Shown here one piece after another: positions 1 through 64,000 of a DNA stretch of 64,000 nucleotides. The notes under the pieces are model-generated. The model saw nothing but the letters and a program-made list of their open reading frames with translations, did not search any database and was not told the DNA's origin. The stretch comes from an uncultured delta proteobacterium (GTDB lineage: Bacteria > Myxococcota_A > Polyangia > Polyangiales > Houyiibacteriaceae): the NCBI GenBank assembly GCA_963699755.1, contig CAVOVB010000001.1:1440001-1504000 (forward strand), in the 5' to 3' direction. The translations under genes were made by a program, and so were the position numbers. Position 1 is the first letter of the stretch. Each line of letters opens with the position of its first letter.

Positions 1-488
1 GGCTGGCTCCAATCGAGCGGCTCCTCTTCCATCACGCTTGCCCCGGGCCGATTGCCCGCAACCGCAACCGTCGACACGAAGGTGAAGCGTCGCAGGGGAT
101 GGTCCTCTTGAATGGCGCGCGCGAGCTTGATCATCGAGAGTGTGCCGCGAAGATTGTGGTTTGTGCACGCTCGCTCCGAACGGAAGTTGAGGGCCGCCGC
201 ATCATGGAGTACCGACTCGGCGTTCGAGATGAGCCAGTCGTAGTCTGCCGTCGAGATTCCCAGGTTGGGGGCGGCAAGATCGCCGCTGATGAAGCAGATG
301 CGATCCAGATGTCGATGGAATTCGTCCGCGTTCATGTGCAGCTGAAGGGACTGCCAAAGCCGCTCGACGCCGGCGTCGCAGTCGGGCGCGCGCACCAGCA
401 GGGCGAGCTCATGGTCGCTATGGCGAAGGAGCCATTCGGTGATGTAAGAGCCGATGTAGCCCGTCGATCCGGTCATCAGAATCGCCAT
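1..488 (-). CDS. Extended SDR / thioester-reductase-like NAD(P)-dependent oxidoreductase (3' end beyond window)
   Basis: Not in the ORF track. Manual translation from ATG at 488 gives MAILMTGSTGYIGSY (TGxxGxxG), then GDLAAPNLG, LHDAAALNF, NLRGT and FTFVSTVAVAG. The frame stays open to the window edge. Confidence 0.85.
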   Translation of the reverse strand, partial: MAILMTGSTGYIGSYITEWLLRHSDHELALLVRAPDCDAGVERLWQSLQLHMNADEFHRHLDRICFISGDLAAPNLGISTADYDWLISNAESVLHDAAALNFRSERACTNHNLRGTLSMIKLARAIQEDHPLRRFTFVSTVAVAGNRPGASVMEEEPLDWSQ

Positions 489-494
489 CGACGC

Positions 495-1322
495 TCAGCG
501 TTGTGGGCTTTGAGGGGAAGTCAAGAGTGAGAGCAGATCGTCGGGGGCGTCGACATGGACCCAGTGACCGGCGCCCTCGACTAAGTACTCAGAAACCTGT
601 GGATTTCGCGCGGCGATTCGTTCGAGCCGTGCCCGATCGTCGAGCGAGAACGCCATGGACCGACCGCCGATGACGAGACCAAGCGTGCAGCCCTTTGGCG
701 GCGCTTCGACCAAGTCCCAGCAGTCGGTTCGCGCGTAGTCTCGAATGAGCTCGTCGATCACCGAGAGGTCCGGTCCGAACTCGCGTCCGCCATCCTCGGT
801 TCTGCGAAGGTTCATCGCGAGCCACTGCGCGATCGCTTCCGCTTGTCCAGCCTCGACGAGCGCCGCGACGAACGCTTCGCGGGATGCCCAGCGCCGGGGC
901 AGCCTCTTGAGCGTTCGGAGCACCTCCGCTGTCGCGCTGGCATCTTGCTCGGGCGTGTTCGCAGAGGGCGATGCGTCGATGACCCAGGCCTCGGTCGTCT
1001 GGCCCGCGCGCGAATGCAACCAGAGCAGGACGACTTTGCCGCCGAAGCTATGGCCGACGGCGCCGCCAACGGGTCGCGCGAGCGAGTGCTCGAGCTCGGC
1101 TAGATCGTCTGCCACCGCTTGCAGGCCGTGCGGTCCGGGCCGTCCGAGGGAATCCCCATGCTCACGGAGGTCGACGAGCACCGCGCCCCAGTTCGGCCTC
1201 GCCTCGACGAAACGCCGCGCGATGCCTCGCCAGTTCGAGCGGCTCCCCAGAATCCCGTGGAGAAAGAACATGAATTGAGCTGGCTCGGCCGATCTTGCCT
1301 CGATGATGCTGTGGGCGAGCAT
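495..1322 (-). CDS. Alpha/beta hydrolase (YbfF/ABHD11-like esterase)
   Basis: FLHGILGS, DLREHGDS, GHSFGG nucleophile elbow and GAGHWVH catalytic His. Confidence 0.88.
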   Translation of the reverse strand: MLAHSIIEARSAEPAQFMFFLHGILGSRSNWRGIARRFVEARPNWGAVLVDLREHGDSLGRPGPHGLQAVADDLAELEHSLARPVGGAVGHSFGGKVVLLWLHSRAGQTTEAWVIDASPSANTPEQDASATAEVLRTLKRLPRRWASREAFVAALVEAGQAEAIAQWLAMNLRRTEDGGREFGPDLSVIDELIRDYARTDCWDLVEAPPKGCTLGLVIGGRSMAFSLDDRARLERIAARNPQVSEYLVEGAGHWVHVDAPDDLLSLLTSPQSPQR

Positions 1323-1357
1323 GAGCTTGGCTTACCACGAAAGCCGGCAGGACCCGA

Positions 1358-2059
1358 CTACTGGGCTGCAGTCGGCGTCGGCACGAGCGGGACGAGCTGC
1401 AGCAGCGCTTTTTCAAGCCGGTGGACCGCGCTGTCCGACAGCGGGCGCCGCCTCGCGCGCGCGGAAGCTCTGTCCAGGCCATCGAGGTAGCTTCGCATCT
1501 TTCGCCTCGCCTCATGGATGCGCCAGGCAACCGTCCCATCGGTTGTCTCGAGAACAACGGCCGCTTCTTTGTAGTTCAGGCCCTGAAGTGCCGTTAGGAC
1601 GACGGTCGTTTGGAGCAATGGGGAAAGCTGATCGAAAGCCTCGAGCAACGCGCGATACCGATCGCGAAGGTGAACTGCGCGTTCGGGGTCGCCATCTGAG
1701 TCCACTGCAACCGCTGCGAGGAGGCGCGGGTCGTCCAGTGTGACAGTCGGCCTTCGTCTCTTGTCACGCTTCACATTGAGGGCCCGATGCATGGTGATCC
1801 GGTAGATCCAGGTGAAGAACTCGCTTCGTCCCTCGAACTCCGAGAGCTTGTGGTATGCCTTGAGAAAGGCGTCCTGTGTGATGTCGTCCGCGTCGCTCGC
1901 CTGACCGGTCAGATGGAGTGCAAGCGCGTACACGCGCGGCCTGTACTTTCGCACCAGCTCATCAAACGCGGCCGAGTCGCCCCGCTTGGCTCGGTTCACG
2001 AGCTGGCTAGCTTCCGCCCCCCGCCGCGCCGCTTCCGATGCCTCCGGTTTCTGTCTCAA
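1358..2059 (-). CDS. ECF RNA polymerase sigma factor
   Basis: Region 2 DADDITQDAFLKAY...FFTWIYRI and region 4 GLNYKEAA...GTVAWRIHEAR, followed by a C-terminal extension. Confidence 0.9.
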   Translation of the reverse strand: MRQKPEASEAARRGAEASQLVNRAKRGDSAAFDELVRKYRPRVYALALHLTGQASDADDITQDAFLKAYHKLSEFEGRSEFFTWIYRITMHRALNVKRDKRRRPTVTLDDPRLLAAVAVDSDGDPERAVHLRDRYRALLEAFDQLSPLLQTTVVLTALQGLNYKEAAVVLETTDGTVAWRIHEARRKMRSYLDGLDRASARARRRPLSDSAVHRLEKALLQLVPLVPTPTAAQ

Positions 2060-2286
2060 TAGCCCCCCGTCTGTTCAGGACCCCTAAAGGCTACTCAGTT
2101 TCCTGGCCCAGACCCAAATCCATAGGCGATGATCGCTTGTGGGACAGTGTAGGATACCAGCTCTTCAACCGGCACCACCTCGCTTGAAACGCCCAAACCA
2201 AGCTGTTACATGCAACCCGCCTGCACTCTGAAGCCCCTGGAAATGGTGGGGAATTCTCTCTTTTGCACTCCCTGGTTCTCGTCTGA

Positions 2287-3363
<1,077 letters not shown>

Positions 3364-3385
3364 CGCGAGGAGCAAGAACGCGGCG

Positions 3386-4234
3386 ATGAACTACTTCCAG
3401 ACAATACGAGATGCCGCCATCTTGCTTGCCCTCCTGATCATCCCCGCCGTCTTCCTGCGCGCCAGCCTCAGAGACCCGTCCGAGCTCTCTTGGTTGGATC
3501 GAGCATTGATTCAGCTGAGCGGCCCGGTTCAATACGTTGCCGAATGGGCAGCCGACGGTGTGACGGGCGTCATCGAGGACTACGTCTACCTGCTGGATGT
3601 CAAAAGCGACAACGATCACCTCCGTGCGGAGAACGATCGGCTTCAACGAGAGATGCGAACCCTGCGTTCCAACGCGCAGCAGGTTCGGGAGCTCGAGTCG
3701 TTGCTGGGTTTGCGCGAGCGCTTGGCGACTGAGACGAGAACGGCCCGCGTCATCGCCAAAGACATCTCGCCCTCCTTCCGTGTCGTTCGGCTCGCGGTCG
3801 ATCAGGGCGAGCAAGCGGGTTTGCATGCAGGAATGCCCGTTGTCGCCAACCAAGGGCTCGTCGGTCAGATTCGACGCGTGTCGGGTCGCTTTGCCGATGT
3901 CCTGTTGACGATTGATCCGGAAAGTCGTGTCGATGTCGTTGTCGGCGAAGGTCGGGCTCGCGGGAGAATCGAAGGGCTCGGCGAGCGTGGCCGATATCGG
4001 TGCCGCATCCAATTCGACCGCAGCGATGACCAGGTTGCGGTCGGGGATGAGGTCTTCACGTCGGGCCTCGGCAAGAAATTCCCCCCGTCGATCCTCATTG
4101 GCTACATCAGCGAGATCGGCGAACAGGAGTTCGGCCTTTACCAGGAAGGCGAAGTCGCTCCGGCGGTGGATTTCACGAGACTCGACGAGGTGCTGATCCT
4201 GACGTCTGGGCCCAAGGACCCGGACGCGCTCTAG
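3386..4234 (+). CDS. mreC: Rod shape-determining protein MreC
   Basis: N-terminal TM, coiled coil, GMPVV..GLVG, GDEVFTSGLG..FP and PAVDFTRLDEV; follows mreB. Confidence 0.95.
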   Translation: MNYFQTIRDAAILLALLIIPAVFLRASLRDPSELSWLDRALIQLSGPVQYVAEWAADGVTGVIEDYVYLLDVKSDNDHLRAENDRLQREMRTLRSNAQQVRELESLLGLRERLATETRTARVIAKDISPSFRVVRLAVDQGEQAGLHAGMPVVANQGLVGQIRRVSGRFADVLLTIDPESRVDVVVGEGRARGRIEGLGERGRYRCRIQFDRSDDQVAVGDEVFTSGLGKKFPPSILIGYISEIGEQEFGLYQEGEVAPAVDFTRLDEVLILTSGPKDPDAL

Positions 4235-4235
4235 G

Positions 4236-4760
4236 GTGGGCAGCATGCAGCGCGTTCGAGGAAGCTTGATCATCGTTCTAGTCGCGTTTGCGATGCTGCT
4301 CCTGCAGTCGGTCTTTTCGACCGTGCTAGCCCCTCATCCGTTCTCGCCCTATCTGGGACTGCCTCTGGTCTACGCCTTGGCAACGGCTCCGGGCGTGCGA
4401 CCGCTTCGCGGGGCTCTGACAGCCTTTGCCATCGGCTACTCATACGACCTCTTCACAGGGAACCCGCTCGGTCTCCACACCTTCGTCTTCGTGCTCGGCT
4501 ACTTCGCCTCCTGGCTCATCGGTTACCTCCTGCCGTTTCGCGGCATCGTCTTCGAGATGGCATTCAGCTTCGTGCTGACCCTGCTTCTCGGGGGCTTGCT
4601 CGAGCTCATTCGCGGTTTCACACCAGGGGGCATCGCTCGCAGCGCTGCGACCCTGAGCGTCACGCTCTTTGCCTCGGCTTTTGCGACGGCTCTCCTCGCG
4701 CCGATCTTGTTCGCGCTGGTTCGTTCGGTCGACCCCGAATCTGAGAGAACGCCAACATGA
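4236..4760 (+). CDS. mreD: Rod shape-determining protein MreD
   Basis: Multi-TM protein with GYSYDLFTG.PLGL, lying between mreC and PBP2. Confidence 0.88.
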   Translation: MGSMQRVRGSLIIVLVAFAMLLLQSVFSTVLAPHPFSPYLGLPLVYALATAPGVRPLRGALTAFAIGYSYDLFTGNPLGLHTFVFVLGYFASWLIGYLLPFRGIVFEMAFSFVLTLLLGGLLELIRGFTPGGIARSAATLSVTLFASAFATALLAPILFALVRSVDPESERTPT

Positions 4761-6619
4761 TTACGCTCTCTCAGAGAAGAGAGGTCGGGGAGTTCCGGAA
4801 GCGATATCGCTGGATGGCCCTATTCGTCGTCCTGGTGTTCGGTGGGATCATCGTTCGTGTCGCGCAAGTGCAGCTCTTTCAGCGCGACCGATGGTCAGGC
4901 ATCGCACAGCAGAACATCACCAAAACCCAGGAGCTTCCTGCCGCACGCGGAGTCATTCGAGACATCGCAGGCCGTGTCGTTGCGTCGAACAGGCCCTCCT
5001 ACGACGTCTACACGACCCCGCGATTGCTCCAGCCCGAAGACTTGGATCGCATCGGGGGCCTGATGGACCTGAACGAAGAAGACCAGGCAGCGCTGCACGC
5101 GCGAATCGACCAGCTTCCCATGAGCCGACGCAGCCAGCAGCTCGAGCTCTTCGGTGACATCGATCGCGAGCAGCTCGCCGCATTGGAAACGCATTTGGCG
5201 GAGCTCCCTGCGCTCGATATCGTCACGGTGCCTCTTCGCGACTACCCCTATGCCACGCTTGGCGCGCACTTGATTGGCTACCTGAATGAGGTCAACGCCG
5301 AGGACATTGCGCGTGCTGCCGACCCGGGGGCCTATCGGTCAGGCGATCGAATCGGACGCAGCGGGCTCGAAAAGCGCTACGAAGCCTTGCTAAAGGGGTC
5401 ACGCGGCTTTCGACGGCAGGTGGTGGACGCCAGGGGCAAGACCCTCGAAGGAACCCGGCCCGACTCGCTCGAAGTCGAGATGCTCAAAAAGCCAATACCC
5501 GGGCACGACATCCAGCTGACGATCGACATGCAGCTGATGGAGGCGTTCGACCACGCGTTTCGGCCCTATCCTTCGGGGGCAGCGGTTGTCGTCGACATCC
5601 ACACCGGAGCGGTTCGTGCGCTCTACTCGAAGCCGGCGTACGACCCAAACGTGATGAGCAGCGGGCTCAGCACGAGAGATTACGCAGCGCTCACCGCCGA
5701 CCCGTTTCGACCCTTGATCGACAAGACGATGTATGAAACCTATTTCCCAGGCTCGACCTTCAAACCCTTCACGGCCCTGGCGGCACTCGAAGATGCGGTG
5801 GTCGATCCAGCGCAGCGTGTCGAATGCCTCGGTTCGCTCAAGATCGGCCGTCAGAAGTTTCGCTGCAACAAGCGCCATGACTGGGTCGATCTCTACGAGG
5901 CGGTAGTCGAGTCCTGCAACGTGTACTTCTGGGCGCTCGCCGAAGAGGTTGGCCTCGAGCGAATCAACCGATACGCACGGGCTTTTGGATTCGCGGATAG
6001 CACCGGCATCGGCGTCAACAGCGAGGCGAAAGGATTCTTGGCTACCCGCGAATGGTACGAAGAGCATTACGGGAGATTCCGGACCGGCTACACGCTCAAC
6101 ACGGCTATCGGGCAGGGCAACACGCGCGTGACCGTCCTTCAGCTTGCTTTGGCGTACGCTGCAATAGCGAACGGTGGAAGCTTGTACGTTCCCCAGGTCG
6201 TCCAAAACGTCAGGGCGCCAGACGGCTCTCTTTCTGAGACCTTCCAGCCACGGATCAAGCGGGAGGTCGGTGTTGCTCCGCAGCATCTAGAGCTGATGCG
6301 CCGTGCGCTCATCGATGTCGTTCAGGACGAGTCCGGTACGGCATACCGGGCGCGCAACAAGGACGGGGTGTCAGTGGCTGGCAAGACCGGCACCGCTCAG
6401 GTCGTCAGCCGAAAGGGGCGGTCCGAAGAATCCTCGAGCGCCTGGTACCTCGACCGCTCGCACGGCTGGTTTGCAGGTTTCGCCCCTGCGAAGGACCCTC
6501 AGGTGGCCTTTGCCGTCCTCGTCGAGCACGGTGGATCGGGCGGCGCGAGCGCAGCGCCGATTGCCACCTCGGTCATGCAGCAGTACCTGAGTGAGCCCGA
6601 GGCCAAGGAGGCGCAGTAG
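4757..6619 (+). CDS. mrdA: Penicillin-binding protein 2
   Basis: PGSTFK (SxxK), SCN (SxN) and KTGTAQ motifs; N-terminal TM; ATGA overlap with mreD. Confidence 0.96.
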   Translation: MITLSQRREVGEFRKRYRWMALFVVLVFGGIIVRVAQVQLFQRDRWSGIAQQNITKTQELPAARGVIRDIAGRVVASNRPSYDVYTTPRLLQPEDLDRIGGLMDLNEEDQAALHARIDQLPMSRRSQQLELFGDIDREQLAALETHLAELPALDIVTVPLRDYPYATLGAHLIGYLNEVNAEDIARAADPGAYRSGDRIGRSGLEKRYEALLKGSRGFRRQVVDARGKTLEGTRPDSLEVEMLKKPIPGHDIQLTIDMQLMEAFDHAFRPYPSGAAVVVDIHTGAVRALYSKPAYDPNVMSSGLSTRDYAALTADPFRPLIDKTMYETYFPGSTFKPFTALAALEDAVVDPAQRVECLGSLKIGRQKFRCNKRHDWVDLYEAVVESCNVYFWALAEEVGLERINRYARAFGFADSTGIGVNSEAKGFLATREWYEEHYGRFRTGYTLNTAIGQGNTRVTVLQLALAYAAIANGGSLYVPQVVQNVRAPDGSLSETFQPRIKREVGVAPQHLELMRRALIDVVQDESGTAYRARNKDGVSVAGKTGTAQVVSRKGRSEESSSAWYLDRSHGWFAGFAPAKDPQVAFAVLVEHGGSGGASAAPIATSVMQQYLSEPEAKEAQ

Positions 6620-6622
6620 TAG

Positions 6623-7732
6623 ATGGCGATCGGCAGAACCATTCGCGACGACTTCGATTGGCCGCTCTTCATCGCGGTGTCGACCATCGCCCTGTTCGGG
6701 GTGCTCAACCTCTATAGCGCGACCGAGGGCGGCACCACCTCGGATGCCTACGTCCAGCAGCTCTACTGGCTGATTCTCGGATTCGCGGTTGCTGCGCTGA
6801 CCGTGGCCGTCGATTACCGGCACTTCGAGCGCTATGGCTGGCTGATCTACGGCGCCTGCATTCTCGCGCTGGTCCTGGTGTTCGTTCTCGGCAGAAGTGT
6901 CAGAGGCTCCACGCGCTGGATCGCGCTTGGCGGCTTTTCGTTTCAACCGAGCGAGCTCATGAAGATCGGCCTGATCATCGCGCTTGCAAAGTATCTGCAC
7001 CACGACACCAAGACCGGAGGCCGCACCCTCGTCGACTTGGTCATCCCCGGGTTGATCCTGGCGCTGCCCATGGGTCTGGTTCTCCTACAGCCCGACCTCG
7101 GGACCGCGATGGTGCTCGCGTTCATCTTCGCGAGCATCATGATGCTGACCCAGCTCAAAATGCGCTCGGTCGTCACGCTGCTCGCGACCTTCGTGGTCGC
7201 AGCTCCTGTGACTTGGTTCTACCTGTTGAAAGACTACCAAAAGGAGCGAATAACGGCTTTTTGGGACCGCTTGGGAGGGACGCAGACCGATCTCTTGGAC
7301 TCGGGTTGGCACACGCACCAGTCGCTGGTCGCGATCGGAAGCGGCGGGCTCACCGGCAAAGGCTTCACCCAGGGGACGCAGACCCGCTTTCGCTTCCTCC
7401 CCGACCAACACACCGATTTCCCTTTCCCCGTCTGGGCCGAGGAGCACGGGTTCATCGGAGCCGTGCTTCTGATCAGCCTGTACTTGTTTCTGGTTCTCTG
7501 GTCCCTGCGGATCGCATCTCAGGCCAAGGACCGTTTCGGCGCCGTGGTCGCCGTTGGCGTCGGCGCCATGATCTTTTGGCAAACCGTCGTCAATCTTGGG
7601 ATGGTCTCGGGGCTACTGCCCGTCGTCGGGATGACCCTGCCTTTGTTCTCCTACGGCGGATCGAGCTTGCTCTCGACCATGTTGGGCCTGGGTTTGCTGA
7701 TGAACGTGTCGATGCGGAGGTTTACACATTGA
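6623..7732 (+). CDS. rodA: Rod shape-determining protein RodA (SEDS family)
   Basis: RWI..FQPSELMK, QPDLGT, AIGSGG, LPDQHTDF and LPLFSYGGSS. Confidence 0.96.
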   Translation: MAIGRTIRDDFDWPLFIAVSTIALFGVLNLYSATEGGTTSDAYVQQLYWLILGFAVAALTVAVDYRHFERYGWLIYGACILALVLVFVLGRSVRGSTRWIALGGFSFQPSELMKIGLIIALAKYLHHDTKTGGRTLVDLVIPGLILALPMGLVLLQPDLGTAMVLAFIFASIMMLTQLKMRSVVTLLATFVVAAPVTWFYLLKDYQKERITAFWDRLGGTQTDLLDSGWHTHQSLVAIGSGGLTGKGFTQGTQTRFRFLPDQHTDFPFPVWAEEHGFIGAVLLISLYLFLVLWSLRIASQAKDRFGAVVAVGVGAMIFWQTVVNLGMVSGLLPVVGMTLPLFSYGGSSLLSTMLGLGLLMNVSMRRFTH

Positions 7733-8553
7733 GGGAGTCCAAGAAAGTCTTGGCGGGCGTCGTGCAAATGAGCTCCACTGCCGACGTCGACGCCAACATG
7801 GACGTCGTGCACCGGCTCGTGCGCGAAGCCGCCGGTCGTGGCGCCGAGATGGTCCTCGTCCCCGAGTGCTTTTCGTACCTGGGCCCCGAGAAGGGCAAGG
7901 TCGCGATCGCTGAATCACTCGAGGACGGCGGACCGATTCTCGACCGCTGTCGAGACCTGGCAGCGGAGGCGGGCATCGACGTGGTCTACGGCGGCTTCTG
8001 GGAGAAGAGCGAAGCGCCGGGGAAGGTGCGCAACGCTTGCATCTACATGCGTTCGGACGGCTCGGTCGCCGCTGTCTATCGAAAGATCCATCTTTTCGAC
8101 GTCGACTTGCCCGATGGCACCAAGGTGCTCGAATCACAGACGGTGGAACCTGGCTCGGACTCCGTGGTGGCCGATGCGCCCTTCGGGAAGCTCGGGCTCA
8201 GCGTGTGCTACGACCTACGCTTTCCCGAGCTCTATCGCCGTCTGGTCGATCAAGGGGCGATCGCCCTCGCCATCCCGGCCGCGTTCACGCTCACCACCGG
8301 CAAAGACCACTGGCACGTCCTGCTTCGTGCGCGGGCGATCGAGCAGCAGTGCTATGTCCTGGCTGCCGCACAAACGGGACACCACTATGGCGAGAGGCAC
8401 TCCTACGGCCATGCGCTGATCGCGGACCCCTGGGGCACGATCCTCGCCGAATGCGGAGAGGGTGAAGGCGTAGCTGTCGCTCTGATCGAGCCGGCATATG
8501 TGGCAAAGGTCCGCAAGGCCCTGCCGAGCCTTCAGCACCGGCGCATTCCGTGA
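7729..8553 (+). CDS. Carbon-nitrogen hydrolase (Nit1/deaminated glutathione amidase-like)
   Basis: E-K-C triad in VPECF, YRKIHLFD and VCYDLRFPE; HWHVLLRARAIE. Start moved to TTG 7729, which overlaps the rodA stop, with GGAGG upstream. Confidence 0.9.
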   Translation: MRESKKVLAGVVQMSSTADVDANMDVVHRLVREAAGRGAEMVLVPECFSYLGPEKGKVAIAESLEDGGPILDRCRDLAAEAGIDVVYGGFWEKSEAPGKVRNACIYMRSDGSVAAVYRKIHLFDVDLPDGTKVLESQTVEPGSDSVVADAPFGKLGLSVCYDLRFPELYRRLVDQGAIALAIPAAFTLTTGKDHWHVLLRARAIEQQCYVLAAAQTGHHYGERHSYGHALIADPWGTILAECGEGEGVAVALIEPAYVAKVRKALPSLQHRRIP

Positions 8554-8563
8554 AAGCCCAATC

Positions 8564-9391
8564 CTAGCCTGGGAACCAGGGCATCAGTCGGCTCGTCATC
8601 CGTTGGTACTGGGCATACGCCGGATATTTTCGCGCGGAAATCTTCTCGGTTAGAGCCGTGGAGCCCTGGAACAGGAGCGAAAGAACCGCGGCGCCAGCGA
8701 TGGTCCAGTTGAGCCAGCCGGCGCCCGCTGCAATCGAAAACACGTAGTAGGTCCACCAAATGGCCTGCTCGCAGAAGAAATTCGGATGCCGCGAGTACCG
8801 AAAGAGCCCCGTCGTGATGAAATTAGCCTCCGGGGTTTCGCCCCGCGCGATGGCTGCGTACTTCGCCGTCTGGAACTTCCACTGCTGCTCATCGGCCACC
8901 GACTCCCCGATGAAGAATAGGATGAAAGCAATGGCCGCGGCGTAGTCCAGTGCGTTGAGAGGCGTTCCCGCCAATCGATAAGCGGCGTACGAGGGGAGGA
9001 CGATGAACAGGAGAAGGAAATTCTGGAAGGGTGCCAGAAAGGTCGCGTTCAGGACCTGGAACCAAGCTGGTCCGATTTTCGATTGAATCTCTTTCCAGCG
9101 ATAGTCCTCGCCTCCCGGCTTGTAACCGCCCTTGCGCGCGAAGTTATAGGTGAGGCGAATACCCCAGAGCACGGTGAGGGCGGCCATCAGATTCAGCCGG
9201 GTGTCACCGAAGCCGACATAGGCTGCGAAGTGCATCGCGAAGAGTGGGGGCGTGATCGACCAGATTCGGTCGACCCAGGAGTACTCTCTAGTGATCAGGG
9301 ACAGGAGCCAGCACAGGAGCGCCAAAGCGCCCGCAGCCCAAAGTGCGGTGGTTAGCGGATCGGTCGCCTTGTAGACATCGAGCAATTGCAT
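8564..9391 (-). CDS. DUF1295 family membrane protein (steroid 5-alpha-reductase-like clan)
   Basis: SWVDRIWS, WGIRLTYNF.RKGGY...EDYRW, E..ADEQQW and GLFRYSRHPNFFCE. Confidence 0.88.
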   Translation of the reverse strand: MQLLDVYKATDPLTTALWAAGALALLCWLLSLITREYSWVDRIWSITPPLFAMHFAAYVGFGDTRLNLMAALTVLWGIRLTYNFARKGGYKPGGEDYRWKEIQSKIGPAWFQVLNATFLAPFQNFLLLFIVLPSYAAYRLAGTPLNALDYAAAIAFILFFIGESVADEQQWKFQTAKYAAIARGETPEANFITTGLFRYSRHPNFFCEQAIWWTYYVFSIAAGAGWLNWTIAGAAVLSLLFQGSTALTEKISARKYPAYAQYQRMTSRLMPWFPG

Positions 9392-9457
9392 GTTGTCTCT
9401 TTGCTCCTGGCGCCGTTGGCGTCAATTGGTCCCGCTCCGCCGCCGCCGCGCTATCGC

Positions 9458-10966
9458 TTAGACTTCGTACAGGACGTCAAGGTAGCGTTCGAGCAGGTCG
9501 GTGACGACGCCCTGGACAGGGACGGTGCTCGCCATTCCATAGACCGGCGCCATACCTTCCTCTTCATCGGGGTGAGTCCGCACATGGGTGACCGCGGCGC
9601 GCAGGTCATCGAGGAAGCGCTTCCGAACCCCCTCTTGCGTGTGTCGGAGGGTGACCGCGATGTGCACGGCCGGAGGCTTGTGCAGGCCGTTCAGGTTCCA
9701 TTGACGCTTGGTCATGAAGTCCATGATGCTGTAGATGTTGAGCTCGTCGGACGTGAAGGCGATCACCCAGAGCGGGTCGCCGAGGACGCGGAGCTCGGCG
9801 ATTTCGCGGATGCCATCTCGGATCTCTGCGCCCGTCTCTAGAATCCGGCGGCTCGCATCGAGATAGCCGCTTTCTCCCATGGACAAGATGGCTGCCCAGC
9901 AGGCCGCGCTGAGCGCACCCGGGCGGCTCCCTGCGAACGTGGGCGAAAAGTATAGGCCGCCGGGCCAATCGGCGACGGTGTAGTACTGGTAGTGGCGAAG
10001 ATCCGGGCTGCGGTAGAGCACGACGCTCGTGCCTTTCGCCGCGTAGCCGTACTTGTGTGTGTCCGCAGACATCGAGGTGACACCGGGCAGACGGAAGTCG
10101 AAAGGTGGAACCTCATAGCCGAGCTTCTGTGCAAAGGGCAGGACGAACCCGCCGAGACAAGCGTCGGTGTGGAAACCGACTCCGCGCTTGCGAGCGAGCT
10201 CCGAAAGCTCTTCGATGGGATCGATCGCGCCGTGTGGAAACGACACGGCCGACCCCACGACACAGATGGTGTTTCCAGTGATCGCCTTCTTGGTGGCAGC
10301 GACGTCTGCGCGATAGTCGGGGCCAACCGGAACTTTGACGAGCTTGAGCCCGAAGTACTGTGCCGCCTTGTCGAAGGCTGCATGCGCGCTGCTCGGAACG
10401 AGCAGCTCTGGGGACGCGATCCCCTTCGTGTCGCGCGCCCAGTCCCGGTAGCTTCGCATCGCGAGGAGGATGCTCTCGGTACCGCCACTTGCGACCGAGC
10501 CGCAGACTTTGGCGGCCGAAGCCTGCTTGGCACCGAGCATGTTGGCCGTCATCGAGACGATTTCAGCTTCATACTTCGCGATGCTCGGCCAGAGGTCGGA
10601 GTGAAGCGGATTGGTCTGAGAAGTGATCGCATAGGCCTCGTTGAGAAAGGCGATGTGCTCTGGGTCGCCGTGGTACACCGCACCGGAGACGTAGCCATCC
10701 TTCCAGCGATCCGCTTCGCGCCGGTCGAGCTCTCGCAAGGTGGCAAGGATTTCCGTGCGGGGCTTGCCCTCAGGGGGCAAGTCGGCGTGACTCTCGACTT
10801 CGCCCTCGTACGGTTTTGCGCCTTTGCGCAGCTCTTCCATGATCGGTGCGTACTCGGCATCAAGCCTTTCCCTCACGATCGGAAAACGCTTTGCAAAGCG
10901 GTAGATGCGCCCCACCAGTGGCTCGAGTGGGCCGAGCTTGATGCTCGCCAGGTCTTTGATGTTCAT
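9458..10966 (-). CDS. Sphingosine-1-phosphate lyase-like PLP-dependent enzyme (group II decarboxylase family)
   Basis: [54 protein letters not shown] (PLP Lys) and AGSRPG, the pattern typical of S1P lyases. Confidence 0.88.
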
Positions 10967-11016
10967 CGCCCCTCCGTACCGCAGCGCCGGGCGCTCCGCT
11001 AGTCTTGGTGACGGCC

Positions 11017-12588
11017 TCAGCCGTTGAGCCGCCTGTACATCGCAGCGTTGTTCTTTTGGATTTCCAGGAAGGCCTTGAACAGCTCGTCATAAATCGCTCG
11101 GTTGCCGGCATCTGGCGTGTAGCGTTTTTCGATGGGGACCCGCGATGGGATGTCCTCGACCTCGAGCTTGCCGAGGCCGACGGCAGCGACGAATGCCGCG
11201 CCCCGGACGTTGGCCGAAAGGGGATCGGCGACCTGGTCGATGGGACGGTCCAGCACATCGGCGAAGATCTGGCACCAGAGCTCCGACTTCGCGCCGCCCC
11301 CGATGAATCGAATTCCCTCGAACGGCCTGCTGATGAACGACTCGACCCCGCGCATGAGCCAGCGGGTGTTGTAGGCGACGCCTTCCATGACCGCGCGCAC
11401 CATGTGAGCCCGCGTCGTTCTCAGCGAAACGTTCGAAAACGCAGCGCGCAGGTTGTGATCGGCGACCGGCGTGTGCTCACCGTAGAGCCAGGGTGTGAAG
11501 ATCAGCTTGTCGCTGCCGGCAGGCGCCTCCGCTGCGAGCTGATTGAGACGATCAAACACATTCGCAGGGGGGCCTCCCGGGTCGAGCACGTCATCCCTGC
11601 AAAGCACGTTGTCGCGCAGCCAAGTCATGCACGCCCCGGCCGTTTCCTGCTCGTTGCCAATGAAGTACCGACCTGGCAGCGCGGATGGAAGGGAGGCCAT
11701 GTTGTGAATGAGGTCGGTCTTCTTGAATGGCACGTGGCAGGTCAGCCAAGACGAGGTTCCCACGTAGAGGTGTCCATCGAAATCGCCGACGGCGCCGGAG
11801 CCGACCGCGGCCGCGGGCACGTCCGGCGTTCCTCCGACGACCTTGGTGTTCTCCTCGAGGCCTAGCTCGCCGGCAGCCCTCGGGGTCAGGGTTCCGATCA
11901 CGTCCACGGCTCGAGTGAGGTCGGGAAGCTTCTCCCTCGGGATCGTGGTCTGCGCGAGCAGCTTGTCGTCGTACTTGATGTCGTTGATGTCACGATTGTC
12001 GGTGACCCAATGGAGCGCTATCGAGTCGACAGTCGCCAGGAATTTTCCAGTGAGCCTCAGGTTCAGATAGTCCTTTGGCTCCATGAACTTGTATGCAGCA
12101 GCGTAGATTTCCGGGCGCTCGTGTCGAAGAAATAGGATGTGTGCCACCGGCTCCTTGCCGGCGAGGCTCGGGACGCCGCCCGTCTTGCGAAGCCAGCTTT
12201 CGAGCTTCCGCGCGCCATAGCCTTGAATGCGGATCAAACCGCCGGCGACTTCGGGCACGTACTTTGCGCCGCGCGAGTCGAGCCAGATCATCGCCCTACC
12301 GAGCGCGTTCCCGGCTTGGTCCACTGGCACGGTGCCTGCCCACTGCGAGGTTACCGCCACAGCGAGGATCCGCTCTCTCGGAACCAGCTCGCGGTCGGTG
12401 ATCCGACGCGTCGCAGCCGTGATCGCGCGCCACCAATCGTCCGGATCCTGCTCGGCGCCGCCGCCGTCGCTCAGAAACAGCTCGGTGGACTCGACCTCGG
12501 CGGCCAGCACTTCGCCTTCGGTCGTGACGAGCGCCACTTTCGGGCCGCTGGTGCCGAGGTCGATCGCGAGAATGCATTCCGGTTCCAT
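11017..12588 (-). CDS. FGGY-family carbohydrate kinase (xylulokinase-like)
   Basis: [38 protein letters not shown] and [16 protein letters not shown]. Confidence 0.92.
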
Positions 12589-12740
12589 GGATGTCTCCTC
12601 CGCACGCCCTAGAAGTCGTATACCTCGTTCTCTAGACCGAAGTCTTTAGGCCCCAGTCCGGGGTTCAAGTCCAAAATTGGTTGGTCGTATGATCCGTACA
12701 CGCGACCCTGCTCCGTGCTGCCTAGCCCCTGTTCTTCGGC

Positions 12741-13409
12741 TCAGTAGGCATCCATTCCTTTGGGTATATGGCCCCGAGCATAGCTCTCGGCCGCGCGCTT
12801 CCGATCTCTGTGCATGCGGCCCCGCGCGATGTAGCTCGCCCAGCTCGGCACCCTTCGTATGCGATCGCCGCTGGCAAGCGCGACGACGTACGCTTTCGCG
12901 CATTTCTCGAAGAGCTCGGCATTGAACACGAGGCGGTTCGCCGTGGTGCCGAGGCAGATCCGCTGGTCTCCGTAGATCAGGACGTTCGCGCCGCCTTCAA
13001 GCGCACCGCACAGGCGAGTGGGGCGCCCCACAGCGATGGGCCTGCCGATCACGCCGATGTGTCGAGCTTGCTCATCGAAGAGGGTTGGGATCGTGGCTCC
13101 GATGTTCGAGAGCGCCGAGGACCATGGAGTCCTCCCGACTAGAATCGCGCCCGCATCGTGGCGAGATCGATAGATCGCTGCATGCAGGCCAGCCGCTTCG
13201 TTTCCCATCGTCTCGAAAGGAACCCATCGCTGTTCGTCGCTGCCCGTCAGCAAGAGAAGGCACGCCTGATGCCCGGGTATCCTCATCGACAGAGACCCGT
13301 CAGCCTCGCCGAAAAGCGCTTTGCTGCGGAGCCTCGCTTCATCCTTGCGTAAGAGCTCGGAAATTTCGTTCATCTCGTCTGTGCTCCTCGAGCGAGCTGG
13401 TAAGCTCAT
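12741..13409 (-). CDS. Class II aldolase/adducin-like protein, degenerate metal site
   Basis: Aldolase II-like layout (SLSMRIPG, AGLHAAIYRSRHDAGAI, NAELFEKCAKAY), but the HxH and NHG histidines are absent. ATGA overlap with the upstream paralog. Confidence 0.7.
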   Translation of the reverse strand: MSLPARSRSTDEMNEISELLRKDEARLRSKALFGEADGSLSMRIPGHQACLLLLTGSDEQRWVPFETMGNEAAGLHAAIYRSRHDAGAILVGRTPWSSALSNIGATIPTLFDEQARHIGVIGRPIAVGRPTRLCGALEGGANVLIYGDQRICLGTTANRLVFNAELFEKCAKAYVVALASGDRIRRVPSWASYIARGRMHRDRKRAAESYARGHIPKGMDAY

Positions 13410-14074
13410 TTCTGAGTCTCCTCGGTTGCTTCGCCGGACACCGACCGAAGGACATCGGCTACGAGCGCGTCCACGGAGGGGCTCAGGCGCTTCGAGCTTC
13501 GTTTGGTCCGCGCCAAGAAGAAGGCTGCGCACTCGGATTCGAGGGCGGCTAGCCTGGTCATGGCCTCGCTCGCATCACTGCCCACGCAGACCACACCATG
13601 GTTGCGCATCAAGTACGCGTGGATCTCGGGCCTCACCGCTCGCGCAACCCGCATGGCCAGCAAGCCCGTCCCAGACGGCGCGTAGCCCACACAGGGGACT
13701 GTATCCCCGAGCAGAGGTCGGTGCTCAGGACCTTCAACTCTCAGAGGCTTGGCGAGGAGTGTGTATGCGCTTGCGATCGGCTGATGCGTGTGCACGCTTG
13801 CCCCACAGTCCGGACGGGCCGCGAGAACCCTAGCGTGCAGACCCGCCTCGACCGAGGCTTCGCGATCTCCTTCGACCTGCTTCCTGTCCGAGAGACGCAT
13901 GATGCAAACCTCTGCGGCAGTCATGGCGTAGTAGTCGGTTGCCGATGGTGTGACCGCGAAGCGATCCGCGTCGATGCGCAGCGCTACATTACCCCCGGTC
14001 CCAGCCAGGTAACCCCTCTCGGCCAGGTCGATGCAGATCCTCACGACCTGCTCTCTCGTCGCCTGAAACTTCAT
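13406..14074 (-). CDS. Class II aldolase/adducin family protein (FucA/MtnB-like)
   Basis: GTGGNVA, VTPS, SVEAGLH, VHTHQP and LMRNHGVV Zn-binding motifs. Confidence 0.9.
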   Translation of the reverse strand: MKFQATREQVVRICIDLAERGYLAGTGGNVALRIDADRFAVTPSATDYYAMTAAEVCIMRLSDRKQVEGDREASVEAGLHARVLAARPDCGASVHTHQPIASAYTLLAKPLRVEGPEHRPLLGDTVPCVGYAPSGTGLLAMRVARAVRPEIHAYLMRNHGVVCVGSDASEAMTRLAALESECAAFFLARTKRSSKRLSPSVDALVADVLRSVSGEATEETQK

Positions 14075-14079
14075 CGCGG

Positions 14080-14171
14080 TCGCTCCTCGCGTCCGCGTCG
14101 CCTAAACCTGAGATGCACTTACGTTTGGCGACGCTAGGAGCGATGCTTGTGTCTTGCAAGGACGAACAAGC
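14080..14171 (-). promoter_or_regulatory. Structured 5' leader; long stem pairs with the Shine-Dalgarno of the aldolase gene
   Basis: On the minus strand, TCGCTCCT-A-GCGTCGCC-AAAC pairs with GTTT-A-GGCGACGC...AGGAGCGA just before the ATG at 14074. A second hairpin, GCTTGT...ACAAGC, lies at 14145-14171. Confidence 0.5.
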
Positions 14172-14207
14172 CTTTATAGAGGCAGGCGAGCTGGATCGCT
14201 GGATTCC

Positions 14208-15218
14208 CTAGTGAGCGGCGGCTTCCACGGCCTTGAGCAGGCTCTTGCTGTAGATACCGCGCTCGGCGAGCTCTTCTCGGGCCTTCTTCGCTGCTGCGTC
14301 CCAGGCAGCCTCGTTCGCGGAGGCGTCGACTTCCGTGATGCCGCGGCCAAGGAGGGTCTGGTAGGCGCGGGCGTCGTCGCGGCCGACGATTTGGTCGAGC
14401 TTGGAAGCCGCACGCTTGGCGGTGTCGAGCAAGGTTTGCTGATCCGCCTTGCTGAGCTCGTTGAACTTCTTCTTACTGATGATCGAGCCGCCAACGATGA
14501 TGTTGAAGTTGCTCGAGCTCATGTACTTGAGCTTCGTGTACCACTGGAACGCGACTGCAGCCATGGCGGAGGCGGGCACGACCTGCAGCTTGCCTTCCTT
14601 GAGTCCGGGGAACACGCCGGACGCGCCGATTTTCACGGGAGTCGCGCCGAGGGCCTTGATATAAGCGAGCGCTACGGCGTTATCCTCGCCGGCCCAGCCG
14701 GGCTTGCCAGCGAGGTCCGCAGGCGAGCTGAACTCAGTCGAGGAGAACACCCGGTTCTTGCCGCCGTCTCCCCAGGCGAGCAGCTTGAAGCCGCCGTCTT
14801 CGATCAACTTCTGCAGCTGCGAGTCGAGCTTCTCGCGCGCCCGGTCGAGTTGCGCGTCGGTGGTGAGAAGCCCTGGAGCCGTCAGCACCTGGAGCGCGGG
14901 GGCCACCATGCTCAAGCCCGTGGTGGCGACGCCCGCCGCGTCGAGCTTGCCCGCCTTGATCCTTGATACGAGATCTCGGTCACTGCCTTCGCTGCCACCC
15001 GAAAAGACGCGAAGCTCGACTCGGCCTTCGGTGTCTTCCTGAAGCGTTCGGCTCCAGGCCTTGAGCACTTTCACGAAAGACGAGCCGGGCGGGGCCAGCG
15101 ATGCGATCCGGATTACGGTCGCCTTGCTCGTAGGTGTCTGAGAGACCGCGGAGCGCCCAGGGACAAGCAGCGCGGCGAGCGTGAGAGCGAGGATCAGGGC
15201 AAATTTGCTATGCTGCAT
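14208..15218 (-). CDS. TRAP transporter substrate-binding protein DctP (TatP-like)
   Basis: Signal peptide, IRIASLAPPGS, TEGRVELRVFSGG, GKLDAAG and LLAWGDGG. Confidence 0.85.
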   Translation of the reverse strand: MQHSKFALILALTLAALLVPGRSAVSQTPTSKATVIRIASLAPPGSSFVKVLKAWSRTLQEDTEGRVELRVFSGGSEGSDRDLVSRIKAGKLDAAGVATTGLSMVAPALQVLTAPGLLTTDAQLDRAREKLDSQLQKLIEDGGFKLLAWGDGGKNRVFSSTEFSSPADLAGKPGWAGEDNAVALAYIKALGATPVKIGASGVFPGLKEGKLQVVPASAMAAVAFQWYTKLKYMSSSNFNIIVGGSIISKKKFNELSKADQQTLLDTAKRAASKLDQIVGRDDARAYQTLLGRGITEVDASANEAAWDAAAKKAREELAERGIYSKSLLKAVEAAAH

Positions 15219-15255
15219 ATCGACTCACCGTTGGACGGCCCCAGGCCGCAGTTGT

Positions 15256-16266
15256 TCACTTTTCGGAGGCCAGCTTGGTGACCTCGGCCAGCAGGCTCTT
15301 GCTGTACACGCGGCCCGTCAGCTGCTCCCGTGTCTCTTTGGCGACGGCGTCCCATTCGGCCTTGTGCGGGCTCAAGTCGACCACTTGGATGCCTCGTTCG
15401 ACCAGGGTCCTGTACGCCTTCTCGTCATCTCTCAGGACGATCTTGTCCATGGCGCGCGCGCCGCGCTCGGCGGTGTCGAGAAGGATCTTCTGGTCGCCTG
15501 GCGTAAGCTGATCGAAGACTTCCTTCTTGATGATCGAGCCGCCGATCAAGATGTTGAAGTTCTGCTTCGCCATGTAGTTAAGCTTGGTGTACCACTGGAT
15601 CGCGACCGCCATGATACAGGAGCTGGGCACCGTGTCGATCATCCGGGTCTGCAGGCCGCCATACACCTCGTTGGCGCCAACGCGCACGGGGTTCGCGCCG
15701 ATCACGCCCAGGAAGCCCGCGAAGACGGGGTCGTCTTTCCAGGCCCAGGGTCGGCCCGACTTGAGATCACTGGGTCGCGCGAAAGGCCTGGTCGAGAATA
15801 GACGGTTCTTGCCGCCGTCGCCCCAGGTCAGCAGCTCGAATCCGACATCCCGGAACATCCCTTCGAAGCGCTCACGAAGCTCGGTCCGGACGTGAACGAG
15901 TTGATCCATCTCGGTGATGAGCCCGGGCGCGGTCAGTACCAGGATCGGGCGCACGATCATGCCCATGCCCGTGGTGGTGATCCCCGCCGAGTCGATCTGA
16001 CCGGCGCGGATCTTCCGAATGAAGTCGCGTTCGTCGCCCTGACTGCCCCCGGTATAGAATCGGAGCTCGGCGCGACCCTCGGTTTCCTGTTTGAACGTGC
16101 GGCCCCAGGCTTTGAGGATTTTACCGAACGCCGAGCTCGAGGGGGCTAGCGATGCATACCGAATCACGATGGGTCCATCCGCCGCTGCGCTCGGGACTTT
16201 GCCGCCGGGTAAGAAGAAGCTAGCGAATGCGAGACCTGTCACCAACAAGTGCTTGCAAGTGCTCAC
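15256..16266 (-). CDS. TRAP transporter substrate-binding protein DctP (TatP-like), second paralog
   Basis: IRYASLAPSSS, FYTGGSQGDERDFIRKIRAGQID and WGDGG. Start moved to GTG 16266, with AGAGGA upstream. Confidence 0.85.
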   Translation of the reverse strand: MSTCKHLLVTGLAFASFFLPGGKVPSAAADGPIVIRYASLAPSSSAFGKILKAWGRTFKQETEGRAELRFYTGGSQGDERDFIRKIRAGQIDSAGITTTGMGMIVRPILVLTAPGLITEMDQLVHVRTELRERFEGMFRDVGFELLTWGDGGKNRLFSTRPFARPSDLKSGRPWAWKDDPVFAGFLGVIGANPVRVGANEVYGGLQTRMIDTVPSSCIMAVAIQWYTKLNYMAKQNFNILIGGSIIKKEVFDQLTPGDQKILLDTAERGARAMDKIVLRDDEKAYRTLVERGIQVVDLSPHKAEWDAVAKETREQLTGRVYSKSLLAEVTKLASEK

Positions 16267-16280
16267 CCTTGATCCTCTTA

Positions 16281-16898
16281 CTACAAGCCGAGGGCGGGAA
16301 CCAATCGCCGCCTCAGGAATTCCCGGAGCTCGGCTTCGGTCCGCTCGGGCTCGGGGGCTGCCAGGAGAGAGAGGATCAAACGGAGCATGAATTCCATGGC
16401 CTCCGTGCCATCGGGCTCGTCCCAGCCCGTGGCGTCGATGATCTCGCTCAACGCGACACGGGTGAACATGATCGACGCCGGTTGGGTGAAACCCTGCAAG
16501 AGGTAGGCATCGAACGTGGCGGGCTGCCACACCTGCCGGAGGACTGGGTTCTCCCGGATGGTGCGGAGGGTGAACACGGCGGCTTCAACGATTTTGTCGC
16601 TCGGCTCATCCAAGTCTCGAATGTGCGCCTGGATGTCATTTGCAAGGCGGAGCCCAGCCTGAAGCAGGGTCGAGCGGATGAGCTCCTCCCGGCCTTTGAA
16701 GTAACGATAGACCGTCGGGCGGCTCACTCCGGCTTCGAGCGCAACGTGCGCGATGCCGGTGCCTGGGATCCCGTTACGGGCGATGCAGCGAGCTGTGACT
16801 TCGAGCAGGCGCTCGCGGGCGGCCGCCGGCTCTGGAGGGTCTCCATCCCAGGCCTCGCGCTGCTTGGCACGAGGATCTCGATCCGCGTTTCGCGTCAT
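16281..16898 (-). CDS. TetR/AcrR family transcriptional regulator
   Basis: HTH signature IAHVALEAGVSRPTVYRYF. Confidence 0.93.
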   Translation of the reverse strand: MTRNADRDPRAKQREAWDGDPPEPAAARERLLEVTARCIARNGIPGTGIAHVALEAGVSRPTVYRYFKGREELIRSTLLQAGLRLANDIQAHIRDLDEPSDKIVEAAVFTLRTIRENPVLRQVWQPATFDAYLLQGFTQPASIMFTRVALSEIIDATGWDEPDGTEAMEFMLRLILSLLAAPEPERTEAELREFLRRRLVPALGL

Positions 16899-16971
16899 TG
16901 TTCCAGTCAGGCGTCCCAGGATATCCGCCGGGGCCTCCGAGGCTAGCAGCCCCGCGAGGCTCGGGCATTGG

Positions 16972-17064
16972 TCATCCGCGCGACCAGCGGCCTGCGCCGA
17001 GCGCGCCTGCGCAGAAGAAGAGCCAGCCGGCCTTCGAGTGGAAGCCGCGAACCGAGAACCCCTC
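16972..17064 (-). pseudogene. Short relic resembling the C-terminal part of an exosortase E domain
   Basis: Intergenic minus frame reads EGFSVRGFHSKAGWLFFCAGALG, similar to the GGFHSxAGW motif of exosortase E. It has no start codon or flanking homology. Confidence 0.5.
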
Positions 17065-17068
17065 GGAA

Positions 17069-17309
17069 GTGTCTTTACATTGTATTACATGCGTATTTAG
17101 ACGTTTGCGCGCTGTCCGGTAGATCGACTACTAAGAACGAAAAAACAAAACACAGGCTCGCGTAGCAAAGCCTACAAATGTAAACACGCCGGAGCCTACC
17201 TCCCAATGCCGATGGTTCGAGGGCGCACTGTAAAGATGCTCACCTAAACTATACTTTTGCGACCTGGCTATCATTTTCTTGTTTGAAGATGATGAAAGTT
17301 TTCGTCATC
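17069..17309. promoter_or_regulatory. AT-rich divergent promoter region with operator-like inverted repeats
   Basis: GTGTCTTTACATTGTA (17069-17084) versus TACAAATGTAAACAC (17173-17187); TGTAAAGA (17229-17236); palindrome GATGATGAAA-GT-TTTCGTCATC (17288-17309). Confidence 0.55.
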
Positions 17310-17329
17310 ATTGAAAGCAGGAGAATTCT

Positions 17330-18388
17330 ATGGCTTTTCGCTCACTGTCGGTACCGGTATGTTTTCTTGTAATTCTATGGGGTTGCGGGGAGGCTTCGAG
17401 CGGGCCCCGATCTAGTGGTGGCACCGGCGGATCAGTCGGGTCTGGGGGCTCGGGCGGATCTGGAGGCACGGGCGGCACTGGGGGTACCGGCGGTGCGGTG
17501 GGTACTGGAGGCACGGGCGGCACGGGTGGTTCGGGAGGCACGGGCGGCACCGGGGGCACGGGCGGTACCGGGGGCACGGGCGGTACCGGGGGTGGGGAGG
17601 TCTGCGTCACCAGCGGGCTGTGCTTCTCCTGTCCTAGCGAAAGCGATGCGAGCTGCGACTGCAACGTAGACGAGGTTTGCGTACCGAGCGGTTGTGAGAC
17701 CTTCGGCGGAGATCCGATCATGCAATGCATGCCCGCACCAGGCGGGGCATGCATCGACAACAACGATTGTGCTGCCGAGTACGACTGCGTCGACGTTGGA
17801 TTCGGAAAGAGTCGGTGCGTCAAGCAGACCCCGGGTTGTAACAGCGGCGCTGACTGCATCCTGGGATTCTCCTGCGAGGGTGTCCCCGGCAGCTGCGTCG
17901 ATCGACGCCTGCCCTGTGACGACTACCTCGACTGTCCGAAGGGGCACGTTTGCAAGGGCCAGCCGAACTCCCAGTTCTGTCTGAGGGTGAACCAGGGCTG
18001 CGAGAGCGACGACGATTGCGCGGATCTGCCCACTCCGTGGTGCGCTGATGTCGATGGCGATGGCACCGGTGAATGCGCTGGATCTCCGTCTCCTAACGAT
18101 GTTCCTCCAGGACCCGCTTGCGTGAACTCGAGCTGCACTGGCAGCACACCGGTTTGCGAGGTAGCCGCGATATCCAGTCTGGCGACCTGCGGCCAATACG
18201 GTTTGTGTCAGGTTAGCGGCGATTGCGCTCCTGGCTTCGAGTGCGTTGGCCTCTGGCCCGACGGTCGCAAGGAGTGCGTCGAGACGGGCGGACTCTGCGC
18301 TCACGTCTCGGATTGCCCGGAGCAGCAAGTCTGCGCTTCACCACGGGCCGGGGGTCCGCCCAGCTGCCAGCGCGGTTCTGCACCCTAG
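17330..18388 (+). CDS. Cysteine-rich lipoprotein with Gly/Thr/Ser linker
   Basis: AGGAG RBS, lipobox ILWGC, (GGT)n linker and many CxxxxDCxxxxxC repeats. Confidence 0.8.
   Translation: MAFRSLSVPVCFLVILWGCGEASSGPRSSGGTGGSVGSGGSGGSGGTGGTGGTGGAVGTGGTGGTGGSGGTGGTGGTGGTGGTGGTGGGEVCVTSGLCFSCPSESDASCDCNVDEVCVPSGCETFGGDPIMQCMPAPGGACIDNNDCAAEYDCVDVGFGKSRCVKQTPGCNSGADCILGFSCEGVPGSCVDRRLPCDDYLDCPKGHVCKGQPNSQFCLRVNQGCESDDDCADLPTPWCADVDGDGTGECAGSPSPNDVPPGPACVNSSCTGSTPVCEVAAISSLATCGQYGLCQVSGDCAPGFECVGLWPDGRKECVETGGLCAHVSDCPEQQVCASPRAGGPPSCQRGSAP
17417..17596 (+). repeat. Degenerate 9-bp coding tandem repeat encoding (Gly-Gly-Thr/Ser)n
   Basis: Repeated GGCACGGGC / GGTACCGGG units. Confidence 0.85.
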
Positions 18389-18396
18389 GAGGCAAC

Positions 18397-20805
18397 ATGA
18401 AGAAATCCCCCAACGCTCCCTGGTTTCTCTTGCTAGTCGCGATGGCGCTCTCCGCATGTGAGAGCGGCGGCGGCTCCGCGGTTTCCGTTCAGCAGAAGGT
18501 GGTCACTCCGCCCGGTCCCTGCGGTGATGGCGATCCAACCTGCCAAGTGGCGATGGACTTCCCGACGCAGGGCGACCTCACCATCGACAACAGCGACAAC
18601 ATCGTCTTCTCAGCATCCGACGGGGCGATCACACTGACACCCGGCAGCAACGTGGTCATCGACACCGATGGGGACGGCGTACCGAACTGGGCCGACGACT
18701 GCCCGGGACCGGGTTGGCGCACGCCTTGCGATGGTGACCCCAGCGACGACGGCATCTACGACACGGCGTACTACAACTCCGACAGCCAAAACACTCTTGC
18801 GGCCGACGTCAGCATCTCGGGCAAGATCAACTTCGCGGATGCATACATCTTGATGGACAGCACAGGCAGCATGGGAGGCGAGCAGGCGCAGCTCGTCGCC
18901 GACCTGACCGCGAGTACCTTCGGCAGTTGCCCGGGCGCAGCCGGCACGGGCCTCATCGGTGCAATGAAGTGCTCGATCGCTGACCTCTGGATGGGCGTGG
19001 GAGAGTTCAAGGAGATTCCGCTGTCTCCGCATGCGAACCCGTATAGTCAGACTCCGTTTCACCACTACCTCGACATGACCGACAACGTTGGCGACATCCT
19101 TGAGGCCGCTGCATCGCTCGTCACCCGCTCCAACAGCGACCGGCCCGAGGCTGCCACGCAGGCCCTCTACTCGGTTGTGACGGGTAAGGGTCTTGGGCCC
19201 TACGTGCCGAACCGGGGCGCCTGCCCCTCGTCGCCCGCTGGACGCTGGGGTTACCCGTGTTTCCGGCCCGGGTCTCTACCGATCATCATTCTCTTCACCG
19301 ATGCACCCATGTGGAACGGACCCCTTCCGGCCAGCGGCGTATATGCCAACCCTCCCTTCGACGGGATCCTGGGTGCTGGCGCGCTCCTGCCGCCGGTCGA
19401 GCAGCATCCAAACATGCTCTTTGCGACCGACGCCTTCTCGGCGCACGACCTGGGCGATTTGACCAACAAGTCGGTTACCGTGATGGGAACGAACGCCAGG
19501 TTCGATGACAGTGCGACGACCTGGAATTTCGGGTCGTGCCTGCGCGGCAGCTCCGGCAATTACTACGGGGACGGGTTCGATGGGTTCGTCAAGTTCTCGC
19601 TCAGCGCTCCGACCAGCGTGTCGCTCAGCGGCCAGGGTACTCACTACCCTCTGTCGAACATGGCCCTGGCGAACTCATCTGGCACGTTTCTCGGTTGCGA
19701 CAATGGGCCGGGCGGCGGTGACCGTTGGGGTCGCCTGAACAATGTCGCCCTCGGGACTGGTGACTGGTACGCGATCAACGATTCGGCGGTGTCTCCCAGC
19801 AGTAGTGCCAACGCCAACCGTGGCCCGTTCCAAATCCGAATCCAGACCACTGCTCCCGATCCCAGTTGGCTGACGACTGACCTACCCGTGCCTTGGGCCG
19901 ATGTCCAAAACGAGCTCTTGGCAGCGGGCGTGAAGATCCTGACCGTCATTAGCCCCCGGGCGAGCGACGTGACGTTGGTGACCAACGAGGCCAACGCGCT
20001 AGCGAACCTCACCGGTTCCGTCGACCAAGCTGGCAACCCATACGTCGAGTCCATCGCTGAGGACGGAACGGGGCTTTCGACCGCGCTTCTCGATGCGATT
20101 GACTCCCTGGTCGCGAACACCCGTCGCGATCTGACCATCATCGCGGAGGACAATCCCGCGACTCCGGCCGTCGATGAGAGCCGGTTCGTCACGCTGATCG
20201 AGGCCTCGAGCTGTCCAACCGTCGGAATACCCAACTGCCTCGGCGGTCAGGGCACGGACACCTGTCTCGGCTGCTTGGCGAACGCCGGAGCCGGTTTTGA
20301 GTTTCGGATCGGAAACAACTTCATACCGCCGAGCGAGTTCCCGCAGGTCTTCGAGTTCGAGCTGGTCGCGATCGCCGACGGAACGGTGGAGCTTGAGCGG
20401 ATTCCCGTCCGAATCATGGTGCCGGGCGACGGCGCCAGCTACGGCAACGGCTTCTATGAAAACAACTACGCGGCGGAGGTCGTCTGTACGATGCCTCCCG
20501 AGCGTCCGGACTGGGGGAATCTGACCTGGATCGGCTCTACGCCGTCGGACAGCACTGTGGAGTTCGAGATCTTCACGGGGAACACCCTCGCGGAGCTGGA
20601 TGCCCAGATTCCGGTTTCGATCGTCTATCCGACCGACACGACGCTTCAAAGCTATGATCTGGGGGAGACGCTCGTCGCCAACGGCCGTCCGAACTACATG
20701 CCTTTGCTTCGCGTGAAGGCGAAGCTCAACGCCTCGAGCGATAGCTATTACACGCCTATCTTCGAAGGCTGGTCGACCCAGTTCCGCTGCATCCCGTTCG
20801 ACTAG
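18397..20805 (+). CDS. Large lipoprotein with VWA (integrin beta I-like) domain
   Basis: GGAGG RBS before ATG 18397; lipobox LSAC; thrombospondin-3-like DTDGDGVPNWADDC; MIDAS-like YILMDSTGSMGGE; DRPEAATQAL; FRPGSLPIIILFTDAP. Confidence 0.8.
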   Translation: MKKSPNAPWFLLLVAMALSACESGGGSAVSVQQKVVTPPGPCGDGDPTCQVAMDFPTQGDLTIDNSDNIVFSASDGAITLTPGSNVVIDTDGDGVPNWADDCPGPGWRTPCDGDPSDDGIYDTAYYNSDSQNTLAADVSISGKINFADAYILMDSTGSMGGEQAQLVADLTASTFGSCPGAAGTGLIGAMKCSIADLWMGVGEFKEIPLSPHANPYSQTPFHHYLDMTDNVGDILEAAASLVTRSNSDRPEAATQALYSVVTGKGLGPYVPNRGACPSSPAGRWGYPCFRPGSLPIIILFTDAPMWNGPLPASGVYANPPFDGILGAGALLPPVEQHPNMLFATDAFSAHDLGDLTNKSVTVMGTNARFDDSATTWNFGSCLRGSSGNYYGDGFDGFVKFSLSAPTSVSLSGQGTHYPLSNMALANSSGTFLGCDNGPGGGDRWGRLNNVALGTGDWYAINDSAVSPSSSANANRGPFQIRIQTTAPDPSWLTTDLPVPWADVQNELLAAGVKILTVISPRASDVTLVTNEANALANLTGSVDQAGNPYVESIAEDGTGLSTALLDAIDSLVANTRRDLTIIAEDNPATPAVDESRFVTLIEASSCPTVGIPNCLGGQGTDTCLGCLANAGAGFEFRIGNNFIPPSEFPQVFEFELVAIADGTVELERIPVRIMVPGDGASYGNGFYENNYAAEVVCTMPPERPDWGNLTWIGSTPSDSTVEFEIFTGNTLAELDAQIPVSIVYPTDTTLQSYDLGETLVANGRPNYMPLLRVKAKLNASSDSYYTPIFEGWSTQFRCIPFD

Positions 20806-20832
20806 GGGGAGGCAACGCGACCCGAAGGCGTC

Positions 20833-23064
20833 CTAGCGGCTGCCGCCCCGGATCAGGGTGAGCATCGGCTTGGGCGCGTAGCCTGCGAGGTAGCCGCTCT
20901 CCTCGGCTACGTAGACCCAGCCACGCTCGTCGACCCGCATCAGGTCGGGGACCAGGTCGCAGGGCAGGCTGGCGGAGAGCTTCTGCCCGTCCGCGGGGCG
21001 CACCACGTGCACCGAGGAAGCCGGCACGAAGAGCGCGCCACCTCGCAGGACGGGTTCGAGCCGGCGCGGAATTTCGTCCGCGAGCGCGTCGGCGAGGCTG
21101 GTGTTCCAGCGGAGTTTCCCCGAGCGCACGTCGAGCGCGCTGAGCTGGCCAAAGGGGGCGTTGACGATCCAGGTCTCGTCGAACGTCAGGCCGGCGCCCC
21201 CTATGCCGAGGCCCGGGTCCCTGGTTTCCCAAAGGGGCGCTCCGGTCCGCAGGCAGTGCGCGGCGAGCGTCGCCTCGTCGCCGGCGGTCGAGACCAGCGC
21301 GACATTGGCGGCGACGCAGGGGTCGGAGGTCGGAGGGCCCGGAAGCTCGCGCTTCCAGCGCGCTTGGCCACTGTAGAGATCGATTGCGAAAAGCGAGCCT
21401 TCGCGTCGGCCACGGACAGCGGCCGCGATGACCGTTTCGTGGCTGACCAGGGGCTTGAACTGAAAACAGCCGCGCTCCGCGAAACGCCAAACGTCTTCGC
21501 CGGTCGCGATGTCGAGAGCGTGGATCGCCTCTTCTCCGCAGGTCACCAAGAGCAGACGGCCGACCTTGGTCATCCGGAACTCGCCACCGCTTCGCGAAGC
21601 GAAGCGCCATCGCGGCTCGCCGGTGCGTAGGTCGATCGCGACGAGCCGGTGACTGCCTTCGCTGACCACCGCGACAGGAGGCGTGTGTTCGCCGCCCGCC
21701 ATCAGGCCCACGGGTGGACCGCCGATCCGAGGTGTGATCTGGGTCGAGCAGTAGGGCTCGCCATCTTTGACATCGCAGAGCTCAACCTCGCCATCGGCCG
21801 AGACTCGAATCAGGACCGAACCGGCCATCAAGGTCGTCGAAGCTTGCCCCGGGCGCGCCCAGAGGACCCTACCATCATCGCGTGATACAGCAACGACGTG
21901 AGTCTGAGTTGCGATCACGAGTCGATCGCCGCACATGAAGACCGAGTTCGCGTCTAGGCCCTCGAGACAGATTCGCCATCGCTCGTCGAACTGCAGGGAA
22001 GGCAGGCTGCTCGGTGCCTCGGGCTCTTCAGAATCGCCACCACGGTGCATGCGTAGACGGTCGGGGTCGAGATTGACGAAGCTATCGGCGCTTCGGCGCG
22101 CGCGGATTTCCCTGCGGAGCGCGCGGACCTCTTGACGGAGGGCGCGGACGCGGAGGTTTCGGCTCTGGCCGCGGTCCGAGGCGACCAGGCTTCGAAGCAA
22201 ATCGCTCGTGAGCTTGAGAATCGGTAGGGCGGCCTCCGCGATCGTCAGTCCAGTTGCGGTCAGGTCACCGTGTCCCTTCGACGAAAGCTCGATGCTGACC
22301 AGCTGGTGAGCCGATTTTCGCATGGCGATCTGGAACTCGCCCGCTCGCAGACGAACGTGGGTCGGGCGTGTGCTCTCCCAGGAATCGACTAGGGTTCGCA
22401 CCGCCACGACCATTCGGTGGGCAGCCAGTATGATCGGTCCTCGCACGAGCGAGAGGCGGCGGCCCCTAACGAAAGCCCAGAGGTGGCCTTCGAAGAGCAG
22501 CGCGTGCACGTCAGCCCGCGACGATCGGCTCTGAGAAGGCGATGACGAAGGATAGACCGCAGCCTCGTACCCGAAGGTGAGAGGGATGTGCTCGCCCGGC
22601 GCGTCGAGATCACCGCCACGCTGGTTCATCGGCAGTAGACTGCCCTCGGGGTCCGGCGTGATCTTGGTCGCGAGGGCACGCTCCGCTACGCGGATCGCGA
22701 TCTGCCGAGCGGTCGGGTCGAGCTCCTGACCTGCCATTTCGAGCATCGACTGCGCGCAGCGGTCCAGGAGGCGCCGCAGCGGGACGGCGCGATCGAGCTG
22801 ATAGACGACCGGTGCGTTCGAGGTGCCGTAGCAGCTGACCAGGACCGAATCTCCACGGCGAACCAGGGCGTACTCGACCGCGGCGCTCGCAAGGGGCAGG
22901 AGCACCTTGGGTTTGGATCCGATCGCCAGGGCTGCGGCCGCGGCCGTGAGCTCCGCCAATGCCGGTGTTTCTAGATCGAGCTCCCCGCCGAGGAGAAGAT
23001 GCTGAACACCGGAATCGGTTCGTTTGTTGGCGTATGAAAGCGATTCGTCCAAGTGGGCGACCAT
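20833..23064 (-). CDS. PQQ-like beta-propeller repeat protein with uncharacterised N-terminal half
   Basis: Repeated A(I/L)DxxTGxxxW blades in the C-terminal half. No signal peptide. Start uncertain (ATG 23064 chosen). Confidence 0.8.
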   Translation of the reverse strand: MVAHLDESLSYANKRTDSGVQHLLLGGELDLETPALAELTAAAAALAIGSKPKVLLPLASAAVEYALVRRGDSVLVSCYGTSNAPVVYQLDRAVPLRRLLDRCAQSMLEMAGQELDPTARQIAIRVAERALATKITPDPEGSLLPMNQRGGDLDAPGEHIPLTFGYEAAVYPSSSPSQSRSSRADVHALLFEGHLWAFVRGRRLSLVRGPIILAAHRMVVAVRTLVDSWESTRPTHVRLRAGEFQIAMRKSAHQLVSIELSSKGHGDLTATGLTIAEAALPILKLTSDLLRSLVASDRGQSRNLRVRALRQEVRALRREIRARRSADSFVNLDPDRLRMHRGGDSEEPEAPSSLPSLQFDERWRICLEGLDANSVFMCGDRLVIATQTHVVAVSRDDGRVLWARPGQASTTLMAGSVLIRVSADGEVELCDVKDGEPYCSTQITPRIGGPPVGLMAGGEHTPPVAVVSEGSHRLVAIDLRTGEPRWRFASRSGGEFRMTKVGRLLLVTCGEEAIHALDIATGEDVWRFAERGCFQFKPLVSHETVIAAAVRGRREGSLFAIDLYSGQARWKRELPGPPTSDPCVAANVALVSTAGDEATLAAHCLRTGAPLWETRDPGLGIGGAGLTFDETWIVNAPFGQLSALDVRSGKLRWNTSLADALADEIPRRLEPVLRGGALFVPASSVHVVRPADGQKLSASLPCDLVPDLMRVDERGWVYVAEESGYLAGYAPKPMLTLIRGGSR

Positions 23065-23110
23065 GTTCTCTTTGCAGCGCGAGCTGGGAAGAAGAGGGTA
23101 CTTGCTGCGT

Positions 23111-24316
23111 TCAATTCGGATCCAAAAAAAGGCGCGTTGGCCCATATGTTGACGACGGGCTCCTCCTTCGGGGAATGGGTGCGAGGGGCTCTCCCATTAA
23201 GTGGCGCATCGCCGTAGAGAACCACTCGGCGCTGTGGTGGAGTGCCAGGTAGCGTCGAGCGCCATCGCGCAATGCGTTCGCGGCACCTTCGTTGTCGAGC
23301 AGGCTCTCTGCCGCTCTGGCCAAGGCGCGAGGACTGTCGTTGGGAATGATCGAGCAGGCTCGCTGCAGCGGAAGCCCGGCGGTGGCCCGCTCCGTTGCGA
23401 TGACGGGAAGCTCGCGGGCGAAGGCGTCGAGCATCTTGATCGGTAGACCGCCCACTGTGCGCCTCGGCACCCAGGCCAAGTCGCTCGCGGCATGGGCCAG
23501 CATGCGGCTTTGCTCCGAGCCGAGGCCGCAGAACACGATCGCGTCGGCGGCTCCCAGGCGTTCGGCTACCTTTCGAACGGGGGCGGGGTCCGAAGCGGTG
23601 GCGACGAGCAATCGGGCCTTCGGGTCGCTTTGGCGCAACAAGGAGATGGCCTCGACGAGGTCCTCCCAGCCCTGGTACCGGTCCAAATTGCCGGCGTAAA
23701 GACAGACATGTGCATCTGGCACCAACCCAAGCGCCAAGCGTGCCTCATTCCGGATCACCCGCTCCGTTCCCGGAGATGATGGCCAGGGGACCGGCAGGTA
23801 TCGCACCTCGTCGCCGAGAAGGGCGGCCAGCGAAGGGGCAACTGCTGCAACGCCCGCTGCCCGGGCGCACACTTGCCTTTCTACACGGCGCCCGACCTTG
23901 CCGACCAGTCGCTTCGCGACTCCGGGCAAGTAGACCGGAAGCTCGCATTCGAGCGAGGTGTGCGCGACGTAATACACTGGAGCGACGCCGGCGCCGAGCG
24001 CCGCGAGGGCGGCTTCGATGTGGTGCGCGACGATCGCTCTGGGCTGAAGTTGGCGCGCCAGCTTGCGAATCTCCCCTACGCAACGCGCGTCCAGCGCGAC
24101 CTTGCCCCAGGAAGGCCCGGAGCGTAGCGAGCGAACATTCGGAAAGTTGGGTATGCGATGGATCTCGTAGGGCGCGTCGAGCTCGTAGGCCGCTTGCGCA
24201 TAAGCGAGCAGGTGGGTTTGCCGCCCCGCTTCTGACGATGCCTTGAGCATGGCTGCAATCGCTGCCTGTGTGCCCTGATGCGTTGGGAACGGGAGGCAGG
24301 CGACGTGAAGGATCAT
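23111..24316 (-). CDS. Glycosyltransferase family 4
   Basis: Real start is MILHVACLPFP at 24316 (ATGA overlap). Motifs YAGNLDRYQG and GLPIKMLDAFA..LPVIA. Confidence 0.85.
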   Translation of the reverse strand: MILHVACLPFPTHQGTQAAIAAMLKASSEAGRQTHLLAYAQAAYELDAPYEIHRIPNFPNVRSLRSGPSWGKVALDARCVGEIRKLARQLQPRAIVAHHIEAALAALGAGVAPVYYVAHTSLECELPVYLPGVAKRLVGKVGRRVERQVCARAAGVAAVAPSLAALLGDEVRYLPVPWPSSPGTERVIRNEARLALGLVPDAHVCLYAGNLDRYQGWEDLVEAISLLRQSDPKARLLVATASDPAPVRKVAERLGAADAIVFCGLGSEQSRMLAHAASDLAWVPRRTVGGLPIKMLDAFARELPVIATERATAGLPLQRACSIIPNDSPRALARAAESLLDNEGAANALRDGARRYLALHHSAEWFSTAMRHLMGEPLAPIPRRRSPSSTYGPTRLFLDPN

Positions 24317-26037
24317 TCGATGTACCCGAGTGCGCGGAGTCGAGATTCGACGAGACCCTCGTTCTGCGCGTTGCACGACGCGAGCGGGCCCGTTTCGGGG
24401 AGCGCGACCGTCGACACGTTCCGCTGGTCCAGCAGAGCCTCCCAGAGGACGCGCCCCATGAACGATGGCGGCACCGAGAGACCGAGCCGGCGCAGGAGGG
24501 TCGCGCTCAGGTCTGCGATCTGTGCATCGACTCGGCCTACGGCCTCCACGCTCGGCCCAGCTAGGGTCATGAACCCATGTGAGCGATGGCTGCCCGGAAG
24601 GCTTCGTCCCTTCTTGCCGAGCTTTTCGGCAGTACCGAGCTTGCGAAAGGGGCGAGTTGTTGGGGGCTGCACCGGCAAGCGGCTTTGCGTCCATGGGGCT
24701 GCGCGTATCGCATTCGGGGACTCGCTCGGCATCAGATTGTACGAGTAGCCGTCGTCGAGGTGAAGATCGACGACCAGGTCGGGCGCGCGATCCAAGTGCG
24801 GGCCATCGAAGAGCTCCTCGCGGGGGATCAAGTCTCGAAACACCAGCTCGCCGCTCCATGGATCGCGGGTGTCGAGCAAGGCCGCTCGAATTCGCAGGAT
24901 GGTTTCCTGTCTCTGCCAGGGTCGAACGATGCCGCCCGGCTCTCGCCCGGCCAGGTTGAGGTGAATACCGGGGAAGTAGTTCAACTCGTCGCTGAACGCG
25001 ACGGTGTTCGCCATGTCGATCCCACCGAATCGCACATTCGATTCCAATCGGCTTGGCAACCAGGCGTTGCCGAGGCGAAACAGGCGCTCCCGGAGACGGG
25101 GCGGAACACGCCGCAGTGCGATCTCTTTCAAGCGGGCGGCGCGAGGGCCCCGCGCTGACCGAAACCGAAGCAGAGCGTGCTCGGCCAAGAGCCGATTGAG
25201 GTACAACACTTTGTCCGACGAGCCTCCGGAACCATGGTCGCTGAGCACCGTGACCTCGGTTTGCTCGCCTCCCGCGGCCTGCATGAGCGCGCCAACGGCT
25301 TGGTCGAGCGCCTCGTAGACCCGCCCGAGCCCTCCTCCGTCCGCGGCCGAAACGCTGGCTGGACGTCTCGGCGATCGCGTGTCGTGATGTGCCCAGAGAT
25401 AGTGGGACGCGGTGTCGCTTTCGCCGAAATAGAGGGCGAAGACATCCCAGTCCTGTCGCTCGAGCAACCATCTCCCCCAGTCGGTCTTCCGTCCGACGCG
25501 GCGAACCAGCGCGTCCGGCAACCCGTCGATCCAGCCGGGCTCATCGGCATGGAACTCGTCGACATCGTCGAATGACGGCTTGCCGAACCTTTGCAGGGTG
25601 TCGTCGTAGAGGGATGGAGGCCAGATGAACGAACGGTCGGCCTCGAATGCAACCGGCGAATCCCAGCCGCTCACGAAGACTCCGTGCCGAAGCTTTTCGG
25701 GCGGCCAGGTCGCAGGAAAGCTCAAGCAGGCACAGCGTAGCCCGAGCTGATCGAGCCGCGTGAAGAGCGTCGGCACTTCACGGGCCGTGCCCGAGGTGAA
25801 CCGAACCCTATAGCCCTTGCGCGTCGTGAAATCGAAAACCCCATGACGAGCCGGGTCGACGCCCGTGAGAAAGGTCGTCCAGTTCGGCAGCGTGGCCGGG
25901 GGCTGCACCGACTCGAGCGCAGCGAACACGCCGCGGGACATCAGCGCGTGTAGATTCGGCAAGCGCTCCGCGCCAAACAGCTCGACGAGCCCGAGATCAA
26001 ACCCATCCAACCCCAACACCAGCGCCCGCGCCGCCAC
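24313..26037 (-). CDS. Alkaline phosphatase superfamily protein (type I phosphodiesterase/nucleotide pyrophosphatase)
   Basis: LGLDG, SVQPPATLPNW (Thr nucleophile), DTASH, LSDHG, GSHRSHG and C-terminal RLRALGYIE. Confidence 0.87.
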   Translation of the reverse strand: MAARALVLGLDGFDLGLVELFGAERLPNLHALMSRGVFAALESVQPPATLPNWTTFLTGVDPARHGVFDFTTRKGYRVRFTSGTAREVPTLFTRLDQLGLRCACLSFPATWPPEKLRHGVFVSGWDSPVAFEADRSFIWPPSLYDDTLQRFGKPSFDDVDEFHADEPGWIDGLPDALVRRVGRKTDWGRWLLERQDWDVFALYFGESDTASHYLWAHHDTRSPRRPASVSAADGGGLGRVYEALDQAVGALMQAAGGEQTEVTVLSDHGSGGSSDKVLYLNRLLAEHALLRFRSARGPRAARLKEIALRRVPPRLRERLFRLGNAWLPSRLESNVRFGGIDMANTVAFSDELNYFPGIHLNLAGREPGGIVRPWQRQETILRIRAALLDTRDPWSGELVFRDLIPREELFDGPHLDRAPDLVVDLHLDDGYSYNLMPSESPNAIRAAPWTQSRLPVQPPTTRPFRKLGTAEKLGKKGRSLPGSHRSHGFMTLAGPSVEAVGRVDAQIADLSATLLRRLGLSVPPSFMGRVLWEALLDQRNVSTVALPETGPLASCNAQNEGLVESRLRALGYIE

Positions 26038-26116
26038 CCGCAGACCCTAGCGCGAGAGCCCCCCGCTGGCACTGAGCTTGTCGTTCGCACGGTCGCTGAC
26101 GCCGATGCCGACCCTG

Positions 26117-27499
26117 TCACAGCGTCCAGTCCCGACCCAGAATCCCCGGCGGCCTGGGAACGCCGAAGGCTCCCAAGATCGTTGGCGTCACGTCGTAGAT
26201 CTCCGCTCCCTCGACGCAGCCCCGCGCCGGAATGCCTCCTCCGCTCATGACGAAGATGCCCTCCCAATCGTGGTTGCAGCCGTCGAGTCCCGTGTCGTTC
26301 TCGTCGACCACGATCCGACCTGTGCCGACCGAGCCGATCGCGCGTAGCTTCAGCTCATCGAAGTAGACCATCAGGTCCGGAGGGAAGCCCCGGGCTCGCT
26401 TGTAGTATTCTTCAGGAGCTCGCACCAAGACCGGAACCCGTTCACCCTCGTCGTTTCGCACATGCTCGAGCTCTCGACGGAGCTCATCTCGAACTGCTCG
26501 AGCTCGTTCGGGCGCAACGATTCCATTGCGCTCACGCCCTGCGACGTTGAGAAAGATCCTCGCGTAGTAGCCGCCCTCGGCCCAGGCAGTCGTTTGCGAC
26601 CAATCCACGAGCGAGTGGTCGAGCGAGATCGACGCCGAGGGCCGATCTCGAAGACGTAAGTATCCCTTCTCGATCAACCAATCATTGATGCAAAACCCTC
26701 CGTGCATCGCGCGCGCTCCATGGTCGCTGACGACCATCACGGAGGTGTCGTCGTCGGCCAAAGCGCAGAGCCGTCCGATCCGGGCATCGAGGAGCTGGTA
26801 GTATTTTGGGCCAAGGTCTTTCCAAGGATTCGCGGCTTCGTGGCGCGGATGCTCCGAATCGATGTGACGCCAAAATGCGTGGTGAAAACGATCGACGCCG
26901 ATTTCGACCAGCATCATGAAGCCCGGTTCCTGATCGCACCAGATCTGCTCCGCGATATCGAAGTGTTGCTCGGTCATCGCGACGATGTCTCGGTAGATCC
27001 GGTCTAGATCGTCATCGCGGAAGTTTTCTACGTCCGCGCGGTACCGTCCGAACCGCTCGATGAGCTCGGTTTCGAGTGAACGGGGAAAACACCAGGGCGC
27101 ATCGCCTCCTGGCCACATGAAGCCCGACACCATTTGGCCATGCACCGGCGTTGGGGGCGAGGTCAACGGCACGAAAAGTGGAGCAACGCGACGGCCATGT
27201 TCGCCCAGCCAATCCCAGACACGTTTGACGCGAACATCGTTTCCGTCAACCAAACGCAAGCGAGTTTCACCTGGAACGCGATTTCGGAATCCATACAAAC
27301 CGAGCTCGCCCGCGTCGCGTCCGGAGAGCATGCAGGTCCACGCGGGCACGGTGATGGGCGGCTCCGTGCTCCGCAGCCTTCCCCATGTCCCGCGGTCCAT
27401 GAGCGCGGAGAGGTTCGGCATCGCGTCGCGATAGCGCTCAAACACCAGCTCGGGCGCAGCGCAGTCCAGACCGACCACCATCATTCGCATCTGGCTCAT
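26117..27499 (-). CDS. Alkaline phosphatase superfamily protein (type I phosphodiesterase/nucleotide pyrophosphatase)
   Basis: VGLDCA, STEPPITVPAW, DRFHHAFW, VSDHGA and NHDWEGIF. Confidence 0.88.
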   Translation of the reverse strand: MSQMRMMVVGLDCAAPELVFERYRDAMPNLSALMDRGTWGRLRSTEPPITVPAWTCMLSGRDAGELGLYGFRNRVPGETRLRLVDGNDVRVKRVWDWLGEHGRRVAPLFVPLTSPPTPVHGQMVSGFMWPGGDAPWCFPRSLETELIERFGRYRADVENFRDDDLDRIYRDIVAMTEQHFDIAEQIWCDQEPGFMMLVEIGVDRFHHAFWRHIDSEHPRHEAANPWKDLGPKYYQLLDARIGRLCALADDDTSVMVVSDHGARAMHGGFCINDWLIEKGYLRLRDRPSASISLDHSLVDWSQTTAWAEGGYYARIFLNVAGRERNGIVAPERARAVRDELRRELEHVRNDEGERVPVLVRAPEEYYKRARGFPPDLMVYFDELKLRAIGSVGTGRIVVDENDTGLDGCNHDWEGIFVMSGGGIPARGCVEGAEIYDVTPTILGAFGVPRPPGILGRDWTL

Positions 27500-27538
27500 C
27501 AGTTCCTCAGTAGCCTCTGCGTGCGAGTGGGCCTTGGT

Positions 27539-29173
27539 TCATCGAGGGTCGACGATATCAGCCGCTTCGTAGATTGTGCGCTCGAGGTGCACTAGGTCAA
27601 AAGGCTTTTCAATTCGGAGGTTTGGAACGCTTTGAAGGAAGTCCCTGGCCCGCTGGGTGAAGGCGCCTCCGGTCATGAACACGATGCGGTCATTCACTGG
27701 CGTCGCCCGTTGCAGGGCCGCTCGATAGACGTCCATGCCCGTCATCTCCGGCATGATCAGGTCACAGAGAATCACGTCGTAGGCATGCTGCCCCATGAGC
27801 GCGACCGCCTCGCGGCCGTCGTTGGCCGTTGTGACGTCGTGTTTGACGAGCGCCTTCTGAATGAGTCGCGCGATGACTGGCTCGTCGTCGACGACTAGAA
27901 GCGACAGCTTGCCCCGCGTCGCCCGCCGGACTGCGCTCATCGACGTAGGTGGAATCGAGAGGGGACGTTTCGGGCGCGGCGCCTTTGGCAAGACGACACG
28001 GGCGACCGTCCCTTGGCCGGGATGACTTTGAATCTCGATCGTGCCTTCGAGTGAATATACGATGCGTCGGCAGATGGAGAGCCCGAGTCCGGTTCCGCGT
28101 CCTGCGGGCTTCGTCGTCACGAAGGGATCGAAGATCCTGCGCAACAGCTGTGATGAAATGCCGGGTCCCGTGTCTTGAACCTCCACGCAAATCCGATCTG
28201 ATTCGGTGCTACGCGCGCGAACCGTGATGGTGTTCCGCGTTCGATCCCCTGGCTCGATCGCCTGCGCTGCGTTGACGATCAAATTCAGGAACACTTGACC
28301 GATGCGCGTTCTCGAGCCTTGAATGTACAGGTGACCTTCTTCGTACTCACGAACGATCCTGGCCCGGTGTTGCATCTCGGGCTGCGCCATTCGGATCGCC
28401 GCATCCAGGACCTGCTTGAGCTTGACCGTCTCGACCTCGACCCCGTCTCCGCCGTGCGACGACGAGGTGATTTCATTGGAGATTAGCCGTATCCGCTCCG
28501 CGCCTTCGTAGGCTTCGCGGATGAGCTCCGCGCCTTCGGGAGACAAGGGTTCGCCGGAATCTCGAATCGCCCGCAAATGGTTCCAAACGAAAGTGAGTGG
28601 GTTCTTGATCTCGTGAATGATGCTTGCGGTGAGTGTTCCAATCGCCGACATGCGTTCCGCCAACAAGAGACGTTGCTGAAGCTCGTGCTCGGCGCTCATG
28701 TCGGTGACGAAGACAATCGCACGATCGAAGCGCCCGTTCTCGCTTTCCACGAAACGCCAGTGCACGCGGACATCTCGCGGTTCTTGCGAGCAGGTCATAA
28801 TCGCAGTCTCGAGATGGACGTCGTGCTCGTTGCGGAAGGCGGCCATCAGAATGCGCAAAAAGTCGGACTTGGACTCGGCGGTCAGCAGCTCCCGAGACCG
28901 ACGGATGCACTCCTGCGCGCTTGCCGCGCCCACGAGTGAGACCGCACCAGCGCTCACCCGATGAATCCGGACTCGCTCTAGACACTCCCCGAGCGCTTCG
29001 GGATTGTTTCGCACCAACTGCTTGAATGCGTCGGCATCTCGACAGCTCTGCGCTTCAATCCAGTCGAGCGGACCTCTGAAGTCGAGATCCCACAGAGCGC
29101 TCGGCAGGAGCTCCCAGAGGCGTTCATCGCGCTGGGCTTCTGGCTCTTTCGATGGGCGGATGAGACGAACCAT
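27539..29173 (-). CDS. Cytoplasmic hybrid histidine kinase (PAS-like, HisKA, HATPase, REC)
   Basis: H-box IIHEIKNPL, N-box QVFLNLIVNA, DTGPG and GTGLGL; REC VVDDE...ILCDLIMP...EKPF. Confidence 0.92.
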   Translation of the reverse strand: MVRLIRPSKEPEAQRDERLWELLPSALWDLDFRGPLDWIEAQSCRDADAFKQLVRNNPEALGECLERVRIHRVSAGAVSLVGAASAQECIRRSRELLTAESKSDFLRILMAAFRNEHDVHLETAIMTCSQEPRDVRVHWRFVESENGRFDRAIVFVTDMSAEHELQQRLLLAERMSAIGTLTASIIHEIKNPLTFVWNHLRAIRDSGEPLSPEGAELIREAYEGAERIRLISNEITSSSHGGDGVEVETVKLKQVLDAAIRMAQPEMQHRARIVREYEEGHLYIQGSRTRIGQVFLNLIVNAAQAIEPGDRTRNTITVRARSTESDRICVEVQDTGPGISSQLLRRIFDPFVTTKPAGRGTGLGLSICRRIVYSLEGTIEIQSHPGQGTVARVVLPKAPRPKRPLSIPPTSMSAVRRATRGKLSLLVVDDEPVIARLIQKALVKHDVTTANDGREAVALMGQHAYDVILCDLIMPEMTGMDVYRAALQRATPVNDRIVFMTGGAFTQRARDFLQSVPNLRIEKPFDLVHLERTIYEAADIVDPR

Positions 29174-29277
29174 GAGCTTGGCGCAAGAGTCCTTCCGGGC
29201 ACAAAGACATCGAATCCTAGCGAAGAGAGGGCTCCGCGCCTAGAAGGCGCCCGCGACAGCACCGGGGCCCAATGAAT

Positions 29278-30027
29278 TCAGGCGCGATCGCGTCCAAGGG
29301 CGCTCCGCGCCTCAAGAACCAGCGCTTCGACCTCTGCCCGAGCGATCCTCGCGGCAGCCCGAGCGTCGAGGCCCGGGGGCAGGTGCTCGCCCAGACGGAC
29401 CGCGATTCGAGTTCTCGGGCGCGCAGCGATCTTGGCAATGTGTGTGCCGAACGATTCCTTGCCGTACGGAATCGCTGGCGAGTAGGCGAGCCCAACGGGA
29501 ATGATCGGCACGCCAAGCGAAGCAACCGCCGCGAAGGCGCCCGGGTGAAACTCGTGGACGGAATCCCCGGGGAAGGTTCGGCCTTCGGGAAAGGCAACGA
29601 CCGTGCGTCCTTCTTTCGCTCGCCTTCGGATCTCACGCAGCGCCAGGGCGCCACTGCGGCGGTCTTCGCGGTCGACGAAGATCGTATCGCCGTGCTTTGC
29701 CAAGCGACCGAGCAGTGGCCAATCCGCCACGTCGTGCCGACTCACCAGGACCCCTTCGAAGAGATAGAGCATCACTGCGATGTCGAGCGCGCTCTGGTGA
29801 TTGGCGACGACCAAAGCCCCGCCAAGATGCCTGCGCTGACCAACGAGCAGGAGCTCCGCGCCGAAGACGCGCAGAATCCCGTCGGTCAAACGCCTGCGGT
29901 ACCGATTTGCGAGCACCTCTCGTCCCGACTCGGGGGTCATCGCCCTGTGGGTTTCGTAGGCCAAGAGAATGCTTGCGGAGTATCCGACGAAGGCGCCAGT
30001 GCGTAAGACGGCCCGCAGTTTGCTCAT
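29278..30027 (-). CDS. 1-acyl-sn-glycerol-3-phosphate / lysophospholipid acyltransferase
   Basis: NHQSALD, IFVDR and FPEG. Start moved to ATG 30027, after GGAGGG. Confidence 0.9.
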   Translation of the reverse strand: MSKLRAVLRTGAFVGYSASILLAYETHRAMTPESGREVLANRYRRRLTDGILRVFGAELLLVGQRRHLGGALVVANHQSALDIAVMLYLFEGVLVSRHDVADWPLLGRLAKHGDTIFVDREDRRSGALALREIRRRAKEGRTVVAFPEGRTFPGDSVHEFHPGAFAAVASLGVPIIPVGLAYSPAIPYGKESFGTHIAKIAARPRTRIAVRLGEHLPPGLDARAAARIARAEVEALVLEARSALGRDRA

Positions 30028-30085
30028 TTTCCCTCCTTCCGACTTTGGACTCGCGGAGCATCGGATTTGATGGCAGTCTCGGCTC

Positions 30086-30658
30086 GTGGCGGCATCACTT
30101 GCACCGGGTTTCCTCGTGGCGGCACCGTCGATGCGGTGCCCGTTTTTCAATCATACGCTCGTGCTCCTGATCGATCACGGGGATGAAGGCTCTTTTGGCT
30201 TCGTCGTCAATCGCGTGACCGAACTCCAGATCGAAGACGTCTTCAATGAAGTTGGCGTGACGGGAGATGCGGCTGCGAAAGTGAGCGCACCGGTCATGCT
30301 CGGTGGGCCGGTTTCCCCGGAGTCGGGTTGGATCCTCTACGACGTAGAAGGCGTTCCTCAGCCCTCGACGGGTCATACGATCGCGGTGAGCCCGCGCATC
30401 GCCTGCAGCGCATCGATCGAGCTCTTGGAGCGTATCGCCCGAGGAGATGGGCCCGACACCTGTGCGATGATCCTCGGCTACTCGGGATGGGGAGCAGGAC
30501 AACTCGAGAGTGAGATGAAGCAGGGGTCCTGGATTCCGGTCGACCTCGACTACGAAATCGTCTTCGACACGCCGATTGAAAAGCGCTGGGAAGCGGCGCT
30601 CGCGACCCTTGGAATCGACCCGGCTCGCTTCGTCGACAACCAAATCGCAAGCGCCTGA
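30086..30658 (+). CDS. YqgE/AlgH family protein (DUF179)
   Basis: FLVAAP, GSFGFVVNR, GGPV and GYSGWGAGQLESEM..GSW. Confidence 0.92.
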   Translation: MAASLAPGFLVAAPSMRCPFFNHTLVLLIDHGDEGSFGFVVNRVTELQIEDVFNEVGVTGDAAAKVSAPVMLGGPVSPESGWILYDVEGVPQPSTGHTIAVSPRIACSASIELLERIARGDGPDTCAMILGYSGWGAGQLESEMKQGSWIPVDLDYEIVFDTPIEKRWEAALATLGIDPARFVDNQIASA

Positions 30659-30725
30659 GACAGGCTCAATCGGCGAGAGGTCGGTCGCCTTGTTTCTAGC
30701 GGGGTCAGAGGCTAACTCAACCGCG

Positions 30726-31526
30726 ATGAGGTTTTGCCTCGACAACTCGATTTGGATCGCTCTGCTTGCGCTCGCTGCCGCCTGCGGTGGTAGCTCGGCG
30801 AGCTTGAGCAAGACCGGAAAGAGCACACTCGATCCCGGTGACGACGCGCGCACCGGCTACGAGAAGGCCTTGCTAAATTTTCGTCGCGGCGACTGTCTCT
30901 CCGCCGAGCCGACATTTCAAGAAATTCGGCGGGAGTTCCCCTACAGCCGCTTCGCGGCGCTCGCGGAGCTTCGCATCGGCGATTGCCAGTTCAAGAATGA
31001 AGCCTACCCCGAAGCGATCCAGACCTTTCGCCAGTTCGTCCGGATTCGCCCGTCTCACAAGGAGATTCCGTACGCGCGATTTCGAATCGCCGAGGCTTAC
31101 TACAATCAGATCCCCGGTGGCTGGTTCATGACGCCCCCGTCGAGCGAGCGCGATCAGAGCGCCGCTCGTGATGCGCTGATCCAGCTCCGCCGGTTCGTAG
31201 TGGACTACCCGGACGACCAGCGTGTTCCCGATGCCAACGCGCTCATGGAAAAATGCATGAGCCTGCTCGCCGCCCACGAGCTCTACGTGGCGCGCTTCTA
31301 CCTCAAGCGAAAAGCCTATCGAGGTGTGATTTCGCGGCTCAAAGTCCTGCTTACCTCATACCCGGGAGCCGACGTCGCGCCGCAGGCCCTGCTCCTTCTC
31401 GGGCAGGTCTACCTCCGGACCGACGAGCTGGAGGCGGCCCGGGAAGCCTTCAGCGAAATCGTTCAGCGCTTTCCCGGAAGCGATGAGGCCAAACGTGCCC
31501 AGACCCTGCTCGGCAAGATCGGCTGA
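30726..31526 (+). CDS. bamD: Outer membrane protein assembly factor BamD
   Basis: Lipobox LAAAC; FPYSRFA, RDQSAARDA and LAAHELYVARFY. Start at ATG 30726. Confidence 0.88.
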   Translation: MRFCLDNSIWIALLALAAACGGSSASLSKTGKSTLDPGDDARTGYEKALLNFRRGDCLSAEPTFQEIRREFPYSRFAALAELRIGDCQFKNEAYPEAIQTFRQFVRIRPSHKEIPYARFRIAEAYYNQIPGGWFMTPPSSERDQSAARDALIQLRRFVVDYPDDQRVPDANALMEKCMSLLAAHELYVARFYLKRKAYRGVISRLKVLLTSYPGADVAPQALLLLGQVYLRTDELEAAREAFSEIVQRFPGSDEAKRAQTLLGKIG

Positions 31527-31582
31527 AGGGCCCGAACGCGGATTTCTGGCCAGCGATCAGCCCGATCGTTACCTTCGGGCCC

Positions 31583-32290
31583 ATGGCTCCTTGGGCTCAA
31601 CAGATTCTAGACGCCGCGAACAAGCACTACGATCGCGCGGAGTACCCGCTTGCTCAGCCCTACTACGAGAAGCTCGTGCAGCAGGGACTACGATATCCCG
31701 ACGTGTTCAATCGACTGGGCGTCATTTATCACCTAAACGGTCGGCTTCCCGAAGCGCGCTGGTGCTTCGAGCAGGCGCTCGAGGTCAACTCCGGCTATCT
31801 CGAGGCCGCGCTCAACCTCACGGTGACCTGTAACGAGCTTGGCGCATATGGATCGGGTGCACGCACCTTGGAACGGGCTCAGCGCCAGTCCGACTCTTCC
31901 AGCGATGCCTACCGGCGCGGTAAGGTCGCCAATCTTCACCGTGCGCTCGCCCGGGCATACCTGGATCTGGACCGCCCGGAGGACGCGATGCACGAGTTTG
32001 GGCGCGCCCTTCGGCTCTGCCCGAAGTTCCACGACATTCGTCTCGAGCTCGCCAGGTTGCTCAGGCTTCGCGGCAACGCACACGGGGCCCGCGAGGAGCT
32101 GACGCTCATCCTGCAGCTCGACCCGGAGCACCAGGATGCTCGTACGCTCTTGGGCGTCATCGAAATCGAGACCGGGGACCATGGTCAGGGCGTTCGTCAC
32201 CTGCAGGCAGTTGTCGCGCAATGCGCCGACCATCCGGTCGCCCGGGCCTACCTCGAGCAAGCGGCTTCGGACTACCAGCGCGCGTCCTAA
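31583..32290 (+). CDS. Tetratricopeptide repeat protein
   Basis: TPR units YPDVFNRLGVIY..G, FEQALEVN and RALRLCP. Confidence 0.85.
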   Translation: MAPWAQQILDAANKHYDRAEYPLAQPYYEKLVQQGLRYPDVFNRLGVIYHLNGRLPEARWCFEQALEVNSGYLEAALNLTVTCNELGAYGSGARTLERAQRQSDSSSDAYRRGKVANLHRALARAYLDLDRPEDAMHEFGRALRLCPKFHDIRLELARLLRLRGNAHGAREELTLILQLDPEHQDARTLLGVIEIETGDHGQGVRHLQAVVAQCADHPVARAYLEQAASDYQRAS

Positions 32291-32345
32291 GCGTCGTATC
32301 GGATCGCGTTGTAGACGTTGCAAACGGTGCCACACTACCCCCCAA

Positions 32346-34391
32346 GTGGCTCCATCAGTCCTTCTCCTCGACGACGACGCTCAGTTTCGCGCGAGCGTCA
32401 TCCCGGCGCTCGAAGCGCAGGGTCTGCGGGTTTTGGTCGCGACCAAGGGCAGCGTCGCTCGAGCCTTGATCGCGCAAGAAGCGCCCTCGCTGCTCGTCGT
32501 GGACGGCTTGTTGCCGGATACCAACGGAATCACTTGGATTGAAGATCTGCGACGAGAGGGGTTCGAGACGCCGATCATCTTCGTTTCGGCATTTTATCGA
32601 GACCTCCCGACCTTCAGGCACCTCACCCACGAGCTCGACGTTGCCAAGGTCTTCCACAAGCCCGTCACGGTCGATCGATTCGCCCGCGCAGTGGCAAACG
32701 TCGTGGCGAAGCACCGAAGCGATGCGCCAGTTGCTGCAGCTGCGCCTAGGTCCAACGACGATACCGCCGAAGAAGTGCTCTTCCCCGACGAGGCTTCAGC
32801 CGCCAGCGTAGACTCCAACCGCGCCAGGGAGTCGTACCTAAGCCTTCTTCCGATCGCTGCCGACAACCTCTCCGGCGCGATTCGTCGCGTGCATTCGGAG
32901 GCCGAGCGAACCAGTGTGGTATCGGACGCGCTTCGTCAGGCACACGAGCTTCAAGGCGCCGCACAGGCGCATGGTCTGAACGAGATCTCCGATGCCGCAG
33001 GTCGCATCGAGCTAGAGCTCCGGCAGCTGCAGGAGTCGGGCCGCCTCGATTGGACGACGATGTTCGAATCGATCGATTCGGTGCGCGCTCACGCCGCCGC
33101 AGCCGTGGGCCGTCCGAACGATACTCCGTCCATGGCCGCCGCCCCGCCTTCGGTCACGCCGGCCGCAAGCTTCTTCCTTCATCGTCCGATTCCCAAGGAT
33201 TTCGTGCCGACGCTGCTCGCGCTCGAGGACGACCCGGCGATGATCGCCTACCTCCGGTCGGCTATCGACGAGGTGCTCGTGCACCTCAGGCCGGTCTCCA
33301 ACGTCGACGAAGCCCTCAAGATTGCGGCGCGAAATGCGCCGACGGCGGTGCTCGTGGGCTGGCCCCTTCAGGACAGAGAGGCGCTCACCCGTTTCCTTCC
33401 CCTCTTCCGCAGCTTGCAGGGGTGCGCCGAAACGCCAGTCATTCTGCTCTCCGTTGACGACGACCCGCACACTCGAGCTCACGCGGCTCAAGTCGGGGTC
33501 GACATCTTCCTACCGCACCCGATCGAGCTCGTACGATTGCACCACGCGCTGAGCACGGCAGTCGAACGCGCGATGACCCCGCGTCCGAAAGTCGCCGTGC
33601 TTCGCGACCCCGACGCTGCGCGGCTCATCGGAGAGTCGGGCATCGAGTGCTTGCTCTACTTCAGCCTCGATGAGCTCTTGCGCGAGATCGACGTGCAGTG
33701 CCCAGACGCAATTCTGTTGGGGTCGAGCGTGACCGGGAAGCAGGTGCCGGCGATCATTCGCATGTCTGCCTGGGATTCGGACTTCGGGCTGCTCTGCTTC
33801 GACGACTCGCCGCTCGCCTACGAGCGCGAGATCAGCGAGTGCTTGATTCGATCATCGGGTTGGTTGGCGCACCTGCACGCTGAAGCCGATCGAATGGCAC
33901 GACTCCGCCGGCAGCAATTGCGTTGTAGCCAGACGGGCTTGCTGACGCGCCCGGCGGCGGTCGCGGCACTCGAATTCGGACTTTCATCCGCTCAGCGTCA
34001 CGGACGCACCTACTCGATTGGTCTCATGCGGACGACCGGCCTAGATGGGCTCGACCACGTCCAGGCACGCCGATTACGGACCTACCTGGGCCGAATGATC
34101 TACGGGCGGTTCCGGCGCGAAGACGTACGAGGGCGCTGGGATGAAGACACCTTCGTCGTTGGCTTCGATGCGCAGAGCGCACGCGCGATCGTGGACGTCA
34201 TCCGCAGGCTTCAGTCCGACCTGGAGGCGCGCCGCATCCGGCAGCCCGAGGAGCTCTCCTTCTTGCACGTGGCGGTCGGCCTCGCCTCCTACCCCCTCGA
34301 TGGCGATACCATTAGGGCCCTCATTCTCGCGGCCCACGAGCGCCTGGAAGCGGCGGTCGCACGCGATCCAGGGGCCCTCGTTTGGCGCTAG
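32346..34391 (+). CDS. Multidomain response regulator: REC-Hpt-pseudoREC(s)-degenerate GGDEF
   Basis: REC LLLDDD/LVVDGLLPD/FHKP; Hpt AHELQGAA; C-terminal QTGLLTR and RREDVRGRWDEDTF. Start moved to GTG 32346. Confidence 0.8.
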   Translation: MAPSVLLLDDDAQFRASVIPALEAQGLRVLVATKGSVARALIAQEAPSLLVVDGLLPDTNGITWIEDLRREGFETPIIFVSAFYRDLPTFRHLTHELDVAKVFHKPVTVDRFARAVANVVAKHRSDAPVAAAAPRSNDDTAEEVLFPDEASAASVDSNRARESYLSLLPIAADNLSGAIRRVHSEAERTSVVSDALRQAHELQGAAQAHGLNEISDAAGRIELELRQLQESGRLDWTTMFESIDSVRAHAAAAVGRPNDTPSMAAAPPSVTPAASFFLHRPIPKDFVPTLLALEDDPAMIAYLRSAIDEVLVHLRPVSNVDEALKIAARNAPTAVLVGWPLQDREALTRFLPLFRSLQGCAETPVILLSVDDDPHTRAHAAQVGVDIFLPHPIELVRLHHALSTAVERAMTPRPKVAVLRDPDAARLIGESGIECLLYFSLDELLREIDVQCPDAILLGSSVTGKQVPAIIRMSAWDSDFGLLCFDDSPLAYEREISECLIRSSGWLAHLHAEADRMARLRRQQLRCSQTGLLTRPAAVAALEFGLSSAQRHGRTYSIGLMRTTGLDGLDHVQARRLRTYLGRMIYGRFRREDVRGRWDEDTFVVGFDAQSARAIVDVIRRLQSDLEARRIRQPEELSFLHVAVGLASYPLDGDTIRALILAAHERLEAAVARDPGALVWR

Positions 34392-34462
34392 CATTGCCGC
34401 TCGCGTCCGCGCGCCGGACGCGCTAACCTTGAGCTATCGAACCGAGAGCGCAGCGCGGCCCC

Positions 34463-35440
34463 GTGGAGACCGATGTAGCCGCCGACATCGAGGTCGCTGA
34501 TCCAAGCTTGATGCTCAGGCTCACGGGCCCAGGAGGATCGAATTTGCGCACGCTCGAAGCCGAGCTCGGTGTTTCGATGGGCCTGCGTGGCGCCACGATT
34601 CACGTTCAGGGACCCAACCGGGACGTCGAGTTGGTCGAGCGTGTGCTCCACGAGCTCATCGATGCGCTTCAGTTTCGAGACCTCAGCGCCGTCGAAATGG
34701 CACGGGCGGCACGCACGCTTCGCGCCCATCCGCAGATGAGGCTGCGTGCGCTTCTGGATGACGTCGTGCTGACGACCTCCAGTCGGCGAATCGTTTCCCC
34801 GAAAGGCGTGACGCAACAAAGTTACATCCAGGCGATCCGCAGCCACGACATCGTCTTCGGGATTGGTCCAGCCGGCACTGGCAAGACCTACCTCGCCATG
34901 GCGATGGCGATTCGTGCGCTGCAGGAGCGGCAGGTCAAGCGAATCGTTCTCACTCGCCCCGCGGTCGAAGCGGGCGAGCGACTCGGTTTTCTACCCGGAG
35001 ACCTTGCCGAAAAGATCAATCCCTACCTTCGACCGCTCTACGATGCCTTGCACGACATGATGGAGCCCGGACGCATCAGCGCGTTGATCGAGCGGGGGAC
35101 CATCGAGGTTGCGCCCCTCGCCTTCATGCGGGGCCGGACCCTCAACGACAGCTTCGTCGTCCTCGACGAGGCCCAGAACACGACGCAGGAGCAGATGAAG
35201 ATGTTCCTGACTCGGCTTGGTTTCGACTCCAAAACGGTCATCACGGGCGACGTGACGCAGGTCGACCTGCCGGGGGGGGCGCGCAGCGGGCTCCGGCACG
35301 CCGAGAAGGTGCTCTCGCAGATCAACGGCATCGAGTTCGTCTACTTCTCCCATGCGGATGTCGTTCGACACCCGCTGGTGCAGCAAATCATCCAGGCCTA
35401 CGATGTGCACGAATCGGATCGTTCCGGCGGTGACATCTAA
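34463..35440 (+). CDS. phoH: PhoH family ATPase with N-terminal KH-like region
   Basis: GPAGTGKT, RPAVEAGERLGFLPG, APLAFMRGRT and LDEAQN. Confidence 0.95.
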   Translation: METDVAADIEVADPSLMLRLTGPGGSNLRTLEAELGVSMGLRGATIHVQGPNRDVELVERVLHELIDALQFRDLSAVEMARAARTLRAHPQMRLRALLDDVVLTTSSRRIVSPKGVTQQSYIQAIRSHDIVFGIGPAGTGKTYLAMAMAIRALQERQVKRIVLTRPAVEAGERLGFLPGDLAEKINPYLRPLYDALHDMMEPGRISALIERGTIEVAPLAFMRGRTLNDSFVVLDEAQNTTQEQMKMFLTRLGFDSKTVITGDVTQVDLPGGARSGLRHAEKVLSQINGIEFVYFSHADVVRHPLVQQIIQAYDVHESDRSGGDI

Positions 35441-35466
35441 GCGCCGCCTGTTATGCTAGCCGCCAC

Positions 35467-36375
35467 ATGACCGAGCGAATCTATGACGGCGCGTTAGACC
35501 TGATCGGCCGCACCCCTTTGGTGCGGCTCGCAAGAATCACTGGTGGCAAGGGTGCCGACGTCTGCGGTAAGCTCGAATCGAGCAACGTGGCTGGCTCCGT
35601 CAAAGATCGGCCCGCACTTTCGATGATTCTCGCCGCCGAGAGGTCGGGGGCGCTCGGCGAAGGTTCGACGGTCATCGAAGCGACTAGCGGCAACACGGGG
35701 ATCAGCCTTGCGATGATCTGTGCCGTTCGAGGCTACCGCTGCATCATCGTGATGCCCGAGGACATGAGCGCGGCGCGTCGATACTTGCTCAAGTCTTACG
35801 GCGCCAAAGTGGTATTGACGGCAGCCGAAGACGGCATGGCAGGCGCGGTTGAGCAGGCAGAACGCCTCCTGAAGACGACGCCTGGTGCAATGATGTGCGG
35901 CCAGTTCGAAAACCCGGCCAACCCCGACATCCATGCCAAGACCACGGCGGAAGAGATTTGGGAGGCCACCGGCGGCAAGGTTGATGCGTTCGTGGCGGGC
36001 GTCGGCACCGGGGGCACCATCACCGGAGTCGGCCGCGTGCTGAAGAAGCGCAACCCCGACATTCGAATCGTCGCGGTCGAGCCGCGGGCAAGCGCTGTGC
36101 TGTCCGGTGGCAAGCCCGGCTTGCACGGCATTCAAGGCCTGGGGGCCGGCTTCATTCCTGCGGTGCTCGACACGAAGCTCGTCGACGAGGTGCTTACCGT
36201 CACCGACCTCGCTGCCGAGCGCATGACCCAGCGTCTAGCGCGCGAAGAGGGCTTGCTCCTGGGGCCGTCTTCGGGCGCAAACGTCCATGCGGCGCTCGAG
36301 GTCTCTCGCCGCCTCAAGGCCGAACAACGAGTCGTCACCATTCTCTGCGATGGCGGCGAGCGATATCTCTGCTGA
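35467..36375 (+). CDS. cysK: Cysteine synthase A
   Basis: IGRTPLV, GSVKDR (PLP Lys), ATSGNTG, GVGTGGT and IQGLGAG. Confidence 0.93.
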   Translation: MTERIYDGALDLIGRTPLVRLARITGGKGADVCGKLESSNVAGSVKDRPALSMILAAERSGALGEGSTVIEATSGNTGISLAMICAVRGYRCIIVMPEDMSAARRYLLKSYGAKVVLTAAEDGMAGAVEQAERLLKTTPGAMMCGQFENPANPDIHAKTTAEEIWEATGGKVDAFVAGVGTGGTITGVGRVLKKRNPDIRIVAVEPRASAVLSGGKPGLHGIQGLGAGFIPAVLDTKLVDEVLTVTDLAAERMTQRLAREEGLLLGPSSGANVHAALEVSRRLKAEQRVVTILCDGGERYLC

Positions 36376-36380
36376 TCTGC

Positions 36381-37094
36381 ATGAACGAGCTCGTCAAAGT
36401 CTCGCGCGCGCTGAGCCGCGTGATCTCGCGGCTCGACTTCAGGGAGCCGGTCACGCACGTCTACAATCCCCTCCAATACGCGAAGCGCCCACACGAGCTC
36501 TACCTGAGCCGCTTCGGCGGCGGGCCCAAAGAGGTAGTCATGATCGGGATGAACCCCGGACCATTCGGCATGGGTCAGACTGGTGTTCCGTTTGGCGATG
36601 TGGGCTTTGTTCGCGATTGGCTGGGCATCGAAGGCGCCGTCGATCGTCCCCGGAACGAGCACCCCAAGCGACCCGTCCTCGGTTTCAGCTGCGAGCGCTC
36701 TGAAGTGAGCGGCTCGCGTCTTTGGGGCTGGGCACGGGCGCGCTTTGGCACGCCCGAGCGCTTCTTCTCCAGGTTCTTCGTGCTCAACTACTGTCCCTTG
36801 CTGTTCATGGAATCGACCGGGCGCAATCGTACACCCGACAAGCTGGCCGTCGACGAGCAGGCGGCCCTGCTGCCCGCATGCGACCGGGCCTTGCGCAATG
36901 CCGTCGAGATCCTCTCGCCGACGACCGTCGTCGGGGTGGGGTCCTGGGCGACCAAGCGTGCCCGCACTGCGCTTGGTGAACAGGGGCCCAGAATCGGCAC
37001 GGTGCTGCACCCGAGCCCAGCAAGTCCCAAAGCCAATCGCGGCTGGGCCGCGCAGGCCGAAAGCGACCTCAGGGGCTTGGGCATCGACTTCTAG
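36381..37094 (+). CDS. SMUG1-family (family 3) uracil-DNA glycosylase
   Basis: GMNPGPFGMGQTGVPFG, SEVSG and LHPSPASP. Confidence 0.92.
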   Translation: MNELVKVSRALSRVISRLDFREPVTHVYNPLQYAKRPHELYLSRFGGGPKEVVMIGMNPGPFGMGQTGVPFGDVGFVRDWLGIEGAVDRPRNEHPKRPVLGFSCERSEVSGSRLWGWARARFGTPERFFSRFFVLNYCPLLFMESTGRNRTPDKLAVDEQAALLPACDRALRNAVEILSPTTVVGVGSWATKRARTALGEQGPRIGTVLHPSPASPKANRGWAAQAESDLRGLGIDF

Positions 37095-37143
37095 GCGCGC
37101 GCAGCTCACGCTTGCGCTATGCTCCGCCTCAGGGGTCCAAGAG

Positions 37144-37419
37144 ATGCGGAGCAAAGTCGTCCAAGTTGCGGCCATCATGGCGCTCAGTCTGGGGTGCGGG
37201 CACGAGTCCGCCGCCACGCAACAAATCAGGAGTGCGGCGGCGGTCGACCTCGACTGTCATGGGTCCCAGATCGAGTTCGTCGACGATTCGCCGATGGCAA
37301 AGCAGGTGAGCGGATGTGGCCGCACGCTGACTTATATGTACAAGTGCAAGCCAGCAGCGGGTGGTGGCCAGACCTGCAGCTGGAAGCCAGTCCGGGACCC
37401 GGACAACAAGCTCAACTAG
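37144..37419 (+). CDS. Small Cys-containing lipoprotein
   Basis: MRSKVVQ...SLGC lipobox, AAVDLDC and VSGCGR..TY. The upstream part of the listed ORF overlaps SMUG1 and is spurious. Confidence 0.7.
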   Translation: MRSKVVQVAAIMALSLGCGHESAATQQIRSAAAVDLDCHGSQIEFVDDSPMAKQVSGCGRTLTYMYKCKPAAGGGQTCSWKPVRDPDNKLN

Positions 37420-38630
37420 CCACCATCTGGCTGCGCTCCGAGCAACTGCTCCTGAAGAGCGCCGATGTCCGGGTTGCTCGGGTCGTAGGTACGCGCGCGC
37501 TCGAGGGCCGAGGCAGCCTCCGCGAGATCGCCGCGTTCGATCGCTGCGCGGGCATTCGCTAGCTCGTCTTTCGCCGCTTCCTCCCTCTCGTGCGGGGACA
37601 GTGCGTCGGAGCCGGCGTCGGTGGCCGTGACGGTGCCGGTGTCCGCTCCGGCGTCCATGGACGTGTGCGTATCGGTGATCCTAGGCTTCGGGTTGCAGTC
37701 TTGCACCGCAATCCACAAGGCCAAGAGGACGCCCATGGATAGTGTCATCATCAGCGGGAGGGTATTGCGCTTGCGCCTCGACTTGGCCGGACGGCGTCCG
37801 TCGTACGCTTGCTTGAGCGCGGAGACGAAAGTTCGCGCGCTCGCATAACGGTCGGACGGCTTCTTGCGGAGCGCTCTCAAGATAGCCGCGTCGAGCGCGC
37901 CCGGAATCGCGGCTGCTCGATTCACTTCGCTCGGTGGAACCGGATCGACGCTCATGACTTTGTGCGCGACCTGCAGCGCTTCGGTCCCGGGAAACGCGCG
38001 CTCTCCACAGACGGCTTCATAGATGACAGCGCCAAACGAAAACAAGTCGCTCTGCTCGCTGTACTCGCCGCTTCGCAGCGTCTCGGGCGCCGCATAGCAC
38101 GGGGTCCCAAGAAACTGACCTTCCTTGGTGAGATCTGCGTTCGGGACACGAGCGATTCCGAAATCGGCCAGCTTCACTTGGCCGTTGTCGGTAATCAGCA
38201 GATTCTCGGGCTTGAGGTCGCGATGGATCACGCCAGCGATGTGCGCGGTCGCCAGCGCGTCCGCGACCTGCTGCGCAAGGTCCAGGAGCTCGTCGCGTGA
38301 CAGCGGCCCGCGCTTCTTGAGCGCCTGTTTCAGGGTGTGCCCGTGAACGTATTCGAAGACCAGGTAGGGCCCGACCTTCGGATCGTCTCCCACATCGAAT
38401 ATCTGAACGATGTTCGGGTGTTGGAGGCGAGCGGCGGCGCGCGCCTCGTTCTGGAAGCGGCTGAGGAAGACCTCGCGCATTTCGGCATCGAGCGCCAGGT
38501 CGCGGAGCGTCTTGACCGCCACTGGTCGGTCGAGATCCGCGTCGTGCCCCAGATAGACGTTGCCCATCGACCCCGCCCCGATGAGACGGTCGATGCGATA
38601 GCGGCCGATCTGTTGGGGCAGTTCTTCCAT
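37416..38630 (-). CDS. Membrane-anchored Ser/Thr protein kinase
   Basis: GAGSMG, VAVK, HRDLKPEN, DFG and APE; single TM; short TPR-like tail. Confidence 0.93.
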   Translation of the reverse strand: MEELPQQIGRYRIDRLIGAGSMGNVYLGHDADLDRPVAVKTLRDLALDAEMREVFLSRFQNEARAAARLQHPNIVQIFDVGDDPKVGPYLVFEYVHGHTLKQALKKRGPLSRDELLDLAQQVADALATAHIAGVIHRDLKPENLLITDNGQVKLADFGIARVPNADLTKEGQFLGTPCYAAPETLRSGEYSEQSDLFSFGAVIYEAVCGERAFPGTEALQVAHKVMSVDPVPPSEVNRAAAIPGALDAAILRALRKKPSDRYASARTFVSALKQAYDGRRPAKSRRKRNTLPLMMTLSMGVLLALWIAVQDCNPKPRITDTHTSMDAGADTGTVTATDAGSDALSPHEREEAAKDELANARAAIERGDLAEAASALERARTYDPSNPDIGALQEQLLGAQPDGG

Positions 38631-38662
38631 GGGCGCGATCTAGTGCATGGGGGGGCCCCGGG

Positions 38663-40072
38663 CTAGAGACGGTGGAGCTTCAGAGTATTGGTGCGCCCCG
38701 AAGGGGGCCAACCAACGACCATCGCGAACGCCTCGCCACGCTGGCAAAGGTTCTCTCGCACGAGCAAAGAGGCCGCGATCCGCAGCGTCTCATCGAGCGA
38801 CTCAGGGGGCACTTCGATTCGCGGAATCACGCCCCACTCGAGCGCTAGCCGTCGTGCGACGCGGACGTCACTAGTGATTGCCAAAATCGGCGCGCGTGGG
38901 CGATGCTCCGCTAGTAAGCCCGCGGAGCGACCATCCTGGGTGAACACGACGACCGCTTTGAGAGGCAAATGCGTGGTCAATGCGGCTGCCGCGCGTGCAG
39001 CGGCGTTCGCAAATGACCAATCTTCTTCGTCGGCGCTCTTGAGCTCGCGAAACTCTCGCGAGAGATCTTCGACGTAGTCGGACTCCACCTCGCGAATGAT
39101 CGCGTCCATCATCTGCAGCGACTGCAAGGGGTAGCGGCCCGCCGCCGTCTCCCCGCTGAGCATCACCGCATCCGTCCCGTCCATCACCGCGTTGGCGACG
39201 TCCGCGGCCTCCGCTCGGGTCGGCCGTGGGTTTCGAATCATCGAGTCCAGCATCTGTGTCGCGGTGATCACGATTTTGCCGCGCGCATTCGTTTCCCGGA
39301 TGATCCGTTTCTGAATCATCGGCACCTTCTCGGCGCCTAGCTCGACGCCCAGATCTCCGCGGGCGATCATGATGCCGTCTGCCGCCTCGACGATCTCAGC
39401 AAGGGCGTCGACCGCTTCGGGTCGCTCGATCTTCGCGATGACCGGCACGTCACCGGCCAAGGCTTTGGCTTCTCGCACGTCGTCGGCGGCGCGAACGAAC
39501 GAGAGGGCTACGTAGTCCGCCTCGAGTCTGGACACCGCAAAGGCCAGATCTTCGCGGTCCTTGGCGGTAAGAGCCGGTCCGGTGATCGAGACGCCGGGTA
39601 GGTTGAGCCCCTTGTGGTTGGAAAGCGTGCCACCGTCCTCCACCACCGTGTGTACGGTGTCGCCCTCCACTCGGTCGACCCGGAGTCGAATGAACCCGTC
39701 GTCGAGCGCAATCGCGTCGCCGGACCTGAGGTCGGCGCCCAATGACTCGTGCGTGACCGAAACGATGTCTTGGTTCCCTTCGATCTCATTCGTCGTGAGG
39801 GCGAAGCGATCGCCTTCCTTGAGCTCGATCGAGCCCTGGGCAAACTTCCCGACCCGCATCTTGGGGCCCTGCATGTCGGCGAGGATCGCCATCGGTCGCC
39901 GCGCTGCGGCCGCGGCTGCGCGGATCAGCTTCGCCATCTCTGTATGCGACTCGTGGTCCCCGTGCGAGAAATTGAGCCGTGCGCAATTCATACCCGCTTG
40001 GACCAGCTCCTCGATCTTCGACTTCGTATTGCTGGCGGGCCCGAGCGTGCAGACGATCTTGGTGCGTCTCAC
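38663..40072 (-). CDS. pyk: Pyruvate kinase
   Basis: RRTKIVCTLGP, RLNFSHG, AKIE, ARGDLGVE, ATQMLDSM and MLSGETA. Confidence 0.97.
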   Translation of the reverse strand: MRRTKIVCTLGPASNTKSKIEELVQAGMNCARLNFSHGDHESHTEMAKLIRAAAAAARRPMAILADMQGPKMRVGKFAQGSIELKEGDRFALTTNEIEGNQDIVSVTHESLGADLRSGDAIALDDGFIRLRVDRVEGDTVHTVVEDGGTLSNHKGLNLPGVSITGPALTAKDREDLAFAVSRLEADYVALSFVRAADDVREAKALAGDVPVIAKIERPEAVDALAEIVEAADGIMIARGDLGVELGAEKVPMIQKRIIRETNARGKIVITATQMLDSMIRNPRPTRAEAADVANAVMDGTDAVMLSGETAAGRYPLQSLQMMDAIIREVESDYVEDLSREFRELKSADEEDWSFANAAARAAAALTTHLPLKAVVVFTQDGRSAGLLAEHRPRAPILAITSDVRVARRLALEWGVIPRIEVPPESLDETLRIAASLLVRENLCQRGEAFAMVVGWPPSGRTNTLKLHRL

Positions 40073-40108
40073 CAGGCCGTTGTAGCCGGCTTCCTTGCTG
40101 CAGCCAAG

Positions 40109-40768
40109 CTAGCGGCGACGGTAGCGGTCCGGTTCCCAGCCGCTCAGGTTGGCCTTGAAACCCAGGCGCACGACGAAGGTCGTGTAGAGCGTCCATTGCG
40201 TGCGATCACTCGTTGGCTGCGTGTTCCGATAGGATGGGTCGCTGTTCACGTAACGGGCAGCGATCCGAAGCCAAAGTCCGCGCAGCGTGGTGAGGGGCCG
40301 GTAGAGCGGCAGGGAAAATCCAAAGCCGACGCCGAGTCCGGTGCTTCGCTTGCCGTCGAGGAGAAAGGCAGGCCCGATCTCGAAAAAGATTGATTGCAGC
40401 ACGAGGTCGACGAACTCGATCCAGGTTTGCTCATACAGAAAGAAGAGCGCTGGAAAGAGGGGACGGAGGTCCACACCGAGGAACAAGTGCTGGGCGGAGG
40501 CTGGGCCCCAGCGCCCAGAAAGCACGAGGCCCGCTGTGTCGGCGATCAGGAAACGGGCCTCGCCGACCAGATTCGGGTCGGCCTTCCGGTTCAGCCAGGT
40601 GGCGCCAGGCCCGGCGCCGAAGGCGAGGGTCAGGCTGCGATCCCAGCGGCCATAGAGCCCGTCCCCCATGCGTTGCGCGCTCGAAGGTGCGGCAAATGAG
40701 GAAAGGACGAGGATCGAACCGACGATCACCCCAAGACGGGCGCCCCGTGTCATGATCTCCCCATGCAC
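40109..40768 (-). CDS. Exported hypothetical protein, possibly outer-membrane beta-stranded
   Basis: Signal peptide, DGLYGRWD motif and alternating hydrophobic strands. Confidence 0.6.
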   Translation of the reverse strand: MHGEIMTRGARLGVIVGSILVLSSFAAPSSAQRMGDGLYGRWDRSLTLAFGAGPGATWLNRKADPNLVGEARFLIADTAGLVLSGRWGPASAQHLFLGVDLRPLFPALFFLYEQTWIEFVDLVLQSIFFEIGPAFLLDGKRSTGLGVGFGFSLPLYRPLTTLRGLWLRIAARYVNSDPSYRNTQPTSDRTQWTLYTTFVVRLGFKANLSGWEPDRYRRR

Positions 40769-40813
40769 TGGGCTGCATGGCGGGTCAAGAGATTGAGGCT
40801 GTAGACTCTAGGA

Positions 40814-42184
40814 ATGGGGCGCTCGTTCGGCTTGGGGCTTCGAAGCCAGCTCATGCTCGCGCTGATCGTCGCGTTCAGCGCGGCGTTCGTGTTGCTGAGC
40901 TTGGTCACCGCAAGACTCGACGAGAGCGAAAGCGCAGAAGAGCAGCGGACGCGGGCCTTCGGGCTCGCCCAGGCGTTCGTTGCAGGGGCAGGCTCCGAGG
41001 GTGAGGGGCTGAGCGAAGAAGTGATGGGCCGGATGCTCTCCGAGGGGCTGGCTCGACGCGTCGAGGTCCACACTTTGGACGGCTTGTCGAAAAGCTGGGG
41101 GGTTCTCGAAGGCGAGCCCGACGCGATCGTCACCACTGCGGAAGGCTTGGAGCTGCGAGTTTGGGTGCCGGCGAGTTATCGCGGCGATGCGGCGCGGCGA
41201 AGCTTGTTTCTATTCTACCTCGGCCTCACGGCAGCGACGGTGCTGCTGCTGACTTACGTGCTACTGACCTATTTCATCGTGCGGCCGATCGACCGATTGA
41301 GATTGGCTTCCGAGCGCCTCGCTGCGGGGCGGCTGCGCACCAGCGTTCCGGTGCAAGGCGCCGCCGAGGTTGCACGTCTCGCGGCAACCTTCAACGACAT
41401 GGCCGCGCAGCTTCGAGAAGATCGGGCATCGCTTCAGCAACGCCTCGAAGAGCTCGAGCGCACGACCGCTGAGCTGACGACCGCGCAAGAACAGTTGATT
41501 CGAAGCGCGCGCTTGGCTGCAGTCGGTCGCTTGTCCGCGGGCGTCGCGCACGAGATCGGAAATCCGCTGGCGGCGATCCGCGGCCTGCTCGATCTGATGC
41601 AATCGGGAGACCTCGACCCTCACGAGGAAAAGGAGTTCGTGGCTCGGATCCAGCGGGAGAGCGAACGGATCCATCACACAATCCGGGACTTGCTGGACTT
41701 CTCGAGAAACGAGCCAGCTCGAGAGGGACGAATCGAAAGCTCCGCTGACCTTGCGGAGGTTGTGTCCGACACCGTCAAACTGCTCGACCGACAGAGCCGC
41801 TTCCACGATGTCGAGCTCTCCCTCGCGCTCGACGAGGGCCTTCCCCGGGTGCGCGGCGACCACGAGCGACTTCGGCAGTTACTTCTGAACTTGCTCTTCA
41901 ACGCGGCGGACGCTCTCGGGGGCGAGGGCCGCATCGAGGTGCGTGCCCGCAATGACGACGGCACAGTGGAGCTCATCGTCGAGGACGATGGGCCCGGAAT
42001 CGATGCAGAGATCATCGATCAGGTCTTCGACCCCTTCGTCACGACGAAGGCAGCGGGACAGGGAACCGGCCTCGGGCTGGCGGTCTGCTACACCATCGTC
42101 GAGCGGCTCGGCGGGGCGATCGAGGCCGGGAATCTCCAGCAGGGCGGGGCCCGGTTCGGGGTGAGGTTGCCGGCGGCGCGCTAG
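40814..42184 (+). CDS. Membrane sensor histidine kinase (HAMP, NtrB-like)
   Basis: Two TMs, HAMP, GVAHEIGNPL, QLLLNLLFNA, DDGPG and GTGLGL. Confidence 0.93.
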   Translation: MGRSFGLGLRSQLMLALIVAFSAAFVLLSLVTARLDESESAEEQRTRAFGLAQAFVAGAGSEGEGLSEEVMGRMLSEGLARRVEVHTLDGLSKSWGVLEGEPDAIVTTAEGLELRVWVPASYRGDAARRSLFLFYLGLTAATVLLLTYVLLTYFIVRPIDRLRLASERLAAGRLRTSVPVQGAAEVARLAATFNDMAAQLREDRASLQQRLEELERTTAELTTAQEQLIRSARLAAVGRLSAGVAHEIGNPLAAIRGLLDLMQSGDLDPHEEKEFVARIQRESERIHHTIRDLLDFSRNEPAREGRIESSADLAEVVSDTVKLLDRQSRFHDVELSLALDEGLPRVRGDHERLRQLLLNLLFNAADALGGEGRIEVRARNDDGTVELIVEDDGPGIDAEIIDQVFDPFVTTKAAGQGTGLGLAVCYTIVERLGGAIEAGNLQQGGARFGVRLPAAR

Positions 42185-42213
42185 GCGGGTGCATGCCAGG
42201 GTTAGCGCCAGCG

Positions 42214-44112
42214 TCAGTCCGGCTGGAACGCGTTTTCGATTGCCGTTTCCTCTGCGGCCTCGGTCTCCGGTGCGACTTTCGGGTGGTCTCCGAGCATCTC
42301 CTTGATCGCGAGCGCTTGCCTTTGCGTCGCCCCGGCTTCGATCAACTGCTCCTGCGTCGCGGCCAAAACTTCCCGCAGCGAGCCCAAGTTTCTCAAGAGC
42401 TTCCGGCGCGTCTTTGGTCCGACCCCCGGGACCCCGTCGAGCTCGCTTCGCAATCGCCTCTTGCGGCCCACCTTTTTTCGCAGGCTGTTCGAGGCTCGGT
42501 GGGTTTCGTCGCGCGCCAAGAGCAGCAAGGAGAGTGCGGAGCTCGCCCGGACGGGGATGGGGTTCTTCTGGCCAGGGAGGAAGACGCGGTCGCCTTCCTC
42601 TTCGCCGGCCACCGTGATACGGGGCTTCGCGACGGAGGCGAGCTCCAGGTCAGGGAGTCCGATGTCTTCGCGGGCACGGACCGCGACTCCCAGCTGACCT
42701 TTGCCACCGTCGACGACCAAGAGATCGGGCAGCTCCCAGCCTTCCTCGTCGTCCTTGCCGCGCCGGAAGCGTCGCATCAGCACTTCGTACATCGCGCCGT
42801 AGTCGTCCCCGCCGCCGACGCCTTTGACGCGAAAGCTCCGGTAGCGTTCCTTGGCGAGCATCCCGTCTTGCAACGCAACGAAGACAGCCACTGTCTCCTC
42901 GCCTCCGGTGTGCGAAATGTCGACGCACTCGATGCGATGCGGAAGGAGCTTCAGGCGAAGCTGTTTCTGCAGATCGGTCAGTCGAGCCTCCACGTCCTCG
43001 CGTGCGCGCTCCTTCTCGTTGAACGCATGCTCGGCGTTTTCGCGTGCAAGCTCCAGGAGCTTGGCCTTCGCCCCACGCTTCGGCACCACGATTCGGACGC
43101 GGCGCTTTTGTTGCTCGCTTAGTAGCTCTTCGAGCGCCTCACTCATCTCGATCTGCACCGACACCAGAATCTCGTCCGGAAGCAAGGGGCGCTCCGCATA
43201 GTGTTGCCTCAGGAATGCGCCCAGCATCTCGTCGTTTGGCACCGCGACACGTCGCAGCGCAAAGGTTCTCATCGAGAAGATGCGACCGCCGCGCATGCTG
43301 AGCACGGTAACTTCGACCTGGTCGCCCTCACGGTGAAATCCGATCACATCCTGGTCCGACTTCTGCACCCCGGCGACGCGTTGCTCCTCTTGGGCGCGTT
43401 TGACGGCGCGGATCTGATCTCGATAGATCGCGGCACGCTCGTATTCCAGCGCGCCCGAGGCTCCGTGCATTCGTTCATCGAGGTCGAGCACCAGCTCGTC
43501 GTGCCGGCCATCCAGAAACCGGGCGACGTTGGTGACCTGCGCGTGGTACTCCGCCTGATCGACATCGAGGACGCAGGGAGCCGGACAGCGCTTGATCTGG
43601 TGCTGGAGACAAGGCCTCGACCGCATGCGGAATTCGGTATCGGTGCAAGTCCGCAGCTGAAAATAGCGATTCACGAGGCGGAGCGTCTGCCGCGCCGCAG
43701 TCGCCGAATGGTAGGGTCCGAAATATTGCGCACCGTCGGGCTTCGGCCGACGAACGACCTCGAGCCGCGGCCAGGGGCGCTTCGCGTCGAGCCGCAACGA
43801 AAGGTACTCCTTGTCGTCCCGAAGCTTGACGTTGTACTTCGGCTGATGCGATTTGATTAGCTGGTTTTCCAGTAGCGCGGCTTCTTTGTCGGTGTGCGTG
43901 ACGAAGGTTTCGATGTCGGTCAGCTCACGTTCGAGCCGGCTCACGAATGCGCGCAAGTCGCTCGAACCGGCTTGGAAGTAGGTTCGGACCCGATTCCTCA
44001 AGCTTCTCGCCTTGCCGACGTAGAGAACCTTTCCATCCGCGCCGTGGAACACGTACACTCCGGGCGAGGCCGGAAGCGTGTCGAGCTTTCGTTGTGCTAC
44101 CTTCGCGACCAC
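42214..44112 (-). CDS. uvrC: Excinuclease ABC subunit C
   Basis: GIY-YIG PGVY...YVGKA, RIECVDISH, VDGGKGQ, RDETHR and HhH GVGPK. Confidence 0.97.
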   Translation of the reverse strand: MVAKVAQRKLDTLPASPGVYVFHGADGKVLYVGKARSLRNRVRTYFQAGSSDLRAFVSRLERELTDIETFVTHTDKEAALLENQLIKSHQPKYNVKLRDDKEYLSLRLDAKRPWPRLEVVRRPKPDGAQYFGPYHSATAARQTLRLVNRYFQLRTCTDTEFRMRSRPCLQHQIKRCPAPCVLDVDQAEYHAQVTNVARFLDGRHDELVLDLDERMHGASGALEYERAAIYRDQIRAVKRAQEEQRVAGVQKSDQDVIGFHREGDQVEVTVLSMRGGRIFSMRTFALRRVAVPNDEMLGAFLRQHYAERPLLPDEILVSVQIEMSEALEELLSEQQKRRVRIVVPKRGAKAKLLELARENAEHAFNEKERAREDVEARLTDLQKQLRLKLLPHRIECVDISHTGGEETVAVFVALQDGMLAKERYRSFRVKGVGGGDDYGAMYEVLMRRFRRGKDDEEGWELPDLLVVDGGKGQLGVAVRAREDIGLPDLELASVAKPRITVAGEEEGDRVFLPGQKNPIPVRASSALSLLLLARDETHRASNSLRKKVGRKRRLRSELDGVPGVGPKTRRKLLRNLGSLREVLAATQEQLIEAGATQRQALAIKEMLGDHPKVAPETEAAEETAIENAFQPD

Positions 44113-44154
44113 CGCGGAGCTATACCACTGACTCCGCCGTCGATCGCCCCGGAT

Positions 44155-44757
44155 TCATGGGCTGCGAATCACTCGCTCGTCGGTCACGATCAGGTCGACC
44201 GCGACATCGAAGGGCAACTCGGGCACCTCTGAGATCAGCTGGAAATCATAAGCCAGCGCGCAAGTGCAGGCCTTTGTGAGGCGAGGGAGCAGCCTGTCGT
44301 AGTAGCCGCCGCCATAGCCGATCCGGTAGCCACGCGGATCGACCGCCAACGCGGGCACGAGCGCGAAGTCGATCTCGTCTGGCTCGATTCGCAGTGCGTC
44401 CTCCGATGGCTCAGGGACGGAAAAGGATCCATCGACGATCGGGGTTTCGGAATCGATCAGGTGCAAGCACAGCTCGTCGCCGAGCACCCTCGGTAGCACG
44501 ACTCGTTTTCCTGCAGACCAAGCAGCTTCGATGCTACGCCGTGTACGCACCTCGTTGCGAATCGATGCAAAGGCGAGAACGGTCTGCGCACGATCGAGCT
44601 CTGCAAGCTCAAAGAGGCGTCTGTGAATCTCGATCGAACGAGCATCGCACGCCGACTCGGGAAGTGAGCCGCGAAGGGTTCGCATTTGATTTCGTAGCGC
44701 CTGCTTGGCGCGTCGACGGAGCTCGTTCTCGGCGTGCCCCGTCTCGTCTCGGCTCAC
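44155..44757 (-). CDS. ygfA: 5-formyltetrahydrofolate cyclo-ligase
   Basis: VPALAVDPRGYRIGYGGGYYDR. Confidence 0.93.
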   Translation of the reverse strand: MSRDETGHAENELRRRAKQALRNQMRTLRGSLPESACDARSIEIHRRLFELAELDRAQTVLAFASIRNEVRTRRSIEAAWSAGKRVVLPRVLGDELCLHLIDSETPIVDGSFSVPEPSEDALRIEPDEIDFALVPALAVDPRGYRIGYGGGYYDRLLPRLTKACTCALAYDFQLISEVPELPFDVAVDLIVTDERVIRSP

Positions 44758-45071
44758 GGCTCGATCTGTTGGGCGAGCTCAGCGTCCGCTTGGAGGCGCT
44801 GATCGATTCGCCGAATCGCCGTCCCGACGATCTGGCGCGTCTTCGCTTCGAGCTGATCGCGTCGCCGTTCGGAGGCTTCGAGATCCTCAGCGAGGCCGAG
44901 CGCCACGACGGCGAGCAGCTGTGCTGGCGTGGCCGCGCGAGCGGCCTTCGGCCCCAGCGCCTGCACTCGTTGATTCACGATATCGGCCAGGCGCTGCAGG
45001 TAGGTTTCGTCGGCGTCCGCAGACATGCGATACCGGGCGCCGGCAATTTCGATCTGGACGGTTCGCTTCAC
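44754..45071 (-). CDS. zapA: Cell division protein ZapA
   Basis: VQIEIAGARY, YLQRLADIVN, LAVVALGLAEDL and a coiled coil; upstream of ygfA. Confidence 0.88.
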   Translation of the reverse strand: MKRTVQIEIAGARYRMSADADETYLQRLADIVNQRVQALGPKAARAATPAQLLAVVALGLAEDLEASERRRDQLEAKTRQIVGTAIRRIDQRLQADAELAQQIEP

Positions 45072-45081
45072 GATTGACCGG

Positions 45082-45111
45082 AAGGTAGTCCCGCATCTCC
45101 TTTGGCGTCAA
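45082..45111 (-). promoter_or_regulatory. Sigma70-type promoter for zapA-ygfA
   Basis: TTGACG-N18-TACCTT, ending 10 nt before the GTG start. Confidence 0.55.
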
Positions 45112-45227
45112 GGTAGGACATCCACATCCATGGCCTCGGTGTTCCGCTGCGATCGGAATCCGACTCCCAGGTTTATGAGACAGGGAGCAGCCGTGTTATG
45201 TTTGATCCCTGGGGGATAGTAGGGGTC

Positions 45228-48200
45228 ATGATCAAGGTTAGTTGCCCGTCGTGTAATGCGTCTTACGACGTGGACGAGCACCGCTTGCCCGAGAGCGGGC
45301 TTCGGATGCGTTGCCCGAAATGCAGCGAAAGCTTTCAGGTTCATCGCGACGGTTCGACCGCGAAGGCGGGAGGCGGAGCTGCGCCAGGCGCCTCCTTGCC
45401 CTCGCGCGCGAAGCGGACGGAGGTCGGTATCGGCCCAAAGGTGCCGCCGCCCGCGCCTGCAGCCGCCATCAAGAAGCAGCCGCTACCCTCGGGCGAAGTC
45501 GATCTGCCCGCGCCTTTGGTTGGCTCTGATTTAGCGGACCTCCCCACGCCGGCCATGCGTGGCTTTGAGGACCTACCAGCGCCGAAGACCGGCGCTCACG
45601 CGCTCGACTTGGAGCCATTCGCCGATCACGACTCCGCGGATTTGCCGACCCCAAAGCGCGACGCCCGTCCCTCGGGATTCGATCCCTTCGCGGACATCGA
45701 CTTGCCGGCACTTCGGGACGCGGCGGGCGGAACCGATCTTCCGGCTCCTCTTGGGCGATCGCTCGGCCCCGAGTTCGACCTGCCAGCGCTCAAGGGCAGT
45801 CCAGCCGGGCTTGATTTGGACTCGCCCGGCGATGAGATCGATCTTCCCATGGCGCTCACCGACGCCGAGCTACCGACGCCGCGTGACGCATCCAAGGTTC
45901 CGGCGCCGATTTCGCTCGACTCCGACCTGCCCATGTCGAGCGAACAAAAAGACCTGCCGGTTGCCCGTCCGGACTTCATGGATCGCGAGCTCGAGGGCCC
46001 CGCTCGGATACACGGCGGAGGTCCGATCGAGCTGGACCTCCCGGATGGAGAAGAGCTCGCTCTCGAAATGGAGCTCGACGGGCCCCCGCGACCCCCCGGG
46101 CCGCTGCCCCCCCTCGGCCAGCCTGCGGCGCGGCCTCTAGGCGCGGTGCCGGGATCAGGGGAAATGGAAAGCGATTCCGATGAGCTAGAGCTCTCAGGCT
46201 TCCCCGAGGAAGGAGAGGGCGCCGTCTACCGTATGCCCCGCGTCGGTGCGGACAGGCCCGAATTCGACATCGCGCCCACGCGCGTCAAGAAGAAAATCAA
46301 GATCGAACGGCCGCCTTGGTTGATGAAAGTTCTGGCTGCGTTCGCCGCCATCGCGATCATCGTCGGGTCGGGCTTTTACCTTGGCACCACGGAGTACGGC
46401 CTCTTTGGGATCCATCTCATTGAGCCCATGCTTTCCGCCTCTGGCGATCCCGCACTGGTCGCACGGGCGATCGAGGAAGCCGAGCTCGTCGCGGCGGACG
46501 ATACCTACATCGCCGAGCAACAGGCGCTCGCCAAGCTCCAAGAGGCACGGGCCGTTGCGAGCCTCAATCGCGAGCTCGTTGCGAGGACGCTCTTACACCA
46601 GTCCTACAATCTGGTCCGATTCGGACCGGACAGCGAAAGCGCCAACGTAGCCGATGCGTTGCGGGTGCACCTGAAACGCAGAGGTGATGAGGCCCCGCGG
46701 GTTCACGTTGCGCTCGCGGCTGATGCGTTGCGTAACGCCGATGGCGAGGGCGCCCAATCGGAAATCGCATTGGCGTCTGAGGACGACCCCGCCGACGCGT
46801 ACGTCGATTTCGTTGCCGGTGAGATTGCGCTCAAGGCAGGCGACGGCCAGAGCGCCGTCGACGCGTTCGGACGAGGGCTGAAAAAGCACGAGAGCGCGCG
46901 AGCGCAATGGGGGCTCGCGCGTGGCTATCAGCTGCTCGGCGAAGAGGATGAGATGGCAGCAGCGGCCAAGGCGGCGCAGAGGCTCAGCCCGAACCATGCT
47001 GGGGCCCGCGTTGTCGTGGCGAGGCTGCTGATCGCCGATGGTGAGATCGACCAGGCCTACGAGCTGCTTCAGATCCCGGCGGGTCTTGCCCCGGTCGAAG
47101 GCGCCACTCTGCCGGTCGCAAGAGCGGACAGGTCCGCCGCGCTCGCGCTCATCGCGCGCATCGAAGAACAGCGAGGCCGCCAGGGTGCCGCCCGCGAGAT
47201 CTACGAGAAGGCGATCGCGCTCGACACCAGCAATTCGGACGCCACGCTCGGGGCGGCGCGAATGGTTCTCCTCGAAGGCGCATATCGCGACGCGCTCGCC
47301 CGATTTCAAACCGTGCTGGATTCGACGCTACAACCGGGTGCCGAGTTGGACGTGAGCGGAAAGCCCAAAGCGGAGGTGCAGGCCAAGCTCGGTGCCGCCG
47401 AAGCGCTCCTGGCCATGGGCAAGCCAGAGGAAGCAAGGCAGATGCTAGCCGATCTCCTGAGCGAGGAGCCGGTCAGCGCCGATGTCGAGCTATGGCAAGG
47501 CAAAGTTGCCGAGGGCCTCGGCAAGAGCCAAGACGCGGTCAAGCATTTTCGCAATGCGATCAAGCTCGAGCCGACATCCGTCCGCGGATACATGGCGCTG
47601 GCCCAGCACTACTCGTCGACGAAGCGCCCCGGCGAGGCCGTTGCAATCCTTGGCGAAGCGGAGAAGAACGTCGAGATCACCGCCGAGGTGCGCCGCCTCG
47701 TGGGTTGGGCGGAGCTTCAGCGCAATCACATCGACGACGCGATTGAGGAGTTCACGCGGGCGCTCGAGATGGAGCCCAGAGATTCTTCCGCACAGTTCGG
47801 GCTCGCCATCTCTTTCCGTCGCAAGTGGAGGCTCGAAGACGCTGCCGCGGCGCTTGCGAAGGTCGAGGCGCTCGACGCGAAATTCCCCGGCCTTGCTCTG
47901 GAGAAGGGCCGACTAGCGGAGGCAAGCGGCGACATGGAGGCCGCAACGGCCAGTTACCGACAAGCGCTTGCGGATTCCCCTGACGACGCTCCACTGAAAT
48001 CACGGATGGGCGCCGTCTTGGTGCTGACGGGCAAGTACGAAGAGGCGGAAAAGCTCCTGCAAGAGGTGCTGGACGTGCAGCCGTACTCGGCCGAAGCGGA
48101 GCACTATTTGGGTCGGATCGAGCTCGAGCGCGGCCAGGTCGAGTCCGCGCGGCAGCGATTCCTCCGCGCCGCCCGTCTCGATCCCCAGAGTGGCCTGTAT

Positions 48201-48782
48201 CGGATGTACATCGCTTGGGCAGCGCTCGAGTCGAACGAGATGAGCGCCGCGCTTCGCGATCTCGACGCCGCCTTGAAGCTCGATCCAACGCTTGGCGACG
48301 CGTTCTGGTTACGTGCGCGGATTCGAATTCGCGCGGGCGCCGTCCGTGATGCGCTCACCGATTTGAAAGAGGCGATCGAGCTCAACCCGAAACGAATCGA
48401 AGCTTGGGCCGCCATGGGCGAGAGCCACTACCAGCTCGGCCAGATGAAAGAAGCCATTGCGGACTTCGAGAAAGCCGTCGCGGGCGCGCCTGAGCAGGGA
48501 TACTGGTGGTACCGCCTGGGGCGCTTGCAGCTCGACGAGGGCCAACGGGTACCGGCGCTCGCTTCGTTGCAGAAGGCGACCTCCATCGGGGACGAAGAGC
48601 CCGGCGGCAAGGCATGGGTGGCCGACTCCCACCGGCTCATCGGAGACATCTACTACGCGCAGAACACGCGTCAAGAAGCCATCGTCGAGTACGGGCTTTA
48701 CCTGGACCTCGCTGATCGCGAGGCGCTCGACAGGGCCGACGTCGAGATGAAGCTTCGCCGGATCAGCGAAGGCATTCGCTAG
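45228..48782 (+). CDS. Zinc-ribbon (MJ0042-type) / Pro-Asp-rich linker / TM / multi-TPR protein
   Basis: CPSC...MRCPKC ribbon, repeated DLP motifs, one TM and a long TPR array. Start at ATG 45228. Confidence 0.88.
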   Translation: MIKVSCPSCNASYDVDEHRLPESGLRMRCPKCSESFQVHRDGSTAKAGGGAAPGASLPSRAKRTEVGIGPKVPPPAPAAAIKKQPLPSGEVDLPAPLVGSDLADLPTPAMRGFEDLPAPKTGAHALDLEPFADHDSADLPTPKRDARPSGFDPFADIDLPALRDAAGGTDLPAPLGRSLGPEFDLPALKGSPAGLDLDSPGDEIDLPMALTDAELPTPRDASKVPAPISLDSDLPMSSEQKDLPVARPDFMDRELEGPARIHGGGPIELDLPDGEELALEMELDGPPRPPGPLPPLGQPAARPLGAVPGSGEMESDSDELELSGFPEEGEGAVYRMPRVGADRPEFDIAPTRVKKKIKIERPPWLMKVLAAFAAIAIIVGSGFYLGTTEYGLFGIHLIEPMLSASGDPALVARAIEEAELVAADDTYIAEQQALAKLQEARAVASLNRELVARTLLHQSYNLVRFGPDSESANVADALRVHLKRRGDEAPRVHVALAADALRNADGEGAQSEIALASEDDPADAYVDFVAGEIALKAGDGQSAVDAFGRGLKKHESARAQWGLARGYQLLGEEDEMAAAAKAAQRLSPNHAGARVVVARLLIADGEIDQAYELLQIPAGLAPVEGATLPVARADRSAALALIARIEEQRGRQGAAREIYEKAIALDTSNSDATLGAARMVLLEGAYRDALARFQTVLDSTLQPGAELDVSGKPKAEVQAKLGAAEALLAMGKPEEARQMLADLLSEEPVSADVELWQGKVAEGLGKSQDAVKHFRNAIKLEPTSVRGYMALAQHYSSTKRPGEAVAILGEAEKNVEITAEVRRLVGWAELQRNHIDDAIEEFTRALEMEPRDSSAQFGLAISFRRKWRLEDAAAALAKVEALDAKFPGLALEKGRLAEASGDMEAATASYRQALADSPDDAPLKSRMGAVLVLTGKYEEAEKLLQEVLDVQPYSAEAEHYLGRIELERGQVESARQRFLRAARLDPQSGLYRMYIAWAALESNEMSAALRDLDAALKLDPTLGDAFWLRARIRIRAGAVRDALTDLKEAIELNPKRIEAWAAMGESHYQLGQMKEAIADFEKAVAGAPEQGYWWYRLGRLQLDEGQRVPALASLQKATSIGDEEPGGKAWVADSHRLIGDIYYAQNTRQEAIVEYGLYLDLADREALDRADVEMKLRRISEGIR

Positions 48783-48788
48783 GGGGCC

Positions 48789-49187
48789 TCAGTCCAGCTG
48801 GTCGCGATCGAAGGCTTCCGGAAACAGGGTAGCGAGCTCGTAGTCGGTCTGCCCCCGGCTGCTGTAGCTCCGGATCGAAAGGCTCGGCCCGAGCTCGGCG
48901 AGGCATTGCCTGCAGATGCCGCAAGGGGGCGTGGGGCTCTGGGCTCCCGAGCTGATGACCAGTGCTCGGAGCTCACGCTCTCCGGCGGCAACTGCCGCTG
49001 CCAAGGCCGCCCGCTCCGCGCAAATCGTCGCGCCATAGCTCGCGTTCTCGACGTTGCAGCCTTTGAAGACCGCACCGCTTTCGGTCAGCAACGCCGCCCC
49101 GACGGCGAAGCCGGAGTAAGGGGCGTAGGCGTTCGCCCGCGCCTCCGTCGCTGCACGCTTCAAGCTCTCCCAGGCGCTCTCGTCCAT
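48789..49187 (-). CDS. cdd: Cytidine deaminase (homotetrameric type)
   Basis: AYAPYSGFAVGAA, GCNVENASYG, CAERAA and PCGICRQ. Start at ATG 49187. Confidence 0.95.
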   Translation of the reverse strand: MDESAWESLKRAATEARANAYAPYSGFAVGAALLTESGAVFKGCNVENASYGATICAERAALAAAVAAGERELRALVISSGAQSPTPPCGICRQCLAELGPSLSIRSYSSRGQTDYELATLFPEAFDRDQLD

Positions 49188-49996
49188 CAGATCGCCTCTA
49201 GCACACCGCAGAGCATCGCTTCGAAGCGCGGCCGCACTCGGCCGGCGATCTTTTGCACTTCCTCGTGACGCAGTGGGTCTTTGGAGATCCCGGCGGCGAG
49301 ATTGGTGATGCACGAGATGCCTAGGACGCGAAGCCCCATGTGGCGAGCGGCCAGTACCTCGAGCACCGTGCTCATCCCCACCGCATCGGCACCGAGCGTT
49401 CGAAGCATTCGCACTTCGGCAGGAGTCTCGTAGGACGGCCCGAGAAGGCCGGCATACACGCCGCGTCGCAGCTCGAAGCCTAGCCCCGTCGCAATGCCGC
49501 TCGCGGTCTCGATCAGCTCGGGATCGAAGGCAGCGCTCATGTCGAGGAATCTCGGGCCCTGGCGTTCGTCGTTGGGACCGATCAGGCTGTTCGTTCCCGT
49601 GAGATTGAGCTGATCGCTGATCGCCATCAGATCCCCGGGCACGAGGCCGGGGGCGATCCCGCCTGCAGCGTTGGTGACGATCACTGTCTGCGCGCCGAGA
49701 ATGGCCATCAAACGCACACCAAAGGCCACTTCAGCAGGAGAATTGCCTTCATAGAGGTGCGCGCGCCCTTGCATCGCAACGATGCGCTTGCCCGCTCTGC
49801 GGCCCACGACCAGGTTGCCCGCATGTCCGGCGACGCTCGACAGAGGCATGTGCGGGATCTCGCCGTAGGGGATCGCACGCGCGTCCTCCAAGCTGTTTGC
49901 GTAGTCGCCGAGGCCCGATCCCAGAACCAGCGCCACGTCGGCCTTGCCGGTGCGAGCGCTAATCGCAGCCTCGGCTTGCTCGAGTGCCACCATCAT
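49187..49996 (-). CDS. punA: Purine nucleoside phosphorylase (trimeric type)
   Basis: VLGSGLG, GHAG, QGRAHLYEG, GPSYETPAE, AVGMSTV and ITNLAAG. Start moved to ATG 49996. Confidence 0.93.
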   Translation of the reverse strand: MMVALEQAEAAISARTGKADVALVLGSGLGDYANSLEDARAIPYGEIPHMPLSSVAGHAGNLVVGRRAGKRIVAMQGRAHLYEGNSPAEVAFGVRLMAILGAQTVIVTNAAGGIAPGLVPGDLMAISDQLNLTGTNSLIGPNDERQGPRFLDMSAAFDPELIETASGIATGLGFELRRGVYAGLLGPSYETPAEVRMLRTLGADAVGMSTVLEVLAARHMGLRVLGISCITNLAAGISKDPLRHEEVQKIAGRVRPRFEAMLCGVLEAI

Positions 49997-50038
49997 CTCG
50001 CCCGCATTGTACCCTACCTCGGCTATAGTGCCCGCCGG

Positions 50039-50677
50039 ATGATGAAGTGGGTCGCCACCGCCGGCTTGATGCTGTCGCTTGCATGCGCGGGTAGAGCCGT
50101 CGATGGACCCGGGAGCGAGACCGCCGGCGAGGTTTCCGAAAGCGTCGATTCGCCTCAGCTCGTCGAGCCGCCGGACCTCGTCTCGATCGTTCCCATCCCC
50201 ACGGCCGTGGAGATCCCGCGGGATTGCTCGAAGCCCGTAGAGGAGTCCTGCAATGCGATCGACGACGATTGCGACGGTGTGATCGACGACGGCTGTGGGT
50301 ACGGCGCGGGCCTGATGCAAGTCACCGCATCCTGGGACACTGGCGCGGACATCGATCTCTACGTCACTGGGCCGCTCGGCGACACCCTCAGCTTCCAGCG
50401 CCCCTCGACCCCTTCGGGGGCGCGCGTCGATCACTCCGGTCGCGGGGACTGCAGCGAGATGCCCAACCCGCAGATCGAAAACATTCGCTGGGTCGGCTCG
50501 CGACCGCTGGACGGCATCTATGAAGTCGAGATCCACTATTGGGGCGAGTGTGGTAGCAGTGGCGGGCCGACGACAGTGACGATCTCCGTCGCGGTGGGCC
50601 GTCGGATCGCTGGCCAGTACCGCCAGACCCTGCTCCCCGGCGAGCGGATTCGAGTCCTGCGATTCGTCGTCCAATGA
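50039..50677 (+). CDS. Lipoprotein with MopE-like metal-binding motif and YfaP/DUF2135-like domain
   Basis: Lipobox SLAC; EESCNAIDDDCDGVIDDGC; VTASWDTGADIDLYV; ENIRW...GIYEVEIHYW. Confidence 0.75.
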   Translation: MMKWVATAGLMLSLACAGRAVDGPGSETAGEVSESVDSPQLVEPPDLVSIVPIPTAVEIPRDCSKPVEESCNAIDDDCDGVIDDGCGYGAGLMQVTASWDTGADIDLYVTGPLGDTLSFQRPSTPSGARVDHSGRGDCSEMPNPQIENIRWVGSRPLDGIYEVEIHYWGECGSSGGPTTVTISVAVGRRIAGQYRQTLLPGERIRVLRFVVQ

Positions 50678-51978
50678 AAGTCCTCCCGGAGCGGGCGCTA
50701 TTTGCGCTCTTCCTGCTGTTGCAGGGCTGCATCCTCCTGGGGCTAGCGCTCGCCGCGCGGTCGGGATCTCTGCCGTCCACCGTCGTCCTCGGTTTGGCGA
50801 TGTCGTTCATTCCGTATGCGGGCGTGCTCGTGTTTTCTCGCTCGCTCGACGGCCAGGGTGCGCCGGGTCTGATCGCAGTCCCCATCACGCTGCTGCTTGG
50901 TGCCGTGCTCGTGCTTGCACCGCCCCTCTTGTCCGATGATATCTACCGCTACCTCTGGGAGGGACGACTCTGGCTCGAAGGGTTCAACCCGTATCGCCTC
51001 GCCCCCGAGGACCTCGCCCTCGGACCGCTCCGCGACGATGTCTGGCTCAAGATCAACAACAAGGACATCGGGAGCATCTATCCGCCGCTTTCCCAGCTCT
51101 TGTTCGCTGCTGCCGCCTGGCTCGGGGGAAAGGTCTGGACGGTCAAGCTCTTGGCGCTCCTCGGGCAGGGATGCGCCGTTGCGCTGCTCGCCGGGATCAC
51201 CAAGTCCATCAAAGCACCCTTGGCGCTCGGCCTCAACCCACTATTGCTCAGCGAAACCGCGCTCAACGGTCATCTCGACATCCTCTGCGGCCTCGCATTG
51301 CTCCTCGCAGCCTGCGCGCTCCCGCAGCACCGCTTCGTTCGCGCCGGCACCGCCACCTGCGCGGCCGTCGGGCTCAAGGTGGTCGGTCTGATCCTCCTGC
51401 CGCTCTTTGCGCGTCGACCCAAGGTCTTGATCGCGACCGCGGCGGCATCGGGCGCGCTGCTCGCGCCGCTCGTCGTTTGGCGCGGGCCTGTCGATCCGGT
51501 CTCGGGCGCGGGGCAGTTCGCAACCCGTTGGCGCGGCAACGAAAGTCTGTTCGCTCTCGCCGACTGGCTGAGTCGACAGATCCTTGCAGACGGCTCCGCG
51601 GAGCTCGCTGCTCGTTGGATGGTGATGCTTGCCTTTGTGCTGCTTTGCGTTCTGGTCGTACGCCGTCGTGCGCCGGCCCTGTCCTCCGCACGCGCGCTGG
51701 TTTGGGGGGTTCTGCTTCTCTCCCCGCAGGTCCACCCCTGGTACCTCGCCTGGCTTCTGCCACTGGAGGTCGCGGCCGGCGGGTCGGCCGGCCTGGTCTG
51801 GAGCGCGGCGGTCCTGTGCGCCTACGCGCCCCTCGACCTCTGGGTCAACCAAGGCGTCTGGCGAATGCCCCTCTGGCTCCAGTTCTTCGAGTACTTCTTG
51901 CTCGCCCTCGCGCTCTTGCTGGATCCGCGCCGTCCGACCCTGCGACGGGGAGCCTCTCAAGCGCAATTTACCCCGTGA
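50674..51978 (+). CDS. GT-C fold membrane glycosyltransferase (GT87/DUF2029-like)
   Basis: LSDDIYRYLWEG, NPY..AP, IYPPLSQ, NGHLD and VHPWY; many TMs. Confidence 0.85.
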   Translation: MKVLPERALFALFLLLQGCILLGLALAARSGSLPSTVVLGLAMSFIPYAGVLVFSRSLDGQGAPGLIAVPITLLLGAVLVLAPPLLSDDIYRYLWEGRLWLEGFNPYRLAPEDLALGPLRDDVWLKINNKDIGSIYPPLSQLLFAAAAWLGGKVWTVKLLALLGQGCAVALLAGITKSIKAPLALGLNPLLLSETALNGHLDILCGLALLLAACALPQHRFVRAGTATCAAVGLKVVGLILLPLFARRPKVLIATAAASGALLAPLVVWRGPVDPVSGAGQFATRWRGNESLFALADWLSRQILADGSAELAARWMVMLAFVLLCVLVVRRRAPALSSARALVWGVLLLSPQVHPWYLAWLLPLEVAAGGSAGLVWSAAVLCAYAPLDLWVNQGVWRMPLWLQFFEYFLLALALLLDPRRPTLRRGASQAQFTP

Positions 51979-52033
51979 TTCGAGGGACTTGGCCTGGGAG
52001 GGCGTCGCGCACCCAGATCTGCTCGGTTTTGGC

Positions 52034-52061
52034 TTGCAGGGTGGGCCGCAACACTTAGACT
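52034..52061 (+). promoter_or_regulatory. Sigma70-type promoter for rplU-rpmA
   Basis: TTGCAG-N16-TAGACT upstream of rplU. Confidence 0.45.
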
Positions 52062-52098
52062 ACCCGCCCCTGAAACCCAGGGATTGACGGATTCATCT

Positions 52099-52407
52099 AT
52101 GTACGCGGTCATTCAAACAGGCGGAAAACAGTATCGAGTTGCCGAAGGCGACACGATTCGCGTCGAAAAACTTGCCGGCGATGTCGGCTCCAAGGTGCAG
52201 TTCACCGACATCCTCATGCTCGGAGGCGAGAAGGTCGAAGTAGGCAAGCCGCATGTCAGTGGAGCCTCGGTCACCGCCGAGATCGTCGCACAAGACCTCG
52301 CCAAGAAAATCATCGTCTTCAAGATGAAGCGCCGTAAGGGCTATCGAAACCGTCGCGGTCACCGTCAGCCGTACACCGAGCTCCGCATCGAGAGCGTGAA
52401 AGGCTAA
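52099..52407 (+). CDS. rplU: 50S ribosomal protein L21
   Basis: [14 protein letters not shown] and GHRQPYT. Confidence 0.98.
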
Positions 52408-52416
52408 GGAAGCGCC

Positions 52417-52677
52417 ATGGCACATAAGAAGGGTCAGGGCTCGTCCCGTAACGGACGCGATTCCAAGCCACAGTACCGTGGCGTCAAAGTCTTCGGCGGC
52501 CAGAAGGTCCCCGCAGGCAGCATTCTGGTTCGCCAGGTCGGGCAGACCTTCCATCCCGGCGCAAACGTAGGCGTTGGCAAAGACTACACGCTTTGGGCCA
52601 AGGTCGACGGCGTGGTGACGTTCGAGCGTCGTGGCCGCACCGGCAAACGCGTCGCCGTCTATCCCGCCGACAGCTGA
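52417..52677 (+). CDS. rpmA: 50S ribosomal protein L27
   Basis: [23 protein letters not shown] and GVGKDYTL. Confidence 0.98.
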
Positions 52678-54161
52678 GCGACTCCTTGCAGGAGCGTTTC
52701 CCGGCGCCCGAATTCGACTCCCCTGCAGGGAGCGTCTTTCCTCCGCCTGCCGGACGTAGGGTCTATTGCAACCGGAACATACGGCTCGATCAAGTCAAAG
52801 CTGTCGGCTTCGACATGGACTACACACTGGCAATCTATCGCCAGGCAGAGATGGATCGCCTCAGCATCGAGGCGACGGTCAGCAAACTGATCGACCGCGG
52901 GTACCCCGAAGAGCTCCGTGCGATGAAATACCGTACGGAGTTTCCGATCCGAGGCCTGCTGATTGACCGAAAGCTCGGCAATGTGCTCAAGATGGACCGC
53001 TTCCGGTATGTGAAGACGGCGTACCACGGTTTTCGAAAGCTCAGCCGCGAAGAGCGTCGGCACGCCTACCACACCCGGCGCCTCCGACCGGGCACCGGGC
53101 GTTATCACTGGGTCGACACCCTCTATTCCCTGTCTGAAGTGGCGGTCTATGCCGCCGTAGTCGAGCACCTCGAGCCGCGCAGCGAAGCCATCGACTACGG
53201 CCAGCTCTTTGCCGACATCCGGGAATGCGCCGACTTATCTCACCAGGACGGTTCCATCCTCGACGTGGTCTTGAAAGACCTGCCCCGGTTCATCGACCGC
53301 GATCTGGAGCTTGGCCATCTCCTGCACAAGCTCCGAAGCGCGGGCAAGCGCCTGTTCTTGCTGACGAACTCGGGCCCCGGATACACCGATGCGATGATGT
53401 CTTATCTGCTGGGCGACGCGCTCGCCGAGTATCCGAGCTGGGAGAACTACTTCGACTACATCTGCACCTTCTCGAGGAAGCCGGGCTTCTTCACTGGCAA
53501 AGCCGCTTTCCTCGACGTCGAAACCGGGGAGGAGATCCGGGAGCCAAGCCGCGGCAGGGTCTACACCGGGGGGAACATGGCCCGCCTTCAGCGGGCACTT
53601 GGTTTTGCTGGCGACGAGGTGCTCTACGTGGGTGACCACATCTACGGTGACGTCCTCCGCGCCAAGAAGGAATCCACCTGGCGCACCGCGATGATCATCC
53701 AGGAGATGGACGACGAGCTTCGGGTGCTCCGGGAGCACGCGACGAGCTTCGACCGCGCCGACTCCCTCGAGCAGACGCGCGACGCCGTTCAGGATGAGCT
53801 TCGCGAGCATCAGGCCCGTCTCAAGCGGGCCGAGCGGAAGCTGAACGAGCACGAATCAGGCCCAGAACGCGCGAAATGGGAAGCAAGACGGGTGCGCCAC
53901 AGGCGGTCGATCGACCGGCTCCGCGCCCAGATCAAGGACCTGGATGCAGAGCGGGCCGCGCTCCACGACGTCCTGGACGAAGCATTTCACCCCTTTTGGG
54001 GCTCGATCTTCAAAGCGGGCAATGAGGTATCGAGCTTCGGCAATCAGATTGAACAGTACGCCGAGCTCTACACCTCTCGCGCCACCAACCTCAGCCAGTA
54101 TTCCCCGATGCACTACTTCCAGAGCCCGCGTCATCGAATGCCGCACGAGAACGGTTTCTAG
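52674..54161 (+). CDS. HAD-IG family 5'-nucleotidase (cN-II-like)
   Basis: [19 protein letters not shown] and YVGDHIYGD. Start uncertain (CTG 52674 or TTG 52686). Confidence 0.9.
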
Positions 54162-54275
54162 CCAAGCGCTAGCGCGGTCCGGCGCTTGACCTGAGATCGC
54201 GCCAGCGTGAAGATTTTTTGTCCCTAAGTGCTCGCGCTTGTTTATACTGCGTGCTCACTCACAACGGAGCGTGAC

Positions 54276-54608
54276 ATGGCGAAAGCGGCTACCAAAAAAG
54301 CCACCAAGAAGCGGGCGACCAAAAAGTCGGCGTCCAAAAAGGCAGTCAAGAAGGCGGCGCCGAAGAAGGCGGCCAAGAAGAAGACCGTGAAGTCCGAAGC
54401 GGCTGCACTGAAGAAGATGGCCAAGAAAGAAACGGCTGTTCTGAAGCGCAAGGCAAAGAAGACCAGCGCAAACATCAAGAAGAAGCTCACCAAGGCGAAG
54501 AAGGCCGCGAGCAAGAAGATTGCGGAGCTCGAGAAGAAGGGCGAGCAGGCCGTCAGTGAGCTCAAGGCCTCCACGAGCAAGAAGAAGCCGCCCAAAAAGA
54601 AGAAATAA
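54276..54608 (+). CDS. Lys/Ala-rich histone H1-like basic protein
   Basis: GGAG RBS and repeated (A/T/V)KK pentapeptides such as KAATKKATKKRATKK. Confidence 0.75.
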   Translation: MAKAATKKATKKRATKKSASKKAVKKAAPKKAAKKKTVKSEAAALKKMAKKETAVLKRKAKKTSANIKKKLTKAKKAASKKIAELEKKGEQAVSELKASTSKKKPPKKKK

Positions 54609-54657
54609 GCGCGAGACCCTCGACGATGCATGGCCCCGTCCATGCGCGAGCCTTCAG

Positions 54658-54706
54658 GAGAGATGAAGGGCCCCGATCATCTGCGATCGCGGGCCCGTCA
54701 TCTCTC
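54658..54706. terminator. Long hairpin between the convergent histone-like gene and the tRNA
   Basis: GAGAGATGA-AGGGCCC-CGATC pairs with GATCG-CGGGCCCG-TCATCTCTC (imperfect). Confidence 0.55.
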
Positions 54707-54724
54707 GTGCAAGTAAAAAAGGGG

Positions 54725-54797
54725 TGGAGCGACGGGGGATCGAACCCCGGACCCCCACACTGCCAGTGTGGTGCTCTCCCAGCTGAGCTACCGCCCC
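54725..54797 (-). tRNA. tRNA-Ala (GGC)
   Basis: GGGGCGGTAGCTCAGCTGGGAGAGCA-CCACA-CTGGCAG-TGTGG-GGGTCCGGGGTTCGATCCCCCGTCGCTCCA; G3:U70 pair; CCA tail not fully encoded. Confidence 0.97.
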
Positions 54798-54931
54798 GAA
54801 GAAGCGCAGGTGTTAGCAGCCCTCTTGCAGGCACGCCAGGCGCAGCGGGCTTGGTTTCTCGTTTTTCAGCCGGCCGTCTGCAACTCCGGAAATCTTGACC
54901 TTTTGGCGCACCCCGGCGAAAGAAAAGGGCG

Positions 54932-56428
54932 ATGCGAGCGGTCGCTTTTTTCGTCATCTTGCTCAGCGCCTGCAGCGGGTACGACGACCTCGCCTTGCTC
55001 GACGTGGAGCGCATCGAGCCACCAGAGATCGAAGTCGGCGGGACGCTTCGGATCCACGGCCGCGGTTTCCCCTTAGGGCGTGCGCCCGAGATCGTGCTCC
55101 GCGGCTCGGTCTACCGCCCCGGGATGCGTGCGAGCACCGTAGACGCGCGCCTCACTGGTGAGGTTCGTTCCGAGTCGCTGATCGAAGTCCCGGTCGTCGA
55201 TGAGCTCATCGATGCGCTCGGCGGTCGCGCCACCGTGGACGGGGAGCTGAGGGTGGGGTTTCGAACCGCCGACGAGCAGCGTGACGTCTTCTCTGCGGAG
55301 CGCATCCGGGTCGACTTCCTTCCCGACACCTCGGCGCAGTTGCACGCTCAGGGCGCGCGCGAGGGTCAGCAATCGGCCCATCTTGGCGCAGAGAGCTTCG
55401 GGCTCGAGCTGTCTCCCGAAGAGCTCGGTACCGTGGGCGTTCGGGTGGTCTCGGTGGACCCGGACGGCCTTGCGGCCATCCAGGGCGTGAAGCCGGGCGA
55501 TACCATCATGGGGCTCGACGACATGAGTCTCTATAGCCGGCGCGACTTCCTTGCTGACCCAAGCCAGAGCGAATCGACCGTTCTGGTGGCTCGGAAGGGG
55601 CTTCGCGGGGTTTACACGCTTCGTTGGCCCCATGAAGTGACTGAGCATTCCGCCGACGCGATTGCGATCGGATCGTTCGTTCTGCTCGGGCTGTTGCTCG
55701 CCTGGCTTTCTCCGGCGACGCTTTGCCTACGTGCCCGGCCTTCGAAGGTGTCGCTTTCTGTCTGGCTGACGCGTTCGAGCCTCGTGCTGGTCTTCGCGGC
55801 GCTCTTGCTCTTGGTGTCCGCGTTCCAGTGGACGACGATGTGGATCTTGGGCTTGGGCACACTTGCAGCGCTCTTCACCCTCGCCACCAGGCATCGCGCC
55901 GGCACGTCCAGCTTTGCGCTCGCCGTGATCGCAACGCTGACCGTCATGCTGCTCGCGCGTACGGCAAGCATTCCTGCCATCGTCGCCGCGCAGAGCCCAA
56001 CGGTCCTTCACTGGTATCTTTTCCAGTCCCCTGCTTCCTTCCTTGCGTTCGCCGCGTATCTCCACGCGCTCGGAGCCGTGGGCTCGCGGGCCGACTTCTC
56101 TGCGTCCCTCTACTCGGCGGCGGCGGCGGTCCTCGGCGCCGCTCTGTTCTTGGGTGGGTGGCCTCTGGCCGGGTCTGTCGCTGGCCTCGCCGCGCTCGTC
56201 GGGAAGGCCGCCTCGCTCATCGTCGCGACTCGAGCTGTCGAGATGAGCCCCAAGACGGCTGCGAGCTGCGCCGGCTTGGGACTCGGACTTGCGTTGCTTG
56301 GCTTCTTCGTCGACTTGGCTGCGCTCTTTCCGCAGTGGTGCGCCTTGGCAGTGGGCTGCGTATGCACGCTTGCGGTGCGTGCCCTGGTGCCGTCGCTACG
56401 TACCGAGTCGGCTCCTGCTATGGTCTGA
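54932..56428 (+). CDS. Lipoprotein with Ig-like and PDZ domains fused to a multi-TM (NuoH-like) C-terminal domain
   Basis: Lipobox LSAC; IPT-like GGTLRIHGRGFP; PDZ-like GVRVVSVDPDGLAAIQGVKPGDTI; TM region with IVAAQ..HWYLFQSP and LFLGGW. Confidence 0.65.
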   Translation: MRAVAFFVILLSACSGYDDLALLDVERIEPPEIEVGGTLRIHGRGFPLGRAPEIVLRGSVYRPGMRASTVDARLTGEVRSESLIEVPVVDELIDALGGRATVDGELRVGFRTADEQRDVFSAERIRVDFLPDTSAQLHAQGAREGQQSAHLGAESFGLELSPEELGTVGVRVVSVDPDGLAAIQGVKPGDTIMGLDDMSLYSRRDFLADPSQSESTVLVARKGLRGVYTLRWPHEVTEHSADAIAIGSFVLLGLLLAWLSPATLCLRARPSKVSLSVWLTRSSLVLVFAALLLLVSAFQWTTMWILGLGTLAALFTLATRHRAGTSSFALAVIATLTVMLLARTASIPAIVAAQSPTVLHWYLFQSPASFLAFAAYLHALGAVGSRADFSASLYSAAAAVLGAALFLGGWPLAGSVAGLAALVGKAASLIVATRAVEMSPKTAASCAGLGLGLALLGFFVDLAALFPQWCALAVGCVCTLAVRALVPSLRTESAPAMV

Positions 56429-56432
56429 TCGC

Positions 56433-56780
56433 CTAGCCGGCTCGCCGCAGGAATTCGCCTAGCAACTCGCGCTGCTCGAGAGATGGCGACAGAAACTGCA
56501 ACCCGGCCTCGAAGCCCCGGGCACCAACGGGCTTGGTCCAGCGAACGGACGCGGCACATTCGAACGGCGCACGATCCGGGTCTTCGATCCCATCCTGGGT
56601 CAGGAAGAAGCTCACGGTAAGCACCTCTCCGGTCGTGAGGGGATGCGAGAACACGATTGCCGCGCCACCGCCGCTGATGTTCTTCATCTCCGCGTGGCGC
56701 GTCTGCCCGGAAATGGTGAGCTCGCAAGAAATACGGACCTCATAGCGGCTGTGCTGGCGCTTCTGAATGCTCGTCATCAC
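56433..56780 (-). CDS. Stand-alone PilZ domain protein
   Basis: KRQHSR (RxxxR), NISGGG (D/NxSxxG), VRW and GLQF. Confidence 0.88.
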   Translation of the reverse strand: MMTSIQKRQHSRYEVRISCELTISGQTRHAEMKNISGGGAAIVFSHPLTTGEVLTVSFFLTQDGIEDPDRAPFECAASVRWTKPVGARGFEAGLQFLSPSLEQRELLGEFLRRAG

Positions 56781-56825
56781 AGCTTCATGATGCGAAAGAA
56801 ATCGTGCAGAGCAAAATTGTCCGCG

Positions 56826-57530
56826 TCAGAGAATCTCAGAGCGGCGCGCTCGTGACTGCGCACGCACCTCGTCGGCTTCGGCGCTGAGCTCGCGGTTCTC
56901 CGGTTCATCACGCTGCAATGTTGCGTAGATCGCAAGCGAGCGCTTGAAGTGCCCCTGCTCTGCGAGGATGCGTGCCATTGTCAGGGTGGGAAAAGGCTCT
57001 TCGAAGATGCTCGCGGTTTTCGAAAAGACGCCAACCGGCGGCCGGCTGGGTGGCCCCGCGGCGGGCTCGGACGGGGGTGCGGGCTCGTCGTCGGACCCGA
57101 TCGGGTGTGCGGTCCCGTTCTCGGACTCAGGCACGTTCTCGGGCTCCCCCAGGCCGGCGGACGCCGCTGCACGCCCAGACGCTTGCCCTGGGACTGACGC
57201 GGACCGGGTCGTCGAACCCACCCCGACCGACGGCATCGGGGCCTCCGCCGGCCGCCCGAATCGCTTCGCCTCCCTCACCGGGGCCTCGCCCCCTGGAGGC
57301 TGTCCAACAGCCTCTTTTCGGGGTTCTTCCTGCGCGGCCTGGATGGCCCATCTGGCAAAGCCCAGCACCTTGCCGAAGAAACCCTCCGACTGCTGCCCGC
57401 CGCTAGCCCGATCGCGGATCGCGTGAATCAGCTGTCCTCGGCTCATCGCGTAGGTGTCGGATACACCCAGGCGCTCAGCTTCCTGGCGAAGCTCCGGCGT
57501 CGTCAGATTGTAGAGTCGCGTCAGATCCAT
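56826..57530 (-). CDS. Hypothetical protein: Rho-N-like helical domain, disordered linker, C-terminal TPR-like motif
   Basis: LTTPELRQEAERLGV...MSRGQLIHAI and TLTMARILAEQGHFKRSLAIY. Confidence 0.65.
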   Translation of the reverse strand: MDLTRLYNLTTPELRQEAERLGVSDTYAMSRGQLIHAIRDRASGGQQSEGFFGKVLGFARWAIQAAQEEPRKEAVGQPPGGEAPVREAKRFGRPAEAPMPSVGVGSTTRSASVPGQASGRAAASAGLGEPENVPESENGTAHPIGSDDEPAPPSEPAAGPPSRPPVGVFSKTASIFEEPFPTLTMARILAEQGHFKRSLAIYATLQRDEPENRELSAEADEVRAQSRARRSEIL

Positions 57531-58450
57531 CGAAGCAGCTCCGGGCTCGCCTGTTGTAGCGCGTTCTTGGCCTGCTCGCAGTCTCGTTCGATCTGCGCGC
57601 GCAGGGCGTCCAGCCCATCGAACTTCGTCTCTCCGCGAATGCGGGCCACGAAACCCACACGCATGCGCCTTCCGTAGAGATCACCGTCGAAATCAAGCAG
57701 GTGCACTTCGACCGAACGCCCCGCTTCGAAGGTTGGTCGGTTGCCGAGATTGGCGACACCCTGGAGCAAAGGGCCTTCCGGCTCGTCCAGCACGCGGGCG
57801 ACCACGGCGTACACACCGTCCTTCGGGAGTTGCAGGGGCTCAACCTCGAGATTGGCCGTCGGAAAGCCCAGCGCCCGCCCGCGCCGGTCGCCCCAAGTGA
57901 TGAGCCCCGTGGTTTCATGTACCCGCGTCATCATGAGCGCAGCATCCTCTACATTGCCATCCTCGCCGAGGATTCGACGAAGCCGCGTCGAGGACACGGC
58001 CTCGCCCCCGAACATGACCGGCTGCACCAGCTCAACCGAGAACCCTTCACGTTCGCTCAAGTCTCGCAGGGTGCCGATATTACCCGCGCGTTTGTAGCCG
58101 AAATGGAAATCCGGGCCCACCACGACACCCTTGGCCCGACAGAGGTCGAGCAGGACTCGCTCGACGAATCGCTCTGGCGTCATCTTCGAGAACTCGCTGT
58201 CGAACGGCAGGACCACCACCTCGTCGCAGCCGGCCCCCTTTAGGATCTCGACGCGGCGTGCCATGCTGGTGATGAGGATGGGCGCGCGCTCGGGTGCCAA
58301 GACAGCCGTGGGATGGGGCTCGAAGCACATCGCCAGCGTCTGCCAGCCCCGTGAATCTGCGGTTCGTTTGGCGGCGTCGATCAGCGCCCGGTGACCCAGA
58401 TGAACGCCATCATGGTTGCCAGGGGTGACGACGGAATCGGTGCGGCGCAT
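57521..58450 (-). CDS. ribF: Bifunctional riboflavin kinase/FAD synthetase
   Basis: GNHDGVHLGH, VVGPDFHFG, VSSTRLR, GRALGFPTAN, GVYAV, NLGNRPTF and EVHLLDF. Start probably ATG 58450. Confidence 0.95.
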   Translation of the reverse strand: MRRTDSVVTPGNHDGVHLGHRALIDAAKRTADSRGWQTLAMCFEPHPTAVLAPERAPILITSMARRVEILKGAGCDEVVVLPFDSEFSKMTPERFVERVLLDLCRAKGVVVGPDFHFGYKRAGNIGTLRDLSEREGFSVELVQPVMFGGEAVSSTRLRRILGEDGNVEDAALMMTRVHETTGLITWGDRRGRALGFPTANLEVEPLQLPKDGVYAVVARVLDEPEGPLLQGVANLGNRPTFEAGRSVEVHLLDFDGDLYGRRMRVGFVARIRGETKFDGLDALRAQIERDCEQAKNALQQASPELLRWI

Positions 58451-58584
58451 CAGCAGAAAGGCCCGGGAGCGGTGAACGTGCCCCTCCTTCACTCACCTAC
58501 AGCGCCGTCGCGGACACTTCAACTCGAATGCGGCCGATATCGACGTTGGTGACGCAAGGCTTTGGGTGCTGTATGGTTGAAAAC

Positions 58585-58851
58585 ATGGGGAAATCAAAGG
58601 GAAGGGTCGGTTCCACAGAGGAGGCTCCTTTCGAGGAGGTCATGGACCGCCTCCAAACCGTCGTGGCACAATTAGAAGAAGGAGATTTGCCTCTCGAGCA
58701 GTCTCTGGCGATGTTTGAAGAGGGTGTCCGCCTATCGCGGGCCGGAGCGAAACGACTGGATGAAGCTGAGCGTAGGGTAGAGGAGCTCCTTGCAGCCGGA
58801 GACGAGCTGCAAACGAGTCCTCTCGAAGACAGCGAAGCGGGGGAACAATGA
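58585..58851 (+). CDS. xseB: Exodeoxyribonuclease VII small subunit
   Basis: FEEVMDRLQTVVAQLEEGDLPLEQSLAMFEEGVRL..LDEAERRV. Confidence 0.93.
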   Translation: MGKSKGRVGSTEEAPFEEVMDRLQTVVAQLEEGDLPLEQSLAMFEEGVRLSRAGAKRLDEAERRVEELLAAGDELQTSPLEDSEAGEQ

Positions 58852-60089
58852 GCCAAGTCCTCACGGTACCAACACACTTCAACGACATTGGAGAGCTCTC
58901 CGAGGGCTTCCTCGATCGCGTCGAACGAGACACCCTGATCCTTTATGGGCCGGTGGCCTACGAAGACGGATCCGAGATCGAGTTCGCCGTGCTGCTCGCC
59001 GATGGCAGTGCTGCGCTCGAAGGAAAAGGCTTCGTCCGTGCCGCGGTGGATGGCGGCGCCGACCGCGTGCCCGAAACACGCTACGATGTCGTCGTCGAAG
59101 CCCTCGAGCTGGATGGCCGCTATGAAGTGGTGTTCGAACGCCTGGTGCTTGCGCGCCAGGCGGTTTCGGAGCCTCCTTTCACCGAGCCCGAAGAAGAAAA
59201 AACGACCGGCGAGATCGAGGCCGCAACCGAGGCCGACGGCGCAGCGGAGGAGCCCAGAGGCGATCATCCGATCGACCTGAAAGCGAATGCTGACGTGAAC
59301 GACATCGAGCTCCGCGCAGATGAGGTGTTCTCGCTCGCGCCCGATGAGGTTCTCTCGGCCTCTCCTCAGGAATCCGATTCCGACTTGCCCGATGAAGACT
59401 CTGCGGTCGATACCGAGCCACCCGAGCTAAGCATCCAAGAGCCGAACACTAGCGTCGAAGAAGTCGATGTCGACGTCGAAGACGAGCTGGCCACGGTCGT
59501 GGCTGCCGTCGACCCCGAAGCAATGATGGCCGACGCCGAAGTCGCATCCCGGGAGGAGGACGAGGTTTGTTCCGATGAACAGGCGACGTTCGAGGCCCGT
59601 GCCGACGTAAGCGATCGGCGCGCACCGGCCGAAGAGGCCTACGAGCAGGCCATCGCCAACGAGGCGGGCCAGCGCGATGCGGACTATGCCTTCGAACATG
59701 GCATTGCCATGGAGCCGCGAGTCGGCATGCCGGTGCCCATTCCTTCGATGGCCGCCCCGCCCGCGACACCTCCTGCTCCGCCCCGACTTCGGCTCGCCGA
59801 GCCCCCTCAGGGCCTGACGCGGCCTTCGCTGGCACAGGCCGAGGCGCCGCGGTTCATGACCGACGGAGAGGTAAGCGATGTCCATACCACGGGTCTTTTC
59901 GCCTACGAAGATGGCCTCCCGATTCCGTCTCGGCCACCGCTCCCCGACCCCAATGGGGCCCGTTCGGCGACCGCCAATGAAGCTCAGGGCCACTACGACG
60001 TCGAAGAGTCGGATCGACCAGCAGCCAATGACGACGAATACGAAGAAATACGCCTCAGCGATTTCGCGGGCGCAGTCGAAGAGGGGTGA
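58848..60089 (+). CDS. Hypothetical protein: compact beta-rich N-domain (PilZ-like?) plus long acidic disordered tail
   Basis: GSEIEFAVLLADGSAALEGKGFVR resembles myxobacterial PilZ-like N-domains; the rest is E/D/P-rich. ATGA overlap with xseB. Confidence 0.6.
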   Translation: MSQVLTVPTHFNDIGELSEGFLDRVERDTLILYGPVAYEDGSEIEFAVLLADGSAALEGKGFVRAAVDGGADRVPETRYDVVVEALELDGRYEVVFERLVLARQAVSEPPFTEPEEEKTTGEIEAATEADGAAEEPRGDHPIDLKANADVNDIELRADEVFSLAPDEVLSASPQESDSDLPDEDSAVDTEPPELSIQEPNTSVEEVDVDVEDELATVVAAVDPEAMMADAEVASREEDEVCSDEQATFEARADVSDRRAPAEEAYEQAIANEAGQRDADYAFEHGIAMEPRVGMPVPIPSMAAPPATPPAPPRLRLAEPPQGLTRPSLAQAEAPRFMTDGEVSDVHTTGLFAYEDGLPIPSRPPLPDPNGARSATANEAQGHYDVEESDRPAANDDEYEEIRLSDFAGAVEEG

Positions 60090-60095
60090 CCTGCC

Positions 60096-60404
60096 GTGAG
60101 CCGAGCCGTCGCCATCCTAGTCTGCGTCCTCAGCTTCGTGTTCACGACGGAGGTCAAGGCCGATGCCGTCGTTCACGTGAAGGTGCGCAGCGCCGACAAT
60201 AAACCAGTCGACGGGCGGGTTGAGCTCAGTGGCACCGGAGGTACGTTCACCTGTACAACCAGTCAGGGCAGTTGCACCTTGAGGTCGGTCCCGGGCGGTC
60301 GCTACGTTGCCGTGTTCAAGCCTGCGAGCGGAAGCGCCACCGCCCCGAAAAAGGTCATGATCCCGCCCGACGGCCAGGCGGATCTCCACATCGCCGCGAA
60401 ATAG
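60096..60404 (+). CDS. Small secreted protein, carboxypeptidase-regulatory-like beta sandwich
   Basis: Signal peptide, VKVRSADNKPVDGRVEL and VPGGRY. Confidence 0.65.
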   Translation: MSRAVAILVCVLSFVFTTEVKADAVVHVKVRSADNKPVDGRVELSGTGGTFTCTTSQGSCTLRSVPGGRYVAVFKPASGSATAPKKVMIPPDGQADLHIAAK

Positions 60405-60470
60405 CCCGTTCGAGTTGGCACGGGACACCCCCGAACTGTCATCATTTTGGGTGGGGAACAGGCGAGGGGA

Positions 60471-62516
60471 ATGCGCAGGAGCTGGAAATTGTCCTGTTTG
60501 GGGGGCGTTGTCGCATTGGCATGCGCCGCACCGGTTCGCGCGCAGGGCGGTGCCGAGGTCGACTCCGCGAGCGAGGCACGCGCAGCTCGTCTTACCGAGG
60601 TCCAGAACAGCTTCAGCGGACCGACCGGTGGCATTCGCATCATCGACGCTGGCTCGGGCCCTAAGGGAACGTTCCGTCTGGCGCTGAACACCGAGCTCTT
60701 CGTCATTCGCGACTACTTCGTCCCGACCGACCAGGCGCAGCACTTCGCTGCAAATCTCTCGCTGAGCATCACGCCGACGGAGTACCTCGAGGTGTTCGTC
60801 GCCGCAGAGGCGACCTCGGCCTGGGATGACTCGAACGACCCGTTGTTGATCCAGCGCGTCGCGGACGTCCTCATCGGCCTCAAGGGTTTCTATCGGGCCA
60901 AGCCCTGGCTTTCGGTGGGGGGCGACGCGAGCGTTGCCTTTCTCGGCGGGGTGGGCGACGCCAAAGCCTCGCTGCGCTCCACGAGCTTTGGCGTGCGGGG
61001 GAACCTGACGTTCGATTTCCAAGAGCACGCGCGTCGCGACGCGCCGATGATCTTGCGGGTCAACGCCCAGTATTGGTTCGACAACTCGGCAAAGCTCACC
61101 GAAGACATCGAACGGCAGAGGTACGCCGCGCTCTGGGGTGTCGCGTCCCACCCAGAGGAAACCCGCCACCTGCTCACTGCGTTCGAACGCTATGCCTACG
61201 GGGTCAACCGAAGGGACTTCGTGCGCATCGCGACGGGCTTCGAAGCCCCGCTCAAGGTCCGCAAGGTCGGGCTCCATCCCTTGCTCGAGTGGCAGTGGGG
61301 CATCCCCGTCAAGCGCCAGGGGTTCGAGTGCGCAGCGAGCACGGGTCGGAACGGCGATGGCTGCCTGGCGGACGAAGGCGTCAAAGCCTTTCCGATGGAG
61401 CTCAGCCTTGGGTTGCGCATTCTTCCTCCACCCAGGGGGCTGGCCTTCACCGTCGCAGCGGATGTCGGCCTCACCGGAACCCGCAACTTCGTCCGGGAGC
61501 TGGCGCCCACCGCCCCGTACAACATCGTTTTGGGGGTTGCCTATGCGTTCGACCCACGCCCCGCGACCCTCCGCGCCTCCGAAGTCCCCATCCCAATCGA
61601 GTCGCCGGTCGAGCCGGAACGGACCGGCCAGCTCCAGGGGCAGGTCCTCGAGGAGGGTAGCGGGCGGCCGGTCTCCGATGCCCTGGTCGCCGTGATCGGC
61701 CAGGATGGCTCTCCGCTGCTCACCGACGCCGCTGGACGGTTCGTCACCTACGGTTTGCCCGAGGGAGAGCTCCTGCTCGAGGTGTCGCATCGTGACTACG
61801 TGACCGCGCAGTGCAGGGCCCTGGTTCCATCGGAGGTCCAGTGCACGCTCCTGCCTTCGAGCCGCGACGGGCAACTTCGGGTGGTCGCGGTCGATCGCGA
61901 CGGCGATCCGGTTCCCCAGCTGGCGATCACGGTCCGCGGACCTTCCGAGCACGTGCTGATTTCCGATCAGTCGGGCATTGTCATGCTCGAAGCGCTGAAG
62001 GCCGGGTCGTACACCGTCTACGTCGATGATCCGGTGTTCCTGATCACGGTCGCCGATGTGGAGATCTACGAGCGCCGCGAAACCGAGTTGCAGCTTCGGG
62101 TCCTTCGCAAGCCTTCACGATCCAGTGTCGTGGTGAAGCAGAAGCAGATCGCCCTGCGCCGGCAGGTCAGCTTCGCAACCGGCAGCGACGAAATCTTGCC
62201 GAACAGCGAGCCGCTCTTGTTGGAAGTCGTCGATGCGCTTCTTCGCAACCCAGATATCGAGCTCGTCGAGATTCAAGGGCACACCGACAATCGCGGAGGC
62301 TATGAGGTCAACATGCGAATCTCGCAAGAACGCGCCGATGCGGTGAAGCGATGGTTGACCGAGCATGGCGTGGAGCCGGCGCGCTTGACGACGAAGGGCT
62401 ACGGCCCGACGCGTCCGCTTGCGCCGAACATCACTCAGCAAAACCGAGCTCGCAATCGGCGCGTTCAGTTTACGATTCTGCGTCGCGTCCGGCTGAACGT
62501 CGCCGCATCACCATGA
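60471..62516 (+). CDS. OmpA family outer membrane protein with N-terminal beta-stranded domain and two carboxypeptidase-regulatory-like domains
   Basis: Signal peptide; C-terminal VSFATGS, IQGHTDNRG, SQERADAV, GYGPTRP and NRRVQF. Start at 60447 or 60471. Confidence 0.88.
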   Translation: MRRSWKLSCLGGVVALACAAPVRAQGGAEVDSASEARAARLTEVQNSFSGPTGGIRIIDAGSGPKGTFRLALNTELFVIRDYFVPTDQAQHFAANLSLSITPTEYLEVFVAAEATSAWDDSNDPLLIQRVADVLIGLKGFYRAKPWLSVGGDASVAFLGGVGDAKASLRSTSFGVRGNLTFDFQEHARRDAPMILRVNAQYWFDNSAKLTEDIERQRYAALWGVASHPEETRHLLTAFERYAYGVNRRDFVRIATGFEAPLKVRKVGLHPLLEWQWGIPVKRQGFECAASTGRNGDGCLADEGVKAFPMELSLGLRILPPPRGLAFTVAADVGLTGTRNFVRELAPTAPYNIVLGVAYAFDPRPATLRASEVPIPIESPVEPERTGQLQGQVLEEGSGRPVSDALVAVIGQDGSPLLTDAAGRFVTYGLPEGELLLEVSHRDYVTAQCRALVPSEVQCTLLPSSRDGQLRVVAVDRDGDPVPQLAITVRGPSEHVLISDQSGIVMLEALKAGSYTVYVDDPVFLITVADVEIYERRETELQLRVLRKPSRSSVVVKQKQIALRRQVSFATGSDEILPNSEPLLLEVVDALLRNPDIELVEIQGHTDNRGGYEVNMRISQERADAVKRWLTEHGVEPARLTTKGYGPTRPLAPNITQQNRARNRRVQFTILRRVRLNVAASP

Positions 62517-63489
62517 GCCCGATCAGGGCAAGGATGGTCGCCCAGAGCGCACCTGCTGGGTTCTGGGCGGTGCTGCAGCCGCTGCTGCTCCCCGTGGAGC
62601 CCGGCGCGTCGCAGGCGATCTTGTTCCCGTTCGCGTCGGTTTCGCAGTTGAGCTGGAGCCCACCAAATGGAATGGCGATACACGAGTCGTCGAGGTTTCG
62701 GGGCCCGTAGATGTCGCAGACCGCGTTGATGTCGTCCGGCGCTAGACTCCGCTTCTCGACCGCGTTTCGTTCCGCCGAGGCGAACATCGTGGCCACGACG
62801 CAGGGGTCATCGGGATCGTTGATGTTGTCGGGATTGCAGTGACCGATTCCGATGAAGTGCCCGGCCTCATGGGTGACGATGCCGCGCAAGTCCGCGTCGG
62901 GGGCCTCGCAGCCGCCCTCGGGGCAGTCCGCGTAGGGACCGCCGGCGCCGCGTCCTGGGACGAATTGCTGATCGTTGATCATCATGTCGGCGTCGAGGAT
63001 CTCGCCGTTGCTGGTGTTGTACCAGACCTTCGTCACGGCGAATGCACGTGAGTCGTAGGGAAGGTCGCCCTCGCCGTCACAGGGATCCTGCCAAGGGTCG
63101 AGGAAGGCGATGGTGTTCACGTTCCCGACGGTGTTGAACTCGGCTCGTTTGCAGGTTGAGGGCACCACCGAAGGCTGGAAGACCAAGTTCGGACTGAAGC
63201 CGCCCGCGCATTCGGCGGTTTCCCAAGTTGCGAATGCCGCGTTGACCGCATTCTCGATCTCGCTGTACTCCATCCAGAACGAGGCACGGCCATCGATCGC
63301 GTAGGAGAGGCAGGGGTTGGTCCAAACCAGGGGCGCCCCCTTTTCGACGCAGGGCTGCTCGCCGACCTGGGCCCCGCCGCCGGTCGTCATGCGGCAGTAG
63401 GCCGACGCGTCGTTTGCCCCGAAGGAAGCCAAGAGCGCCAGCCCGAAAGAGGTGACTAGCGACAGAGAGTGGAGGCTGCGCTGAATCAT
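62470..63489 (-). CDS. Matrixin-family (M10-like) zinc metalloprotease with MYXO-CTERM sorting tail
   Basis: Signal peptide; HEAGHFIGIGH; Met-turn ATMFA; LAPDDINAVCDIY; tail SGCST...TM...RRR. Confidence 0.88.
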   Translation of the reverse strand: MIQRSLHSLSLVTSFGLALLASFGANDASAYCRMTTGGGAQVGEQPCVEKGAPLVWTNPCLSYAIDGRASFWMEYSEIENAVNAAFATWETAECAGGFSPNLVFQPSVVPSTCKRAEFNTVGNVNTIAFLDPWQDPCDGEGDLPYDSRAFAVTKVWYNTSNGEILDADMMINDQQFVPGRGAGGPYADCPEGGCEAPDADLRGIVTHEAGHFIGIGHCNPDNINDPDDPCVVATMFASAERNAVEKRSLAPDDINAVCDIYGPRNLDDSCIAIPFGGLQLNCETDANGNKIACDAPGSTGSSSGCSTAQNPAGALWATILALIGLMVMRRRSAGRDAES

Positions 63490-64000
63490 CGACGTCCCTC
63501 CTGCTCTTGGGCGAGGTTACGCAGCTTGATCAAGAAGGCATCGAGGCGCTCGGGCTCTGGCACCGCGCCGAAGCTCCGCTTCAGGCGGCCTTCCGCATCT
63601 CGGCGGACCAGCATCAAACCCTCGCGGCTCTGACGGACGGTGTCGACGCCTTGCTCTCGGCGCACACGCATCACGCCCTGGCCCATACCCACAGGGCGAA
63701 ACGCGGAGTACGGCCCGCCGCCATGGGCGAAGACGAGGACGCGCTCGCCCACCTCGAAAGACGCTTCGCCCTCGACGCGCATCCCGATGTCGCCGATCTG
63801 GCCACCCAGGGTTTCGATGATCAGCTCCGATTCGTCGGGCGCCTGGCCTCGAATCTCCCGCTCGACCTCGATCCGATGCCAGGTCGAGATCTGGCCGTCC
63901 GGGCGGACGAAGGACTCGGAGAACAACACTCGGCCGAGGACGATACAGTCGGCTTCGGCGGTCAGTTCTTCGAGCTCGAGCCCTTGGACGATGGAGGCAT
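63486..64000 (-). CDS. Secreted hypothetical protein coupled to the metalloprotease (5' end beyond window)
   Basis: Frame stays open to the edge: ASIVQGLELEELTAEADCIVLGRV, ETLGGQIGD and FEVGERVLVF. ATGA overlap with the protease. Confidence 0.75.
   Translation of the reverse strand, partial: ASIVQGLELEELTAEADCIVLGRVLFSESFVRPDGQISTWHRIEVEREIRGQAPDESELIIETLGGQIGDIGMRVEGEASFEVGERVLVFAHGGGPYSAFRPVGMGQGVMRVRREQGVDTVRQSREGLMLVRRDAEGRLKRSFGAVPEPERLDAFLIKLRNLAQEQEGRR

Follow-up and report, generated by a model that had tools for sequence, protein, structure and literature searches.

A candidate sphingoid-base kinase of the FGGY family encoded directly ahead of a sphingosine-1-phosphate lyase in an uncultured delta proteobacterium

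Introduction

The eukaryotic exit from sphingolipid metabolism leads from the sphingosine kinases SPHK1/2 and Lcb4/5, which belong to the DAGK family, through the lyases SGPL1/Dpl1 to aldehyde dehydrogenase and TECR/Tsc13. The locus described here would share its phosphorylate-then-cleave logic and shares its lyase family; the candidate kinase, in contrast, is an FGGY protein with an actin-like ATPase fold, and no counterpart of TECR/Tsc13 is established. Bacterial sphingosine-1-phosphate (S1P) lyases have been crystallised and assayed, and in the literature that we found no kinase supplying their substrate in free-living cells is named. StSPL of Symbiobacterium thermophilum (PDB 3MAD), like the enzyme studied here a soluble bacterial lyase, cleaves S1P in vitro to phosphoethanolamine and hexadecenal, according to the available part of PMC3148216; the available part of PMC6148460 reports lyase activity on chains down to C7 and, in section 5, that the rat-liver lyase is unable to turn over unphosphorylated sphinganine, so that a kinase is required. 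These parts of the two papers give no source for the substrate of StSPL, whereas the present lyase is fixed behind a kinase.

The sugar kinases XylB, GntK and GlpK (PMC3245297, available part) have fold, catalytic aspartates and ATP motifs in common with this kinase, and differ from it at the specificity positions, which are Met-His in XylB-I and GntK, Arg-Glu in GlpK and Trp-Ser/Ala in the subfamily treated here. The L-fucose route FucK-FucA also combines an FGGY kinase with a class II aldolase cleaving a ketose 1-phosphate; the route proposed below would have a transaminase instead of an isomerase, a substrate that is likely lipid, and an aldolase split into zinc-binding and zinc-less genes. 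The proposed reaction of its aminotransferase may be likened to that of the bacterial fumonisin aminotransferase FumI, which converts a sphinganine-like 2-amine to a 2-ketone (PMC3136697). Our search of the open-access literature found no paper on an FGGY sphingoid kinase or a transaminase-aldolase route.

Organization of the locus

Within the window, i.e. the whole stretch of 64,000 nucleotides analysed, eight genes, all intact and all on the minus strand, occupy positions 8564-16898. Both the co-orientation and the family labels of the original prediction (TetR_N, DctP twice, Aldolase_II twice, FGGY_N and FGGY_C, Pyridoxal_deC, DUF1295) are borne out. In reading order the features are:

16281..16898, minus strand: TetR-family regulator, first gene of the block, likely a repressor (PF00440)
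15256..16266, minus strand: DctP1, TatP-like TRAP substrate-binding protein (PF03480, NF037995)
14208..15218, minus strand: DctP2, paralogue of DctP1 at 51% identity
13406..14074, minus strand: AldA, FucA-type class II aldolase (PF00596, E 2e-41)
13374..13409, minus strand: scar of a deleted class III aminotransferase gene, of which the overlapping start ATGA and then about 33 bases are left
12741..13373, minus strand: AldB, aldolase-fold protein (PF00596, E 4e-6)
11017..12588, minus strand: FGGY-family kinase of a distinct subfamily, candidate sphingoid-base (2-amino-1,3-diol) 1-kinase (FGGY_N and FGGY_C)
9458..10966, minus strand: S1P lyase of the Symbiobacterium (StSPL) clade (PDB 3MAD, E 1.5e-205)
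8564..9391, minus strand: DUF1295 membrane protein, steroid-reductase/ICMT fold superfamily (PF06966)

The starts given for DctP1 (GTG, 336 aa) and AldB (210 aa, the length at which database protein P0003 is 100% identical) are corrected ones. Gaps between the genes measure, in reading order, 14, 37, 133, 32, 152, 50 and 66 bases. The three transcription units that had been suggested from these gaps are not shown, because promoter-like (1 against 2.0 expected) and terminator-like matches (8 against 8.7 expected) occur in the block only at chance level. An operator scan of the block found nothing beyond chance, and the single available RNA run, with 6% of words present and contigs that are short pieces from relatives, is uninformative on transcription. 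In relatives without the aldolases (L009, L011, L088) DctP2 and the kinase gene are spaced by about 20 bases, which favours one predicted operon carrying an inserted aldolase cassette. GC content is even over the whole block. The description of the genes as inserted between housekeeping and surface-protein loci is only partly apt: the block does lie between rodA-nitrilase and lipoprotein genes, and this site is occupied genus-wide. The eight genes are three modules rather than a single pathway, and the original warning that the whole block may not be one pathway was correct.

The kinase-lyase pair

Ten S1P-lyase chains of the PDB match the lyase at 252-687 bits, against 93 bits for the best decarboxylase. 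The 14 PLP, substrate-phosphate and entry residues listed for StSPL in Table 3 of PMC6148460 (available part), namely A103, Y105, N126, H129, G168, T169, H201, D274, C276, H310, K311, K317, S353 and Y482, are all retained here as A96, Y98, N119, H122, G162, T163, H195, D268, C270, H304, K305, K311, S347 and Y476. The best NCBIfam match, tyrosine decarboxylase MfnA, is under its curated cut-off. The protein is thus, as predicted, a member of the S1P-lyase family and not a plain decarboxylase.

The predicted structure of the kinase has the FGGY fold (pLDDT 95.5; best TM 0.84 at 25% identity), with identity to solved FGGY members of at most about 25%. Catalytic aspartates D10 and D256 are invariant in 72 of 72 aligned kinases. 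The Met-His position of XylB is Trp-Ser/Ala in the subfamily (W83-A84 here), Asp or Glu stands at position 146 in 76/76 members, and the segment 108-142, 33-36 residues long in 73 of the 76 against 25-26 in four sugar kinases, carries a basic amphipathic helix; a Lys-Asp dyad, Trp281 and a 10-residue insert are further features of the subfamily. Polar sugar contacts have been lost and an amphipathic insert gained. The protein scores 264.5 bits on the curated XylB model (cut-off 380.25), and xylose isomerase (TIGR02630), matched in 5 of 14 controls, has no match in this 100% complete genome, so the kinase is distinct from XylB, a comparison that had been proposed with the original prediction. 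A Pfam scan detected FGGY domains only and no DAGK catalytic domain; the enzyme may act like a sphingosine kinase but is not a member of the DAGK-type family. With a threshold of E<=1e-150 the subfamily comprises 6,964 proteins or more, and relatives often bear the database names "xylulokinase" or "xylulose kinase". Gene context and active-site changes make the kinase a candidate sphingoid-base 1-kinase, an assignment we consider probable.

The FGGY gene and the lyase gene are a two-gene unit kept across phyla, the kinase lying directly ahead of the lyase here and in bacteria of many phyla. Where the sequence extends 700 bases or more ahead of the lyase, the kinase is found within 1 kb in 68 of 71 loci (13/13 close and 55/58 distant) from at least seven phyla, and it lies within 2 kb of every one of the 10 lyase matches that reach 59% identity in a set of 151 Myxococcota genomes. 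The same genome encodes a second pair, 36% and 42% identical to the first, in which stop and start overlap. Kinase and lyase distances are correlated over 43 pairs (Spearman 0.42, as high in 0/1000 permutations), with host kinship contributing partly. Of the neighbours originally expected around the lyase, the FGGY kinase is therefore confirmed, while DUF1295 is absent from distant loci and the aldolases, for which the original prediction offered no role, likely belong to another route. The argument that the pathway would suit a predator is weak, because Chloroflexota, Spirochaetota and Thermodesulfobacteriota carry the pair just as commonly.

Lyases themselves do not depend on the FGGY kinase, since a match to it is lacking from 77 of the 99 Myxococcota genomes that carry a lyase-like gene, and since 40 kinase-less lyase loci, picked out of about 100 remaining matches in Myxococcota genomes, have neither this FGGY subfamily nor DAGK nor ceramidase nearby. 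A DAGK substituting at these loci was expected and seen at 0/40; a Pfam scan of 65 neighbours of kinase-less lyases gave no lipid or sugar kinase. No credible kinase-lyase fusion was found, which is weak evidence: the long ORF of L042 is a frameshift artefact, the single longer database match is a kinase extended spuriously at its N-terminus, and L061, where kinase and lyase share one 831-aa frame with about 200 residues missing, is probably a deletion.

The genus-level frame

The kinase-lyase and aldolase modules are framed by TetR, the DctPs and DUF1295, which are local to the genus. At L251 and L257, which have neither kinase nor lyase, TetR still accompanies DctP2 and DUF1295; the three occur without kinase-lyase in G017 and G168, the kinase-lyase pair stands apart from them in G017 and G188, and DUF1295 persists in genus member G084 without either enzyme. 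DUF1295 adjoins the lyase in 12/13 close and 0/55 distant loci, and because of the latter its proposed role as a TECR/Tsc13-like enoyl reductase is unsupported. Its fold matches to SRD5A2, ICMT and delta14-sterol reductase are weak (E 0.07-0.5), with E 0.09-0.2 and TM 0.35-0.41 in the comparison with SRD5A/TECR structures, and it has neither a PF02544 (Steroid_dh) match, which look-alike clusters partly carry, nor a PDB sequence match.

Aligned against Arg-bearing paralogues of the same genome, both DctPs have the conserved Arg replaced by Ala, a change they share with TPAT proteins (Treponema Tp0956/Tp0957, Enhygromyxa TatT; available parts of PMC5812351 and PMC11713862); lipid-type TatP proteins lack this carboxylate-binding Arg (PMC5812351, available part). 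Unlike TPAT operons, the block contains no TRAP membrane subunits, tatT or dctQM, and Arg-less paralogues, 13 among the genome's 16 DctP matches, are scattered over the genome. Three TatT and three DctM genes were found in the genome, the nearest TatT-DctQ-DctM set lying about 47 kb off. Capture of a hydrophobic substrate, as originally proposed, is thus consistent with the Arg loss, while linkage to the lyase is genus-local (7/10 close, 0/51 distant loci).

Aldolases and a deleted aminotransferase

The best PDB matches of AldA are fuculose-1-phosphate aldolases; its best curated aldolase score is to ribulose-1-phosphate aldolase, at 100 bits where 300 are required. Glu76, His95, His97 and His159, which we take from FucA to be the catalytic Glu and the three zinc ligands, are intact, as are the phosphate-binding motifs, presumably forming a pocket of G28-N29, T42 and S74; all are invariant in 12/12 aligned copies. 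AldB has no zinc ligands, G-R-T and G-D-Q replacing the H-T-H and N-H-G of AldA, and possesses an invariant P-x-L-F-D-E-x-A-R motif missing from AldA. It has 466 relatives at E<=1e-20 and is likely a non-catalytic partner subunit.

DNA alignments against L081, L003, L085 and L001 define the scar between the two genes. The order is AldA-aminotransferase-AldB in L003 and L081, and aminotransferase-AldB in the truncated L083. In this genome the intervening aminotransferase gene has been deleted, and no orthologue of it is present; genus-wide, 15 of 20 AldA carriers lack the aminotransferase. Median dN/dS is 0.17 for AldA and 0.25 for AldB (pairs non-independent, two loci duplicates). The aldolases are not decaying relics, given their intact catalytic residues and a dN/dS well under 1. 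They are likely the remnant of a second, transaminase-based and previously undescribed breakdown route; purifying selection on both genes without the aminotransferase is left unexplained by the scheme proposed below.

Other partners of the kinase and related genes

Kinases without a lyase often stand beside a class III aminotransferase and an aldolase, or else beside an amine-dehydrogenase-like (saccharopine/carboxyspermidine-dehydrogenase-like) gene; judged by family, both kinds of partner would act on amine-bearing carbons. Lyase-linked kinases are not monophyletic (16 versus 20 rows, p-AU 5e-8, the outgroup being four sugar kinases only). Throughout 401 Myxococcota genomes the kinase lies within about 4.5 kb of 7/7 aminotransferase orthologues, and five of these seven loci have a neutral ceramidase in the same gene run. 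The aminotransferase has only 2 plasmid matches, and the same two plasmids give the kinase its best matches on plasmids. Module neighbours include an FLVCR1/2-like transporter, an SDR with 3-ketodihydrosphingosine reductase (KDSR) as best PDB match, SCP2 lipid carriers, aldehyde dehydrogenases, acyl-CoA-ligase-like genes and, at six loci, RuBisCO-like proteins. None of the three partners occurs within 3 kb of 6/17 distant kinases in a metagenome scan and 7/19 in a genome sample.

Neutral ceramidase genes are absent from this block and present elsewhere in the genome, which also encodes four kinases of the DAGK family, whose fold is that of the known sphingosine kinases. One of these lies 1.3 kb from a ceramidase-like gene and abuts an acyltransferase; its duplicate on contig C7 has no adjoining ceramidase. 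An aldehyde dehydrogenase gene is located 3.5 kb from the second kinase-lyase pair.

Proposed pathway and alternatives

The explanation that we prefer, and hold to be probable if well short of certain, is an FGGY sphingoid-base kinase feeding an S1P lyase, with aldolases from a parallel route. Ceramide would likely be hydrolysed by the neutral ceramidases encoded elsewhere; the TatP-like DctPs may, on weaker grounds, capture lipid and hand it to TatT/DctQM, also encoded elsewhere. Context and active-site changes suggest, as the likely reaction of the kinase, phosphorylation of the free base at its C1 hydroxyl, whereupon the lyase, judging from assayed relatives, would split C2-C3 to give phosphoethanolamine and a fatty aldehyde, which an aldehyde dehydrogenase such as that near the second pair might convert to fatty acid. 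AldA and AldB would derive from a parallel cassette, AldA-aminotransferase-AldB-TetR-FLVCR-like transporter. In that route a 4-hydroxy base (phytosphingosine) would lose its amine at C2 and gain a phosphate at C1, becoming a long-chain counterpart of ribulose-1-phosphate, whose cleavage would yield dihydroxyacetone phosphate and an aldehyde with three carbons fewer.

The same chemistry might serve a short or water-soluble 2-amino-1,3-diol or amino-polyol (amino-sugar alcohol, serinol-like compound, toxin backbone) instead of a lipid, which we regard as unlikely but deserving some weight. Soluble sugars are the usual substrates of FGGY kinases and FucA-type aldolases (PMC3245297, available part), FLVCR proteins transport choline and ethanolamine according to PDB titles, and the RuBisCO-like proteins and the reported lyase activity on C7 chains point the same way; a lipid is favoured by the ceramidase at five of seven aminotransferase loci, by the KDSR-like SDR, SCP2 and acyl-CoA-ligase-like neighbours, and by a kinase devoid of polar sugar contacts and equipped with an amphipathic insert. 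Less likely again, a DAGK-family enzyme would make the sphingoid phosphate and the FGGY kinase would act on another intermediate, e.g. a 2-keto base or a base that DAGKs refuse. The four DAGK genes, one near a ceramidase-like gene, speak for this; yet the lyase requires the amine and has the FGGY enzyme as its linked kinase, no DAGK adjoins the 40 kinase-less lyases, and the DAGK in question abuts an acyltransferase and has a duplicate without ceramidase. FucK phosphorylates C1 of 2-ketoses. RhaB does likewise (PMC3245297, available part), and this fits a keto substrate in the transaminase route.

A single pathway of all eight genes, in which DUF1295 would serve as the 2-enoyl reductase and the DctPs would be receptors dedicated to sphingoids, we judge improbable: short gaps, common orientation, DUF1295 after the lyase in 12/13 close loci and its faint resemblance to steroid 5-alpha-reductases are outweighed by the absence of DUF1295 and DctP from distant loci, the separate occurrence of frame and pair (G017, G168, G188) and the missing Steroid_dh and PDB matches. 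Chance adjacency of a xylulokinase and an amino-acid decarboxylase, as the database names and the best NCBIfam matches (XylB, MfnA) would have it, is already largely refuted and very improbable, both scores being under curated cut-offs, xylose isomerase lacking, lyase residues conserved at 14/14 and linkage holding in 68/71 loci.

Beyond the sphingoid-base kinase and lyase reading, we advance a more tentative idea, possible though somewhat doubtful: that this often mislabelled FGGY subfamily supplies prokaryotes with their sphingoid-base kinase and stands at the centre of three exits that can replace one another. These would be the PLP lyase; a transaminase with a split class II aldolase, treating phytosphingosine as a long-chain ribulose to yield dihydroxyacetone phosphate and pentadecanal; and an NAD-dependent amine dehydrogenase, joined in some cases by a RuBisCO-like enzyme that would use a lipid ketose phosphate as substrate. 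In the window, a single operon would then combine two of these exits, the lyase and the aldolase, after loss of the transaminase. A sphingoid kinase built on the fold of sugar kinases would mean that this activity was invented a second time, thousands of "xylulokinases" would be due for re-annotation, the means by which sediment, sludge and rumen microbes recycle plant, fungal and bacterial sphingolipids would become apparent, and the transaminase-aldolase branch would be a sphingolipid exit without match in our open-access literature search. Among related functions, ethanolamine ammonia-lyase had no match in the genome, and one oxoamine synthase scored best on the serine palmitoyltransferase model, at 321.6 far below the cut-off of 640.

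Gene block and host genome

The eight genes of the block, encoding a TetR regulator, DctP1, DctP2, the aldolase-fold proteins AldA and AldB, an FGGY kinase, an S1P lyase and a DUF1295 protein, are intact and lie on the minus strand of the window, from 16898 to 8564, with intergenic spacing of 14-152 bases. Domain searches assigned them to the TetR, DctP (two), class II aldolase-fold (two), FGGY kinase, PLP enzyme and DUF1295 families, and the starts of DctP1 and AldB were corrected to 16266 and 13373, respectively. Promoter and terminator scans of the window gave a signal no better than chance. The plus-strand stretch 17330-20805 comprises a lipoprotein-like ORF rich in Cys and Gly, and an ORF of 860 aa without a Pfam match; relatives keep them next to the block.

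The genome holding the window (G000) has a completeness of 100% and a contamination of 9%. Its segments C1:1895000-1905000 and C7:91000-100000 are near-duplicates featuring DctP, DAGK (the fold of known sphingosine kinases) and a sulfate-permease-like gene. This is consistent with the 9% contamination, and paralogue counts for G000 may be too high owing to such segments.

Linkage of an FGGY kinase with S1P lyase

The PLP enzyme of the block is, judged by its sequence, a member of the S1P-lyase family with predicted lyase activity, so that its original label holds. It matches the S1P lyase of Symbiobacterium thermophilum (StSPL) at E 1.5e-205 and 687 bits, ten S1P-lyase chains precede the first decarboxylase (93 bits) in the structure-database ranking, and the StSPL residues of Table 3 in PMC6148460 are kept at 14 of 14 positions. 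In vitro, phosphoethanolamine is released from S1P by StSPL (PMC3148216), and unphosphorylated sphinganine is not turned over by the rat-liver lyase (reviewed in PMC6148460).

Lyase loci were sampled as the best 80 of at least 568 from a scan covering 43 of 64 parts; the linkage count was limited to those with 700 or more bases upstream, and 9 loci with less were set aside. An FGGY kinase gene lies within 1 kb of the lyase in all 13 close loci and in 55 of 58 distant ones; at L061, which is among the three exceptions, kinase and lyase share a reading frame. The co-occurrence of FGGY kinase and lyase genes anticipated by the original prediction is thus borne out. Host names of the close relatives are Polyangiales or Myxococcota; hosts of lyase loci overall include Myxococcota, Chloroflexota, Spirochaetota, Thermodesulfobacteriota, Acidobacteriota, Planctomycetota, Bacillota and KSB1. 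A set of 151 Myxococcota genomes yielded 10 lyase matches with an identity of at least 59%, every one of them no more than 2 kb from a kinase; of the 31 kinase matches, 14 adjoin a lyase. Besides the block kinase (11017-12588) and its lyase, G000 carries a second pair (C1:261626-264609, with the kinase paralogue at C1:263050-264609; L161:6627-9610), 36% and 42% identical to that of the block. Its two genes overlap at stop and start, and an aldehyde dehydrogenase gene follows 3.5 kb further on. This second lyase resembles the Burkholderia enzyme in having Thr and Gln at the phosphate site (Table 3, PMC6148460). PMC5234717, which covers Burkholderia lyases, does not contain the word "kinase".

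Lyase-like genes are present in 99 of the 151 genomes, and 77 of these 99 have no kinase match. In the surroundings of 40 such lyase loci (38-48% identity), neither a member of this kinase subfamily nor a DAGK nor a ceramidase was found. The kinase link is true of particular lyase clades, not of lyases in general.

A DAGK-family protein of G000 is a possible alternative as the sphingosine kinase: the genome encodes four DAGK-family genes as well as neutral ceramidase genes, and a ceramidase-like gene, readable in two frames, is found at a distance of 1.3 kb from one of the DAGK genes. That DAGK abuts an acyltransferase, however, and its C7 duplicate has no adjoining ceramidase. On balance, we regard the kinase-lyase core as a real, widespread unit, most likely a route in which sphingoid bases are phosphorylated and cleaved, with a kinase whose fold is not known from this role.

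The kinase subfamily

The kinase was modelled with an FGGY fold (pLDDT 95.5; best TM 0.84 at 25% identity) and keeps the catalytic aspartates. Its proposed separation from XylB is upheld, since it scores under every curated cut-off and G000, although 100% complete, has no xylose isomerase. Moreover, the first two specificity positions, Met-His in XylB-I and GntK and Arg-Glu in GlpK (PMC3245297), are Trp-Ala in the block kinase and Trp-Ser in most relatives. Position 146 is Asp or Glu in 76 of 76 subfamily rows, usually preceded by Lys, and position 281 is mostly Trp. Positions 108-142 span 33-36 residues in 73 of 76 rows, compared to 25-26 in four sugar kinases, and the insert contains a basic amphipathic helix. 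These features suggest that residue 146 may be an acidic site for an amine, and that the insert could provide a face that contacts a lipid tail or the membrane. When 80 rows were placed in a tree, the 76 kinases of the subfamily stood apart from the four sugar kinases, and holding the 16 lyase-linked kinases together was rejected (p-AU 5e-8). The kinase profile matches at least 6,964 proteins at E<=1e-150; the named ones among them are annotated as xylulokinase, xylulose kinase or FGGY-family kinase.

Alternative partners of the kinase

Seventeen kinases in the genome sample lack a lyase: 6 are preceded by a saccharopine/carboxyspermidine-dehydrogenase-like gene, 4 have both a class III aminotransferase and a class II aldolase as neighbours, 4 adjoin phosphonolipid genes, and 3 are without recognised partner. 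The metagenome scan gave 17 distant kinases flanked on either side by 2 kb of sequence; 4 of them are accompanied by a lyase, 4 by the dehydrogenase, 2 by the aminotransferase, 1 by both and 6 by none. As lyase, aminotransferase and dehydrogenase-like partners all act on an amine-bearing carbon, this swapping of partners points to the kinase substrate.

All 7 aminotransferase orthologues in 401 Myxococcota genomes have the kinase within about 4.5 kb. Five of these loci, of which four belong to a single genus and the fifth to another family, read aldolase-aminotransferase-kinase-ceramidase; L173 bears such a ceramidase operon. The only two plasmid matches of the aminotransferase, from Burkholderia ambifaria and Butyrivibrio fibrisolvens, are also the two best of the kinase; in B. 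fibrisolvens D1 (L167) the gene order is kinase-aldolase-aminotransferase. Further neighbours of kinase modules include an FLVCR1/2-like transporter, SCP2 proteins, aldehyde-oxidising enzymes and, at the one locus compared, an SDR closest to 3-ketodihydrosphingosine reductase.

The dehydrogenase-like gene, possibly encoding a sphingoid amine dehydrogenase, directly precedes the kinase as a conserved two-gene unit at L108, L112, L142, L148, L149, L154, L168, L171, L174-L176 and L184. A RuBisCO-like protein, scoring under the MtnW and OiaX cut-offs, accompanies the kinase and an aminotransferase or dehydrogenase at L037, L044, L059, L118, L121 and L152, and lies beside a kinase-lyase pair in four loci. 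At L179-L182 (genomes G132, G142, G077 and G057), a kinase-subfamily member adjoins genes that probably form a phosphonolipid cluster (TPP decarboxylase, nucleotidyltransferase, class V aminotransferase, cytidylyltransferase, CDP-alcohol transferase), possibly for ceramide-aminoethylphosphonate synthesis or turnover.

Aldolases and a lost aminotransferase

AldA is most similar to fuculose-1-phosphate aldolases, and its catalytic Glu and three His are intact. The zinc ligands are gone from AldB, which still bears an invariant motif that AldA is without; AldB is probably a partner subunit supplying the adjacent wall of the active site. The block's site holds AldA-aminotransferase-AldB-TetR-transporter in relatives L003, L081 and the truncated L083, and B. 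ambifaria has the order kinase-AldA-aminotransferase-AldB (49%, 69% and 40% identity). AldA and AldB belong to a proposed parallel transaminase route. In the B. ambifaria cluster, a DUF962 fragment (L166:14798-15049) follows an aldehyde dehydrogenase; Mpo1, of yeast phytosphingosine breakdown, is a DUF962 protein.

After deamination at C2 and phosphorylation at C1, D-ribo-phytosphingosine would match D-ribulose 1-phosphate, a compound cleaved by FucA-type enzymes, in its C3/C4 configuration. The aldolase would accordingly split it into DHAP and pentadecanal. The removal of a C2 amine from a sphinganine-like compound has a precedent in FumI (PMC3136697).

The aminotransferase is deleted in the window, where an overlapping start and about 33 bases remain. 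At L085 and L001 the junction differs and the last aminotransferase codons are kept, so the gene was lost at least twice. Of 55 genomes of the genus, 20 have AldA and 5 the aminotransferase. Despite the missing gene, AldA and AldB copies without an aminotransferase have median dN/dS values of 0.17 and 0.25, respectively; those of the kinase and lyase are 0.06 and 0.10. The second kinase paralogue is found in 15 of 15 aminotransferase-less AldA carriers versus 12 of 35 genomes without AldA, an association that may reflect kinship. At L244 (G198 C75), DctP1-DctP2-AldA-AldB-DUF1295 occur with aminotransferase and kinase-lyase both absent from the site.

Searches of an open-access library turned up no account of the proposed kinase-lyase or transaminase route; the window contributes both in one operon, together with repeated transaminase loss.

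A genus-level frame

Close loci have DUF1295 behind the lyase in 12 of 13 cases and a DctP before it in 7 of 10; for distant loci the counts are 0 of 55 and 0 of 51, respectively. DUF1295 is present in 48 of the 55 genus genomes, including G084 (100% complete), which has neither kinase nor lyase; the expected co-occurrence of DUF1295 with the lyase does not extend to the distant loci. Its confident structure model shows a weak likeness to steroid 5-alpha-reductases, ICMT and a sterol reductase. Two relatives (G017 and G168) carry TetR-DctP2-DUF1295 at the block's site without the kinase-lyase pair. The eight genes are a mosaic, in keeping with the original caution that the whole block may not be one pathway: the kinase-lyase core stands, the aldolases belong to the proposed transaminase route, and DUF1295 and DctP are absent from the distant loci.

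The block DctPs resemble TatP proteins, with Ala replacing the carboxylate-binding Arg (PMC5812351), and palmitate is a ligand of a TatT from a marine myxobacterium (PMC11713862). The block DctPs could plausibly bind a lipid. G000 encodes 13 DctPs with Ala for Arg, 3 TatT and 3 DctM. Just beyond the window end, C1:1504170-1507329 features TatT-DctQ-DctM without DctP, and the 13 TatP-like receptors of the genome are orphans; a small number of transporters may be shared among many lipid receptors. Elsewhere in G000, C2:525146-526447 encodes an oxoamine synthase whose best model is serine palmitoyltransferase, far under the cut-off.
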